Assembly (NCBI GenBank): GCA_022703355.1
Contig: JAKLDU010000004.1
Span: forward strand, 1-58,178
Direction: 5' to 3'
DNA from: Deltaproteobacteria bacterium
Lineage (GTDB): Bacteria > Desulfobacterota > Desulfomonilia > UBA1062
Length of the DNA: 58,178 nt
Shown: positions 1-58,178 of the stretch, piece by piece
Position numbering within the stretch: position 1 is the stretch's first letter
Layout of the letters: every line of letters begins with the position of its first letter
Program-made: the position numbers and the translations under genes
Notes under the pieces: model-generated
Database searches by the model: none
What the model saw: the letters and a program-made list of their open reading frames with translations, nothing else
What the model was told of the DNA's origin: nothing

Positions 1-511
1 TCATGTTCCCCAGGAGGTGGAAGAACCCGCCGTGGAGGAACATGGAGGTGAGCATGGTCTCGGGCCGCCACTCGGAGGGCCTGAACCCCCAGCCCATGGC
101 GCTGGTCTGAGAGAGGATGGCCTCGAACCGGCTCCGCCTGTCCCTCCACTGGGGATAAACCCCCAGGTTCGGGGTGATGACCTTCCCTTTCTCGAGCTTG
201 TCCATGAAGGCCCTGTCTTCGTGCATCCGGGCCATGCGGGGGTAGAGCTCGGAGAGGGGATAGGGGCGGGCGGTTGCCTCGGCCGGCGAGAGGCTCACCA
301 CCTCGCCGTAGGTCTGGTACTGATCGAAGGCCCGGACCTCGACGAGGGCGAGCCCCGACCTGAGGTAATAGTCTCCCGCCCGCTCTTCTGTCCTCGTGTC
401 TTGGAAATGAAAGGCCAGAAAGACCATGCAGTTGAGGAGGACGAGGAGAATGGCCGCGACGGGAGGGTTCTTCCTGAGATCCAGTCTTCCGGGCAGGGGA
501 ACGATGATCAC
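1..511 (-). CDS. rhomboid-family intramembrane serine protease, N-terminal part (3' end lies beyond the left window edge)
   Basis: Absent from the ORF track because it is open at the window edge. Hand translation of the minus frame (codons 2-4, 5-7 ...) gives PPVAAILLVLLNCMVFLAF (TM1), a long loop, then ETMLTSMFLHGGFFHLLGNM, the H-x4-H-x3-N motif of rhomboid TM2. GTG at 509-511 is preceded by GGAGAGG. An in-frame TTG at 629-631 is the alternative start. The frame is closed upstream by TAA at 641-643. Confidence 0.6.
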   Translation of the reverse strand, partial: MIIVPLPGRLDLRKNPPVAAILLVLLNCMVFLAFHFQDTRTEERAGDYYLRSGLALVEVRAFDQYQTYGEVVSLSPAEATARPYPLSELYPRMARMHEDRAFMDKLEKGKVITPNLGVYPQWRDRRSRFEAILSQTSAMGWGFRPSEWRPETMLTSMFLHGGFFHLLGNM

Positions 512-838
512 CGGGGGCGCCTCTCCAGGGAAAGGGGTTCCGAGCGCCCGGCCATCCGCGGCGGGCGTGCCGCCCCGTTCGATGAAGCGCCTGGTCTGAT
601 GGTTTCCATTGCCAAAGCCTGCCCCGCCCAATAGCTTTCTTTACCCTGACACTCGGCAGAACAGCCTGGAAACTTGATCCGGGAACAGGGGCGGGAACCC
701 GTCCCGGCCGGGGAGCTGCACCGTGGTCATCCCAGGGGAGGAAGCTCGCTGCCGGCGGTGGACCCGGGCGGCTTCGCCGGGGTCCCGATGATGAACCCGC
801 GGCAGCGGGGGGAGGTTCGTTTCGCAGGTCTGACGGTG

Positions 839-3800
839 TTAACAGCCCCTGCTCGTCGCCGTGTGGGCGTAATACATTTCCTTTGCTTCGTACATGAGGG
901 CGTCGGCCTTTTTCATGACGTCGTCGGGGGGTGTGTCGTCAGAGCTGGAGAGCCCTACGCTGATGTGCAGCGGCAAGTCGATGTCGTGGCCGCCGCTGCG
1001 GGAAACCGTCACGCTGAGCGTTCCGGCGGCCTCCACGATGCGATCGAAGAGGATTTCCGCCTGGGCGTAGTTCGTCGAGGGCATGAGGATGGCGAACTCG
1101 TCCCCGCCCAGCCGGGACACGATGTCCGTGTTGCGGCACTGGTCCTTGAGCAGGGCGGCCACCTTGACGATGGCCTCGTCGCCCTTCTCGTGCCCGTAGG
1201 TGTCGTTGAGCCTTTTGAGCCCGTCGACATCCACGACCATGATGGCGAAAAAGATATTCCTGAACTTCTTGGCGTGCTGGATGACCTTCCTCATCTCCTG
1301 GTTCAGGAACGCGCGGTTGTAGAGTCCGGTCATGCCGTCGGTGCTGGCCATGCGCTCGAGCTGGGTCATGAGGATCTTGTTCTGGGTGACGGCGGACAGC
1401 TGCCCCAGGAACACGGTGAAGATCTCCCTGGTCTGCCGGTCGATGGCCTGGCCCCTCAGGATCATGGAGCCGGAGATCTTCGAGGAGGGAGCCTCCATGG
1501 GGATCACGCTCCAGGTGCTCTGGGAGGATTCGGGCATGCCTTCCCGGACGAACGCACTCTTCAGGGTCTCACCGAAGTCCGGCGAGGCGATTTCGGCTCG
1601 CACGGAAAGGATGACCCGCTGCTCGTCTTCGGTGATGCCGATGAACGAGGTGCCTTCGATGATCCCGCGCCGCTTGTTCTCGAGGATGACCCCGCCCTGG
1701 AAGTCGGTGAACAGGGTGTGGAGCTGCTTGAGGATGAACGAGAACAGCTCGTCGATGCTCTCCATCTGGTGGATCCTCGTGCTCGTTTCCAGGAGCGTGC
1801 GGAAAATCTGGTTCTGGCGGGTGATGGTGTCGTTGTTCTCCCTGATCTCCCGGGCCTTTTCCTGGGACTCGCTCAGGGCCGCGTTCAGCTCCCTCGTCCG
1901 CGTGATGACCTTTTCCTCGAGACCCTCGAGGAGCACGGCGTTCTCGATCTGCGGTCCGAGGACGAGCGAAATGTCGTGCATGGTCTCGAGCTCCGTGTGC
2001 GAGTAGGGCGAGCCGTCGGTCTTCTTGCCCACGAGCATCACCGCCACCATCCCGCCCCTGGAGAAAACGGGCATCACGATTTCGGCTTCCCTGAGCAGGC
2101 CCTCGCTTCCGTCAAAGGCCTGCATGCTCGGGCTCAGCCTCATCACCGCGTCCCTGGTGCAGATGTTCTGTTCAGACCTGCAGATCTCGACGAGGGGGTG
2201 GTCCTTCCGGAGGTTGAAGGAGGCCGTTTCCCGGAACGTCCGCTCTCTTTCCCCGAAGAGCCCCGTCTGAATGCTGTTGTTCCAGGTTTTCCAGCCGAAG
2301 TAGATCCGCTGGCCGGAAAGGTCGTTCAGGGAGAACAGGGAGACGAAGGACGACCCTTCGAGCACGTCGAAAAACCACTCGGAGAGCATCTGGTGGATTT
2401 TCTCGCGGTGGTGCAGCCGGGAAAGGTTGTCCGTGAGCCTGTAGTAGCTGTCCTTCATGGCGTCCGACGATTTCCTGATGAAGAGGTCCAGCACCGCGTT
2501 CCAGGCTTTCCCGACGGGATGGTACAGCGCCGAGACCAGTGCCAGGCCGATGAGCACCCGCACATTCACGCCCAGCCCGGTCAGGAGGTACACCGGTGCG
2601 AAACCGATGAGGACGGCGATGGCCGCCAGGCCGGCCCAGAACAGCACACGCCTGATATCCTGGAGCGCGGCTTTGAGATTGAACTTGAAGAGGCCATAGG
2701 CAAGGTAGAAAAGCGCGGGGAAGATGAACGTGCCGAGGGGGTATACTTCGAAGCCGTAAACGGGCAGGGCGTTGCAGATGCTCAGGAAGGCCAGGAGCAG
2801 AAAGGCCGTGATCACTCGCCGTATGGTTCCCCTCCTGCCAGGCTCGGCGATCCTGGACGCCTTGTGGAGGAGAGAGACCGCGTACACGAAACCCAGTCCC
2901 CACAGGGCGCTCATGACGTCGAAGAGGAACGCCTTGCGGGCGAAGAAGCCCCAGGAGTAGGAGTACACGCCCCCGAAGTACCAGTCCGTCCCGCTCAAAG
3001 GGGCCATGAGCAGCCCGACGAGGTAGGAGGCGTAAACGACCCACCAGGAGTCCTTCTTGCCGATGACCAGGTAGGCGAGGTGCAGGTTGACGCCCAGGAG
3101 AAGCAGGGACAGGAAGAAGTGGTCGGTGCGGGAGATGAGCAGGGCCGTATGGGGGCTCTGTACCACCATCAAAAGCGAGATGTCCAGGTTCAGCAGGGCA
3201 TAGCAGAAGCTGATAATGCTGAAGAGAAGGCCCTCGGGACGGTTCTTCTCCATGCCCAGCACGAAGAGGGACAGGCCTGCGGCAACCAGGAATGACAGGA
3301 CCGCCGGGATGCCGTCGGGCACGAGCCTGTCCATGAGGTACTGCGGTGTGCTGTCCTTGAGCAGCCACACGATGAACGTGCCCAGCGTGAGGTAGACGGT
3401 GGCGAGGAGCAGCCTGAGGATCCCGGAGAGGGCCTGCCTCCTGGCATAGGCGTTGACGCCCTGGAGGTCCCTGATGAACACGCCGTAGCCCACGGGGAGC
3501 AGCGGTATGAACGCAAGCCCCCACCAGGCCCGGGAAGGCGCCGCAGCCAGGCCCGCGAGGATCGCGAACATGGCGCCGAAACCCGCGAGCACGCACAGGT
3601 TTCCCCTGCGCCGGAGAGCCTCCTTTTCCCGCCCGGCACCCCGCACGAGCAGAAGGCCGCACAGGAGGAGCGCCCCCCCGAAAAAGGCTGCGAAAAGGGC
3701 GTGGCCGAGGGTTGCCTGCCCGAAGAACCCGGAAGGCATGAGGCTCCTGCCCAGGAAGGCCTCGCAGATGGTCACCGAAACGACGAACAGCCCCGGGACA

Positions 3801-4897
3801 TACGCCAGAAAAGCCTTCCAGGCCTCCCCATTCCGGGTGAGCCTCAGGGCAAGGTGCGTGCATATGCCGATGGCGTTCACCAGGAACAGGTCGCACACGA
3901 CAAGGACCGTTCCCGTCAGGCTCCCCGGAAGGGTCGTGACGATCAGGTCCCTGAGGCTCGCCGCGCACGCAAACAGGCAGGCCGTGCTGAAGAGCAGCGC
4001 TTCGGGGCTCTTCCCGCCCTTCCCGATGCTGAAGAACGCGCATGCCCCCGAAGCGAACAGGCTCATGACAATGGCCGAAGAGCGGTGGAATATCAGGGAC
4101 GAGGGGGGTCCGCCAAAGAGATGGCGGGCGTTCAGGGCCAGAAAGACCAGCTCGCACAGAAGCGGGACCATGGCCAGGGAGACCGCATATGCGTGGAACA
4201 GGTCCTGCTTCCCGGGCGCACCCTTCCCGCCCTTGTCCGCCAGTTCGCCGAGGCCCAGCGAGATGAGGATGACGGGGATGAACGACAGGCTAAGCGGCGG
4301 GAACAAACCTCCCAGCAGGGGATCGACGCTCAGGAGCAGGAGGAGCAGTACCATGCCAGCATTCAGGACCGCCTTTGCGGGCCCGGTGCTTTCCCCCACG
4401 GCGCCCGGCACCGTGGAGCGGGAGTTCATGATCAGGTAGCCCGCCCCCGCGAGCGCGGCGGCCGAGTTCAACAGGGCTACGGCGGGGTGCCGCACCACCC
4501 ATGACGCCGCGCAGATGATGGCCGCAAAGGCATAGGCTGCCCAGACGGCCATCCGGGGAACGCCCGGCCCCCGAAGCGCCCGGGACAGGTGGAGCGTGAG
4601 GGGCAGCAGGAAGAAAATGAACGACGAGGCGAAGGATGGCACATTGAGGACACCGGGGTCGGGGAGCATGGATGAACCCAGGTCCCCCAGGCTCCAGAGG
4701 ACGATGAGGAAAGCCGCGGCGGCCAGGAGCCTGAACTCCTTCCTGGACTCCCCGGCTCTCCCCATGAGAGAGACAAGGGCGGAGCATGTCAGCACGTTCG
4801 CCAACGGGAAAAGGAGGGAGGGAAATACCTCTCTCAACGCCTGGTCCACCAGTGATTCCTCTGCGATCTCAAGATTCCCGGAAACCCGGGCACACAT
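839..4897 (-). CDS. very large polytopic membrane sensor diguanylate cyclase (multi-TM N-terminal region, GAF-like/coiled-coil linker, C-terminal GGDEF domain)
   Basis: 1352-aa ORF. The first ~790 aa are a run of hydrophobic helices. The C-terminus reads DGMTGLYNRAFL...VVDVDGLKRLNDTYGHEKGDEAIV...RLGGDEFAILM (GGDEF). ATG at 4897. Confidence 0.85.
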   Translation of the reverse strand: MCARVSGNLEIAEESLVDQALREVFPSLLFPLANVLTCSALVSLMGRAGESRKEFRLLAAAAFLIVLWSLGDLGSSMLPDPGVLNVPSFASSFIFFLLPLTLHLSRALRGPGVPRMAVWAAYAFAAIICAASWVVRHPAVALLNSAAALAGAGYLIMNSRSTVPGAVGESTGPAKAVLNAGMVLLLLLLSVDPLLGGLFPPLSLSFIPVILISLGLGELADKGGKGAPGKQDLFHAYAVSLAMVPLLCELVFLALNARHLFGGPPSSLIFHRSSAIVMSLFASGACAFFSIGKGGKSPEALLFSTACLFACAASLRDLIVTTLPGSLTGTVLVVCDLFLVNAIGICTHLALRLTRNGEAWKAFLAYVPGLFVVSVTICEAFLGRSLMPSGFFGQATLGHALFAAFFGGALLLCGLLLVRGAGREKEALRRRGNLCVLAGFGAMFAILAGLAAAPSRAWWGLAFIPLLPVGYGVFIRDLQGVNAYARRQALSGILRLLLATVYLTLGTFIVWLLKDSTPQYLMDRLVPDGIPAVLSFLVAAGLSLFVLGMEKNRPEGLLFSIISFCYALLNLDISLLMVVQSPHTALLISRTDHFFLSLLLLGVNLHLAYLVIGKKDSWWVVYASYLVGLLMAPLSGTDWYFGGVYSYSWGFFARKAFLFDVMSALWGLGFVYAVSLLHKASRIAEPGRRGTIRRVITAFLLLAFLSICNALPVYGFEVYPLGTFIFPALFYLAYGLFKFNLKAALQDIRRVLFWAGLAAIAVLIGFAPVYLLTGLGVNVRVLIGLALVSALYHPVGKAWNAVLDLFIRKSSDAMKDSYYRLTDNLSRLHHREKIHQMLSEWFFDVLEGSSFVSLFSLNDLSGQRIYFGWKTWNNSIQTGLFGERERTFRETASFNLRKDHPLVEICRSEQNICTRDAVMRLSPSMQAFDGSEGLLREAEIVMPVFSRGGMVAVMLVGKKTDGSPYSHTELETMHDISLVLGPQIENAVLLEGLEEKVITRTRELNAALSESQEKAREIRENNDTITRQNQIFRTLLETSTRIHQMESIDELFSFILKQLHTLFTDFQGGVILENKRRGIIEGTSFIGITEDEQRVILSVRAEIASPDFGETLKSAFVREGMPESSQSTWSVIPMEAPSSKISGSMILRGQAIDRQTREIFTVFLGQLSAVTQNKILMTQLERMASTDGMTGLYNRAFLNQEMRKVIQHAKKFRNIFFAIMVVDVDGLKRLNDTYGHEKGDEAIVKVAALLKDQCRNTDIVSRLGGDEFAILMPSTNYAQAEILFDRIVEAAGTLSVTVSRSGGHDIDLPLHISVGLSSSDDTPPDDVMKKADALMYEAKEMYYAHTATSRGC

Positions 4898-5023
4898 CGT
4901 CTCATGGGGGCGGTATCGGAAAAACCCCGGTAAGATATGAGCCTGCCAGGGGGAAATTTCGTCCTGCAGGCGATTTTTTTGTTATTGAGCTGTGCAGGGC
5001 GATGGGCATAGAAGAAAGGTGAT

Positions 5024-6778
5024 ATGCGAGAACAGGAAAGACAGCTGCGGGCCCTGTTCGTGGACCTGCGTACACGGGAATCACGGCGTGAAGAGCTGTC
5101 CCCCTATGTGACCCGGGTTTTCCTCGGCGGCAGGGGGATAGGCGCATGGGTCATGGGCTCCTGCCCCACCGTGCACCCCCTCGACCCGGACGCCCCCCTG
5201 GTGTTTTCCACGGGCTTGCTCACCGGCTCGCGCGTGCCTTCCTCCAGCCGCATGGTCGTCTCCGCGTTTTCCCCGCTCACCGGCACCGTCTGCAGCGCTT
5301 CCGTCGGCGGGCGGCTCGGCCTGTCCATGAGGCGCTCGGGCATCGACCTCATCCGGGTCGCCGGCCGTGCGGAGGGGCCCGTCGTGCTCGTCATAGACGA
5401 CGGCCGCGTGGGCTTCGAGCAGGGGGACATCCCGGCAGACGAGCCCCTGAGCGGAGTTTTCGGGAGGCTCGAAGGCGCCGGGTGGTCCGCGGCGGCGGTG
5501 GGCAGGGCCGCCTTCCAGGGGTGCAGGTACGCCTCGGTCATGGTGGATGGCGCCTTTGCCTCGGGCAGGGGCGGCCTGGGCCTCGTCATGGCCTCGAAAA
5601 ACCTCCGCGCGCTGCGGGTGCGCGGCACCGGGACCGCGAAGGCCGTCGACCCGGAAGGTGAGGAAAAGGCCCGCACGGACATCCTCCGGCTCTTCGACGC
5701 GTCACCCGCCATCATGGGCGCCTCCGGGCTCAGGCACTTCGGCACGTCGGCGCTGGTGGACCTCATGGCCTCCCGGCGGATGATGCCCACTGCCAACTTC
5801 CGAAGGACCTACTTCCCCGGGTACCGGTCCTTCTGCGCCAGCGCGATCAGGGAGCAGGAGGCCCCGAAGCGCTACGCCTGCCCGGGATGCCCCATCGCCT
5901 GCAAGGGAAAGGGGCGGGCCGGGATCCCCGAGTTCGAAACCCTCTCCCACTTCGGGGCCTTGAACGAGAACGCGGACCTGGGCGCCATCATCGAGGCCAA
6001 CCGCATCTGCAACGAGGCAGGGTTCGACACCATCACCGCGGCCTCCACCATCGCCTGCCTCGCCGAGATCAGGGGCGTGAGGTACGCGGGTCGGGAGCTC
6101 GTGGACAAGGTGCGCGAGATCGCGTCTCTGACCGGGGACGGCCCCCTGCTCCAGCTCGGCTCCGCGGAGCTCGCCCGCAGGATGGGGCGGCCCGAGCTGT
6201 CCATGAGCGTGAAAGCCCTCGAGATGCCCGCCTACGACCCCCGCGGCGCCTACGGCATGGCCCTGGCCTACGGCACGTCGACCCGGGGCGCCTGCCACCT
6301 CCGGGCCTATCCGGTCTCCCACGAGATCCTGCGCAAGCCCGTGGCCACGGACCGGTTCTCCTTTTCCGGCAAGGCCCGGATCATCAAGATATCCGAGGAC
6401 CTCAACGCGGTCATCGACTCCCTGGGCGCGTGCAAGTTCGCCTTCTTCGGCGCCTCCCTCGAGGAGTACGCCAAGGGCTTCTCTTCCGTGACCGGGATCG
6501 AGGCGGACACCCAGGACCTGCTCTCCTTCGGGAACACGATCTCAAGCCTGGAGCGGCACATCAACTCGCTCAGGGGTTTCCGCCGGGAGCACGACCTCCT
6601 GCCCGAGCGGTTCTTCACGGAGCCCGGCTCCTCCGGGGCGGGCATCGAGGTCCCGCCCATAGACCGGAAGGCCTTCGAGGAAGCCCTCGACCGGTACTAC
6701 CGTATCCGGGGGTGCTCGCCCGACGGGACCTTCCCGCAGGACAAGGCCCGGGAGATCCAGTCATGCATGAGCAGGTAG
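5024..6778 (+). CDS. aor: aldehyde:ferredoxin oxidoreductase family (tungstopterin, 4Fe-4S)
   Basis: 584 aa. N-terminal VFLGGRGIGAWVM. Cluster ligands C-P-G-C-P-I-A-C plus TRGACHLRAYP. DSLGACKF pterin-binding-type motif. SD GAAAGG lies before the ATG. Confidence 0.9.
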   Translation: MREQERQLRALFVDLRTRESRREELSPYVTRVFLGGRGIGAWVMGSCPTVHPLDPDAPLVFSTGLLTGSRVPSSSRMVVSAFSPLTGTVCSASVGGRLGLSMRRSGIDLIRVAGRAEGPVVLVIDDGRVGFEQGDIPADEPLSGVFGRLEGAGWSAAAVGRAAFQGCRYASVMVDGAFASGRGGLGLVMASKNLRALRVRGTGTAKAVDPEGEEKARTDILRLFDASPAIMGASGLRHFGTSALVDLMASRRMMPTANFRRTYFPGYRSFCASAIREQEAPKRYACPGCPIACKGKGRAGIPEFETLSHFGALNENADLGAIIEANRICNEAGFDTITAASTIACLAEIRGVRYAGRELVDKVREIASLTGDGPLLQLGSAELARRMGRPELSMSVKALEMPAYDPRGAYGMALAYGTSTRGACHLRAYPVSHEILRKPVATDRFSFSGKARIIKISEDLNAVIDSLGACKFAFFGASLEEYAKGFSSVTGIEADTQDLLSFGNTISSLERHINSLRGFRREHDLLPERFFTEPGSSGAGIEVPPIDRKAFEEALDRYYRIRGCSPDGTFPQDKAREIQSCMSR

Positions 6779-7902
6779 CCAGATACCTCGGGAAGCTCCA
6801 GCGCCACGGCCTGATCGAGGGTCCCGGGGACGCCGCGCTCTACGGCCTCGACGATGAGATCCTCACCAATGCAGGCAGGGTGCCCGGGACCATGCGGGAG
6901 CTTTTCGCCCTCCTCAACATCAACAGCCTCATCATTGCCAGGCCCGGGCCCCTGTTCAGGTACGTCATCGGGCACCTCTGCCTGCGAGAGCCCGGGCTCA
7001 TCTGCCCGCGTGACTGCGAGAGCCTCACCTTCATCCACGACATCCCCGTGGTGGAAAGCTTAGACCCCCGCCGGACCGCCCAGGCCCTGAACCGGAGAAA
7101 AGGCTGCATCGTAGGCGGGGAGCTCGTCGTCACCACGGGCACGGTTTCCCTGGAGCAGGCGTTCATCTCGCTGAGCTCCATCCTGTTTGCGACCTTCGTG
7201 AAGTTCTTCGCCGATGCCCTCAACGGCCTGCACGGGTACGGGGAGCCGGTCCCCCGGGGCATGCTCGACGCCCTGCCCGGCCTGCTGGCCCGAGCTGAGC
7301 CCCGCTCCTCGGCCGAACCCCTGCCCGAAAGGGCGCCCGAGGGCGAGGACGAGATCCTCCGCGCCATGGACCAGGCGGGCAAGGCCGTGGTGAACGCACG
7401 CCTGGTGGACTCCTTTTTCGGGAACATCTCGTACCGGGACGGAGGCGCCGTCTACATTTCCCAGACGGGGTCGTCCCTGGACGAACTGCCCGGGTACATC
7501 GACCGGGTCCCGCTGGACGGCTCGTCGACCTGCGGGATCACCTCGTCCTCCGAGCTCACCGCGCACGTGAAAACCTATGAGCTCACCGGCGACAACGCCA
7601 TCCTCCACGGGCATCCGCGGTTCTCGGTGATCATGTCCATGTTCGGTCACCCCCTTCCCTTCGGGGACCGGCGCTCGATAGGGGGCGTGCCCGTGGTGTC
7701 GGGCGAGGTGGGCGCGGGTGCCCGGGGCCTCGTGCACACCCTGCCGGAGGCCATGCGGGAGTTTCACGGGGCGATCGTGTCCGGGCACGGGGCCTTTGCG
7801 AGCTGCACGGGGTCGTTCAGGGAGGCATTCACGAGGCTCATGGACATGGAGACCCTGTGCTACAGGACCTGCTGCGCGCTGGTGCGGGAAAAGCTCGGCT
7901 GA
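6763..7902 (+). CDS. class II aldolase/adducin-domain protein with an unassigned ~190-aa N-terminal extension
   Basis: Internal ATG (MHEQVARYL...) of track ORF 5887..7902; counting 379 aa back from the stop gives 6763. C-terminal half reads FGNISYRD..ISQTGSSLDEL..SSELTAHVKTY..ILHGHP..GHGAF, as in fuculose-phosphate-aldolase-like proteins. Overlaps the aor stop by 16 nt. Confidence 0.75.
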   Translation: MHEQVARYLGKLQRHGLIEGPGDAALYGLDDEILTNAGRVPGTMRELFALLNINSLIIARPGPLFRYVIGHLCLREPGLICPRDCESLTFIHDIPVVESLDPRRTAQALNRRKGCIVGGELVVTTGTVSLEQAFISLSSILFATFVKFFADALNGLHGYGEPVPRGMLDALPGLLARAEPRSSAEPLPERAPEGEDEILRAMDQAGKAVVNARLVDSFFGNISYRDGGAVYISQTGSSLDELPGYIDRVPLDGSSTCGITSSSELTAHVKTYELTGDNAILHGHPRFSVIMSMFGHPLPFGDRRSIGGVPVVSGEVGAGARGLVHTLPEAMREFHGAIVSGHGAFASCTGSFREAFTRLMDMETLCYRTCCALVREKLG

Positions 7903-7919
7903 CCCCGGCACCCTGATGC

Positions 7920-7948
7920 TTGACGGATATATATCGCTTCGATATACT
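7920..7948 (+). promoter_or_regulatory. near-consensus sigma70-type promoter TTGACG-17-TATACT with a palindrome in the spacer
   Basis: TTGACG at 7920-7925, 17-nt spacer, TATACT at 7943-7948, 28 nt before the ATG at 7976. The spacer begins with the self-complementary GATATATATC (7926-7935). The stretch is AT-rich in a GC-rich genome. Confidence 0.5.
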
Positions 7949-7975
7949 ACACCGGAAAGAACCGGAGGTTGATGC

Positions 7976-9061
7976 ATGGGCGACGAGGTGTACAGGAAGC
8001 TGGCCGGGGTGCTCGACACCATTCCCAACGGCTTTCCGGCCACGGAAAGCGGCGTCGAGATCAGGCTTCTCAAGAAGATCTTCACCGAGGACGAGGCGGA
8101 GCTCTTCTGCAGGCTGCGCCTGACCTTCGAGACCGCGGCGCAGATCGCGGAGCGCACGGGAATCCCCCTGGAAGGGCTCGAGGAGAAGCTTGTCGCCATG
8201 GGCTCGAAAGGCCAGGTCTTCGCCATCCGGCTGGGGAGCCTGTGGATCTTCCGGATGCTGCCCTGGGTGTTCGGGATCTTCGAGTTCCAGCTCCACCGTC
8301 TCGACAGGGAGCTTGCCGACCTTCACGAGGAGTACGAGGAGGCCTTCGGAAAGCAGTTCTTTTCGGCAAAGCCCCAGCTCATGCAGACGCTGCCCATCGA
8401 GGAGACCATCACCCCGGGCCACGAGGCCCTGCCCTACGAGCGCATCTCTTCCCTCATCGAGCACAACCAGTCCTTCATCGTCAACGAGTGCATCTGCAAG
8501 AAGCAGCAGGCGCTGCGGGGAAAGCCCTGTGGAAAGCCGGCGGAGGTGTGCCTGGGCATGGCGCCCGTCCCGGGCGTCTTCGACGACTCGCCCAACGGAA
8601 GAGCGATCTCGCGGGCCGAGGCGTACGAGCTCCTGAAGAAGACCGAGGAGCTGGGCCTCGTGCACCTCACGAGCAACATCCAGAACGGGCAGATCTTCAT
8701 CTGCAACTGCTGCTCGTGCTGCTGCGGCGTGCTCAGGTCCATCACCGACCTGAAGATTCCGGCAGCCGACGTGATCAATTCCCACTACTGCGCCTCCATC
8801 GACGCCGGGGCGTGCACCCGGTGCGGGCTCTGCGCCGACGAGCGCTGCCAGGTGGGGGCCATCGTCGAGGACGGGGACGGGTACCGCGTCGTCCGGGAGG
8901 GGTGCATCGGGTGCGGCCTGTGCGTGAGCACCTGCCCGTCGGGCGCCCTGTCGCTCGTCCACAAGCCCGTCGAGGAGCGGGCCGTCCCGCCGGTCACCGA
9001 GAGCGACTGGAATGACGAACGGGGCCGGAGCCGGGGAATCGACTTTTCCCCGTACCGGTGA
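7976..9061 (+). CDS. Cys-rich iron-sulfur protein: helical N-domain, CxC..C..C and CNCCSCCC motifs, C-terminal 2x[4Fe-4S] ferredoxin domain
   Basis: 361 aa. Motifs ECICKKQQALRGKPCGKPAEVC, ICNCCSCCCGVL, then ACTRCGLCADERC and CIGCGLCVSTCP. SD GGAGG at 7965-7969. Paralogue at 38593..39588. Confidence 0.8.
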   Translation: MGDEVYRKLAGVLDTIPNGFPATESGVEIRLLKKIFTEDEAELFCRLRLTFETAAQIAERTGIPLEGLEEKLVAMGSKGQVFAIRLGSLWIFRMLPWVFGIFEFQLHRLDRELADLHEEYEEAFGKQFFSAKPQLMQTLPIEETITPGHEALPYERISSLIEHNQSFIVNECICKKQQALRGKPCGKPAEVCLGMAPVPGVFDDSPNGRAISRAEAYELLKKTEELGLVHLTSNIQNGQIFICNCCSCCCGVLRSITDLKIPAADVINSHYCASIDAGACTRCGLCADERCQVGAIVEDGDGYRVVREGCIGCGLCVSTCPSGALSLVHKPVEERAVPPVTESDWNDERGRSRGIDFSPYR

Positions 9062-9072
9062 AGGGAGGCGCC

Positions 9073-9639
9073 ATGGATGTCCGGTCCATCATTCTGGGCT
9101 TCCTCATGGGGCAGAGCATGACGGGCTACGAGCTCAGGAAGTTCTTCTCCCTTTCGTTTTCCTTTTTTTCCGGCCTGAGCTACGGGTCCATCTACCCGGC
9201 GCTCAGGAAGCTCGAGGCCGAGGGCCTCATCTCCATGGCCCTGCAGGTCCGGGACGCCTCGCCCAACCGGAAGGTCTACACCATCACCGAACGGGGCCGG
9301 GAGGCGTTCCTGTCGTCCATCAGGGAGCCGGTCCCCTTCGAGCACCAGCGCTACAACTTCCTCATGCACCTCTTCTTCTTTGCCCACCTGAACCCCGGGG
9401 AGCGGGTCGGGCTGGCCCGAAACCACCTGAAGTCGGTGGAGAAGGTCAGGGAGTCGCTGGAAGAGGTGGCGCCCGAGGTGGAGAAGGGCGCGGACCGGTT
9501 CCAGCTCCTGACCTTCAGGTTCGGGCTACGGTTCTTCAGCGACCTGTGCGCCAACGTGGAAGACGCCCTCAGGGCCCTGGAGGAGGATGCCGCGGCAACA
9601 AAAGGGAAGGAGGCCGCAAAGGCCCGCTCCCGTACATAA
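9073..9639 (+). CDS. PadR-family transcriptional regulator
   Basis: IILGFLMGQSMTGYELRKFF...YGSIYPALRKLEAEGLI...RKVYTITERGREAF is the PadR winged helix. ATG at 9073 follows AAGGGAGG. GTG at 9058 (GTGA overlap with the upstream stop) is the alternative start. Confidence 0.85.
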   Translation: MDVRSIILGFLMGQSMTGYELRKFFSLSFSFFSGLSYGSIYPALRKLEAEGLISMALQVRDASPNRKVYTITERGREAFLSSIREPVPFEHQRYNFLMHLFFFAHLNPGERVGLARNHLKSVEKVRESLEEVAPEVEKGADRFQLLTFRFGLRFFSDLCANVEDALRALEEDAAATKGKEAAKARSRT

Positions 9640-9656
9640 AAAAGGAGGTTTCCCCC

Positions 9657-10730
9657 ATGAAGGTGCTGGCGGTCGATTCGAGCCCGAGAAAGGTCGGGCA
9701 CAGCAAGGTGAAGCTCATGCTCGACGCCCTGGTCGAGGGTCTGCGGGATGCGGGCGCCGGGGTGGACGTGGTGCGCCTGAAGGACCGGAAGATAAAGAAC
9801 TGCATCGGGTGCATGAGCTGCTGGACCAAAACGCCGGGGGTCTGCGCCCTCAAGGACGACATGACGGCCGAGCTCTTCCCCCTGTGGCTTGAAGCCGACC
9901 TGGTGGTCCACGCCTCGCCCCTCTACCACTTCACGATCAACGCCGCCATGAAAACCTTCATCGAGCGGACCCTGCCCGTTCTCCAGCCCTTCCTCATCTC
10001 CTACGGGGGGGAGACCGTGCACCCCCTGAGGCACAAGCACCCGCACGTGGCCTTCCTGTCCGTGGCGGGGTTCCCGGAGATGTCCGTCTTCGACCAGCTT
10101 TCTTCCTGGGCCAATTTCATCTACGGCCGGGTGGGCATGCTCACCGCGGAGATTTACCGGCCCAACGCGGAGGTCCTGACAGTGCCCGCGTTCCGGCACA
10201 AGGCGGCGGAGGTCCTCGATGCCACCCGCCAGGCGGGCAGGGAGATCGTGCTCCAGGGAAAGGTCTCGCCGGGCACCATGGCCGCCGTTACCAGGGACCT
10301 GGTGGAGGATGTGAAGCTTTTCCACGAGGTGACCAACATCATGTGGAAGACCTGCCTCGAGCAGGGGCTGAGCCCGGCGGAGCTGAACGACGGGAAGATC
10401 GTGCCGGTGCCCGGAACCATCCGGGACTTCCAGAAGGTCATGCGCTTCGCGTTCAACCCCGGTGGGGCCCAAGGCCTGAAGGCCGTCGTGCAGTTCGACT
10501 TTACGGGCAGCCCCGGGGGCTCCTGCCACTTCACCATCGACGGCGGCAGAATCGAAGCATCCGACGGCCCGGCCCCGCATCCGGACGTGACGGTCGCTTC
10601 GGACTTCGGCCTGTGGATGGACATCATGGCGAAGAAGAAAGACGGAGGGCAGATGTTCCTCGAGGGGAAATACCAGGCCCGGGGTGACTTGAACCTCCTG
10701 CTGAGGATGAACGACCTCTTCGGTCAGTGA
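9657..10730 (+). CDS. Isf-like iron-sulfur flavoprotein (flavodoxin-like/NADPH-dependent FMN reductase fold) fused to a C-terminal SCP2 sterol-carrier domain
   Basis: Internal ATG (MKVLAVDSSPRK...), residue 216 of track ORF 9012..10730, preceded by AAAGGAGG. Compact CIGCMSCWTKTPGVC (Cx2Cx2Cx7C) motif. C-terminal ~100 aa (VVQFDFTGSPGGSCHFTIDGG...FLEGKYQARGDLNLLLRMNDLF) looks like SCP2. Confidence 0.75.
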   Translation: MKVLAVDSSPRKVGHSKVKLMLDALVEGLRDAGAGVDVVRLKDRKIKNCIGCMSCWTKTPGVCALKDDMTAELFPLWLEADLVVHASPLYHFTINAAMKTFIERTLPVLQPFLISYGGETVHPLRHKHPHVAFLSVAGFPEMSVFDQLSSWANFIYGRVGMLTAEIYRPNAEVLTVPAFRHKAAEVLDATRQAGREIVLQGKVSPGTMAAVTRDLVEDVKLFHEVTNIMWKTCLEQGLSPAELNDGKIVPVPGTIRDFQKVMRFAFNPGGAQGLKAVVQFDFTGSPGGSCHFTIDGGRIEASDGPAPHPDVTVASDFGLWMDIMAKKKDGGQMFLEGKYQARGDLNLLLRMNDLFGQ

Positions 10731-10911
10731 CGAACACTGACTGAAGCGGCCATGGCTCCAAGGGGGCATGATGTCCGTCCGACCTCTTCGGTCAGTGGCG
10801 GGCGCGAGGGGAAGCGGCCCTCCCCCGCCAGGGTGAAGGAGTGCTGACGCAATTGCCGGCACACCGTCACGAATCCGGACAGAATTTCCGGAAAAAGGCC
10901 CCGGACAGCCC

Positions 10912-10926
10912 TGGCACGGGAATTGA
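10912..10926 (+). promoter_or_regulatory. possible sigma54-type -24/-12 element (TGGCAC-N5-TTGA)
   Basis: TGGCACGGGAATTGA lies 32 nt upstream of the ATG at 10958. The -24 half is consensus. The -12 half has GA instead of GC. Confidence 0.25.
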
Positions 10927-10957
10927 ATATTCCTGGGAAACACGTGCGAGGAGCAGG

Positions 10958-11728
10958 ATGAAGGTACAGGTCGAAGGTTACCTCGAGCAGGTGCGGCAGA
11001 TGCTTCCCCGGTCAGGGAAAGAAGCTCCCGCATCCCCCCTCCCGTCCGGCTCCCCTTTCGCTTCCCTGCTCCAGGAGCTCGTGAAAGCCCAGGAAGCCGG
11101 CGGGGCCGACCCCGGCACCCTGGACCGGGAAACCCTCGTCAGGCTGACGGAGATGCTGTCCCTCCAGATGAGCTATGCGGCCCTGGACTCGCTGGGCAGT
11201 CCGGGGGAAGACTCGGAAGGAAGCCCTGAGGCGTCCCCCTCCCTCTTCTCGTCCCTGCCGCACCTGCCGGCGCTGGATTCGTACGATAAGGCCGAAGATT
11301 CCATCGCGGGCATCTCCCGGCCGGCCCCGACCCTGAACCGGGGGCGAAGCGATTACGAGGCCCTCATCGAGAAGGCCTCCCGCGCCTACGGGGTGGATAA
11401 GGGCCTGATCTCCTCGGTCATCCGGGCCGAGAGCGGCTTCGACCCGGGCGCCACCTCGCCCAAGGGCGCCATGGGGCTCATGCAGCTCATGCCGGACACC
11501 GCCCGCGGCCTGGGGGTGAGAAACGCCTACGACCCCGAGGAAAACATCATGGGGGGCACCCGCTTCCTGAAGAGCCTCCTCGACCGGTACGGCGGGAACG
11601 TGCCGCTCGCCCTCGCCGCCTACAACTGGGGTCCGGGCAACGTGGAGCGCAGGACCGGCTCCTACCCGGAAGAAACCCGCCTATACGTCTCCCGGATCAT
11701 GAAGTCCTACAGGCAGGACACCATCTAG
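10958..11728 (+). CDS. lytic transglycosylase (SLT domain) with a low-complexity N-terminal region
   Basis: [29 protein letters not shown]...AYNWGPGNV is the SLT catalytic-Glu region. ATG at 10958 (residue 40 of the track ORF) follows GAGGAG. Confidence 0.85.
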
Positions 11729-11779
11729 TCGCGCGGATCATGAAGTCCTACAGGCAGGACACCATCTGTCGCGCGGATC
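11693..11779. repeat. tandem 41/40-bp duplication spanning the stop codon of the SLT gene
   Basis: CGGATCATGAAGTCCTACAGGCAGGACACCATCT-A-GTCGCG (11693-11733) is followed by the same unit without the A (11734-11773) and the start of a third unit (CGGATC). Confidence 0.85.
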
Positions 11780-11964
11780 TCCGGCTCTCCCGCACACAGG
11801 GGATTTTCCCGCCAGGATGAACAGGGCTCTCAGCCGGCCCAGGGGCCGGATCGTCGACTCTTCCCCGCGCCGGGTATTTTTACCCGGGGCATCCTTGCCC
11901 TTCGGGCATATATTCACTAATACTATCACTGTTGACAACATTTCTTGCACAAAGGGGGACCTCT

Positions 11965-13440
<1,476 letters not shown>

Positions 13441-13528
13441 GGGTTCGGCGGGAAAATGTGCCCTCATCGGGACGACGTCCCGGGCAAGCCGGCGGAGCGG
13501 CCGATACCCGGGGAGGGATGCAAAAAGA

Positions 13529-14899
13529 CTACTCCTTAAGCTCTCCGAACTTCTCGGTCACGCGGTATATCTGCGTCCTGTTCTTCAGGGCGTTGTACCA
13601 GAGACTGTCCGGCCCATCGAAGGAGATCCGTGGCGCTTCAACGGGGAGGATGCGCTCATACCTCCTTCCCTCGGTCCCATCCAGGACGACGAACTGCCTG
13701 TCTCCGGACCCGGCCACGAAGGCGACATGTTTCCCGTCACGGCTGAATGAAAGGGACTCGGCGGAGATGCTGTTGTAGCGCCTGCTTTCCTTCCCGTCCT
13801 GAACCACGAAATAGTTGTTCTTTTCCCTCACCACCAGAAGAAGCCGGCCATTGCCGGGGTTGTAGACGGGTTTGACCGTCGAGGAGATCTCATAGGCCGC
13901 CTTCTCCACTTCATCCTCCACAAGAAAATACCTGCCCGATCTCCCGACATATGCCAGATGGTTCCCATCCGGGCTGAAGACCGGGCTGCCGGACACGATG
14001 CCGCTGTACTGCCTGCCTTCCTTTTCATCGAGCACCACGAAAGACCTGTCACCGGTCTTGTCCCTGAACTTCTCGTCGACCTGCTCGACGTTCTTCGCCG
14101 GGATGCCGGCTATGTATGCGAGGTGCCTGCTGTCCGGGCTGAAAACGAGCGACCTGGCCTTGATCTCGTCGTACCCCTTGCCCTCTTTCCCATCCAAGAC
14201 CACGCACCACTTCTTGCCCACCCTGGCAATGAAGGCGAGGTGTTTCCCGTCGGGGCTGTAGAGGGGGCTGCCTTCTCCAATGGCCGGGTAATGCTTTCCC
14301 TCCACCCCGTCGACCACGATGCAGCAGTATTTCGCGAACATCCTGTCCACGCAGGCGACATAGGCGAGATGCCTGCTGTCGGGGGTGAAGGCAAAGGAAG
14401 CGTCCCCCACGGAGTCGTACTTCGCACCCTCTTTCCCATCCACCACCGCATACCAGGAACCGCCCATGCTCGCAGCATAGGCAGAGCGCCTGCTGTCGGG
14501 GCTGATGGCAGTGCCCCGTTTACCCAGCGAATCATATCCCTTCTGCTCTGTGCCGTCGATGACCATGAACCGCTTGCCGCCCGACAGGGCGGCATAGACA
14601 TGCCACGTGCCGTCGGGGCTGAAGAAATCCTTGCCGAACCCGATGTTCTCGTACGGGCTTTCCTCCTTGCCATCCACCAGCACGCGCTTGTCCGCGCCTG
14701 ACCTGACGATGAATGCCGCCTTTTCGCCGTTCGGGCTCATCTGGAGAGAGGACATGACCCAGCGTGCAGGGTCGGCCTTCGCCACGAGCTTCTCGGTGGC
14801 CACCCTTTCCAGCTTCCCCTCATCGGCATGCACGGGATGGACGGCGCAGCAGGCCCATATGACGGCGAACCAGGGGATAAACCATCTCTTGTCAGTCAT
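13529..14899 (-). CDS. secreted beta-propeller protein with PD40/TolB-like repeats
   Basis: About nine ~42-45-aa repeats of the form SPD[GS]xHLAY...VVxDGxExxxYDxI. N-terminus MTDKRWFIPWFAVIWACCAVHPVHA is a signal peptide. ATG at 14899 (residue 26 of the track ORF). Confidence 0.7.
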   Translation of the reverse strand: MTDKRWFIPWFAVIWACCAVHPVHADEGKLERVATEKLVAKADPARWVMSSLQMSPNGEKAAFIVRSGADKRVLVDGKEESPYENIGFGKDFFSPDGTWHVYAALSGGKRFMVIDGTEQKGYDSLGKRGTAISPDSRRSAYAASMGGSWYAVVDGKEGAKYDSVGDASFAFTPDSRHLAYVACVDRMFAKYCCIVVDGVEGKHYPAIGEGSPLYSPDGKHLAFIARVGKKWCVVLDGKEGKGYDEIKARSLVFSPDSRHLAYIAGIPAKNVEQVDEKFRDKTGDRSFVVLDEKEGRQYSGIVSGSPVFSPDGNHLAYVGRSGRYFLVEDEVEKAAYEISSTVKPVYNPGNGRLLLVVREKNNYFVVQDGKESRRYNSISAESLSFSRDGKHVAFVAGSGDRQFVVLDGTEGRRYERILPVEAPRISFDGPDSLWYNALKNRTQIYRVTEKFGELKE

Positions 14900-15057
14900 T
14901 GGGGCTCCCTTTTCAGAAGATATCTCCTGCACGGGCAGGAGCCGTGGCCAGTGTATGGAAAAAACCCTTTTCATGTCCAGTGATTTATCGACCGGTGCAG
15001 GATGACGGCTTCGAGTTCGCCTCTGTGTCAGAGGCAGGAAGAAGGCGAGGGTTCCAT

Positions 15058-15657
15058 TCAGCGGGGCTTGACGTCAACCCAGCTGTTCGGCTGAACGGCC
15101 GTGCTGGAGTTCTTCAGGTAATGGCTGCGCATCTCCGGGCCGCCGTAGGGCCTGTTGACCCAGAACACGGCCTCGTCCGAGCTGTTGTAGCTCCCGAACA
15201 CGTAGTCGATGGAGTGTCTTTTCCCGAGCGGCGTTTCCAGGGAATAATACGCGTCGTTCTTCGCGTAGGCGCTGACGACGGGGTCGTCTTTGCCGTAGGC
15301 GCGGTCGGACTCGATCTCTTCGGTGCTGATGTAGCCTTCCCTGTACTTCCGGGCCCCCGCGGAGAAAGCGAGCCGGCTCTGCAGGAGATCCCCGCCGTGC
15401 TCACCCTGGAGTCCTCCGTCCCCGAACAGGATCTCCCGGCTCATCTCCCACATGTCCCTCAGGAGCATCTTGCCGATGCCCTTGTTTCCTTCGCCCCGCT
15501 CCGGGAGGCGGATGACGAGCCGGGCTGAAGGCAGGGGGGTCACGCTCAGGCTGTCGGGCCCGCTCACCGTGGAGAGCGCGTGGTCCTCCATGGGCTTCAA
15601 GGCCCACGCCGGCAGGGAAATCAGAAAAAGGGCAAGGATAAACGCAACGCTTTTCAA
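15058..15657 (-). CDS. secreted protein of unknown function
   Basis: Coding-like ORF. TTG at 15657 gives (M)KSVAFILALFLISLPAWA-L, a canonical signal peptide, and is preceded by AGAGGGG at 6 nt. ATG 15687 and GTG 15705 are alternatives without an SD. I recognise no family motif. Confidence 0.5.
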   Translation of the reverse strand: MKSVAFILALFLISLPAWALKPMEDHALSTVSGPDSLSVTPLPSARLVIRLPERGEGNKGIGKMLLRDMWEMSREILFGDGGLQGEHGGDLLQSRLAFSAGARKYREGYISTEEIESDRAYGKDDPVVSAYAKNDAYYSLETPLGKRHSIDYVFGSYNSSDEAVFWVNRPYGGPEMRSHYLKNSSTAVQPNSWVDVKPR

Positions 15658-16024
15658 AAGAACCCCTCTATCTGTATGCTTTTGCATACATAATGAACAA
15701 TCCACCGCAGGTTTATACGAAGCAAATCATATGCCACTGGCGGCCCGGAGTGGTTTCAGCCAGTTATCATGTCCGTACCCCGGGAAGAGGCAGGAAAAAG
15801 GAAATCATATTCAATTGTAATAGAAACTATTTTCTCATGCTGCCGCCCCGGTCAAGGAAATGCGGGGCGCCCGCCGCCCGGGGAAACCCCAATGGGCATT
15901 GATTTATTCCCCGTTTCCCGGTATTTTGAAACGCGCAGAAGGGCAGGCCCCCGGCGTAAAGAATCGCGGTCGGGGAAGGGGCCCTTCCCCAGAAACGGAA
16001 ATCACAGCGGGAAAGGACAGTCAC

Positions 16025-17140
16025 ATGGCAAGAGCGGCATTTATCGGCTGGCGGGGCATGGTCGGCTCGGTCCTCATGGACCGGATGACCTCGGAGAAGG
16101 ACTTTGCAGGATTCGAGCCCGCTTTCTTCACCACCTCGCAGGTGGGGCAGAAGGGCCCCCGGATCGGGCTCGACACGCCTCCCCTCAAGGATGCGTACGA
16201 CGTCAAGGAGCTCAAGGCCGCCGACATCATCGTGACCTGCCAGGGCAGCGACCACACGAAGAAGGTCTACCCGAAGCTGAGGAAAGCCGGCTGGAAAGGG
16301 TACTGGATCGACGCCTCGTCGGCCATGCGCATGAACGGCGACAGCGTCATCGTGCTCGACCCGGTGAACCGCACGGTCATCGACAAGGCCCTCAAGAAGG
16401 GCGTGAAGGATTTCATCGGCGGCAACTGCACGGTGAGCCTCATGCTCATGGGCCTGGGAGGCCTGTTCCACGCGGGCCTCGTGGAGTGGGTCACCTCCAT
16501 GACCTACCAGGCGGCCTCGGGGGCCGGCGCGAAAAACATGCGGGAGCTCATCGAACAGATGGCCTTCATCTCCAAATCCTCGAAGAAGCTCCTGGACAAC
16601 CCCGCGTCAGCGGCCCTGGACCTGGACAGGAAGGTCCTTTCCGCCATGCACGACGATTCCTTCCCCCGCGCCAATTTCGGCTTCCCGCTCGCGGGCAATG
16701 TCCTCCCCTGGATCGATACCGCCATGGAAAACGGCCAGAGCAGGGAGGAGTGGAAGGGGCAGGCGGAGACCAACAAGATCCTGGGCACGAAGAAGCCCAT
16801 CCCGGTGGACGGCCTGTGCGTGCGGGTTGGCGCCATGCGCTGCCACTCCCAGGCGCTCACCTTCAGGCTGAAGAAGGACGTCCCCCTCGACGAGGTCACC
16901 GGCATCATCCGGGAGGCCAACGACTGGGTGCGGGTGATCGAGAACACCAAAGAGAAAACCCTCGAGAAGCTCACCCCCGCGGCGGTGACGGGCAGGCTCG
17001 GGGTGCCGGTGGGCAGGATCAGAAAGCTCAACCTGGGGCCCAGGTACCTCACCTGCTACACCGTGGGCGACCAGCTCCTCTGGGGTGCGGCGGAGCCCAT
17101 CCGGAGGATATTCAGGATCGTGCTCGACCATATCTCGTAA
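16025..17140 (+). CDS. asd: aspartate-semialdehyde dehydrogenase
   Basis: [21 protein letters not shown]...[17 protein letters not shown]...YQAASGAG matches E. coli-type Asd. ATG at 16025 (residue 56 of the track ORF). Confidence 0.92.
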
Positions 17141-17160
17141 GACCTGCAGGGGATAAAAAA

Positions 17161-17191
17161 GCGGGTGCCCCCTGAAGAAAAGGGCACCCGC
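17161..17191. terminator. GC-rich hairpin in the convergent spacer between asd and traB/gumN
   Basis: GCGGGTGCCC (17161-70), 11-nt loop, GGGCACCCGC (17182-91), 21 nt after the asd stop. An A6 run precedes it on the plus strand, so the U-tract is on the minus-strand transcript. It may act bidirectionally. Confidence 0.5.
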
Positions 17192-17476
17192 GGGTCTCCC
17201 TGGTCGACCCTCTCCTATGTTCTCTCCTGATTGACTTCCGCGGGACCTCTGGGGCGTGATCCGAAGCGGCCGCCCGCCCCGTCGGGGTGCGGCCGGGTGC
17301 GCGTTTCGTCACGCACGGGCGCTCCCCTGATCACCCTTCCATCCAGGCCCCTGTGCTCGTTCTCGTCCATTCAATAGCAAGCCAGGGTTTACCCCCACTC
17401 TATCGGAGTTTTCCCTGGCACTGTTGAGTATCGAGGCCTTTCGAACGTGGCTGCAGGCAAAAACCGCAAACCTTCC

Positions 17477-18355
17477 CTATTGCTGGACGGGGCGGTACCC
17501 TTTCCCCTGAAGCAGGGAGATGACCCCCTCCCGGCCCACCAGGTGGCCCGCGCCCACCACCACGAGGGAATCCCCCTCCCGGCCCATGAGCTCTTCGATC
17601 TTCGAGATCCAGCGGACGTTCCTCTGCGTGAAGAGGGCATCCCTCACCATCGGGTACTCCCTGAGGCTCACGGACGTGATGCCCTCGAGCTTCGCTGCGT
17701 CGCCGCGTCTCCAGGCCCTGCGGAGCTCCTCGGACCTCAGGCCGATGACCTCGAGCTCCCGCAGGGACTGCCTCAGCAGGTCCTCCTGCCTGTCGGAAAG
17801 GGTTTTCGAGAGGAGCTGTATCTGGGCAAGGGCGGTCTCGAGGAAAAGCGTCTCTTTGCCGTCCCTCCGGGCCAGGGCGTAGAAATGGGCGTCGATGCCC
17901 CACTTCGGGTCGAATCCCAGGCGGGCGAGCTCGACGCCGCTCAATGACACGGCGCAGAGCCACGGCTTGTACCTTTCGAACCGCGATTCGGGAAGCCCCG
18001 CGGAGGCGAGCTTCTGTTGGAGGAGCCCATAGGTCTTGGCCGAGACATGGTCCTTGAGCAAGGTCCCCTCCCGGTAGGTGCCCTGGTCGAGCAGCGCCTT
18101 GTGCACCTCGGGCCGCGTCATCTCCCGCATGTCGGCCTCGAACATCACCCGTTTGCTCCGGCCGTAAGCGTCGGTGATGCGCCTGTCCAGGGGGTAGGAA
18201 TCGGGTTTGAGCACGTGGACTGAGCCGAGGAGGTGCACGGTTCCCCCCTTTCCCGTCACCGACCAGAGAAAGACGGGGGTTTCCTGTGCCGCACCCGCCG
18301 GGCAGGAAGACAGGAGGAGCACGAGGGAAAGTACCGCGGCGGGCAGCTTCTTCAC
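17477..18355 (-). CDS. TraB/GumN-family protein, lipoprotein-type signal
   Basis: GTG at 18355 (residue 290 of track ORF 17477..19222) gives VKKLPAAVLSLVLLLSSC. The body reads FLWSVTGKGGTVHLLGSVHVL...VVVGAGHLVGREGVISLL, typical of TraB/GumN. Confidence 0.75.
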   Translation of the reverse strand: MKKLPAAVLSLVLLLSSCPAGAAQETPVFLWSVTGKGGTVHLLGSVHVLKPDSYPLDRRITDAYGRSKRVMFEADMREMTRPEVHKALLDQGTYREGTLLKDHVSAKTYGLLQQKLASAGLPESRFERYKPWLCAVSLSGVELARLGFDPKWGIDAHFYALARRDGKETLFLETALAQIQLLSKTLSDRQEDLLRQSLRELEVIGLRSEELRRAWRRGDAAKLEGITSVSLREYPMVRDALFTQRNVRWISKIEELMGREGDSLVVVGAGHLVGREGVISLLQGKGYRPVQQ

Positions 18356-19290
18356 GGGGAGATCATGATCACGGGGTCGGTCTGCCTGCCCTGCACCACC
18401 CGCATGCCTGCGGGAACGTCGCTGGTGAGCCAGAGGTTGCCGCCGATGACCGCGTTTTTGCCGATGCGGACCCGCCCGAGGATGGTGGTCCCGGAGTAGA
18501 TGATCACGTTGTCCTCCACGATGGGGTGCCGCGGGATGCCCTTCACGAGCTTGCCCTCCCCGTCCTTGGGGAAGCTCACCGCCCCGAGGGTGACGCCCTG
18601 GTAGAGCCGCACGCTCCTGCCGATCTCGCAGGTCTCGCCGATGACCGTCCCGGTCCCGTGGTCGATGAAGAAACGCTCGCCTATCCGGGCGCCCGGGTGG
18701 ATGTCGATGCCGGTCTGGGAGTGGGCCATCTCGGCGATGATCCTCGGGATCATCTCCACCCCCAGGGCGTGGAGCTCGTGCGCAATGCGGTAGTTCGTCA
18801 CGGCCTTGATGCTGGGATAGCAGAAGATGGCCTCCCCGGTGCTCTTCGCCGCGGGGTCGCCCTCGTAGGCCGCGACGACATCGGTTGCCAGGAGCCTTCT
18901 GATCCTGGGGATGGCGGCAATGAACTTCCGGGACAGGTTCCGGGCGCGCTCCTCGCACTCGAGGGTGGCCCGCCAGTACTCCTTGTCCCCGGAGAAACCG
19001 ATCCCCCGCTTGATCTGCTCGGTGAGGAGGCGGTCCACCTTCTCGATGTGGGCGCCGAGGATATAGGGCATCGACTCGAGGGACATCTCGGAGTCGCTGA
19101 AGTACGCGGGGAAAAGAACGCTCCTCAGCCGCTCCACGATCTCGGTGAGGGCGTCGAGGGAGGGCATGACCTTCTCCTCGGTGGGCCGGTGATAAACGAG
19201 CTCGTAGGAATCGGACCTGCACAGCTCGTCGACGACCTTGTGGATGGTCCTGTCGGTGCGGCTCACGGCGTTTTCCCTGTCATCCTTCAT
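18352..19290 (-). CDS. cysE: serine O-acetyltransferase (long form)
   Basis: Hexapeptide-repeat region GIDIHPGARIGERFFIDHGTGTVIGETCEIG...VTLG, with a SATase-type N-terminal helical domain. Confidence 0.85.
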   Translation of the reverse strand: MKDDRENAVSRTDRTIHKVVDELCRSDSYELVYHRPTEEKVMPSLDALTEIVERLRSVLFPAYFSDSEMSLESMPYILGAHIEKVDRLLTEQIKRGIGFSGDKEYWRATLECEERARNLSRKFIAAIPRIRRLLATDVVAAYEGDPAAKSTGEAIFCYPSIKAVTNYRIAHELHALGVEMIPRIIAEMAHSQTGIDIHPGARIGERFFIDHGTGTVIGETCEIGRSVRLYQGVTLGAVSFPKDGEGKLVKGIPRHPIVEDNVIIYSGTTILGRVRIGKNAVIGGNLWLTSDVPAGMRVVQGRQTDPVIMISP

Positions 19291-19452
19291 GGACAGCCCG
19301 CCTCAAAGCACCCGTTCCCGGGGAAAACAGCCCCATCGGCCCACCAGGCCGCTCCCTCCCACGGACCGCATACGGGGGAACGGGCTCCCTGAAACCCGAC
19401 CGACGGATCCCCCGGACGAAGCGCCGGGAAGGAGAAGAACCTGCCTCCCGGA

Positions 19453-19743
19453 TCACTTGAGGTCTGTGCCCGGCTTCGTGAGAGCACCGACAGACGGGGG
19501 AAGGTCCTTCCTCTTGTCCCTGTCCCGCTTGCGCTCCTGGAGGAGGAACAGCAGGGCCGCCGTATTCGACTTCACGTGGGCGAAGACCGACTCGAGACCC
19601 TGGAGCTCCGCATGGTGCTCGAGATTGTACTGCAACTCCTCGATGAGCTTTCTGAGCGTCTCTTCATGGAGTTCGTGCTTTCTCTTGACGAAGACCTTCT
19701 TGGCCTCAAGTTCCATTTCGGAGTCCATGACATGGTCCTTCAT
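19453..19743 (-). CDS. small helical His/Glu/Lys-rich protein, unknown function
   Basis: 96 aa with coding-like composition. SD GAGGGA 4 nt before the ATG. Last gene of the ECF sigma string. No family recognised. Confidence 0.45.
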   Translation of the reverse strand: MKDHVMDSEMELEAKKVFVKRKHELHEETLRKLIEELQYNLEHHAELQGLESVFAHVKSNTAALLFLLQERKRDRDKRKDLPPSVGALTKPGTDLK

Positions 19744-19827
19744 GGCGTCCCTCGCTTTTTTCGGTAAAAATTACTCCATCTCTCCAGAATGGTCAATGCA
19801 TATCAGGGGAGCTGCGCCCCCCTCCCA

Positions 19828-20280
19828 TCAGGGATCGAGCCTGTCCTGGCGAAGATGGCCTCTCCTCGAACGCTCTTCCTTTGCCGCTTCCATGAGCTTG
19901 AGATAGCGGTCCCGCCCGAGGATTTTGCGCACGTCGAGGAGATACCTGAAGCGCTCCTCCGAGAGCTTCTGCCTTTTGGCCTCGAGCTTCTTGAACTTTT
20001 TGAAGGCTGCACGCTGGTCGAGGGACGGGGCTTCGAGGACGCTGTCCATCTCGAGCCTCTGCCTTTCCACCTCCGCCCTCATATCGAAGAGATCCTTGCG
20101 CTTCTGCGTGTACAGATCGTCGAGGGTCTGGCGCTCCTGGGGGCTCAGATTGATCCTGTCCTCCATGGCAGGGGACTGCCACCACCTCCCATGGGTCGAA
20201 CCCTCATCCGCCGCGGCGGCAACCGGGAAGAGAATGATGAGCAGGCCGATCACCCAGAGCCCGGTCTTTCTGAATATCAT
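19828..20280 (-). CDS. periplasmic Spy/CpxP/ZraP-like (LTXXQ-type) protein
   Basis: Signal peptide MIFRKTGLWVIGLLIILFPVAAAA. All-helical, with an LSPQERQTLDDL motif and a charged coiled body. Confidence 0.65.
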   Translation of the reverse strand: MIFRKTGLWVIGLLIILFPVAAAADEGSTHGRWWQSPAMEDRINLSPQERQTLDDLYTQKRKDLFDMRAEVERQRLEMDSVLEAPSLDQRAAFKKFKKLEAKRQKLSEERFRYLLDVRKILGRDRYLKLMEAAKEERSRRGHLRQDRLDP

Positions 20281-20306
20281 ATCGCGCCTCCTTTTCTCGC
20301 CGGCCT

Positions 20307-20837
20307 TCAGGTAAGGCCGTCGTCATCGCTTATGGGAACCACGAAGTCGAGCACCTCATCGTCATCGAACGCATCCGTTGACGCTTCGGGCGAGATTTCC
20401 GCGTACGCGTCGGGAAGTGCGTTCTCCGTGAGCCTGCTCACATCCGCCATGAGGGCCGCGTCACTCATCCCGCCGGCTGCGGTGACCACCCGCCCCTGCC
20501 CTCCCGGGACCGTGTCCTGGTGCACGGGCGCAAGGAACAGGATGACCGCCGCGGCGGCAGCGGCGGCAAAGCCCGCCCCCAGGGCCCATCCGAAGGGCTG
20601 CAGCCGGCTCCACGCCGGCTCCCGGGAAGGGAGCACGATCTTCCGGGCAGGCTCGGGCGCACAGTCCCTCGCTTTTCTGCCCAGGGCCCGGAGGTCCTCC
20701 AGGATGCGCTGCCGCTCCAGGCGGCACTCCGGGCACGCCTGGAGATGAAGCCCTGCCGGCCCGCCCGGGTCCTTCCCGTCCACGAGGGAGGAAACCAGCT
20801 CTTCAGGGCTCAGGTGGCCTGTTGTGTCCTGCTTCAT
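20307..20837 (-). CDS. anti-sigma factor (zf-HC2 type, single TM, periplasmic acidic tail)
   Basis: ATG at 20837 (residue 68 of the track ORF) overlaps the sigma stop as ATGA. HLQACPECRLERQ zinc-finger motif and TM FGWALGAGFAAAAAAAVILFLAP. Confidence 0.7.
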   Translation of the reverse strand: MKQDTTGHLSPEELVSSLVDGKDPGGPAGLHLQACPECRLERQRILEDLRALGRKARDCAPEPARKIVLPSREPAWSRLQPFGWALGAGFAAAAAAAVILFLAPVHQDTVPGGQGRVVTAAGGMSDAALMADVSRLTENALPDAYAEISPEASTDAFDDDEVLDFVVPISDDDGLT

Positions 20838-21478
20838 GGCTTCTCCTCCTTCAGGAACCCGCACAGTTCCTTTTCGCAGCGAAACTTGTCCACGGCACGG
20901 TACAGGTGGGTCTTGACCGTGCTCTCGTTCTTGCCGAGCACTTCGGCGATCTCCCGGATGCCCAGATCGTCGAGGTACTTGAGCCGGAACACCTCTTTCT
21001 CGGCGGCCGACAGCCTGGTGAGGAACTTGCCGAGCCACCCCCAGAACTCCTTTCTCTCCAGGCGCTCCGACGCCCGATCCTCCTCAGGGGCCTGCCCCTC
21101 CTCCCGGTCGCCGGAGAACAGGGTGAAGATGGAGCGCAGGCGCTTCTTCCGGTAAAAGTCGTTCACGGCGTTCAGCGCTATCCGGTACAGCCAGGGCTTG
21201 AACATCACGGGATCCCTGATGGTTTCCACCCCCCGGAAGGCCTTGATGAACACGTCCTGGGTGATGTCCTCAGCATCCATGCGGGAAAGCGTCCGGTAAT
21301 ACACCATCCTGAATATCTCCCCCTGGTACCTGCCGATGAGGGACTCGAAGGCGGCACGGTCGCCGGCCGCCGCCTGCCTCACCTCGGCGATGAGGCGGGG
21401 ATCCATTGCCGGGGACTCGCCCCCTTCCTCCTGGCCGGACCCGGTTGCCTGACTGTCACCGTGCAGGGTGTCCTGCAT
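20834..21478 (-). CDS. ECF-type RNA polymerase sigma-70 factor
   Basis: Region 2 AFESLIGRYQGEIFRMVYYR...DAEDITQDVFIKAF...PWLYRIALNAVNDFYRKK and region 4 EKEVFRLKYLDDLGIREIAEVLGKNESTVKTHLYRA. ATG at 21478 follows GTGAGGA. ATG at 21406 is an alternative. Confidence 0.88.
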   Translation of the reverse strand: MQDTLHGDSQATGSGQEEGGESPAMDPRLIAEVRQAAAGDRAAFESLIGRYQGEIFRMVYYRTLSRMDAEDITQDVFIKAFRGVETIRDPVMFKPWLYRIALNAVNDFYRKKRLRSIFTLFSGDREEGQAPEEDRASERLERKEFWGWLGKFLTRLSAAEKEVFRLKYLDDLGIREIAEVLGKNESTVKTHLYRAVDKFRCEKELCGFLKEEKP

Positions 21479-21614
21479 CTCGCGTCCTCACCGTTCGGTC
21501 TGTGCCCGGGCCCTGCCAGGCCCCGCCGGTCCTTTCTTCATTCTTTCTACTCATCCTGACGCGTACCCCTGTTCTTTTGTCTACACCCCTGGTGCAAAAA
21601 AGCCACGATCACCC

Positions 21615-22112
21615 TCACGCCCCCCGGTCGCAGGCCGGTACGGGCAGTATCCTCGGGTCATGCCCGGTGATGCGGATGAACTTCATGACGTCGGCCAGGG
21701 AGATGACGAGCGTGCTCGTGTTCGTGTTGGGGTGGCACTGCATGGCGGGGCAGGAGCACAGGTCGCTGTCCACCACCACCTCCACCAGGCAGCCGGGGTC
21801 GTTGGCAATGCCTAAGATCGTCACCGAGCCCGGGGTCAGGCCGAGGAACTTTTCCATGCGCCCGGGGGAGGCGAAGCTCAGGCCCCTGGCCCCGAGCAGG
21901 CTCTCCATGGCCCTGATGTCCACGGACTTGGACGCCCCCACCGTGACGAGGATGTGCCTTTTGCCCTTCCTGTCCCGCAGGAAGAGGTTCTTGGTTTTGG
22001 CAGAGTCCCCGGGGATGCACAGGCGGTCGGCCTCCTCGCAGGTAAAGACCGGCTCGTGATCGTAGCGCTCGAAGGATATCCCGTTGTCGCGCAGGTATTG
22101 GCAGATGTCCAT
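21615..22112 (-). CDS. YbaK/ProX-type aminoacyl-tRNA deacylase domain protein
   Basis: 165 aa. The KTKNLFLRDRKGKRHILV...LGLTPGSVT pattern is typical of prolyl-tRNA-editing domain proteins. Confidence 0.8.
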   Translation of the reverse strand: MDICQYLRDNGISFERYDHEPVFTCEEADRLCIPGDSAKTKNLFLRDRKGKRHILVTVGASKSVDIRAMESLLGARGLSFASPGRMEKFLGLTPGSVTILGIANDPGCLVEVVVDSDLCSCPAMQCHPNTNTSTLVISLADVMKFIRITGHDPRILPVPACDRGA

Positions 22113-22304
22113 TTCTCGCTCCCTTGTACCACTACGGCCGCCCAGCTCCCGGTCCGAGGGAAAAAGGAACCCCGGACAGGGGGGCTATGGGGCGCGACCT
22201 CCGGCAAGACCCGCGGCAGGCCTGTTCAGAAAAGGATGGTGTCGTCCACCCGTCGCCGCTGTCGTCGCTGATGACCCCGATGCCCATGACCCCGGCAAAC
22301 CCCT

Positions 22305-22871
22305 TCAGGAAAGGATGATGTCGTCCAGGCTGCGTTTGGGCACGTGGTGGACCCCGTTCTCGTCCCGCCAGTACGCCACGTCCGCGCCCTCCCCCATCTC
22401 CTCGATCCTGACCTCCTCGGCCGGCTTGCCCAGGGCGATAACGAGGAGGATCTCGTACCTCTTAGGGATGGCCAGGGCCTCGCGGAGCCCGCCGCGCTTG
22501 ACCGAGGCGATCATGCACCCGCCCAGGCCCTTCGAGCAGGCGCCCAGGAGGATGCTCTGGGCGGCGATCCCGTGGTCGCAGCCGAAGGTTTTGGCGATGG
22601 CCGTGTCGCCCAGCACGACGATGTACGCCGAAGGCCGCTGCCCCGCCTCCGGGCCCGGCCAGTCCTTGAGGTAGGCCGCCCAGCCCAGGTGCGCAAAGAT
22701 GGCCGCGTTCTTCTTCGGCGTGTTCGAAAGGATGTATTTGAGGGGCTGGAGATTGGCCGCGGACGCCGAGAGGCGGGCGCAGTCCACCAGCTCCCTGAGC
22801 AGCCCCTCGTCTATTGCATGCCCCTCGTCGAATCTCCGGTACGACCTGTTCCTGGTGATGAGTTCACGCAT
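22305..22871 (-). CDS. nitroreductase-family protein
   Basis: RNRSYRRFDE...SASAANLQPLKYI...AAQSILLGA...GLGGCMI matches the nitroreductase fold pattern. Confidence 0.85.
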   Translation of the reverse strand: MRELITRNRSYRRFDEGHAIDEGLLRELVDCARLSASAANLQPLKYILSNTPKKNAAIFAHLGWAAYLKDWPGPEAGQRPSAYIVVLGDTAIAKTFGCDHGIAAQSILLGACSKGLGGCMIASVKRGGLREALAIPKRYEILLVIALGKPAEEVRIEEMGEGADVAYWRDENGVHHVPKRSLDDIILS

Positions 22872-23000
22872 CGTCCCTGCTCCTTGCTCCCTGGTTTCGC
22901 TGCAGGCGAAAGGCGCGGGTTGCCGCCCCTGCCCCGCCCTCTATTATCACCTGAGGGGCCGGCTTTCAAAAGGGTAATTGCGGCAGCAGCGGTCGAGAAC

Positions 23001-23723
23001 CTACTTCCCCTTCTTTCTCGCCTTCTCGAGGTTCTTCAGGAAGGGCTTGAATAGGAAGCTCTGTTCATCCATGGCGCAGAGCTGTTCGAACAGGGGCTTG
23101 GTGACCGTGAACGCCAGGATGTCCGGGGGCAGGTGCCTGCGCATCGCCACGTCGGTCGCCCCGATGACGGCCTGGGGCCTGTCCAGGTCGTCGAACAGGG
23201 GGAGCAGCTCCATGCACCCGGCCCCGAAGGGGGCGATGACCGCGGGGGGGCCGCCCGGAAGGCTGCAGTAGTGGGCGCCGATGACGAGGATGCTCAGGGC
23301 GTCCGGGTTGACGAAGAAGGTGATCGACTTCGCCAGGCCGTACCTGTCCTCCCGCAGGGGGCCGATGAGCACGTTCGCATGCTCCATCCGGTAGGGGCGG
23401 GCACCGTCGAACCACTTTCCCATGACCTCCCGCGAGCACTTGAGGCCCTCGCCCTCGTAGAGGAACGTCACATAGTCGTCCCGTGACCTCGTCCTGACCC
23501 CGCAGAGCCAGGTCCCCGCGCCCCCGCAGCCGAAGTTCTCCCTGGTGAGCAGGAGCGTCTCGCCCTCGAGGAAGTTCGGGTAGAACTGAAAAATGCAGAC
23601 ATGCCTGCCTGGCACGGGCGTCACGAGGGGCTCGAACCCCTCCGTCGACGGGGCGTCGTATACTGCGATGAGCGGCGCTCCCAGCCCGAGCTTGTCGACG
23701 AGCCTTCCTGGATCGGGCATCAT
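23001..23723 (-). CDS. DUF169-family protein
   Basis: ATG-ATG at 23723/23720 is preceded by GAGGAGG. The GCGGAGTWLCG and PFGAGCMEL-type Cys/Gly motifs are as I remember for DUF169. Confidence 0.7.
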   Translation of the reverse strand: MMPDPGRLVDKLGLGAPLIAVYDAPSTEGFEPLVTPVPGRHVCIFQFYPNFLEGETLLLTRENFGCGGAGTWLCGVRTRSRDDYVTFLYEGEGLKCSREVMGKWFDGARPYRMEHANVLIGPLREDRYGLAKSITFFVNPDALSILVIGAHYCSLPGGPPAVIAPFGAGCMELLPLFDDLDRPQAVIGATDVAMRRHLPPDILAFTVTKPLFEQLCAMDEQSFLFKPFLKNLEKARKKGK

Positions 23724-23766
23724 ACAGCCTCCTCTCCCCGTTCGCCGGGGCTCTCCCGCTGCCGGC

Positions 23767-24264
23767 TCAGAGCTCGTAGAGGGTGGTGTCAACCCCGGGT
23801 TTTTCCTTCTTCCCCGCGCTTGAGGTTTTCCCCTCCAGGACGAACGGCTCTTCGCCCTCCAGCAGATCGCCCATCTCCTGCTCGATGCGGTCCGGGTCTT
23901 CGCCCCTTTCCATGCGGCTCAAGGCCTCTTCCATGCCGGCTCCCATCTTCAGCCCCGTGGCCTCGGAAAGCTTGCGCATGAGGAGGGCGGCCTGCCGCGG
24001 GTCGTCGTCCCTGATCTTTTCCGCCTCGCTCGCGAGCATGGACATGGCTTTTTCCATCCGGGACTCGTCCATGGGCGGCATCCCGCCCTCATCATCGCCC
24101 TCGCCCCTGTTTTTCCCCGTGATGGCGGAAAACAGGGAGACCTTGCGCTTGAGGGGGACGTCAGCGCAGCGCGGGCAGCAGGGAATCTTCTCGGTGTTCA
24201 CGGACCTGGAAAAGAAGTTGTAGACCGTATTGCACTTGCGGCAATAAAACTCGTAAATCGGCAT
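23767..24264 (-). CDS. FmdB-family zinc-ribbon protein with a long acidic tail
   Basis: MPIYEFYCRKCNTVY...CPRCADVPLKRKVS is a CxxC...CxxC zinc ribbon. The remainder is low-complexity and acidic. Confidence 0.75.
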   Translation of the reverse strand: MPIYEFYCRKCNTVYNFFSRSVNTEKIPCCPRCADVPLKRKVSLFSAITGKNRGEGDDEGGMPPMDESRMEKAMSMLASEAEKIRDDDPRQAALLMRKLSEATGLKMGAGMEEALSRMERGEDPDRIEQEMGDLLEGEEPFVLEGKTSSAGKKEKPGVDTTLYEL

Positions 24265-24522
24265 AACACACCCTCACGACACTATCTTGGGGTGCTATTT
24301 AATGACAGAACCCCCTCCCAAATCAAGAGGGGAATTTCCCTGCCCGGCGGATTTGCCGCGAGTCTCCCGACAGACCTTGAGTCGAGCCGGGAAATGTGGG
24401 AAAAGATTTTTGTCCCGAAGTCCCGCCCGCGGGGGGCCGCACCCGATCCTCCCCGCCCCTTATGGCCGGGCCCCCGGGCGGACACCGGGGATCGGGAAAA
24501 ATGAGCGGCAGGAGACACACCC

Positions 24523-24951
24523 ATGACCAGAGACGATCTGCTCCAGTTCCTGAATGCAAACCCCCTCTGCAGCCTCGCCACGGTGGAGGGCGGAGAGCCC
24601 AGGGTGCGGGGCATGCACCTGTACCTGGCAGAGGCGAGCGGCCTGCTCTTCCACACGGCGGAGCCAAAGGACCTCTACCGGCAGGTCCGGGAGAACCCCC
24701 GGGCGGAGGCGTGCTTCGTCTCCCCCGACGGCCACCTCCAGATCCGGGTGCGGGGGGAAATGGAAGTGGTCGAGGACCTCGAGCTGAAAAAAGAGATGGT
24801 GAACGCCAGGGAATATCTCCAGCCCCTGGTGTGGAGCAACGGGTTCGACATCCTCAAGGTGCTGCGCATGAAGAACTGCACGGCCCTGATCTGGACCTCT
24901 GACCTGGACTTCATGCCCAAGATGCCCATCGAGCTCACGGACCCCGCCTGA
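24523..24951 (+). CDS. pyridoxamine 5'-phosphate oxidase-like FMN-binding split-barrel protein
   Basis: 142 aa. The LATVEGGEPRVRGMHL...LFHTAEPKDLYRQVRENPRAEACF pattern is present. SD AGGAGA 8 nt upstream. Confidence 0.75.
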   Translation: MTRDDLLQFLNANPLCSLATVEGGEPRVRGMHLYLAEASGLLFHTAEPKDLYRQVRENPRAEACFVSPDGHLQIRVRGEMEVVEDLELKKEMVNAREYLQPLVWSNGFDILKVLRMKNCTALIWTSDLDFMPKMPIELTDPA

Positions 24952-25008
24952 GGGCGGGCACCGTTTCCGTGGCAGTGGCGGAGTGCAGGAAGTGACCGGC
25001 CCTTCGGG

Positions 25009-25045
25009 GCGCCAGAAGAAGAGGCGCTTCTGGTGCGGATTTTTT
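25009..25045 (+). terminator. intrinsic-terminator-like hairpin after the PNPOx-like gene
   Basis: 10-bp stem (25009-18 with 25027-36, one G-U), 8-nt loop, then GGA and T6 (25040-45). Confidence 0.45.
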
Positions 25046-25083
25046 CCGGCTCCGGCAGCAGCAGGGAGAATCCGCACCAGAAG
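25027..25083. repeat. perfect 15-bp inverted repeat sharing its left arm with the terminator stem
   Basis: CTTCTGGTGCGGATT (25027-41) and AATCCGCACCAGAAG (25069-83) with a 27-nt loop. Sequence cross-checked against track ORF 24460..25077. Confidence 0.8.
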
Positions 25084-25113
25084 ACCAGTTAACTAGCTAT
25101 ATTTATTATTTAT

Positions 25114-25143
25114 TTGATTTTAATCCACAGGAGGCTATACAAT
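25114..25143 (+). promoter_or_regulatory. sigma70-like promoter TTGATT-18-TACAAT in a ~50-nt AT-rich island
   Basis: TTGATT at 25114-19 and TACAAT at 25138-43. It lies inside the only AT-rich stretch between 24.9 and 25.3 kb, upstream of the small ORF and the MoSto-like gene. Confidence 0.45.
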
Positions 25144-25226
25144 AGGAAAGCTCCATGAAACACACTGCCCGCCGGCAGGGCGCCGCCCTGACCGTGCCGG
25201 TGCAGGAAGCCCAAAGGAGGCGCGCC

Positions 25227-25451
25227 ATGGCTGGAAAGATCTTTTACCGCGAACGGACAAAGGCGAAAGAAGGGGAGAAGAAGCCCAGATTTCTCATGGT
25301 GGCCGTGGCCGGCGTCGACCTGAAGTTCCACGCAAAGCACGTCCGGAAGACCGAACTCGAGATGATCGCCCGGGAGGTCGGGGCCGAGCTGGTGTTCCTC
25401 GGCCGCGACGAGGAAGGGAAGTTCAGCGGAGAGGATGTCGAGGTAAGCTGA
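25227..25451 (+). CDS. 74-aa basic/acidic protein of unknown function, first gene of the MoSto-like operon
   Basis: ATG at 25227 (residue 25 of the track ORF) is preceded by AAAGGAGG at 7 nt. Sequence MAGKIFYRERTKAKEGEKKPRFLMVAVAGVDLKFHAKH..., Cys-free. The ATG at 25155 would lie at or before the predicted transcription start. Confidence 0.45.
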   Translation: MAGKIFYRERTKAKEGEKKPRFLMVAVAGVDLKFHAKHVRKTELEMIAREVGAELVFLGRDEEGKFSGEDVEVS

Positions 25452-25495
25452 CCCGGGAGCACATCTGCGCTTTTGAACCGTGAAAGGATGACCGC

Positions 25496-26326
25496 ATGCC
25501 GCTGACGAGAGAAAAGGACGGAAAACGCCTGCACATAAAAAGCAGGCTCATGGGCGAGAGCCTCGTGAGGAAGTCGCTCTATGACGAGCTGGACTCGCCG
25601 CCCCAGGTGAAGCTGTTCCCGGACGTGAACGTGGTGAAGATCGGCGGCCAGTCCATCTGCGATCGCGGGAAAAAGGCCCTCCCCGCCATCGTAGAAGAGC
25701 TCGGATCGGCGAAAAAGAGGCACAAGATCCTGGTCACCACCGGCGGAGGCACGAGGAGCAGGCACATCTACGCCATCGCCCTGGAGCTGGGCATGCCCAC
25801 GGGCATCATCGCCCGGTTCGCCAGCACCATATCCGAGCAGAACGCCATCCTGGTTTCCACCCTGCTGGCGCACTGGGACGGCATCCGCATCCACCAGGAC
25901 GACATCCTGAAGATCCCCACCTACTTCTCCCAGGGGTGCATCCCGGTGGTCCAGGGCATGCCGCCCTTCGACTACTTCGCCCTGCCGCCGGACAAGGGCA
26001 GGCTCCCCATTCACAGGACCGACGCGGGGACCCTGCTCATGGCGAACCTCATCGGGGCGCGGAGCTGCATCTTCGTGAAGGACGAGGACGGCCTCTACAC
26101 GGACAACCCCAAGACCAACCCGGACGCCGTCTTCATCCCGGAGATCGGGGCGAGGGAACTCCTGGAAAGAGACCTGGAGGATCTCGTCATCGAGCCTTCA
26201 TGCCTGGAGATCCTCATCAACAGCCCGTCCATCGACAGGATACAGGTCGTCAACGGCCTCAAGAAGGGGAACATAACCAAGGCCCTGGACGGCAAGCGCG
26301 TGGGCACGGTCATCTACCGGGATTGA
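25496..26326 (+). CDS. molybdenum/tungsten storage protein (MosA/MosB-like) homologue, amino-acid-kinase fold
   Basis: VVKIGGQSICDRG, ILVTTGGGTRSRHIYAIALELGMPTG, QGMPPFDY, HRTDAGTLLMANL, IFVKDEDGLYTDNPKTNPDAVFIPEI and IQVVNGLKKGNITKALDGKRVGTVI closely follow the motif order I recall for Azotobacter vinelandii MosB. SD GAAAGGA. Confidence 0.75.
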   Translation: MPLTREKDGKRLHIKSRLMGESLVRKSLYDELDSPPQVKLFPDVNVVKIGGQSICDRGKKALPAIVEELGSAKKRHKILVTTGGGTRSRHIYAIALELGMPTGIIARFASTISEQNAILVSTLLAHWDGIRIHQDDILKIPTYFSQGCIPVVQGMPPFDYFALPPDKGRLPIHRTDAGTLLMANLIGARSCIFVKDEDGLYTDNPKTNPDAVFIPEIGARELLERDLEDLVIEPSCLEILINSPSIDRIQVVNGLKKGNITKALDGKRVGTVIYRD

Positions 26327-26360
26327 CGGCAGGGACCCCGGGCGGCCGCCCGGGGTCCGG

Positions 26361-27455
26361 TCAGGCACCTGGCTTCCTGATGACATGCACCGCGGTGGCC
26401 TTGAACACGGCCGTCACGCCCTTGCCCGGCAGAAGCCCCAGGTCGTCCACGGACTGCCCTGTCACGTGGGCGTTCAGGGAAAACCCGCAGTCAATGCTCA
26501 CCCGGTAAAGCATCCCGATGGGCTGCACGCTCCGGATCGTCCCGGAGAGCACGTTCCGGGCGCTCGAGTCCGGCCTCGAGCCTTCGGGGTAGATGGTGAC
26601 GTGCTCCGGCCGTATGAAGCACAAAACCTCCTTCCCCTGCTCGCAGGTACCTGCGCAGAAAATCTCCCTGCTCCCCACCTCCACCTGCAGGGCACCCCCC
26701 GCCGAGGACCTGACCCTGCCCTTAAGGATGGTTTCGACCCCGACGAAGGCCGCCACGGCCTCGCTCACCGGCTGGTTCATCACCTCGGCAGGGGTGCCGA
26801 TCTGGGCGATGCCGCCCCCGTCCATGACCGCGATCCTGTCCGAGAGCCGAAGTGCATCCATGCGGTCGTGGGTGGCCATGACCGCGGTGGTCCCCCTGAT
26901 GCGCATCGCGTGGCCCAAATCCTGGACGATGGCTTCCTTGGTGGGCGGGTCAAGGGAAGCGAAGGGCTCGTCCAGGAGGATGAGCTCGGGGTTGGTGGCG
27001 AACGCCCTCGCGAGGCTCGTGCGCTGCGCCTCGCCCCCGGAGATCTTTCTCGCGGAACGGGAGGAGAGGTGGGCCACGTCGAAGAGCGCCAGGTTCTCCT
27101 CGATGACCGGCCGCATGGAGCTCCGCGCCATTCCCCTTATTCTCAGGCCCGAGGCGACGTTCTCGTACACGGTCGCATCGAAGAGCAGGGGCTCCTGGAA
27201 CACCATGGCCAGCCTGCGCCGGTAGTCGAGGAGACGTGCGCCGTTTTCCACGGGCTTCCCGTGGAAGCCGATCTCGCCCCGATCCTTCCTGATGAGACCC
27301 GCCAGGCCAAGGAGCAGGGTGGACTTGCCCGTGCCGTTGGGGCCGATGAGGGAAAGGAACTCCCCGGTGCGGATCTCGAACCCGGGGATGTCGAGCACGG
27401 GCACCCCCCCCCGGCTGACTTTGAGATTCCTCACCGAAAGGATAACTCCCTTCAT
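26361..27455 (-). CDS. tupC: tungstate/molybdate ABC transporter ATP-binding protein with C-terminal TOBE/Mop domain
   Basis: ATG at 27455 (residue 148 of the track ORF; ATGA overlap with the permease stop). Walker A GPNGTGKST, signature ISGGEAQR, Walker B LILLDEP. C-terminal ~120 aa is a TOBE-like beta domain. Confidence 0.85.
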   Translation of the reverse strand: MKGVILSVRNLKVSRGGVPVLDIPGFEIRTGEFLSLIGPNGTGKSTLLLGLAGLIRKDRGEIGFHGKPVENGARLLDYRRRLAMVFQEPLLFDATVYENVASGLRIRGMARSSMRPVIEENLALFDVAHLSSRSARKISGGEAQRTSLARAFATNPELILLDEPFASLDPPTKEAIVQDLGHAMRIRGTTAVMATHDRMDALRLSDRIAVMDGGGIAQIGTPAEVMNQPVSEAVAAFVGVETILKGRVRSSAGGALQVEVGSREIFCAGTCEQGKEVLCFIRPEHVTIYPEGSRPDSSARNVLSGTIRSVQPIGMLYRVSIDCGFSLNAHVTGQSVDDLGLLPGKGVTAVFKATAVHVIRKPGA

Positions 27456-28150
27456 CGGGGGCGCTCCCGCTGCTGGATGCCCGTGAGGATGGCGTTGATG
27501 CAGAAGGTGAAGATGAGCAGGATCACGCCCAGCGCGATGGCGATGTCGAAGTTGCCCTTGCCGGTTTCCATGACCGTGGCCGTGGTGAGCACCCGGGTGT
27601 AGCCCTTGATGTTGCCGCCCACCATGATGGAAGCGCCCACCTCGGAGATGACCCCGCCGAACCCGGCCATCACCGCGGCGAGAAGCGGGAGTCGGGCTTC
27701 CCTGATGAGCATCCGGACCATCTGGATCCGCGTGGCGCCGAGCGCCAGGATCTGAAGCCTCAGGGCTTCCGGGAGCTTCTGGATCGACGCAAGCGATATC
27801 CCCGCCACGATGGGCGTGGCGATGACGGCCTGGGCGAGGATGATGGCCGTGGGCGTGTAGAGGAGTTCGAAGAAGCCCAGGGGGCCGTTGCGCCACAGGA
27901 AGATGGTCACGAAAAGGCCCACGACCACGGGGGGCACGCCCATGCCCGTGTTGATGAGGCTCACCACGAGCCTTCGGCCGGGGAAGCGCGCCAGCGCCAC
28001 CACCGTGCCCAGCGAGATGCCGATGAACAGGCTGAAGAAGGTCGCCAGACCCGAGACCTTGAGGGACAGCCAGGTGATCCCGAGCACCTCGGGATCGAAC
28101 GTGAACAGGAGCCAGATCGCCTTTCTTATTCCTTCCAGGATGAGTTCCAT
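27452..28150 (-). CDS. tupB: tungstate ABC transporter permease
   Basis: 232 aa, 5-6 TM. EAA-loop-like LALGATRIQMVRMLIREARLPLL. Sits between the binding-protein and ATPase genes. Confidence 0.85.
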   Translation of the reverse strand: MELILEGIRKAIWLLFTFDPEVLGITWLSLKVSGLATFFSLFIGISLGTVVALARFPGRRLVVSLINTGMGVPPVVVGLFVTIFLWRNGPLGFFELLYTPTAIILAQAVIATPIVAGISLASIQKLPEALRLQILALGATRIQMVRMLIREARLPLLAAVMAGFGGVISEVGASIMVGGNIKGYTRVLTTATVMETGKGNFDIAIALGVILLIFTFCINAILTGIQQRERPR

Positions 28151-28241
28151 GGAGCCCTCTCAGGGATCACACCGCTCTTTCCCGTGCGTGCACGGGGTGG
28201 AAACGCCGGGCAGGGATTCCTGCCCGGCGTGACCTTAAGGT

Positions 28242-29090
28242 TTAATCGTTGTCGGGCTTGCCTGCATCGGGGAAGAAGAGCGGGCTGCCGTACTTGTCCA
28301 CGCCGAACTTCCCGATGATGGCCTGCACGTCCTTGCTCACGACGAAGTCCGCGTACGCCCTGGCGGCAGATGTGTTCACCTTGGGGAATTTCTCCGGGTT
28401 CACGACGATGACGTGGTAGATGTTCAGGAGGGTCTTGTCACCATCCACCAGGATGTCCATGCCGAGGTTCTTCTTGAGGGACAGGTAGGTGCCCCGGTCG
28501 GCCAGGGTGTAGCCCTTTTTCTCGGCGGCGACGTTGAGGGTCTGGCCCATGCCGAGCCCGGTCTGCTGGTAGAACTTCTGCCCCTCGGGGTTGACGCCGG
28601 CCTTTTTCCAGAGGTCCTTTTCCTTGGCGTGCGTGCCCGAGTTGTCGCCCCGGGACAGGAAGAGTGCCCCCTTCGCCGCGATCTGCTTGACGGCCTCGGG
28701 CGCCGACTTCATGCCCTTGACCCCGGCCGGGTCGGACGGCGGTCCCACGATGATGAAATCGTTGTGCATGACGAGCTTCCGGTTCACCCCGCTGCCTTCT
28801 TCCATGAACTTCTTCTCCGCGGCGGGCGAGTGCACGAGCAGGACGTCGGCCTCACCCTTTGAGCCCATGGCCATTGCCTGGCCGGAGCCGACGGCGATGG
28901 TCTTCACGAAATAGCCGGTCTTTTTCTCGAACATCGGGTTGAGCAGGTCCAGCAGGCCCGTGTCCTGGGTGCTGGTGGTGGTGGCCAGGATGAGGTTCTT
29001 CCCGTCTGCCGCCGAAGCGGGTGAGCCTGCCAGAATGGCGGCCACGAAAAGCGCCATGATCACCAGGAACGATCTGTTCAGCATCTTCAT
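28242..29090 (-). CDS. tupA: tungstate-binding periplasmic protein
   Basis: ATG at 29090 (residue 37 of the track ORF) after GGAGAAAG. Signal peptide MKMLNRSFLVIMALFVAAILAGSPASA. TupA hallmarks LATTTSTQDTGLLD and SRGDNSGTH. Confidence 0.85.
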   Translation of the reverse strand: MKMLNRSFLVIMALFVAAILAGSPASAADGKNLILATTTSTQDTGLLDLLNPMFEKKTGYFVKTIAVGSGQAMAMGSKGEADVLLVHSPAAEKKFMEEGSGVNRKLVMHNDFIIVGPPSDPAGVKGMKSAPEAVKQIAAKGALFLSRGDNSGTHAKEKDLWKKAGVNPEGQKFYQQTGLGMGQTLNVAAEKKGYTLADRGTYLSLKKNLGMDILVDGDKTLLNIYHVIVVNPEKFPKVNTSAARAYADFVVSKDVQAIIGKFGVDKYGSPLFFPDAGKPDND

Positions 29091-29114
29091 ATCTTTCTCC
29101 TCTCGCATAATTTG

Positions 29115-29134
29115 AGAATCACTTTGTTTATTCT
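29115..29134 (-). promoter_or_regulatory. inverted repeat AGAAT-N10-ATTCT in the AT-rich tupA upstream region (candidate operator)
   Basis: Located 25-44 nt upstream of the tupA ATG, in the only AT-rich stretch of the tunR-tupA spacer. Confidence 0.25.
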
Positions 29135-29208
29135 TTTTGGCCCTGTATGCTGCCGGTTCGGGTGAAAACGGCGGCCGGCCGTACCGCACCCCCTGCACCC
29201 ATCGGCCT

Positions 29209-30132
29209 TCATCGCTGCGCCGCGTACAGGATGCGACCCGCGTCCCTGTCGCTGTAGCCCTTCATCGTGCCCAGCAGACCCTTGAAGTGCCCGGACCTGA
29301 CGAATTCCACGAAGGCCTGGACGTGCCGGTCGAAGAAGTCCGCCCGCCTCACGAGCATGTCGAAGCGCTCTTCGAGCAAAAGGGTGAACCCCAGGTTCGA
29401 GCCCGCCGCCACCGACTCGGCACCCACGCCCAGGTCCGCATCGCCCGAGGCAACGGAGCGCACCACGTCGAAATGCGTGAACACCTCTGTCTCATAGCCC
29501 CTGATGCTCGCGGTATCGATCCCCTCCTGCCGGGCAAGGTGGTCCACCAGCTCGCGCACGCCCGAGCCTTTCTGCCGGTTGACGAAGCGCATTCCCCTGT
29601 CCGCGCACTCCTTCAGGGAGGACGCCTTGCCCGGCCCGTAGACGTACCCGATGGTGCGGTAAAACAGGTTGATCAGGACGACCTCGCCGGGGTCATCGAA
29701 ATACTCGCCCAGGAAGGGGAAGTTGAACTCCCTGCGCTCGTGGTCATAGAGGTGGCTCACCGCAATGGTGCTGAACCCGTCGCGCAGGAGCCTGATGCCT
29801 TCCCTGCTCCCGACGCTCGACGAAAACAGGAGCAGCTCGGGCTCGACACGGTGGAAGATGCCCTGGGCCATGGCGATGGCCGGGTCGTCTGACCCGCACA
29901 GGAGGAGCACCTTCTTGTTCACGAGAGATTCCCAGAAAGATCTCCTCACCGTCTCCTGGGCCTTGCCCGACATGAACTCCTCGAGCTCGGCCCTGGGGAA
30001 GAGCCACTTTCCGGTGACCCGGGTGCCGGGGAGCTTGCCCTCGTTGAGCAGGGCATAGAGCTTTTTCTCATTGATCTTGAGGAGTTTCGAAGCCTCCTTC
30101 ACGGTCAGCAGCTCGCCGGGTTCTTTTTTCAA
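29209..30132 (-). CDS. tunR: TunR-like tungstate-responsive regulator (excisionase/MerR-type HTH plus periplasmic-binding-protein-like oxyanion domain)
   Basis: N-terminus LLTVKEASKLLKINEKKLYALLNEGKLPGTRVTGKWLFPRAELEEF (HTH_17 type), followed by a ~220-aa PBP-like domain. Directly upstream of tupABC, as described for Desulfovibrio TunR. TTG start at 30132 preceded by GGGGAGAG. Confidence 0.6.
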   Translation of the reverse strand: MKKEPGELLTVKEASKLLKINEKKLYALLNEGKLPGTRVTGKWLFPRAELEEFMSGKAQETVRRSFWESLVNKKVLLLCGSDDPAIAMAQGIFHRVEPELLLFSSSVGSREGIRLLRDGFSTIAVSHLYDHERREFNFPFLGEYFDDPGEVVLINLFYRTIGYVYGPGKASSLKECADRGMRFVNRQKGSGVRELVDHLARQEGIDTASIRGYETEVFTHFDVVRSVASGDADLGVGAESVAAGSNLGFTLLLEERFDMLVRRADFFDRHVQAFVEFVRSGHFKGLLGTMKGYSDRDAGRILYAAQR

Positions 30133-30468
30133 GGCGCTCTCCCCGAGTGATCATTACTGATAATTACCGATTTACCTAGCCGCAAATGCCGGTTTTGTCA
30201 ACCACGCGCAGATTCGCCCCCTCCCTGGCACAACTATTTTGACACAGCCCAGTTTCGAGAAAAGATCCGGGAACGGGGGGAAGGCGTGCATACAGTGTCT
30301 GGTGTGCGCGGGCAATGACGGCGGGCTTGGATCCTGCCGGGGCTGGGGCGAGGTGCAACTGGCGGGGTCCACCGGCAGGAACCTCCTCACAGAAGATCCC
30401 ATTCCGATGGTACTATACAGCAAGGCCCCGGGCATGGGCTGATTGCACGAACCAGACCGGCCCGCTTC

Positions 30469-31089
30469 TCAACTCCCGGGCTTGCTCCCGAGTCCGGGCT
30501 TCAAGACGGGCAGGCCTGTCATGTCGGGGCGCTTGGCCGTAATGCCTGCGTAGAAGGCGCGGATCTTTTCCATGTCATCGGCGATGTTCCCGGTGGGCAC
30601 GAGCGCAGGCCCGAGGCCGCAGAGCTTCCGCCGGTAGTCGATGAAGCCCAGGACGATGGGCGTACCCGCACCCGTGGCGATGTGATAGAAACCCGTCTTC
30701 CAGTAGTTCACCTTCTTCCGGGTCCCTTCCGGGGCCAGCGCGAGGATCATCCGCTCCTGTCCCCTGAAGATCCCCGTGATGCGCTCCACCAGGTTCTGCG
30801 AGACGCTGCGGTTGATGGGGATGCCCCCGAACCACTGGAAGAACGCCCTGAACGGACCCCTGAAGAGGTTGTCCTTGCCGATCCAGTAGACCTTTATCCT
30901 CAGCATGAAAGCGGCGAAAAGGCCGATGACGAAATCCCAGTTGGAGGTGTGGAACGCGCCGACGATCACCAGCCGGGGCAGATCGGGGACCTGGCCGACG
31001 ATGCGCCAGCCCGTGATCTTCAGGCAGATTGCGGAGATCAGCCGCAGGAGAGGCCTGACGATCGGGGTATCGAACACGGTGCGCTTCAT
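30469..31089 (-). CDS. lysophospholipid (1-acyl-sn-glycerol-3-phosphate) acyltransferase family
   Basis: HX4D motif (HTSNWD) and APEGTR motif. Confidence 0.8.
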   Translation of the reverse strand: MKRTVFDTPIVRPLLRLISAICLKITGWRIVGQVPDLPRLVIVGAFHTSNWDFVIGLFAAFMLRIKVYWIGKDNLFRGPFRAFFQWFGGIPINRSVSQNLVERITGIFRGQERMILALAPEGTRKKVNYWKTGFYHIATGAGTPIVLGFIDYRRKLCGLGPALVPTGNIADDMEKIRAFYAGITAKRPDMTGLPVLKPGLGSKPGS

Positions 31090-31289
31090 GGGAAAAGAGC
31101 CCCTTTCTCTGGATACGTATTGATTTTCCCATCATACACCCCAGGCGACTCCTTGTAAAAGGGGAGCACCCCGAACCTGCAGAAAGATCAGGCAAAAGGG
31201 GCGGTGCGATTCCGGTTTTCCTCATCCTGTTTTTGGGCTAGAGAAGAAGGGCACCGGATTGAAACCCGTTCGGAAAAAGGTTGGTCAAG

Positions 31290-32132
31290 ATGCCAGTGGA
31301 GATACTCGGAATACTGTTCGCGCTCATGGCTGCGGCCACGTGGGGCACGGGAGATTTCAGCGGGGGCGTGGCCGTGAAGGGCACGGACCAGTTCCGCGTG
31401 GTTTTCGTCATGGTCATCCCCGGCATTCTCATCCTCGCCCTCCTGGCTGTTGCCTTCCATGAACCCCTTCCGTCTTCGAGGGACGTCCTCTGGTCTGCCG
31501 GGGCCGGCACGTGCGGCGCCCTCGGCATCGCGGCACTGTACCGGGGGCTTTCCATCGGCAGCGCGGCGACGGTGGCTCCCACGGCCGCAGTCCTGGGCGC
31601 AGGGCTGCCCATGGCATTCGGGTCGCTGCTCATAGGCCTGCCCGGACCCGCGCGGATGGCGGGGTTCCTTCTGGCCATGGCCGGGATCTGGCTCGTCTCG
31701 CGGACCGCCGGAGGACACGCGAAGGGGGACAGCCAGGGCGTTGCGCATGCGATCATCGCCGGGACGGGCTTCGGAAGCTACTTCATCCTGATGGGCCAGG
31801 TGGAGCACGGGCTGGTCTTCTGCCCGCTCACCTGCGCCAAGATCTCCGCACTCGGGATAACGCTGCTCATCCTTCTCGTGAGGAGGGAGGGGATACCCCG
31901 GCTGCCGGGCAGCCCCCTTGCCCTTCTGGCAGGGGTGTTCGACGCCGGGGGGAACGCGTTCTACATGCTCGCCCGGCAGTACACCCGCATCGATGTGGCC
32001 GCGGTGCTCTCTTCCATGTACCCCATCGTCACGGTGATCCTTGCAGGCGTCGTCCTGAGGCAGAAGGTGAGCCCCGCCCAGTGGTGCGGCATCACCCTCT
32101 GCATGGCCGCCATCGCGCTCATCGTCAGCTAG
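31290..32132 (+). CDS. EamA/DMT-family transporter
   Basis: Ten hydrophobic segments in a two-EamA-repeat organisation. ATG at 31290 (MPVEILGILFAL...); TTG at 31281 is the alternative. Confidence 0.8.
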   Translation: MPVEILGILFALMAAATWGTGDFSGGVAVKGTDQFRVVFVMVIPGILILALLAVAFHEPLPSSRDVLWSAGAGTCGALGIAALYRGLSIGSAATVAPTAAVLGAGLPMAFGSLLIGLPGPARMAGFLLAMAGIWLVSRTAGGHAKGDSQGVAHAIIAGTGFGSYFILMGQVEHGLVFCPLTCAKISALGITLLILLVRREGIPRLPGSPLALLAGVFDAGGNAFYMLARQYTRIDVAAVLSSMYPIVTVILAGVVLRQKVSPAQWCGITLCMAAIALIVS

Positions 32133-32207
32133 GCCCGGGCCGCCCGCCCGTATAAAGACCGTGCGGGCGCGGCGCATTCTTCGCAACGGGAGGGATCTGT
32201 CATGCCC

Positions 32208-33086
32208 TCAGCTCATCTCGCCTGCAATGCGCGCCAGCTCCTCCCGGGGGAACCGGTAGGCCGTGCCGCAGAACTGGCACGAAACCTCCACCGTTTCCTG
32301 ATCCTCGATGAGGTGCCTGATTTCGTCGGCGCCGAGGGTGATAATGGCCTGCTCGATGCGCTCACGGCTGCAGGTGCAGCGGTAGAAGAGCCGTCTCTCC
32401 TCGATGATGCGGTACGGGATGCCGCCGAAGATCATACCCAGCATGTCGGCGGGCAGCTTTCCCTCCCTGATGAGGTCGGTGACGTTTCCCATGGCCTCTA
32501 TCCGGGAGATGACGCCGTCCACGCGGCTTTCGTCCGCGCTCACGGGCAGGGACTGGACCAGGAACCCCCCGGCGGCCGAGACGCAGCCGTCCCTCTCCAC
32601 GAAGACGCCGAGCCCCACCGCCGAGGGGATCTGCTCGGACTCGGTGTAGTACCAGGCAATGTCCGAGGCGATCTCCCCGCTGTGGAGGGAAACGATGCCC
32701 CGGGAGGGCTCTTTGAACCCGAGGTCCTTGGTGACGGTGAGGTGGCCCTTCGCGCCCAGGGCGCCCGAGACGTCGAGCTTCCCGTTCTTCGGGGGCAAAT
32801 CGACTGCAGGAACGGCCGCGTATCCCCTCACGGCCCCGGTGCCGTCCCCTTCGGCGACGACCGCCTTTAATGGCCCGTCTCCTGAGAACTTGACGGCGAT
32901 GCGCTGCTCGGGGTCAAGGAGTGAGGCCATGAGGCCGCAGCCCGCCAGGGCCCTGCCCAGAGCGGCGGTGGCGGTGGGGGCCGTGCCGTGCATCCCGGCT
33001 GCTTCGTTCACCAGGCCCGTGGCCACGCAGGCAACCCCGAGCAGGTCCTTTTCATCAGTTATCACCTTGATCAGACAGTCGTTCAT
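32208..33086 (-). CDS. hslO: redox-regulated chaperone Hsp33
   Basis: C-terminal zinc centre CTCSRERIE...CQFCGTAYRF. ATG at 33086 (MNDCLIKV...) is preceded by GAAAGG at 7 nt. Confidence 0.9.
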   Translation of the reverse strand: MNDCLIKVITDEKDLLGVACVATGLVNEAAGMHGTAPTATAALGRALAGCGLMASLLDPEQRIAVKFSGDGPLKAVVAEGDGTGAVRGYAAVPAVDLPPKNGKLDVSGALGAKGHLTVTKDLGFKEPSRGIVSLHSGEIASDIAWYYTESEQIPSAVGLGVFVERDGCVSAAGGFLVQSLPVSADESRVDGVISRIEAMGNVTDLIREGKLPADMLGMIFGGIPYRIIEERRLFYRCTCSRERIEQAIITLGADEIRHLIEDQETVEVSCQFCGTAYRFPREELARIAGEMS

Positions 33087-33168
33087 CCATGCACCTTTCG
33101 ACAAGAGCCAATCTGTTCAGATCCGGAGCCCTCTGCTACTCGTTCATCCATGCGCCTTTCGAAAAGAG
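33079..33168. repeat. 29-bp direct repeat (2 mismatches) duplicating the SD and start codon of hslO 61 bp upstream
   Basis: TCGTTCATCCATGCACCTTTCGACAAGAG (33079-33107) and TCGTTCATCCATGCGCCTTTCGAAAAGAG (33140-33168). Confidence 0.85.
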
Positions 33169-33389
33169 TCTCCGGTCGTGCACCCCTGTGTAGCACGGAT
33201 GCCCGGGGGGAACACAGGACAAAAAATTCCCCTTATATTCCTTTTCTTCCGCTCCGCAGGCTTCGACAAAGAGGCCCGGCGGGTATCCCGGAGGCTGGAG
33301 CACAGCCTCGGGAGCTGAGCTGGACATGTTTCCGTTTGTGTGATATTCGGCGCAGTGACTGGATAAAACAATAAACAAGGAACCCTTAT

Positions 33390-34385
33390 ATGGCGCTCAC
33401 CATCCTCATGACCCTCGTCAGTCTCGGCCTGATCCTGCTGTCCTGCTATGTCTTCGTCAACGCGGTGGAGCAGGCGGGCGAAAAGCTCAACCTCCACCAG
33501 GGCATCATCGGGAGCATACTCGCGGCGGTGGGCACCGCCCTGCCTGAAACCATCATCCCCATCATGGCCATCCTCATCACCAACACGCCGGGCTCCCACG
33601 AGATCGGCATCGGGGCCATCGCCGGGGCGCCTTTCATGCTCGGCACCCTGGCCTTCTTCGTCACAGGCGCCGCGGTGCTCGTCTACAGCGCCCTGGGCAG
33701 GAGAACCACCGCCATGAGCGTGGATGTCGGCCAGCTCCAGAAGGACCTGGTGTTCTTCCTGATCATCTACGGCATCGCCGTGCTCACCACCTTCATCCAC
33801 AATCACCCCGTGGTCCGGGGGGGCATCGCCGTCGTGCTCATGCTCTCCTACATGCTGTACCTCAAGCTCACCATCTCGGCCGAATGCCTCGCCAACGAGG
33901 AATGCGAGCCCCTCTACCTGTCGAGCATCCTCAAGGTGCAGGACAGCCTCGGGTGGATCTCGGTGCAGCTCCTCCTGGGGCTTTTCCTCATCATCGCGGG
34001 CTCACACCTCTTCATCGGTTACGTGGAAGACCTTTCAGGAATCCTCGGCGTGTCGCCGCTCATCCTCTCCATCATCATCACACCCATCGCAACCGAGCTT
34101 CCCGAGAAAATGAACTCCATCATCTGGGTCGGCAGGGGCAAGGACACCCTGGCCATGGGGAACATCACCGGCGCCATGGTCTTCCAGAGCTGTTTCCCGG
34201 TGGTCTTCGGCATCCTGTTCACCCCGTGGAACCTCGCGGGCACGACCATGCTCTCCGCCTGCCTGGCCTTCGGCTCGACGCTGCTGGTGCTTTTGTGGAT
34301 AACGGTGTTCAAGAAGCTCAGCCCCTATGTCCTGCTCGTGGGGGGCCTGCTCTATGCTTCGTTCCTCGTGTCAGTGCTCGCCTGA
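33390..34385 (+). CDS. Ca2+/cation antiporter (CaCA, YrbG-like) family protein
   Basis: Two alpha-repeat signatures GTALPE and ATELPE in a ~10-TM protein. Confidence 0.85.
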   Translation: MALTILMTLVSLGLILLSCYVFVNAVEQAGEKLNLHQGIIGSILAAVGTALPETIIPIMAILITNTPGSHEIGIGAIAGAPFMLGTLAFFVTGAAVLVYSALGRRTTAMSVDVGQLQKDLVFFLIIYGIAVLTTFIHNHPVVRGGIAVVLMLSYMLYLKLTISAECLANEECEPLYLSSILKVQDSLGWISVQLLLGLFLIIAGSHLFIGYVEDLSGILGVSPLILSIIITPIATELPEKMNSIIWVGRGKDTLAMGNITGAMVFQSCFPVVFGILFTPWNLAGTTMLSACLAFGSTLLVLLWITVFKKLSPYVLLVGGLLYASFLVSVLA

Positions 34386-35864
34386 GGAGCCGGGGCGGCC
34401 CGCGCAGGCGACCGTCTTCCTGCCAGCCATGCGGAAGTAGCCGCAGCCGTCGCAGTCGACCAGGTCTCCGGTCCTGAGCCAGCCGTCCGGGGTGAAGGCC
34501 TCTTCCGTGCGGCGGGGAAACCCCGGGTACCCTGCGAAGAGCCCGGGCCCCCCCACTTGAAGCTCGCCGTCCGGCGCGACGCGGGTCCGGGCCCCGCAGG
34601 AGGCGACGCCCAGATAACCGGGCTTGCAGGACGTGAGCGGGTTCAGGATGCAGGGGCCAGCGGTCTCGGCCAAGCCATAGCCTTCAACCACCGCGATCCC
34701 CAGGGTGTAGAAAAAATGAAGGAGGTCCGGCCCGACGCTGTCGCCCGAAGAGAAGGCAAACCGGAATCGTCTGCCGAACAGGGCGCGGGCCCCTGAGAAA
34801 AGCCTGTCGGCAAGCCTGTACTGGATTTTCAGCCCGAGGGGAAGACGCCTCTCGAGTTCGTAGGCAGGGTGCATGTTGTAGACGTCCCGGTGGTCCCTCC
34901 GGTAATCGAGGGCCTTCCTGCCCGCATGGCAGGCCAGGTCGAAAAGCCCCCGCGCCAGGGGGGTCCCGCCCGCATGCTCCCGTATGGCGCCGCGTATCTT
35001 CTCCAGGCTGTCCGGTGTGACGTTCAACCACGTGGGGTTGTACTTCCTGAGGTCATAAAAAAGGGTTTCTTCGCCGTCACCATAGGCGATGCACGCCCCC
35101 TCGCACAGGGCGAGCAGCTGGCACGCCACCCGCTCGAACACACCGGACAGGGGGAGGCAGCACAGCGCGACGTCGTCCCGGGTGATCTCAAGCCCGCCCT
35201 GCGGCAGGAATCCGTTCATCCCTTCCAGGCGGGAGACCACCGCCGAGTGGGTGAGAAGTGCCCCCCCGGGACCGGTTCCCGGGGTGTAGAGGATGGTGTA
35301 CCCGTCGTCCGGGCTCACGCCCTTAACGCACTCCCGCAGAAGGCCCCGGTTCCCGCTTCTGAACTTTCCGCCGCGGTCCAGGAGCTCCCGAAGTCCCATG
35401 ACCCAGCCGCCGTCCCCCTCATGGGCGAAATCCACAACCACGATCCTCTCCAGTGCCGGCAGCTCCGAAACCCTGCCCAGGATCCCTTCGAGGCTCTCCC
35501 CTGCGTCCACGAAGAGGTACCTGCACCTGGCATGGGTCAGGAAGGAGATCGCCTCTCCCGCCGGCAGTGTGGGACTGAGCGCTGCCGATACTCCCCCGCA
35601 GGCCGCCGCCGCCATGTCGGCCTGGGTCCAGTAGGGGGTCGAGCGGGACATGAGGGCCACCCGGTCCTGCTTCTCCATGCCCAGGCTCAGGAGGCCGCAC
35701 GCGATCTTCTCGACGCTTTCGCGCATCTCGCCGTAGGTGTAGCGGCCGTTGTTGTCTCCCTGGTAGAGGTTGGCGTTGAAGCGCTGGGCAGGCCTGGAGG
35801 GGAAGCGTGCGCACGTCCTGAAAAAGATCTCCGGTACTGTCTTCGGGCTGCTGCTGCCGTTCAT
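34371..35864 (-). CDS. acyl-CoA synthetase (AMP-binding) homologue with degenerate core motifs and no C-terminal subdomain; possibly a pseudogene
   Basis: 497 aa. YTPGTGPGGALLTH sits where YTSGTTGxPKG is expected. LPLSGVFER replaces LPLSHVFER. GYGLAETAG and GWLRTGD are retained. The ORF stops ~12 aa after GRK and overlaps the convergent CaCA gene by 15 nt. Confidence 0.6.
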   Translation of the reverse strand: MNGSSSPKTVPEIFFRTCARFPSRPAQRFNANLYQGDNNGRYTYGEMRESVEKIACGLLSLGMEKQDRVALMSRSTPYWTQADMAAAACGGVSAALSPTLPAGEAISFLTHARCRYLFVDAGESLEGILGRVSELPALERIVVVDFAHEGDGGWVMGLRELLDRGGKFRSGNRGLLRECVKGVSPDDGYTILYTPGTGPGGALLTHSAVVSRLEGMNGFLPQGGLEITRDDVALCCLPLSGVFERVACQLLALCEGACIAYGDGEETLFYDLRKYNPTWLNVTPDSLEKIRGAIREHAGGTPLARGLFDLACHAGRKALDYRRDHRDVYNMHPAYELERRLPLGLKIQYRLADRLFSGARALFGRRFRFAFSSGDSVGPDLLHFFYTLGIAVVEGYGLAETAGPCILNPLTSCKPGYLGVASCGARTRVAPDGELQVGGPGLFAGYPGFPRRTEEAFTPDGWLRTGDLVDCDGCGYFRMAGRKTVACAGRPGSSGEH

Positions 35865-35946
35865 GCGGTGCTCCTTCGCGGTGGTCGGGTATCCAGGGTT
35901 TTCCTTATACCACAGCGATAGGGCCGATCAATGGGAAAGGGGGGAT

Positions 35947-37170
35947 TCAGGGGCAGACCTGGTTCCGGCCCTGCTTCTTTGCCCGGTAAAGGGCCTTGTC
36001 CGCGGCCTTGATCACCGCCTGGGGCGTGCCGCGCTTCTCATCGCGGCAGGCCACGCCGATGCTGACGGTCACGGACACGCTCTTCAGTGGAGCCGTGCCC
36101 GCCCTGACATGCCGGGGCTTCTTTTTCGGCCTGGAACGGCCCCGGATGATGAACGCGCTCGCAGCGATCTCCCTCCTGAGCGCTTCGAGGTGACCCCGGG
36201 CATGGTCCGCATACCTGCCCGGGAAGATCACGGTGAACTCCTCTCCGCCGTAGCGGAACGATTTTCCCCCGCCGGTCACCCGGGCAAGCTTCGAGGCAAC
36301 CATGCGCAGCACCTGGTCGCCCACGTCGTGGCCATAGGTGTCGTTGAACTTTTTGAAGTGGTCGATGTCCACCATGGCCAGGGCATACCGGTGCCCCAGC
36401 TTCAGGAGATCCTCCTTCAGGGCCCTGCGGGCGGGCAGACCGGTAAGCTCGTCCTTGTACGCCATGGCGTGGGATGCCTCGATGAGGGACACCAGAAGGA
36501 TGAAGCCGGCCACGGTGAAATAAAACTCCAGCACCACCCCCCTGCCAGCGGTGAGAAACCCCGTCAGCAGGGCGAAGATCGCCCAGAAGAACCCGCTCTC
36601 TTTTGCCCCCTGGCGGAGAACGGACCTCAGCCCCGCGACGACGCATCCGAGGATGAAGGCGAAAAGGGCGGTCTGCGAGAGGGCCAGGCCGTCCAGGAAT
36701 TCCAGGGGAAGAGGACGGGCCTTCAGGACCTCCAGCATGGCGACCGCGTGGAGCCTCGAGAAGCCGGCGACGGCAACGGGCTGGACGGCGATCATCGACA
36801 GGCGGAAGATCCCGTGGAACGTGAAGATCCCCCGCTCCTTGAGCAGGCTCAGGATCATGAGGTTCAGGGGGAGCAGGATGGTGATGAAGTGGAAGACCGC
36901 CTCCGCCCTGGGGGTGGGGCTTCCTGCGCTCCCTGCCGTCAGGTGGAGCGTAAGCCCGCAGAAGCCCAGGATGAGCACGGAAAACACGAGCGCGCTCCGG
37001 TTGAAGCGCCACCCGATGAACACCGCCGCACAGAGCACGACGTACGGGGCGACTCCCACCACGGAGGGAACGAACCCGCTCAGGCCGTTCACGTTGGCCA
37101 TGAGCAGGGCGCCGAAGAACAGGACGCCCCCGGGTATGAAAAACACGATCCCCCTCTTCATGCCTTCCAC
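35947..37170 (-). CDS. membrane-anchored diguanylate cyclase (GGEEF)
   Basis: ~230-aa multi-TM N-terminal region, then ELTGLPARRAL...MVDIDHFKKFNDTYGHDVGDQVL...RYGGEEFTVIF. Confidence 0.85.
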   Translation of the reverse strand: MEGMKRGIVFFIPGGVLFFGALLMANVNGLSGFVPSVVGVAPYVVLCAAVFIGWRFNRSALVFSVLILGFCGLTLHLTAGSAGSPTPRAEAVFHFITILLPLNLMILSLLKERGIFTFHGIFRLSMIAVQPVAVAGFSRLHAVAMLEVLKARPLPLEFLDGLALSQTALFAFILGCVVAGLRSVLRQGAKESGFFWAIFALLTGFLTAGRGVVLEFYFTVAGFILLVSLIEASHAMAYKDELTGLPARRALKEDLLKLGHRYALAMVDIDHFKKFNDTYGHDVGDQVLRMVASKLARVTGGGKSFRYGGEEFTVIFPGRYADHARGHLEALRREIAASAFIIRGRSRPKKKPRHVRAGTAPLKSVSVTVSIGVACRDEKRGTPQAVIKAADKALYRAKKQGRNQVCP

Positions 37171-37331
37171 GGATGCCTCCCTGCCCGGGCCTGCCCTCGC
37201 GGTACCGGGCTACCCATACCTTACGTCCCGTTCGGGGAGGAACTTGAAAAAAATCGCCGGATCTGGATTGTTCCCTCAAACGTGTTCCCGTGCTAGAAGT
37301 GGTGGCACCGGACCCGGGAGGGTGTGCACGC

Positions 37332-38300
37332 ATGGATATCTATTTCTATGAGGCGTTTCGGGAAGAGACGGAGGCGTTGGGGCGTCATCTGAACCCGGGA
37401 ATCCGGGCCGGCTTCACCCCCCTGACGATCCAGGAAGCCGCGCACGACGTGCCCCCGAGCCCGCTGGTGAGCATACGGACGCAGTCGGTCATCCCCGCCT
37501 CCTGGACGGGCAGGATCTCGGGCATCCTCACCCGGAGCACGGGCTACGACCACGTGAAGCGGTTCCGGCGGGAAACCGGCTGCACCGCGCCCGCGGGATA
37601 CCTCCCCCTGTACTGCGCCTCCGCAGTGGCGGAGCAGGCGCTTCTGCTCTGGCTGGGCCTGCTCCGGAAGCTCCCCGCCCAGGTGCGGCAGCTGGCAGAC
37701 TTCGACCGGGACGGCCTCACCGGGGGCGAATGCCTCGGCCGGACCCTCCTCGTGGCAGGCGTGGGGAACATCGGCCGGGAGATCCACCGCCTGGGGACGG
37801 CCCTGGGCATGGCGGTCAAGGGGGTGGACATCGTGGAGCGGCACCCGGAAGTGGAGTACGTGGACATCGGCACGGGGCTGGCGCAGGCCGACGTGATCGC
37901 CTGCGCCATGAGCCTGGGCGACGAAAACCGGGGTTACTTCGACTATGACAGGCTCAAGGGGGCGAAGCCCGGCGCTCTCTTCGTAAACATCGCCCGGGGC
38001 GAGCTCTCGCCCCTCGAGGACCTGCTCCGCCTCCTGGATGAAAACCGGCTCTCCGGCGTGGCCCTCGACGTGTACGAGGATGAGGACAGGCTCGCGGTGA
38101 GCCTCCGCCGGGGGGCGGCAGCGGAGAACGGCAAGGCCCGGGTCCTCCTGGAGCTCTCCCGGCGCGGCAATGTCATCCTCACCCCGCACAACGCGTTCAA
38201 CACCCGCGAGGCCCTCGAGCGCAAGGCGGCCCAGTCGGCAGCCCAGGCACAGAGCTTCCTCGAGCGGGGGGAGTTCATCTGGAAAGTGCCCGCGGGGTGA
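37332..38300 (+). CDS. D-isomer-specific 2-hydroxyacid dehydrogenase family protein
   Basis: NAD-binding VAGVGNIGREI. Catalytic-region NIARGELS...LDVYE...LTPHNAF. ATG at 37332 (MDIYFYE...). Confidence 0.85.
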   Translation: MDIYFYEAFREETEALGRHLNPGIRAGFTPLTIQEAAHDVPPSPLVSIRTQSVIPASWTGRISGILTRSTGYDHVKRFRRETGCTAPAGYLPLYCASAVAEQALLLWLGLLRKLPAQVRQLADFDRDGLTGGECLGRTLLVAGVGNIGREIHRLGTALGMAVKGVDIVERHPEVEYVDIGTGLAQADVIACAMSLGDENRGYFDYDRLKGAKPGALFVNIARGELSPLEDLLRLLDENRLSGVALDVYEDEDRLAVSLRRGAAAENGKARVLLELSRRGNVILTPHNAFNTREALERKAAQSAAQAQSFLERGEFIWKVPAG

Positions 38301-38527
38301 CCCTGCTGCCCTTGGCCTGGAGGGCGGTGATGCCCATCTCGCCATGCTCCGGGCGTGCCAGTAGACCATGGTCTTGAAAGCATACCGGCGCCAGTTGCGC
38401 CACCGACAACGGCCCCATGCTCGGAGTGTGCCTGAAGACCATGGTCTTGAGAGAGGACAGCCTGTCCTCGAACTCCCGGGGACCGGTTTCTGCCCTGCCC
38501 TTCAGGGGGAGCTCGCGGTGAATGCCC

Positions 38528-38556
38528 TTGCCATCCCAGAGATTAATGTTTATTAA
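38528..38556 (+). promoter_or_regulatory. possible promoter TTGCCA-17-TATTAA in the AT-rich island before the second Fe-S gene
   Basis: The AT-rich stretch 38541-38580 is exceptional for this window. GAGGAGGG SD lies at 38581-88. Confidence 0.3.
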
Positions 38557-38592
38557 AATAATGCCTGTTTTTTTATTATCGAGGAGGGTTCC

Positions 38593-39588
38593 ATGTCCCA
38601 GCCCGATGTCTATCGTCAGCTTTCGAAAAAGATCCTGCTGGAGAACTCGACCGTCATGCAGAAGATCTGGCGCCTGCTCTGCACCGAGAGCGAAGCGGAC
38701 ATCGTCAATTCCCTGCCCGCAACCGTTGAAGATCTCGCCGCGAAGTTCGGCCGGACGACCGGGGAGATCCAGGAGGTCCTGGACAGGCTCTTCCGACGCG
38801 GCGTGATCATCGATTCGGTCAGGGAAGGCGTTCTCACGTACAGGATGCCCAAGCACCCCATCCAGCTCCACGACTGGACCATCTCCTGGCCCGAGGCTCC
38901 CGAGGCGCTCATGGAGCTCTGGAGAGAGTTCGAGGAAACCGACTACCCCGACCTGCTCGAGCTCGTCACCCAGATCGGGCTGCCCGCGTTCATGCGGGTG
39001 ATCCCCATCGACGAGGCAGTCAGCCCGAGAAACCAGGTGCTCGCCTTCGAGGACGCGGCCGGCCTGCTCCGGTCATCCTCGACCATCGCGCTTACCGACT
39101 GCGTCTGCCGCAAGCTCATGAAGAGGTGCGACAGGCCCCTGGGTGTCTGCCTCCAGCTCAACCGCGCCGCCGAGTTCGCCCTCAAGCGGGGCACGGGAAG
39201 AAGAATCAGCGTCGAGGAGGGGATCGACATCCTGAAGAAATCGAGGGACGCGGGGCTCGTCCACTTCACGGAGAACTCGGCGGGCAGGGTGAACGTGCTG
39301 TGCAACTGCTGCGACTGCTGCTGCGAGATGCTCAGGTTCGCCAGGAACGCCAAGACCAGGGGGGTGATCGCCCCGAGCCGTTACCGGGCTTCCGTGGACG
39401 GAGACGCCTGCACCCGGTGCTCCCTGTGCGTCGAGGTCTGCCCCGTGGACGCCGTCACCGCGGACGCGGGGGATGCCGCCCTCGTGAACGGGGATGCCTG
39501 CATCGGCTGCGGCCTGTGCGCCCACGAGTGCCCGGTAAACGCCATCGCCCTCGTGGAGGTCAGGAGCGCAGACTTCATCCCCTCGTGA
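38593..39588 (+). CDS. Cys-rich iron-sulfur protein, paralogue of 7976..9061
   Basis: Same architecture: DCVCRKLMKRCDRPLGVC, LCNCCDCCCEML, ACTRCSLCVEVCP, CIGCGLCAHECP. Confidence 0.8.
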   Translation: MSQPDVYRQLSKKILLENSTVMQKIWRLLCTESEADIVNSLPATVEDLAAKFGRTTGEIQEVLDRLFRRGVIIDSVREGVLTYRMPKHPIQLHDWTISWPEAPEALMELWREFEETDYPDLLELVTQIGLPAFMRVIPIDEAVSPRNQVLAFEDAAGLLRSSSTIALTDCVCRKLMKRCDRPLGVCLQLNRAAEFALKRGTGRRISVEEGIDILKKSRDAGLVHFTENSAGRVNVLCNCCDCCCEMLRFARNAKTRGVIAPSRYRASVDGDACTRCSLCVEVCPVDAVTADAGDAALVNGDACIGCGLCAHECPVNAIALVEVRSADFIPS

Positions 39589-39623
39589 AGGTGAAGGCCG
39601 GGGAATGCCGGCCGATGGGAGCC

Positions 39624-40157
39624 CTACCGGCCCAGGTGGCCCTGCACGATCCCGTGGAGGTCTTCGATGGAGGCCTCCATGGTTGAGGTGTTGAGGATGT
39701 ACGCGTCCGCGAGCGCGATGGGCACTGCGGCCCCGTAGTCGATCTCCCTGCGGTCCCTCTCCTCGAAGGCGTCGGGGGAATCGTCGGGCCGGCCCCGGGA
39801 AACCATGCGCTCCCTTCTCAGGGGCCTCGGGGTCAGGAACGCCACCACTACGGCGCCCGCCTTCTCCCGCACGAGCTCGATCTCGGGCCAGGAGCGCATG
39901 CCCTCGAGAAAGACCACCGGGCTGTCCTGCTCCAGGGCATGGGCTAGGGCCCGCCTCGTGACCCCCATGCCGTCCTTCCCCCGGAGCTCGGTGGAGACGG
40001 CCGCCATGGTGTCCGGCCCCGGGGTGAGTCCCCGGGCCTTGACTTCGGCCCTCACGATGTCCCCCGTGGAAAAGCAGGGGTACCCCTCGGTCAGGGCGTA
40101 CTCGCCCGCAATGCCCTTGCCCGACGCGGGCATGCCTACGATAATGAAGATCTTCAT
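39624..40157 (-). CDS. P-loop nucleotide kinase-like protein (UPF0200 / dephospho-CoA-kinase-like)
   Basis: MKIFIIVGMPASGKG Walker A at the N-terminus, ~177 aa. ATG at 40157. Confidence 0.6.
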   Translation of the reverse strand: MKIFIIVGMPASGKGIAGEYALTEGYPCFSTGDIVRAEVKARGLTPGPDTMAAVSTELRGKDGMGVTRRALAHALEQDSPVVFLEGMRSWPEIELVREKAGAVVVAFLTPRPLRRERMVSRGRPDDSPDAFEERDRREIDYGAAVPIALADAYILNTSTMEASIEDLHGIVQGHLGR

Positions 40158-40176
40158 TGCACCTCCAGGCAACAGG

Positions 40177-41340
40177 TCATGTGTGGAGCCACTCGCTCAT
40201 CGCCTTCGTGATCTTTGGCCAGGAGCCGGACATCCGGTCGTCGAGATAGGAGGAGAGCAGGCTCTCGAAGAGCTGGATGCCCGTCTCCAGGAGCGCCATG
40301 CGCTCGAAGAACACCGCGTCGCGCTCCATGGACGGGTCGGTGGTCGCGTCTCTTTCGATCTTCACGGGCGGGCAGGAAAAGGAAGCGAAGGCGAAGATGT
40401 CTCCCTTGAGGCTCAGCTTCCACTTGAACATGTCCTTCTCGAGGTGGATGGTGGCTTCGGTGATGTTCTTGCCGCTCTGGATGGCCTTGCGGGCCTCGGA
40501 GAAATCCTTCTGGGGACCGGTGATGGAGCTCTTGCGGGTGCCTTCCTCGTGCTCCTCGGTGAGCACGAAGCGGTCGTGGACGAAGGCGATGAACTGATCG
40601 CCCTTTTCCGCCACGCCTTCCCGGGCGACCCTGTACTCGGACGAGCCCTCCGCGCTCCGGTACATGAGCCACTGGAGGAACTCCCAGCCCAGCCACCTGT
40701 TCTTTTTGATCTGCTGGAGCACGTCACGAGCCGGGGCCTGGTTCAGCCGGTCGAGCCCCCTGCGCTGCTCTTGTGTCAGCAGCCTCTCGGCTCTCCTGAT
40801 GGGGTGGATGGGTACGAGCGAGAGCCCGTCGAAAGTCGCGGAAAACTCGTCCTCCACGAGGTCGAGGACCTTGGCGGAGATGTTCGCGACGGTGACGACG
40901 CCCGCCTTCAGGTCCCACAGGACATCGTAAAGGGAGGGCTCGGGCAGGGACCGGGCAAGGAGGGCCGCATGGACGTTCTCCCTGATCTCCCGCTTGCGGG
41001 AGAGGGGGACCTTGTGCAGCTTGGGCCTTTCCCGGAGCCACTCTCCGCACTCCTTCTCCACGAGGTTCTTCACCAGGGCGGCGGGCACCTTGCGCACGTC
41101 CCTGCGGAGCGTGAAGATGCAGTAGTCCTCGAAATTGAACGCCGCCAGGGAGCTGAAGTCGGAGTTCGCATGCTCGTCGAAGCGGACCCACCCCGACGAT
41201 TCGGGGTCGGGCGTGGTGTCGACGGGTTCGAACCGGTTCTCCGCGAGGCGCTGCTGGACCCAGAGCTTCTGGTCCTTCTCGGGTATCCTGCCCTGGACTT
41301 CATACTGAAAGATGCTCACGGTGTTCGACATGATTCCCAT
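40177..41340 (-). CDS. RdgC-like recombination-associated protein, extended (~387 aa)
   Basis: The N-terminal 200 aa follow the RdgC pattern: GWV...RRDVRKVPAALVKNLVEKE...SRKREIRENVHAALLARSLP...VLWDLKAGVVTVANISAKVLDLVEDEF...LSLVPI. ATG at 41340 after GAGGAGGG. Confidence 0.55.
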   Translation of the reverse strand: MGIMSNTVSIFQYEVQGRIPEKDQKLWVQQRLAENRFEPVDTTPDPESSGWVRFDEHANSDFSSLAAFNFEDYCIFTLRRDVRKVPAALVKNLVEKECGEWLRERPKLHKVPLSRKREIRENVHAALLARSLPEPSLYDVLWDLKAGVVTVANISAKVLDLVEDEFSATFDGLSLVPIHPIRRAERLLTQEQRRGLDRLNQAPARDVLQQIKKNRWLGWEFLQWLMYRSAEGSSEYRVAREGVAEKGDQFIAFVHDRFVLTEEHEEGTRKSSITGPQKDFSEARKAIQSGKNITEATIHLEKDMFKWKLSLKGDIFAFASFSCPPVKIERDATTDPSMERDAVFFERMALLETGIQLFESLLSSYLDDRMSGSWPKITKAMSEWLHT

Positions 41341-41533
41341 GGAACCCTCCTCATCGGCGTTCAAGACAGGTGAAGGGAATACACCATCGACCCCCTGAGG
41401 GCAACGGTAAAATCCGCCGAAGGGCGCACCGTCGCCGGGACTCACCCGGGCCCGGCTGAAAGGTCCGGGGGGTGGTCTGCCGCAGGCCTCAAGGCCTTTA
41501 AGCACTTGGGGGGGAGAATGGGTCGGCGCCCGG

Positions 41534-42382
41534 TCAGGGCAGGGTTCTGGCCGCCGGGCTTTCCTTGATCCAGGGGGCCTCGTTCTTCACGTGCTCCGGC
41601 AGGGCCGGGCTCTTGGTTTTCTGTGTCGTGTAGTCGATGACGATGGAGATGCGCCGGTTCTTCGACGAGTAGGGGTTGCTCCTGTCGAGAGGCCTGGTGT
41701 CTGCGTAGCCCGCGACCATATCGATCTGGTCGGGCCTGATGCCGTTCTTCTCGAGCTCCACCCGGGCGCTCGACGCCCTCGAGGTGGAGAGCTCCCAGTT
41801 CGTCTGGCCCCGCTGCGCGTATTTGGAGGCATCCGTGTGCCCCTCGATGATGATCCGGTTGTCCACGCCGATGAGGAGCGTGGAGATGTCCTTGAGCAGG
41901 GCCTTGCCGCTCTCGCTGATCTCCGCTCCACCGGGTTTGAAGAAGGAGTCGCCGGTGGTGTCGGTGAGTTCGATGCGGAGCTTGCCGTTGTCGTTGTAGA
42001 CCATGACGCGGTCGCTGTAGTCCCTGGTCTTCTTTTCCACCTTCTCCTTGAACTTGTTGGCGGCGTCGCTGGCCATGAGCGTCCTGGGCGACACCGGCGC
42101 GGGTATGTTGGAGACGTCGAACAGGCCGGGGCCGGGGATGTCCCGGGTCCTGCCCGTTGCGCTGCCGCCGCCCATCTCGAAGATGGAGTGGTTCTGGAAG
42201 TACTGGGAAAGGGCGACCTTCTTCTGGGCCGAGGTCATGTTCAGGAGCCACAGGAGGAGGAAGATCGCCATCATGGAGGTGATGAAGTCCGCGTAGGCCA
42301 CCTTCCAGGACCCGCCGTGCGCAGCCTGGCCCTGCTTCTTGAACTTTTTGATGATGACGGCCTGGTCGAACTTGTCCGACAT
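41534..42382 (-). CDS. motB: flagellar-type stator protein MotB (OmpA-like C-terminal domain)
   Basis: SWKVAYADFITSMMAIFLLLWLL with the conserved plug/TM Asp. C-terminal IEGHTD...NWELSTSRA...NRRI. Confidence 0.88.
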   Translation of the reverse strand: MSDKFDQAVIIKKFKKQGQAAHGGSWKVAYADFITSMMAIFLLLWLLNMTSAQKKVALSQYFQNHSIFEMGGGSATGRTRDIPGPGLFDVSNIPAPVSPRTLMASDAANKFKEKVEKKTRDYSDRVMVYNDNGKLRIELTDTTGDSFFKPGGAEISESGKALLKDISTLLIGVDNRIIIEGHTDASKYAQRGQTNWELSTSRASSARVELEKNGIRPDQIDMVAGYADTRPLDRSNPYSSKNRRISIVIDYTTQKTKSPALPEHVKNEAPWIKESPAARTLP

Positions 42383-42385
42383 GGG

Positions 42386-43240
42386 CTACTTCTTGCCCTT
42401 CACGATCTTCTCGAGCTCGTTGAAGCTCGGCCGCTCGCTTTCAGGGATGGCCCTGCGGGCGAATTCTATGGCTATCTGCGGGACCGAGCGGGCCACGAAG
42501 GACACCAGGGCGATCCTGATGACGTGGTAGTAGGACTCCTCTTCCTTGACCTTGTGCTGCATGAGCGTGGCCAGGGGCCCGACGAACCCGTAGCAGAGCA
42601 GCACGCCCAGGAAGGTGCCCACGAGGGCGGCGCCAATGCTGTGGCCGAGCACCTCGGGCGACTCGTTGATCTTGCCCATGGTGAGCACCACCCCCAGGAC
42701 CGCGGCCACGATTCCGAGTCCGGGAAGGGCGTCCGCCATCTTCTCGACCCGGTGGATGGGGTGGTTCTTTTCCTCGGTGTTCGCCTCGATGTCCACCTCG
42801 AGGAGGTTGTCGAACTCGTAGGGCGTGATCTCGATGGACAGCAGGGTCTTGATGCTGTCGCAGATGAAGTCCAGGGTGCGCTTGTTCTGGAGGATGTCGG
42901 GGTAGCGCTTGAAGATCTCGCTTTTCTCGGGGTCTTCCACGTGGGCTTCCACCGCGATGATGCCCTCTTTGCGCATCTTGTTGAAGATCTCGTAGAGGAG
43001 CGTGAGCACATCGATGTATTTCTCCGAGGTGTAGTGCTCCGTCTTGAGAACCCCCTTGAGGGCGTTGATGGTTTCCTTGAAAACCTTTATGGGGGACATG
43101 ATGAGCATGGCGCCGATGGCGGCCCCCATAATGATCATCACCTCGATGGGCTGGAAAATCGTCGCAAGGTTCCCGTGCTCCAGGACGAAGCCGCCGAATA
43201 CGCTGAGGGTTACGATAACCACACCGATGATAACGTTCAT
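42386..43240 (-). CDS. motA: flagellar-type stator protein MotA
   Basis: 284 aa. MNVIIGVVIVTLSVFGGFVLEHGNL... and C-terminal TM pair ALPGLGIVAAVLGVV...GAALVGTFLGVLLCYGFVGPL. Stop is 3 nt before the motB start. Confidence 0.9.
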   Translation of the reverse strand: MNVIIGVVIVTLSVFGGFVLEHGNLATIFQPIEVMIIMGAAIGAMLIMSPIKVFKETINALKGVLKTEHYTSEKYIDVLTLLYEIFNKMRKEGIIAVEAHVEDPEKSEIFKRYPDILQNKRTLDFICDSIKTLLSIEITPYEFDNLLEVDIEANTEEKNHPIHRVEKMADALPGLGIVAAVLGVVLTMGKINESPEVLGHSIGAALVGTFLGVLLCYGFVGPLATLMQHKVKEEESYYHVIRIALVSFVARSVPQIAIEFARRAIPESERPSFNELEKIVKGKK

Positions 43241-43250
43241 TCTGGATCAA

Positions 43251-43278
43251 CTATCGGCTTTTCCGGGAAAAAAATATA
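43251..43278 (-). promoter_or_regulatory. sigma28 (FliA)-like promoter TATA-N16-GCCGATAG immediately upstream of motA
   Basis: On the minus strand, GCCGATAG (43258-43251) matches the FliA -10 consensus GCCGATAA at 7/8. A T/A-rich -35 lies at 43278-43271. Only 10 nt separate the -10 element from the motA ATG and no SD is visible. Confidence 0.35.
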
Positions 43279-43370
43279 AAACAAAAAGAGGCTGCAGGGG
43301 GAGCGGCCGATGGCCTGGCCGGGGGAAAACCGGGATGCGGCCCCGACTGCCGGGGCCCCCGGTGAAAGGA

Positions 43371-43397
43371 GGCCTGCACCGGGGTTCGGTGCAGGCC
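43371..43397 (-). terminator. 10-bp GC hairpin after the OmpA-lipoprotein gene
   Basis: GGCCTGCACC / GGTGCAGGCC with a 7-nt loop, 18 nt downstream of the stop. On the minus strand it is followed by TCCTTTCACC, a weak U-tract. Confidence 0.4.
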
Positions 43398-43414
43398 GTC
43401 GGGATCTTCCTGAC

Positions 43415-44086
43415 TTACTGGGTCAGAGGAGCGAGCTCGAGCTCGACCCTGCGGTTCTGCTGGCGCCCCGCCTCGGAGGTGTTGTCGGCAATGGGCCTGC
43501 TCTCGCCGAAGCCCACGGCCGCCACCCTGTCGGGAAGGACCTGATGGGTAGTGAGGTACTGGCCCACGCTGCTCGCCCTGCGCTCGGAGAGCGACTGGTT
43601 GTAGGCGTCGCTGCCGACGTTGTCGGTGTGGCCGTAGATGTTGATGAGGGTCTTGTTGTACTCGTTGAGCACGAGGATCACGGAATTGAGCACGTCATAG
43701 AAGTTCGGCTGGATGTCCGAGCTGTTGGTCTTGAAGGTGATGTTGCCGGGCATGTTGAGCTTGATCCGGTCGCCTTCCCGGGTCACGCTCACGCCGGTGC
43801 CCTGGAGCCTCTGGCGGAGCTGGGCCTCCTGCCTGTCCATGTAGTACCCTACGCCGCCGCCGGCCAGCCCGCCCACACCCGCTCCGATGAGGGCCCTCTT
43901 GCGGCGGGACTCGCTGTCGTGGCCCGTCAGGGCGCCGGCCGCGGCGCCTGCCAGGGCTCCGATGCCCGTCCCCCATGTCGTCTTGCTCGCTTTCTTTTCG
44001 CCCGTGTAGGGATCGATGGTGGTGCACCCGCCCACGAGGAACAAGACCAAGAGAGAAACAAATACCGCAGAAGAAATTCTCCGCAT
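43415..44086 (-). CDS. OmpA-family lipoprotein with glycine-zipper N-terminal region (YiaD-like)
   Basis: ATG at 44086 after AAGGAG. Lipobox LFLVGGC. Gly-zipper GTGIGALAGAAAGALTG...GAGVGGLAGGGVG. OmpA_C GHTDNVGSDAYNQSLSERRA...NRRVE. Confidence 0.85.
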   Translation of the reverse strand: MRRISSAVFVSLLVLFLVGGCTTIDPYTGEKKASKTTWGTGIGALAGAAAGALTGHDSESRRKRALIGAGVGGLAGGGVGYYMDRQEAQLRQRLQGTGVSVTREGDRIKLNMPGNITFKTNSSDIQPNFYDVLNSVILVLNEYNKTLINIYGHTDNVGSDAYNQSLSERRASSVGQYLTTHQVLPDRVAAVGFGESRPIADNTSEAGRQQNRRVELELAPLTQ

Positions 44087-44254
44087 AACCGCATCTCCTT
44101 TCTTGTCTGATATTAAGTTCCTAAGAACAGCTGGAAATGATTCGAGCCAGGGCTTTTCGCCGTTCGCAATCATAGGCAACTCGGCCCTCCGTTTCAAGGG
44201 TTTTCTTGGTTGATAAATATATTCAATTAGTTGAATGAGGCCCGGAAAAGACCG

Positions 44255-45235
44255 TCAGTGGACGAAGAAATACATGAGCCCGGATACCGCTGCCGAGCAG
44301 GGGATGGTCAGGATCCAGGCCCAGACGATGCGGCCGGCCACGCCCCACCTCACCGCGCTCAACCGCCTGAGCGACCCCACGCCCATGATGGCGCCGGTGA
44401 TGGTGTGGGTGGTGCTCACGGGGATGCCCATGGCCGTGGTGACGAAGAGTGACACGGCGGCACCGGACTCGGCGCAGAACCCGTCGACGGGCCTGAGCTT
44501 GGCGATGCGCTGGCCCATGGTCTTCACGATGCGCCACCCCCCGAACATGGTCCCCAGGGCTATGGCCGCCTGGCAGGAGATGACCACCCAGAAGGGTATG
44601 CGAAACTCGGTGCCCAGGAGCCCGGCGGAAAAGAGCAGTCCCGCGATGATGCCCATGGTCTTCTGGGCGTCGTTTCCCCCGTGGCCCAGACTGAACAGCG
44701 CCGCTGACATGAGCTGCCCCTTCCTGAAAATATGGTCGACACGGCTCGGCGTGGACTTTCGGAAGACACGGTGGACGATGGTCCCGATGAGGAGCCCCAG
44801 GCAGAGCCCCACCACTGGGGAGATGAAAATGAAGAGCACGATCTTGAAGATGCCCGAGAATACCAGGGCCCCGGGCCCGGCCTTGACCAGCGCGGAGCCT
44901 ACGAGCCCTCCGATGAGGGCGTGGGAGGAACTCGTGGGCAGGCCCACGTACCACGCGGCGACATCCCAGAGACAGGCCCCCACCAGCGTCGCCAGGATGA
45001 CGTTGGGGTCGATGATGTTCACGTCCACTATGCCCTTGCCGATGGTGTTGGCCACGTGGAGCCCCAGGAAGAGAAAGGCGATGAAATTGAAGAACGCCGC
45101 CCAGACCACGGCGCGCTGGGGCGTAAGCACGCGGGTGGAGACGATGGTGGCGATGGAGTTGGCGGAGTCGTTGAACCCGTTCAGAAAATCGAAGAGCAGG
45201 GCCAGCGCGATCAGGAAGACAATGAATGAGGTCAT
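44255..45235 (-). CDS. inorganic phosphate transporter, PiT family
   Basis: LLFDFLNGFNDSANSIAT and HGGNDAQKTMGII signatures. Confidence 0.9.
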   Translation of the reverse strand: MTSFIVFLIALALLFDFLNGFNDSANSIATIVSTRVLTPQRAVVWAAFFNFIAFLFLGLHVANTIGKGIVDVNIIDPNVILATLVGACLWDVAAWYVGLPTSSSHALIGGLVGSALVKAGPGALVFSGIFKIVLFIFISPVVGLCLGLLIGTIVHRVFRKSTPSRVDHIFRKGQLMSAALFSLGHGGNDAQKTMGIIAGLLFSAGLLGTEFRIPFWVVISCQAAIALGTMFGGWRIVKTMGQRIAKLRPVDGFCAESGAAVSLFVTTAMGIPVSTTHTITGAIMGVGSLRRLSAVRWGVAGRIVWAWILTIPCSAAVSGLMYFFVH

Positions 45236-45246
45236 TGATTCTGGTG

Positions 45247-45873
45247 TTATGCCTGCTTCACGATAATGGATTCAACCACGTGGGCCACGTCTTCGCAGAT
45301 GTCGAGCACCGTCTCGGCGAACTGGTAGATCTCCTTCCACTTGACGAGGTAGATCGGGTCCGTCGCCGTTTCGAAGAGCTTGCCCAGGATCGCGTCACGC
45401 ATGTTGTCGCCGATGTTCTCGAGCCTGTTCACCTCGATGCAGGAGTCCAGGGCGGCCTGGGGGCGCTTCGTGTCCTTGAGGCTTTCGATGGCCACCGTGA
45501 GGGCCCGGACCGACTTGTCGATGACCTTGGCAAATTCCACGAGGTCCGCGTTGATTTCCTGAATCTTGTAGACACGCATGCGGTTGGTGATGGTGTAGAT
45601 CATGTCGATGACAGAGTCCAGCTCCTTGGTGAGCGTGAAGATGTCTTCCCGGTCGAACGGCGTGATGAAGGTCTTGTTGAGCCGCTCGATGATCTCGTGG
45701 GTGACCTCATCGGCCTGATGCTCCAGGCTGCGCATCTGCTTCACGGATTCTTCGTCATAGACCCCCTTGGAGGTGATTTCCAGGAACAGGTTGGCGGCCG
45801 CCACGGCCAGCTCGGCCTGCTTGCTGAACAATACGAAGAAATTCTCATCCTTGGGCAGAAAGCTGAAACCCAT
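45247..45873 (-). CDS. DUF47/TIGR00153 (PhoU-like) Pit-accessory protein
   Basis: ATG at 45873 after AAGGAGG. FFVLFSKQAE...HQADEVTHEI...PFDREDI...LENIGD pattern. Directly upstream of PiT. Confidence 0.85.
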   Translation of the reverse strand: MGFSFLPKDENFFVLFSKQAELAVAAANLFLEITSKGVYDEESVKQMRSLEHQADEVTHEIIERLNKTFITPFDREDIFTLTKELDSVIDMIYTITNRMRVYKIQEINADLVEFAKVIDKSVRALTVAIESLKDTKRPQAALDSCIEVNRLENIGDNMRDAILGKLFETATDPIYLVKWKEIYQFAETVLDICEDVAHVVESIIVKQA

Positions 45874-45900
45874 TGAGGCCTCCTTGAGCATGGATCCGAT

Positions 45901-45955
45901 CGTTAAGTTTCTGTTAAGACGTGTCATTCATAATAGGATTCTCCTGTTCCGTCAA
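45901..45955 (-). promoter_or_regulatory. putative promoter TTGACG-17-TATGAA followed by a Pho-box-like direct repeat CTTAACA-GAAA-CTTAACG
   Basis: Minus strand: TTGACG 45955-45950, TATGAA 45932-45927. Direct 7-nt repeats with 11-bp periodicity at 45918-45901, 28 nt before the DUF47 ATG. Confidence 0.3.
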
Positions 45956-46390
45956 GGAGAGATCTCGGGAGGCTCCCATATGGGGGCGGCAGAGCACGTG
46001 TGCCGAAGGCTTCCGTTCCGGGAGGGAGCAACCGCTCCGCCCGAGGCTTTAGGGATGGGCACCCGGGGCAGGGAGGGAGTTCGGGGAACGCCCTCGGCAA
46101 AGGGGATGGATCATGACAGTTATCGAGATTGCGCTGCCCGATGGCCGGGCCTTTCCTCGCATTTCGGGTGACAACTTTTCTGTTCGAAAAGTCGATTTCC
46201 GCAATATCATCTAAAATAGCTCATAATTGTCAGGAATACTTATGAGTCTCACGATTATTGCCGGCAGCCTTCCCTATCCAGACGACAGCCATACCGGAGC
46301 GTCCGTAACCATCCTTGTATTTTTCCACGGAAAGAGTATGAAGGCAGCAATTAACATCCTATTCCAGGGATCGGAGGAGAGAAGAATCAG

Positions 46391-46933
46391 ATGCAGGTAA
46401 AGTTGATCGCTACGGCAGCACTTCTGTTCCTGGCACTATCCCTCGCGGGCACCGGATGCGCTCCGAAGAGCCCCGCAGGTCAGACCACGGAGACCACGGC
46501 GGCCGGGCAGCCGGCGGCAGGGTCAGCGGCCCAGTCGGCACCGGGCCAGGAAGGCGCACAGGCGTCCCCGCAGGCTGCATCGCAGGCACAGGACGCGGCG
46601 GGATTCGATAAAGTGGTTTACTTCGACTACGACAGCTCCGAGCTCGGCCCCGAATCGACCCGGATGCTCGACACCCTCGTGGGTTTCCTGAAGGCGAACC
46701 CCGGACTCAAGGTCCAGGTGGCAGGCAACTGCGACGAAAGGGGCACCACCGAGTACAACCTGGCGCTCGGCGACAGGAGGGCAAAGGTTGCCAGGGACTA
46801 CTGCGTGGACAAGGGCATCGATGAGCAGAGGGTGTCCACCGTGTCCTACGGCGAAGAGAAGCCCGTGGACCCGGCCAGCACCGAAGAGGCCTGGGCGAAG
46901 AACAGGAGAGATGACTTCCTGTTCGGCAAATAA
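46391..46933 (+). CDS. pal: peptidoglycan-associated lipoprotein
   Basis: Lipobox LSLAGTGC, a Pro/Ala/Gln-rich linker, then VYFDYDSSEL...GNCDERGTTEYNLALGDRRA...NRRD (OmpA_C). Confidence 0.85.
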   Translation: MQVKLIATAALLFLALSLAGTGCAPKSPAGQTTETTAAGQPAAGSAAQSAPGQEGAQASPQAASQAQDAAGFDKVVYFDYDSSELGPESTRMLDTLVGFLKANPGLKVQVAGNCDERGTTEYNLALGDRRAKVARDYCVDKGIDEQRVSTVSYGEEKPVDPASTEEAWAKNRRDDFLFGK

Positions 46934-47016
46934 TGGCCTGATAATTTTGTTGATGATTTCGGCGATATTATCTGCTATGAAAAAACTGGGCAGAAATAAA
47001 TAAAGTATAGGAGATA

Positions 47017-47277
47017 ATGAAGATGAAGAAGAGCTTTTTAACGGTTTGCATTGTGGTTTTGGCGTTTGGGTTGATGTTCTCTCTTTCCAGCTGCCAGAAG
47101 AAGGCAGAAGACACAGGAGCAGCACCTGGCGTAACAGAGACCACAGGCGCAGCACCCGCTCCTGAGGCAGCACCGGCCCCTGAGGCGGTCCCGGCTCCCG
47201 AGGCAGCTCCGGCTCCTGAGGCAGCTCCGGCTCCGGCTCCGACCGGCACCGAGGTTCCTGAACCGCCCAAGCAGTAG
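47017..47277 (+). CDS. small lipoprotein with Pro/Ala/Glu hexapeptide repeats
   Basis: MKMKKSFLTVCIVVLAFGLMFSLSSC lipobox, then (A/V)APAPE repeated about 4.5 times. Confidence 0.7.
   Translation: MKMKKSFLTVCIVVLAFGLMFSLSSCQKKAEDTGAAPGVTETTGAAPAPEAAPAPEAVPAPEAAPAPEAAPAPAPTGTEVPEPPKQ
47149..47241 (+). repeat. 18-bp in-frame tandem repeat encoding AAPAPE units
   Basis: GCAGCACCCGCTCCTGAG-type units repeated with synonymous and near-synonymous variation inside 47017..47277. Confidence 0.8.
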
Positions 47278-47303
47278 TTCACGTTTATTTGGGGAAGTTG
47301 GGA

Positions 47304-47340
47304 GGGTGTCAGCGTCAGCTGACACCCTTTCCTTTTCTCC
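47304..47340 (+). terminator. rho-independent terminator
   Basis: GGGTGTCAGC (47304-13), loop GTCA, GCTGACACCC (47318-27), then TTTCCTTTTCTCC. Lies 27 nt after the lipoprotein stop. Confidence 0.7.
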
Positions 47341-47568
47341 CTTCCCCGGTCAACCTCCGTTCGAAACCCATCCTTCCCTGCTGGGCCGACATCGCCGGGC
47401 GCATGCCTTCGACCGGGCGGGGCGATGAATTCCCGGAATAAAGCGCACGGTCGCCTTCAAGGGGCATCCCTGCACCGCCGGCCGCCATCCCTGCCTGGAA
47501 ACGCCCATCGGGGGCTTTGCCCATATCAGCCCTGCGGCTCCAGGAAACGTGCCAGGCGCCCTGAGCGT

Positions 47569-47596
47569 TTGCAAATCCCCGGGCCCGTACTATAAT
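47569..47596 (+). promoter_or_regulatory. sigma70-like promoter TTGCAA-16-TATAAT
   Basis: TTGCAA 47569-74 and TATAAT 47591-96, ~85 nt upstream of the yyaL-like ATG (SD GGAGGA). Confidence 0.5.
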
Positions 47597-47681
47597 AACC
47601 CCAATAAAGACCGTGACCACCGCAAATTGAGTCAAGGGGGAGCATGCTCGCCCAGGCACCCATACCGGGACGGAGGATTCG

Positions 47682-49757
47682 ATGAGCACGGGCAGGGCCA
47701 ACAGGCTGGCGTCGTCCATGAGCCCGTATCTCCTGCAGCATGCGGGAAACCCCGTGGAGTGGTTCCCCTGGGGCGACGAGGCCTTCGAGCAGGCCCGGAA
47801 GCAGGACAAGCCCATCTTCCTCTCCATCGGCTACTCCGCCTGCCACTGGTGTCATGTCATGGCCCGCGAGTGCTTCGAGGACGAGGAAGTCGCCGCGCTC
47901 ATGAACGAAACCTTCATCAGCGTCAAAGTGGACCGGGAAGAGCTCCCCCACATCGACCACGTCTACATGCGCGCCTGCCAGCTCATGACCGGCTCGGGGG
48001 GCTGGCCCCTCACCATCGTCATGACGCCCGGCAAGGAGCCGTTCTTTGCCGCCACCTACCTCCCGAAGCATGCGCGCTATGGCCTCAGAGGCATGATGGA
48101 GCTCATCCCCCTCATCGGGCATGCCTGGAAAACCACCAGGGGGGAGCTGGCGGGCATGGCCCGCAAGGTCTCCCGGGAGGCGGCCGTTGACATGCACCGC
48201 CAGGAGGGGGACGCGCTCGACCCCGAGATCGCCCGCGGCGTGTTTCAAGCCCTCTGCCGGGCATACCAGGCCGATACCGGGGGTTTCAGCCCTGCGCCCA
48301 AGTTCCCCACCCCTCACCACCTGATGTTTCTCCTCAGGTACCACCATTTCACCGGGGACGAACAGGCCCTGGCAATGGCGGAACAGACGCTCGGGGCCAT
48401 GAGGCGGGGCGGGATCTACGACCACGTCGGACACGGCTTTCACCGCTATGCGACGGACTCCTTGTGGCGCGTTCCCCATTTCGAGAAGATGCTCTACGAC
48501 CAGGCGCTCCTGGCTCTCGTGTACACGGAGGCCTTCCTCGTGACCTCGAAAAGCATCTACCGAAGCACCGCTTCCGGGACTCTCGAGTACGCCCTCAGGG
48601 AAATGAGGGAGGAGAACGGCCTCTTCTCCAGCGCCCTCGATGCGGATACCGAGGGCGAGGAAGGGGGGTCCTATCTGTGGACGATATCCGAGCTCCAGTC
48701 CCTTCTGGGCCCGGACGACTACCGGCTGCTCCCCCGCGTCTTTGCCGTGGAGCCCGGGGGGAACTTCCCTCAGCCCCCCGGCGGGTCAGAAAACATCCTC
48801 TTCATGAGGGAAGACATCCCGGATGCCGCCCGCGGGCTGGGGATGCCCGCCGAAGAGCTCGAGAAAGCCGTGGAGCGCATCTCCCGCATCCTCCTCGACG
48901 CGAGGGGCGGGAGGGTTGCCCCCTTCAAGGACGACAAGGCGCTCACCGACTGGAACGGGATGATAATCGCTGCCCTGGCGCGTGCGGGAGCCGCGTTCGG
49001 CGAGCCCCGGTACCTCGCCGCGGCAGAAGCTGCCGCGGGGTTCATCCTGGAGAACCTGCGCGACGGGCGAGGCAGGCTCCTCCACGCCTATCGCGCAGGG
49101 CGGGCGGACCACCCGGCCCTCCTGGACGACTACGCGTTCCTGGCCTGGGGCCTCATCGAGCTCTACCAGGCAACCTTGACGAAATCCTGGCTCGACCGGG
49201 CACTTGCGCTCGTGCACGAAAGCGTGGAGCTCTTCGAGGACCGGGAGAGGGGGGGGTTCTTCCTCACGCCCGCCGACCTGGAGGTGGTCATCGCCCGGCC
49301 CAGGGAACTCATGGACAATGCCGTGCCTTCGGGCAACTCGGTTGCCTTCTCCAACCTGCTCCGCCTGAGCCGCCTGACCGGCGACCCTCTGCTCGAGGAA
49401 AAAGCCCTCGGCATCGCTCGTGGTGCATCCGGCATGCTCAGGGCGTTCCCCGCGGGGTCGAGCTTCCTGGCCGCGGGTCTCCTGGTCGCGGCGCACCCGT
49501 CCCGGGAGGTGGTGATCGCCGGGGATGCGAAAGAGGAAGACGCCGCGTCCCTGCTCGGGGCATTCGGGAAACGATTCCTTCCCGAAGCCGTCGTCGCCCA
49601 TGCAACGAAAGGGGACGACATGAGCGCGCCCGTGATCGCCCGGGGCAAGGAGCCCGTGTCCGGTAAAGCCGCGGCATACGTCTGCCAGGGCCACACCTGC
49701 CTTCCCCCCGTCACCGGCCCGGCCGAGCTCCTGGAGGTCCTGTCCTCGCCCGCATGA
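47682..49757 (+). CDS. thioredoxin-domain protein of the DUF255/YyaL family (N-terminal Trx fold plus (alpha/alpha)6 barrel)
   Basis: SPYLLQHAGNPVEWFPWGDEAFEQARKQDKPIFLSIGYSACHWCHVM is the hallmark N-terminus. Confidence 0.88.
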   Translation: MSTGRANRLASSMSPYLLQHAGNPVEWFPWGDEAFEQARKQDKPIFLSIGYSACHWCHVMARECFEDEEVAALMNETFISVKVDREELPHIDHVYMRACQLMTGSGGWPLTIVMTPGKEPFFAATYLPKHARYGLRGMMELIPLIGHAWKTTRGELAGMARKVSREAAVDMHRQEGDALDPEIARGVFQALCRAYQADTGGFSPAPKFPTPHHLMFLLRYHHFTGDEQALAMAEQTLGAMRRGGIYDHVGHGFHRYATDSLWRVPHFEKMLYDQALLALVYTEAFLVTSKSIYRSTASGTLEYALREMREENGLFSSALDADTEGEEGGSYLWTISELQSLLGPDDYRLLPRVFAVEPGGNFPQPPGGSENILFMREDIPDAARGLGMPAEELEKAVERISRILLDARGGRVAPFKDDKALTDWNGMIIAALARAGAAFGEPRYLAAAEAAAGFILENLRDGRGRLLHAYRAGRADHPALLDDYAFLAWGLIELYQATLTKSWLDRALALVHESVELFEDRERGGFFLTPADLEVVIARPRELMDNAVPSGNSVAFSNLLRLSRLTGDPLLEEKALGIARGASGMLRAFPAGSSFLAAGLLVAAHPSREVVIAGDAKEEDAASLLGAFGKRFLPEAVVAHATKGDDMSAPVIARGKEPVSGKAAAYVCQGHTCLPPVTGPAELLEVLSSPA

Positions 49758-49803
49758 GGGGATCCCTGGATATTTCCGGGATTGCGCTTATTTTACCCCC
49801 TAT

Positions 49804-51315
49804 ATGATCGCAAGTGTCCATTCAGCGTATCTGTGGGGCACGGATGCTTTGAGTGTGGTGGTGGAGGCAGACGTACAGCTCGGCATGCCGGGCTTTTCCA
49901 TCGTGGGCCTCCCCGACAACGGGGTGAAGGAGAGCAAGGAGCGCATCCGCTCCGCCATAAAGAACTCGGGGTTCGAGTTCCCCCCGCGCCGGATCACGGT
50001 CAACCTCGCCCCGGCAGACCAGAAAAAGGAAGGGGGCATCTTCGACCTTCCCATCTGCGTGGCCATCCTCACTGCCCTGAACGTCATCCCCCGGGACCGG
50101 GTGGAAGACATCCTCTTCGTGGGCGAGCTCGGGCTCACCGGCGAGGTGAGGCCCGTGCGGGGGGCCATCTCGTCCGCTTCCCTGGCCAGGGCCAAGGGGT
50201 TCAGGGGAATCGTGTGCCCCGAAGCCAACACCCGGGAGGCATGCCTGTCCGGTGCGGACGTGTGGCCGGTGAGGGACCTCAAGGAGATCGTGGGGTTCCT
50301 GAGGAGCGCCCTCCCCGATCCTGCCGTCGAGACCGAGACTCAGAAAAGGCCCGGAAACGCCAGCGGCCCCGACCTGTCGGACATCGTGGGCCAGGAGCTT
50401 CCCAAGAGGGCCCTCGCCGTGGCTGCGGCAGGGGCGCACAACCTGCTTTTCGTGGGGCCCCCGGGGGCGGGCAAGTCCATGCTCGCCAGGAGGCTGCCAC
50501 CCCTCCTTCCCCCGCTGTCCCGTGAAGAAGTGCTGCAGTGTACCCGCATCTATTCAGCCGCGGGCAAGCTCGGGAAGAACTCCGTCATGAACGTCAGACC
50601 CTTCCGCGCCCCGCACCACACCATTTCGGACGCGGGGCTCACCGGCGGAGGCGCCTTCCCGAGCCCCGGTGAAGTTACCCTTTCCCACAACGGGGTGCTG
50701 TTTCTGGACGAACTCCCCGAGTTCAGGCGCCCGGTCCTCGAGAGCCTGCGTCAGCCCCTGGAGGACGGGTTCGTCACCATATCCCGGGCGCTGTCCTGTG
50801 TCACCTTTCCGGCCCGGTTCCAGCTCATCGGGGCCATGAACCCCTGCCCCTGCGGCTTTCTCGGCCATCCCTCGCGGGAATGCCGGTGCACGCCGGTACA
50901 GCTCGCCCGGTACCGGGGCCGCGTTTCCGGCCCGCTGCTGGACCGGATCGACCTGCACGTGTGGGTGGACCCGGTGGATGCCTCGAGCATCCTGAGCCCC
51001 GGGCATTCCCCCTCTTCAGCGCGCATAAAAGACCTCATCACGGCCGCGCGTGCCCTTCAGCAGGAGCGGGGGTGCCTCAACGCACGCATTCCCGACGGCG
51101 AGATGGAGCAGGCCTGCGGCATCGATGCATCGGGCAAGGTCCTGCTCCTCCATGCCATGAAGAGCTGCAACCTGAGCATGCGCGGCTTCAGGCGGGTGAT
51201 CAAGGTGGCACGCACCATAGCCGACCTCGAAGGCTCCCGCGCCATACGGCACGACCACCTGGCAGAGGCCCTCCAGTACCGTCCCGACGGGACGGCCCTG
51301 TCTCTGACCGGTTAG
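49804..51315 (+). CDS. comM: YifB/ComM-family Mg-chelatase-like AAA+ ATPase
   Basis: N-terminal Lon-like domain (ITVNLAPADQKKEGGIFDLPI). Walker A GPPGAGKS. NGVLFLDELPEF. C-terminal ChlI-like region. Confidence 0.9.
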   Translation: MIASVHSAYLWGTDALSVVVEADVQLGMPGFSIVGLPDNGVKESKERIRSAIKNSGFEFPPRRITVNLAPADQKKEGGIFDLPICVAILTALNVIPRDRVEDILFVGELGLTGEVRPVRGAISSASLARAKGFRGIVCPEANTREACLSGADVWPVRDLKEIVGFLRSALPDPAVETETQKRPGNASGPDLSDIVGQELPKRALAVAAAGAHNLLFVGPPGAGKSMLARRLPPLLPPLSREEVLQCTRIYSAAGKLGKNSVMNVRPFRAPHHTISDAGLTGGGAFPSPGEVTLSHNGVLFLDELPEFRRPVLESLRQPLEDGFVTISRALSCVTFPARFQLIGAMNPCPCGFLGHPSRECRCTPVQLARYRGRVSGPLLDRIDLHVWVDPVDASSILSPGHSPSSARIKDLITAARALQQERGCLNARIPDGEMEQACGIDASGKVLLLHAMKSCNLSMRGFRRVIKVARTIADLEGSRAIRHDHLAEALQYRPDGTALSLTG

Positions 51316-51614
51316 CGTCCTTTCACCGGATGTTCCCCGTCAAGAAGACGGGGGAAGAAGCGGGAAAGCGAATCCGGGGACCGGGACATTCGTGAGAACG
51401 TCGAAGGGGGCCATGACGTGAATGCCCTTGTCCAAAGGACCTCGGAGATGTTCGCACACGCCGGGAAGAAGCCCGGGGTCCCCGGAAAGGCCCCCTGAAC
51501 GCGGAGGTGGACAAAGGGCCGGGTGAAGCGGGCGCTCCTCTCCCTTTGCCTGAATGCGTGAAAGGCCCTGCCGTCCGGCGGCCGGCAAGGGCTCGCGGAT
51601 CACCGGCCTTCGAA

Positions 51615-52556
51615 TCAGAGAAACAGCTCGCTCACTGATTCGTCGCGGTAGATCCTCTCGATGGCCTCGGCAAGAAGCGGGGCCACGCTCAGGACCGTGA
51701 TCTTCCCGCACTCGAGGGCCTCCCCGGCGAGCGGGATGGTGTCGGTGACCACGAGCTCTTCCAGCGGGGAGGCGTTGATCCTCTTTATTGCAGGGCCCGA
51801 GAGCACCGGGTGCGTGCAGCAGGCCAGAACTCTCTGAGCGCCGGCGTCCTTGAGGGCGACCGCGGCGTTGGTGAGCGTGCCCGCGGTGTCAACGATGTCG
51901 TCGATGAGCAGGCAGACCTTGCCCCTGACGTCGCCGATGATGTGCATGACGTCGGACTCGTTGGCCCGCTCGCGCTTCTTGTCGATGATGGCGAGGTCGG
52001 CCTTCAATGGCTTCGCATAGGCACGCGCCCTCTCCACGCCCCCCGCATCGGGGGAAACCACGCAGAGGTGGTCCATGAACCTGCCCTTGATGTAATTCAG
52101 GACCACCGGCTTGGCAAACAGGTTGTCCACCGGTGTGTCGAAGAAGCCCTGTATCTGCCCGGCGTGAAGGTCCATGGTCAGGACCCTGTCAGCCCCGGCG
52201 ACCGTCAGCAGGTCCGCCACGAGCTTGGCCGTGATGGGCGTGCGCGGCGAGGCCTTGCGGTCCTGGCGCGCATACCCGAAGTAGGGCACGACAGCGGTGA
52301 TGGTGTGCGCGGAGGCGCGCTTCACCGCGTCCAGCATGATGAGCAGCTCCATGAGCGTCTCGTTTGCGGGAGAACACGTGGACTGAACGATGTAGATGTC
52401 CTTGCCGCGGATACTCTGTCGAATGTCCACGGACGTCTCGCCGTCGGAGAATCTCTTTACTTCGGCGCTGCCCAGCTCTATCCCCAGAATGCTGCAAATG
52501 CTTTCAGCCAGAGGCCGGTTGGAATTTCCGGAAAATACAAAGATGCTCGTCTCCAT
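51615..52556 (-). CDS. prs: ribose-phosphate pyrophosphokinase
   Basis: [48 protein letters not shown]. Confidence 0.93.
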
Positions 52557-52584
52557 GAACCGCGTTCTCCCTCGAATGCCATTT

Positions 52585-52658
52585 TGGCTGGGACGGGTGG
52601 ATTCGAACCACCATAACGAGATCCAAAATCTCGTGTCCTGCCATTAGACGACATCCCA
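52585..52658 (-). tRNA. tRNA-Gln (anticodon UUG), CCA encoded
   Basis: Hand-folded cloverleaf. Acceptor UGGGAUG/CGUCCCA (one G-U). D arm GUC(U)..(G)GAC. Anticodon stem CGAGA/UCUCG with loop UUUUGGA. T arm GGUGG-UUCGAAU-CCACC. Discriminator G plus CCA. 74 nt. Confidence 0.9.
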
Positions 52659-52708
52659 ATTTGTGAGACTCTGTTTTCTTGGTGCTCCGGGAATATCCTA
52701 TAGTAAAA

Positions 52709-52975
52709 TTACATCTCGCTGGCAATCTTTAGTTGATAGCTTTCCAGGATGGATCTCTCGATCTTGTCCCTCGTCTCCATGTTCAAAGGATGGGCGGTGT
52801 CCCTGAAAGTTCCATCCTTGCGCTTGCGGGAAGGCATGGCTACAAACAATCCCGATGTCCCATGAATCACCCTGAGGTCACGGATAACGAAGCAGTCATC
52901 AAAAACCACTGACGCATACGCCTTCAACTTGTCGTTATCCTTGACCGGATACACCTTTACCTCTGTGATCTCCAT
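52709..52975 (-). CDS. spoVG: SpoVG-family protein
   Basis: MEITEVKVYPVKDNDKLKAYASVVFDDCFVIRDLRVIHGTSGLFVAMPSRK matches SpoVG nearly motif for motif. Confidence 0.92.
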   Translation of the reverse strand: MEITEVKVYPVKDNDKLKAYASVVFDDCFVIRDLRVIHGTSGLFVAMPSRKRKDGTFRDTAHPLNMETRDKIERSILESYQLKIASEM

Positions 52976-53818
52976 TACTTACCCCCGTCAAACTTGTTGT
53001 GGGTATGTACCGATACCCCTCATGACGCCTTATCAGGCTCATTCCATTACACACGTGCTTTACATCCCTGAATACGCCAAAAACCGACGATCCACTCCCG
53101 GACATTAATGCCCCCAAAGCCCCGGCACACAGCAGGTCCTCCGTAATAGGCTCTATTTCAGGGCAAAGACCGAAAGCAGCTCTCTGTAAATCGTTCTGTA
53201 ATACCTGCTCCGGCACAATCACATTATCAAAAATACCGTCATCACTTCTAGACTTGTTATCATAAATAGTCAATGGAGACTTGAAATGAGAATATACGAG
53301 CGCGGTGGAAATTTCAAGGGGTGGCGCCACGATAAGGTAGTGCCTGTCTTCGAGAACAGCCTTCCCGAGGGGGATTTCTCCCCTGCCCCCCATGACGAAG
53401 GGCCCGCCCGGGATGAAGAACGGGCAGTCGGAGCCGAGCTGTGCCGCCATGCCCATGAGGTCTTCAGCGGTGAGCCCCGCGCCGAAGAGCTCATCGAGCC
53501 CCATGAGCACGGATGCGGCGTCGCTGCTGCCCCCGCCCAGGCCTGCGCCCACCGGTATGTTCTTGACGATTTCGATGGACACCCCCTGCCTGATACCGGT
53601 TTCCCGGAAAAAAAGCTCTGCCGCCCGGTAGCCCAGGTTCTGTCTTTCCCCGCAGCCCGAGCCCGGGGCCGTCAGTGATATCCCTTCGTTCCGGGGTTCC
53701 AGGGTGATCTCGTCGTAAAGCGACACCGGCGCCATGAGCGTGAGGAGTTCGTGAAAGCCGTCCGCCCTTTTTCCCAGGACCTTCAGAAACAGGTTGACCT
53801 TTGCCGGCGCCAGTATCT

Positions 53819-53822
<4 letters not shown>
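52935..53822 (-). CDS. ispE: 4-diphosphocytidyl-2-C-methyl-D-erythritol kinase
   Basis: APAKVNLFLKVLGKRADGFHEL and the GHMP motif IPVGAGLGGGSSDAA. GTG start in a GTGA overlap with the upstream htrA-like stop. Confidence 0.9.
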
Positions 53823-55330
<1,508 letters not shown>

Positions 55331-55333
55331 GAA

Positions 55334-55708
55334 TCACCCTTTCTGCGCCTGGACGAAAACCATGCGCAATTCGTAGAGAATGCCCTCCACCAGGGAGTCT
55401 TCCTCCCCGGTGAGATTTCCTTTCGTCTTGTCCCTGATGAGCGCGATGATGTCGATGTTCTGCTTGGCCACGGCCAGGTCCCGGGACACCTGCCCGGTGA
55501 GGGGGTCGGGCACGGCCCCCATGCCGATCATGGCCGCGCTGGCAAAGCTCATGATGAGGGTGGAAAAATCGATGGCGTCCCCATTCACCACCCCCCGGGA
55601 CAAAGCCTCGTCCAGGCGGCAGGGGGAATCGCTCCCGGCTTTCTTCCCGGGCTCCTCGGACCTGCCCCGCCTGTCCGTAAAGGTGTACTTCTTCTTTTCG
55701 TCCTCCAT
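55334..55708 (-). CDS. DUF1844-family protein
   Basis: IDFSTLIMSFASAAMIGMG...LAVAKQNIDIIALIRDKTKGNLTGEE...LYELRMVF is the DUF1844 pattern as I recall it. Confidence 0.7.
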   Translation of the reverse strand: MEDEKKKYTFTDRRGRSEEPGKKAGSDSPCRLDEALSRGVVNGDAIDFSTLIMSFASAAMIGMGAVPDPLTGQVSRDLAVAKQNIDIIALIRDKTKGNLTGEEDSLVEGILYELRMVFVQAQKG

Positions 55709-55772
55709 AAAACCTCCTGACCCCGACGACTGGCCGGGAAAACCCCCCAGGAAATCGGGCGACGGGCGTCCG

Positions 55773-56924
55773 TCACCGGGAAGCGGCCCCCTGCCCGATG
55801 CCGTGCAGGGGGAATATCGTGTTCTTTATGTAGGCGACCTTGTCCCTGAGGTACAGATCGAGGTCGTGCCTGATCTTGTCCGCCAGATGGTACGCCGGGT
55901 CGCGAAGCTCCTGGAACCCCTGCCCCTGGGGCAGCATCATGCCGCTCACTATCCCCTCGTAGGGGTCGAAGGGTTTGAGGCCGTTGAGCACGGCCCACGC
56001 CAGGGTCCAGCCCCTCACCACGTCGGGGACGCTGTATCCGCCGCCTCCTAAGGCGAGGATCTTCGGGCAGCTCTTCCTGATCTCCTCGAGCACGTCGCAG
56101 TACCCGTTGTTCGTGAGCCTCAAGTTCGTCAGGGGGTCCTTTTTCAGGGTGTCGAGCCCTATCTGGGCCACCACGCAGTCGGGCTTGAAGGCCTGAGCCA
56201 GCGGGTTGTAGATTTCCCTGAACGTCCGGATATACGACTCGTCGTCCGTGTATTCGGGCAGGGGCAGGTTCACCGAGTACCCCAACCCCTTGCCCTCGCC
56301 CATCTCGTTCTCGAAGCCCCTCCAGGGGTAGAGGGTCTCGCCGCTCTGGTGGAACGAGATGAACAGCACGTCGTCGGTGTCGTTGAAGGCGTCCTGGACG
56401 CCGTTCCCGTGGTGGGCATCGATGTCCACGTAAAGGATCTTCCTGAAACCCGACCTCAGGAGGCGCTTGATGGCGATGACGATGTCGTTCACGTAGCAGA
56501 AGCCCTCGGCGTGGGCATATCCCGAGTGGTGGAGCCCCCCCACCGGGCTGAAGACCAGGTCGGCCTGGCCCGAGCGGATGAGCTCGGCCCCGAGCAGGGT
56601 GGCGCCGAGCACGAGGAGCGAGAAATCGTAGACGCCCTTGAAGACGGGATTGTCGCCGGTCCCGAGCCCGTACTCGAGCATGGTGAAGTCGAAGGAGCCG
56701 GAATTGGCGTCCTTGAGGATCTCCACGTACTCTCTGGCATGGTACTCGAGCATGTCCTCCTGGGTGGCGGGCTGCGGCTCGAGCACCTTTATCCACGGCT
56801 CCTCGAGCAGCCCGTACCGGTAGCAGAGCTCGTAGACCATGGTGGCCTTGTAGGGTTTGAAGGGGTGGTACTCCCCCAGGCTGAACGTGTCGAACTTATT
56901 GGAATAGATGAAGACGGAATTCAC
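55773..56924 (-). CDS. histone deacetylase/AcuC-family (class I HDAC-like) amidohydrolase
   Basis: GGLHHSGYAHAEGFCYVND...YVDIDAHHGNGVQDAF. GTG at 56924 (VNSVFIYS...) is preceded by GGGAG. The TTG at 56978 in the track seems too far upstream. Confidence 0.85.
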   Translation of the reverse strand: MNSVFIYSNKFDTFSLGEYHPFKPYKATMVYELCYRYGLLEEPWIKVLEPQPATQEDMLEYHAREYVEILKDANSGSFDFTMLEYGLGTGDNPVFKGVYDFSLLVLGATLLGAELIRSGQADLVFSPVGGLHHSGYAHAEGFCYVNDIVIAIKRLLRSGFRKILYVDIDAHHGNGVQDAFNDTDDVLFISFHQSGETLYPWRGFENEMGEGKGLGYSVNLPLPEYTDDESYIRTFREIYNPLAQAFKPDCVVAQIGLDTLKKDPLTNLRLTNNGYCDVLEEIRKSCPKILALGGGGYSVPDVVRGWTLAWAVLNGLKPFDPYEGIVSGMMLPQGQGFQELRDPAYHLADKIRHDLDLYLRDKVAYIKNTIFPLHGIGQGAASR

Positions 56925-57148
56925 ATGTATGCTCCCGAAGTCTCCTGGAACCCGACCTCTCCCGGTTTTATCCCGCAAGCGGCCCGCGGCTCACGGTTTC
57001 TCGCTTACCGGCTCGAGGCGGGCTGCCCGGGTAATTCCCAGCATTCCCTTCAATATCATAGAATCATCAAACTTCAAACACCCGCATTTCCGGTCGGAGC
57101 CTCCTCGCGGGAAGGGTCGGGCATCATGACTGGACGCACAGGGGATCG

Positions 57149-57436
57149 ATGTGGTACATGCGTTCGAACAAGCGAGATCGAAAGGACCTCCCCATGGACG
57201 ACGGTTTGGATTTCCTGCAACGGCTCATCGTCACGGGCACCGGCAAGGCCGAGACGATAAAGACCATCAGGGACATCGAGGGCCTCCTCGAACGCCTCAC
57301 CAGGGACCAGGACGCCCTCAGGAGCGACACGACCCCCAGGGGCAGGAAGATGAAGGGCGAGATCGACCACCTCGTCCGCCTCATCGTCTCGGGGGCAACG
57401 GTGCTGTATGCAAAGGAGCTCAAGGAGGCCCTGTAG
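57149..57436 (+). CDS. small helical protein of unknown function
   Basis: Coding-like 95-aa ORF, 48 nt upstream of ridA. ATG at 57194 (MDDGLDF..., SD AAAGGA) is an alternative start. No family recognised. Confidence 0.4.
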   Translation: MWYMRSNKRDRKDLPMDDGLDFLQRLIVTGTGKAETIKTIRDIEGLLERLTRDQDALRSDTTPRGRKMKGEIDHLVRLIVSGATVLYAKELKEAL

Positions 57437-57484
57437 GACGAAGGCCCCGGCCTCGCGTCAGCCGGGAAAAGGAGGGTACAGCCC

Positions 57485-57883
57485 ATGGCCGCCAACCGCA
57501 TCTCGGAGATCACCACCCCTGAGGCGCCCCGCGCCACGGGTCCCTATTCCCAGGCCGTGTCTGCCGGGGGCTTTCTCTTCATCTCGGGCCAGATCCCCCT
57601 GGACCCCGCCCTCATGACACCGGTGGAAGGCGGCATCGCCGAGCAGACCCTGCAGGTCATGAAAAACATCCAGGCGATCCTCAGCACCGCGGGGCTCGGG
57701 TTCGAGAACGTCGTCCGGATGGAGATCTTCCTGAAGGACATGGGCACCTTTGCCGTCGTGAACCAGGTCTACTCCTCGTTCTTCCCCCGGGAACCCAGGC
57801 CCGCCCGGTCGACGGTGGAGGTCTCCCGCCTCCCCCGGGACGTGCTCGTGGAAATAGCCTGCACGGCCCACTTCGGGAAGTGA
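57485..57883 (+). CDS. ridA: RidA/YjgF-family reactive-intermediate deaminase
   Basis: APRATGPYSQAVSAGGFLFISGQIPLDP...ARSTVEVSRLPRDVLVEI. Confidence 0.9.
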   Translation: MAANRISEITTPEAPRATGPYSQAVSAGGFLFISGQIPLDPALMTPVEGGIAEQTLQVMKNIQAILSTAGLGFENVVRMEIFLKDMGTFAVVNQVYSSFFPREPRPARSTVEVSRLPRDVLVEIACTAHFGK

Positions 57884-58025
57884 CCGGGGGATCTGGGGTC
57901 TGCCGGTTGTGCGGGGAAGGGCCGCGGGAAGACAGTCGGCCGCGGGCTCGGTGAAGGTCGTTCAGAAACCAGGAGCGGGGGGCGGGCTCTCGTCCGGCCC
58001 CGGGAGGACCCCTCCGGGCCGGGCG

Positions 58026-58178
58026 TCACAGGCTGTTCATGTAGTGATAAAACATCTCGGTGAGCTCGCCGGCGAGCTTTTCTCCGTCGAGGGGTGAATC
58101 GAGGAATTTCACGGCGTGGGCGATGTTTTCCACCGCGCTGTGCATGACCTTGGCCACCTCCCGCAGGTCTCCGGGGTC
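58026..58178 (-). CDS. C-terminal fragment of an unidentified protein (5' end beyond the right window edge)
   Basis: Hand translation of the minus frame from the window edge gives DPGDLREVAKVMHSAVENIAHAVKFLDSPLDGEKLAGELTEMFYHYMNSL, ending in TGA (58028-58026). It has helical, coding-like composition. It is not in the ORF track because it is open-ended. Confidence 0.4.
   Translation of the reverse strand, partial: DPGDLREVAKVMHSAVENIAHAVKFLDSPLDGEKLAGELTEMFYHYMNSL

Follow-up and report, generated by a model that had tools for sequence, protein, structure and literature searches.

Organization of the Gene Pair

The window (the whole stretch of 58,178 nucleotides that was analysed) carries on its forward strand a gene, aor, for an enzyme of the aldehyde:ferredoxin oxidoreductase (AOR) family, followed by a gene for a protein related to class II aldolases, hereafter called the aldolase-like protein (Table 1). 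The aor stop codon at 6778 was confirmed to lie 16 nt within the next gene, which starts at ATG 6763, as claimed in the preliminary description. A putative ribosome-binding site, GGGAG, is found 8 nt upstream of this ATG, and a Shine-Dalgarno-like motif occupies the same position in 45 of 62 related loci.

The reading frame of the aldolase-like gene is open from 5887, but this position was rejected as a longer upstream start because the segment from there to 6763 reads as a shadow of aor, rich in Arg, Pro and Gly, and because Met1 at 6763 is invariant. This residue falls in the same alignment column in all of 19 homologues (43-75% identity), which supports ATG 6763 as the correct start and speaks against a downstream codon that would remove the overlap. 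In related loci the aligned start is ATG, GTG or TTG, with the exception of one locus where the match begins at residue 18.

No Moco riboswitch and no other Rfam family was detected upstream of aor. On the 3' side of the pair, a promoter-like consensus match (one found versus 0.3 expected) suggests that the gene that follows may be a separate unit. In the one metatranscriptome that holds the region, contig depth was flat across genes of both strands, and is therefore uninformative on operon structure.

Table 1. Features of the aor/aldolase-like gene pair in the window.
Feature	Position	Strand	Basis
Shine-Dalgarno-like AAAGGTGAT, immediately 5' of the aor start	5015..5023	+	read from sequence
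aor, putative AOR-family tungsto/molybdopterin enzyme, 584 aa	5024..6778	+	AFOR_N, AFOR_C
GGGAG, putative ribosome-binding site of the aldolase-like gene, within the aor coding region	6750..6754	+	
16-nt overlap between aor stop and aldolase-like gene start	6763..6778	+	
Aldolase-like gene, 379 aa (start ATG 6763, stop 7902)	6763..7902	+	
N-terminal domain (aa 1-160), predicted class II aldolase fold without metal/phosphate ligands	6763..7242	+	
Linker (aa 161-194), variable, partly helical	7243..7344	+	poorly conserved columns; models
C-terminal domain (aa 195-379 plus stop), class II aldolase domain	7345..7902	+	PF00596
Predicted metal-site ligands E264, H282, H284, H342	7552-7554, 7606-7608, 7612-7614, 7786-7788	+	mapping to FucA
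Predicted phosphate-site residues of the C-terminal domain: G220, N221, S223, T235, G236, S262, S263			mapping to FucA
Promoter-like TTGACG-17-TATACT, 3' of the pair	7920..7948	+	consensus match only

The AOR Component

Both AFOR_N (E 1.3e-50) and AFOR_C (E 2.1e-94) were identified in the aor product, with scores that greatly exceed the gathering thresholds, and the closest solved relative of this product is the Pyrococcus furiosus enzyme (1aor, E 1.3e-87). Alignment to 1aor places CPGCPIAC, DSLGAC, PEFE and GACH at corresponding positions, which accounts for the four [4Fe-4S] cysteines (CxxCxxxC and DSxGxC) and for the active-site Glu and His. In the numbering of 1aor, the latter are the equivalents of Glu313 and His448, and Tyr312 corresponds to Phe in the window protein. 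Its domains, cluster cysteines and active-site Glu/His thus assign the product, at the sequence level, to the AOR family.

Canonical AORs (1aor, 9g7j, 9mqx) have in common with the window enzyme the two Pfam domains, the [4Fe-4S] cysteines, the pterin-binding motifs and the Glu313/His448 equivalents. They are active without a partner subunit, whereas the AOR described here is coupled, and elsewhere fused, to a non-redox, lyase-type partner. An AOR-family catalytic subunit with a dedicated co-encoded partner is also seen in Aromatoleum AorABC (8c0z), in WOR5 with its polyferredoxin (6x6u) and in the benzoyl-CoA reductase BamBC (4z3w), all of which were among the structure matches of the window AOR. 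The partners in these systems, however, are electron-transfer proteins of the Fe-S or flavin type, while the one found here has a class II aldolase fold and, in the window's subgroup, carries no redox cofactor motif.

The Aldolase-Like Component

The assignment of the C-terminal half to the class II aldolase/adducin domains, made earlier from its HGHP and GHGAF motifs, was upheld: PF00596 (E 2.7e-16) spans only residues 204-367, with the two motifs at 282-285 and 341-345, respectively. The top PDB profile match of this domain is 2fk5 (E 2.7e-17), and FucA structures come on top when the full-length model is submitted to Foldseek. In an alignment of 186 distinct family members, down to about 40% identity, the ligands E264, H282 and H284 are kept in every member and H342 in 185, so that loss of the Zn-binding histidines, contemplated at the outset, was not seen. 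The equivalents of FucA G28, N29, S31, T43, S71, E73, H77, H92 and H94 are likewise invariant in these 186 members, those of S72 and H155 are kept in 185 and that of G44 in 169. A three-His plus Glu metal site and a phosphate pocket are thus predicted to be intact in the C-terminal domain, and in this domain only.

The likeness to FucA does not extend to the whole active site. Tyr113 of FucA, which a neighbouring subunit contributes as the acid/base residue of the aldehyde half-reaction, has no conserved equivalent among the 186 members; these have F, Y, S, R or H at the position aligned to HY of 2fk5, and Arg304, just before the Tyr113-aligned position, is nearly invariant. In addition, the C-terminal tail of FucA is missing. 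Together, these two absences make a chemistry other than retro-aldol cleavage possible. The protein also stays under every NCBIfam cut-off, the best score being that of PRK08660 'aldolase' (125.6 bits versus 203); the scores for FucA_Meth (25.2 versus 250), PRK06833 (22.5 versus 264) and PRK08087 (17.6 versus 264) are far lower.

The first ~190 residues, previously said to match nothing that could be named, appear to hold a second class II aldolase fold devoid of ligands. The N-terminal domain is modelled with an AF2 pLDDT of 90, and when it was compared alone by Foldseek nearly all of the top 50 PDB matches belonged to the class II aldolase superfamily (best 2fk5, E 4.7e-6, TM 0.63). Alignment of the two halves by hhalign gave a probability of 84% (E 7.7e-6). 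A sequence-only search of this domain against the PDB returned nothing significant; its name comes only through fold comparison and profile-profile alignment. In the mapping to FucA it holds none of the metal or phosphate ligands, and it has a nearly invariant loop of its own (D84, E86, F90, H92, D93, P95). The structure models place a helix at residues 165-177 of the linker, and the pTM of 0.90 for the full-length AF2 model suggests a defined packing of the two domains. Taken together, models and profile alignment identify the protein as a predicted internal duplication of the class II aldolase fold. Both domains hence share the fold of FucA-type aldolases, and the C-terminal one their metal ligands, Glu base and phosphate pocket, but the aldolase-like protein differs from them in joining two folds in tandem, one of them ligand-less, within a single chain.

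Conservation of the Pair

The gene-neighbourhood survey showed that the association with aor, far from being confined to one genome, is shared by most relatives of the aldolase-like gene. In 72 of 80 loci the aldolase-like gene is preceded on its own strand by an AOR gene, which is the immediate neighbour in 66; unlike FucA-type aldolase genes, the aldolase-like gene therefore accompanies an AOR and not fucose genes. The two genes overlap (-29 to -4) in 53 of the 72 loci, the -16 arrangement being found in 23 related loci, and are separated by 0-11 nt in 13. Gaps of 89-873 nt, some holding unrelated ORFs, occur in the remaining 6; unrelated ORFs are inserted between the pair in L055 and L058. 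As for the 8 loci without an upstream AOR, 3 are cut off on the upstream side and 4 have none inside the available flank (3.7-8 kb upstream), their neighbours being unrelated genes.

The 80 loci span Thermodesulfobacteriota, Nitrospirota, Planctomycetota, Acidobacteriota/Aminicenantes, Omnitrophota, Chloroflexota and others, with Fundidesulfovibrio agrisoli SG106 (L060) as an example of the unfused pair. The same pair is carried by an Archaeoglobaceae genome, with an overlap of 13 nt, and about 540 matching loci from many anaerobic bacterial phyla were found in a one-genome-per-species collection. The distance matrices of the two proteins are correlated (r = 0.87, Mantel p = 0.001, 67 pairs). 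A sister AOR clade (579 aa, Geobacter type, ~50% identical) has no aldolase-like neighbour, its place being taken by a HAD hydrolase. The dependence is accordingly one-sided in the loci and clades compared: the aldolase-like gene almost always occurs with an AOR, and related AORs occur without the partner.

No third gene proved to be conserved beside the pair. All-against-all clustering of the ORFs of the 80 loci recovered only shadow ORFs of the pair as recurrent, every other gene family (regulators, acyl-CoA synthetase, deacetylase, amidase and similar) being present in at most 10 of the 80 loci. The Fe-S protein, PadR and flavoprotein genes downstream were rejected as members of the conserved module; for the Fe-S protein, no related locus gave a match. 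No fucose/rhamnose kinase, isomerase or transporter family is common to more than 10 of the 80 loci. We found no description of the AOR-aldolase pair in the literature, and Desulfovibrio fitness papers treat aor only as an acetaldehyde or chlorate-related enzyme.

Natural Fusions

A profile search with the N-terminal domain retrieved five proteins of 958-1076 aa in which AFOR_N, AFOR_C, the N-terminal domain and Aldolase_II follow one another in the order of the genes. The mutual identity of these fusions is only 34-43%. One of them is present in NCBI assembly GCA_900167125.1 and in an independent assembly, and another on 12 contigs, which speaks against assembly errors. The fusions demonstrate association of the two components, not an aldehyde tunnel.

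Proposed Function and Alternatives

The pair is very probably an undescribed two-part enzyme. The notion of a tightly coupled AOR/aldolase-like unit thus holds, as the unit proved to be conserved, widespread and in some lineages fused, but the route initially attached to it, cleavage of a deoxy-sugar phosphate followed by ferredoxin-linked oxidation of lactaldehyde or glycolaldehyde, gains no support, given that neither a kinase, isomerase or transporter gene nor any other is conserved beside the pair. We consider it somewhat probable that the two products form a stoichiometric complex in which the aldolase-like subunit frees an aldehyde from a phosphorylated carbonyl substrate and hands it to AOR, a scheme whose substrate and direction we infer.

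In this model, translational coupling would provide equal amounts of both proteins. The C-terminal domain would contribute the FucA-type site, where a divalent metal is surrounded by three His and one Glu and a DHAP-like enediolate is bound in a phosphate pocket, while the N-terminal domain probably replaces the neighbouring subunit of the FucA tetramer, its strictly conserved loop being part either of a single composite active site or of the contact with AOR. The aldolase-like subunit would convert a phosphorylated carbonyl compound to a free aldehyde, in the simplest case by retro-aldol cleavage of a ketose 1-phosphate to DHAP and an aldehyde. The latter would pass directly to the tungstopterin site of AOR, to be oxidized to the acid, with two electrons delivered via the [4Fe-4S] cluster to ferredoxin. 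As no kinase, isomerase or transporter gene is conserved, a phospho-metabolite that is central or ubiquitous is a likelier substrate than a sugar imported for growth. With no pathway genes beside the pair, any substrate named is a guess: candidates are 5-deoxyribulose-1-P and methylthioribulose-1-P (derived from by-products of radical-SAM and polyamine metabolism), a pentulose-1-P, or DHAP.

Two known systems help to frame this proposal. DmpFG and BphIJ are aldolase-dehydrogenase complexes in which the volatile or toxic aldehyde produced by a metal-dependent aldolase is channelled to a tightly bound aldehyde-oxidizing partner encoded by an adjacent gene. The analogy is functional only: both folds are unrelated to those of the AOR pair, the aldolases cleave to pyruvate and not to DHAP, and the oxidizing partner is an NAD/CoA-dependent acylating dehydrogenase instead of a putative ferredoxin-reducing tungsten enzyme. 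The Bacillus thuringiensis DHAP shunt for SAM by-products relies on DrdA (6btd/6btg), which shares the class II aldolase fold and turns a ubiquitous by-product into DHAP and acetaldehyde; a substrate of this kind would be plausible for the AOR pair. DrdA is nevertheless no closer to the aldolase-like protein than other FucA-like proteins (weak profile match, E 2.2e-4, and a Foldseek match), and is encoded with a kinase and an isomerase that are absent beside the AOR pair.

The same components could work in the biosynthetic direction, AOR reducing an acid with low-potential ferredoxin and the resulting aldehyde being trapped by aldol addition to DHAP to give a ketose 1-phosphate (for example, 6-deoxy-5-ketofructose-1-P from pyruvate by way of methylglyoxal). 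In favour of this direction, AOR enzymes can in principle run either way, the enediolate site of the DHAP type is fully conserved, the hosts are strict anaerobes with reduced ferredoxin, and coupling or fusion would be of particular help where an unfavourable intermediate has to be trapped. We still find this direction unlikely, as there are no linked biosynthetic genes and the Tyr113-type residue for aldehyde activation is not conserved.

There is a similarly small chance that the aldolase-like protein is not a lyase for an AOR substrate, and that it serves the AORs of this clade as a subunit with a role in structure, regulation or cofactor maturation. The one-sided dependence and the fact that half of the protein is a ligand-less domain would agree with such a role, and no dedicated insertion chaperone is known for AOR-family enzymes. 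The set of metal, Glu-base and phosphate residues, invariant or nearly so over 186 members, is however hard to explain without ligand chemistry, and permanent fusion to the enzyme would be unusual in a maturation factor.

Phosphate elimination in place of C-C cleavage, in which DHAP would form a metal-bound enediolate and then methylglyoxal, oxidized by AOR to pyruvate, seems quite improbable to us. It would amount to a ferredoxin-reducing bypass from triose phosphate to pyruvate, with the toxic intermediate kept in the complex. The scheme fits a FucA site that is conserved only in its DHAP/metal part, with both the C-terminal tail and the residue on the aldehyde side absent; it needs no further conserved gene, as expected for a central-metabolite substrate, and fusion would suit so toxic an intermediate. 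Yet to our knowledge there is no methylglyoxal synthase of the class II aldolase fold, and the near-invariant loop of the N-terminal domain is explained no better than by aldehyde release and hand-over to AOR. A self-contained, ferredoxin-linked triose-phosphate shunt, running from DHAP through bound methylglyoxal to pyruvate or in reverse, with the acid reduced and the aldehyde fixed onto DHAP, is a long shot. Finally, adjacency does not always mean a functional link, and the six widely spaced loci could be taken that way, but that two independent enzymes merely share an operon, with neither a physical nor a metabolic connection, is very improbable in view of the order, strand and overlap conserved across phyla and domains, the co-evolution of the two proteins and the divergent natural fusions, which contradict it.

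Implications

Tungsten enzymes of the AOR family are usually seen either as aldehyde scavengers of broad range that act on their own or as catalytic subunits associated with electron-transfer proteins. Here, a large clade of AORs is tied to a partner of the lyase type, to which it is fused in some lineages, and the conservation of the pair together with the fusions points to a specific reaction in which an aldehyde is made or consumed but not set free. Once the substrate is identified, a widespread pair annotated by generic names only would have a function, and it might become clear how strict anaerobes get rid of a common phospho-metabolite with a gain of reduced ferredoxin; a natural scaffold for channelled aldehyde chemistry would also be at hand. 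The triose-phosphate shunt, if true, would connect central carbon metabolism with low-potential electrons in strict anaerobes by a new route, and would make this AOR the first tungsten enzyme to be firmly joined to a C-C or C-O lyase.

Organization of the gene pair

Reading of the open reading frames in this stretch (G+C ~64%) bore out the preliminary description, in which aor ended inside the next gene with a 16-nt overlap and a start at ATG 6763; the overlapping pair is confirmed as originally written. The aldolase-like frame is formally open from 5887, and a start upstream of the ATG was considered and rejected, the 5887-6763 stretch being an Arg/Pro/Gly-rich shadow of aor. All 19 aligned homologues (43-75% identity) keep Met1 of the aldolase-like protein, which excludes longer and shorter starts alike, including a downstream codon that would remove the overlap. 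Three public assemblies were compared over the region (two metagenomes and one metatranscriptome), and in all of them the contigs break at one and the same point near the aor 3' end (~6660-6790), which points to strain variation splitting the assembly graphs there.

Features of the pair and its surroundings in the window
Feature	Position	Strand	Remarks
1352-aa membrane protein, C-terminal GGDEF	839-4897	-	upstream of and divergent from aor
aor	5024-6778	+	584 aa; both AOR-family Pfam domains
GGGAG	6750-6754	+	8 nt ahead of ATG 6763
Aldolase-like gene	6763-7902	+	379 aa; ATG to stop
Overlap of the two genes		+	16 nt; aor stop codon ends at 6778
Promoter-like site	7920-7948	+	ahead of the 361-aa protein gene
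361-aa protein	7976-9061	+	C-terminal 2x[4Fe-4S] ferredoxin domain; unnamed ~260-aa N-terminal part
PadR-family regulator	9058-9639	+	4-nt overlap with previous stop
FMN-reductase-fold protein fused to SCP2 domain	9657-10730	+	CX2CX2CX7C near N-terminus
Single tRNA gene	52588-52658	-	only Rfam match in the window

Conservation of the pairing

Two family-specific peptide patterns, scanned against one genome per species, returned at least 540 loci with an aldolase-like relative, the best 80 of which were fetched for neighbourhood comparison. With the window proteins as tblastn queries, a same-strand AOR gene was found upstream in 72 of the 80 loci and directly adjacent in 66, and an Archaeoglobaceae genome carries the same pair with a 13-nt overlap; the synteny with aor is thus found elsewhere, and the coupling is not confined to this genome, as the preliminary description had allowed it might be. 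Among the eight loci without a full AOR gene, three are cut off upstream, one (L043) holds the AOR 3' end only and four have unrelated neighbours. According to their annotation, the hosts of the 80 loci include Thermodesulfobacteriota/"Deltaproteobacteria", Nitrospirota, Planctomycetota, Acidobacteriota or Aminicenantes, Omnitrophota, Chloroflexota, Leptospiraceae, Victivallales and others, with the isolate Fundidesulfovibrio agrisoli SG106 and Desulfobacterium sp. N47 among them. The genes overlap in 53 of the 72 pairs (spacing -29 to -4, most often -16 in 23, -4 in 15 and -13 in 7), are separated by 0-11 nt in 13 and by 89-873 nt in six. In one further genome, AOR and the aldolase-like gene are set apart by a citrate synthase gene and one other. 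A Shine-Dalgarno-like motif is present within the AOR coding end in 45 of the 62 loci checked. Distance matrices computed for AOR and for its partner correlate (r = 0.87, Mantel p = 0.001), and the two genes are passed down and transferred as one unit.

Searching the N-domain profile (aa 1-160) against 1.84 billion representative proteins gave 175 clusters at E ≤ 1e-3 (137 at E ≤ 1e-10), most of them proteins of 380-410 aa or fragments. Five proteins of 958-1076 aa, matched at residues ~580-800, carry the Pfam domains AFOR_N, AFOR_C and Aldolase_II in a single chain, with the domain order reproducing the gene order of the unfused pair. A linker of 20-45 residues joins the AOR C-terminus to the usual partner N-terminus, neither the AOR cluster cysteines nor the aldolase ligands are lost, and the five are mutually 34-43% identical. 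An assembly artefact was rejected as their origin, one fusion being present in both the NCBI genome assembly GCA_900167125.1 and an independent assembly of a sequencing run, and another on 12 contigs from several samples. Such fusions are classical evidence for physical joint action of two proteins. The analysis has shown that the two proteins co-evolve, are coupled stoichiometrically and in some cases are fused.

In one lineage (L087-L089) the fused gene P0274 is directly followed by a DXP synthase gene, and L082 has one 4.5 kb upstream of its Geobacter-type AOR. The 80 loci show no conservation of this gene, and its proximity is probably a coincidence.

The two proteins

On sequence grounds, the AOR half is assigned to the AOR family, W or Mo alike. 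Among solved structures, canonical AORs are closest to it (1aor, from Pyrococcus furiosus, E 1.3e-87; 9g7j; 9mqx), FOR, WOR5 and BamB being much weaker matches. Residue alignment to 1aor revealed no sign of enzyme degeneracy: the [4Fe-4S] cluster cysteines (CxxCxxxC and DSxGxC), the Glu313 and His448 equivalents and the pterin-contact motifs are kept, and Tyr312 is replaced by Phe, with residue roles as in 1aor.

The partner is a member of the class II aldolase superfamily. Both motifs described for its C-terminal domain, HGHP and GHGAF, are present, and PF00596 spans only residues 204-367. The first ~190 aa, previously left nameless, again matched nothing by sequence search alone; their fold can now be named. 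The AlphaFold2 model (19-sequence alignment as input; pLDDT 88, pTM 0.90) comprises two α/β domains (1-160 and 195-379) with the same secondary-structure order and a variable linker, and FucA structures rank first for it in Foldseek (2flf, E 3e-9). The N-terminal 180 residues, modelled separately (pLDDT 90), matched class II aldolase-superfamily structures almost exclusively (2fk5, E 4.7e-6, TM 0.63), and profile-profile alignment related the N half to the C half (probability 84%, E 7.7e-6). These comparisons and the predicted model indicate that the first ~190 aa are a second, internally duplicated copy of the aldolase fold.

Both halves were aligned with what we take to be the E. coli FucA sequence, the numbering of which agrees with mutant names of PDB entries. 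The equivalents of G28, N29, S31, T43, S71, S72, E73, H77, H92, H94 and H155, which map to the phosphate pocket, the Glu base and ligand and the three His, occur in 19 of 19 C-domains, and that of G44 in 18. Among 186 distinct family members, E264 and the metal-ligand histidines H282 and H284 are invariant, H342 is kept in 185, and the phosphate-site residues are kept in 185-186 except G236 (169). None of the FucA-type metal, Glu and phosphate residues was found in the N-domain by this alignment. A nearly invariant N-domain loop (P82-x-D84-x-E86-x3-F90-x-H92-D93-x-P95) matches, in the hhalign register, the Tyr113-bearing loop of FucA, which extends into the active site of the neighbouring subunit. 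In the C-domain the Tyr113 position varies (F, Y, S, R or H), the Arg304 just before it is conserved, and the FucA C-terminal tail is absent. The protein is read as a putative pseudo-dimer with a single composite active site. It does not qualify as FucA proper, scoring under all curated cut-offs and lacking both a Tyr113 equivalent and a fucose gene context.

A four-cysteine insertion (C-x4-5-C-x5-6-C-x3-C) after HGHP and ahead of the strand that follows (aa 285-310 in the window's protein) occurs in 100 of the 186 members, for example P0085, L046 and both fusions examined (P0274, P0310), and is absent from the window's subgroup; it might bind zinc or an iron-sulfur cluster.

Neighbouring genes and limits of the association

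The dependence between the two proteins is asymmetric. The 579-aa Geobacter-type AORs, a sister clade sharing 58% identity or less with the paired AORs, have no aldolase-like neighbour in two Geobacteraceae loci, where a HAD-family hydrolase gene abuts (L082, 5341-7740) or overlaps (L084, 9345-11740) the AOR start. This hydrolase is another phospho-metabolite enzyme beside a closely related AOR, and yhbY precedes its gene; the observation comes from two related genomes.

No third gene travels with the pair in the 80 loci. The 361-aa Fe-S protein, which may be an electron acceptor for AOR in this organism, has no tblastn match there, so its gene looks like a lineage-specific insertion. The FMN-reductase/SCP2 protein, iron-sulfur-flavoprotein-like as judged from its sequence, is common to the closest relatives only; 3' of the aldolase-like gene, its gene is found within ~80 nt (L003), at ~750 nt (L024) or, after a PadR-like gene, at ~3 kb (L001). 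The closest relatives (L001, L003, L004, L024, L025) share the GGDEF gene/aor arrangement.

Possible function of the pair

No paper that connects an AOR with a partner of the class II aldolase type was retrieved by full-text literature searches. Known partner subunits of AOR-family enzymes are, to our knowledge, electron carriers; public names of the aldolase-like proteins are generic, e.g., "class II aldolase/adducin family protein". The pair has been shown to join an intact AOR with a partner in which the FucA-type site for metal, enediolate and phosphate is complete, and the two very probably form one functional unit. The partner would make an aldehyde from a phosphorylated carbonyl substrate, and AOR would oxidise it to the acid and reduce ferredoxin without the aldehyde ever being released. 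This specific hand-over has a slightly better than even chance of being correct; DmpFG-type aldolase-dehydrogenase complexes follow the same functional logic with unrelated parts.

The data also allow the reverse direction, with acid reduction by AOR pulled by aldol addition, as well as phosphate elimination that yields bound methylglyoxal from DHAP. For the aldolase-like protein, a non-catalytic or maturation role is disfavoured by the invariant catalytic set and by the natural fusions. For the aldehyde hand-over, a ubiquitous phospho-metabolite is preferred over a growth sugar as the substrate of the pair, because kinase, isomerase and transporter genes are absent from its neighbourhood.
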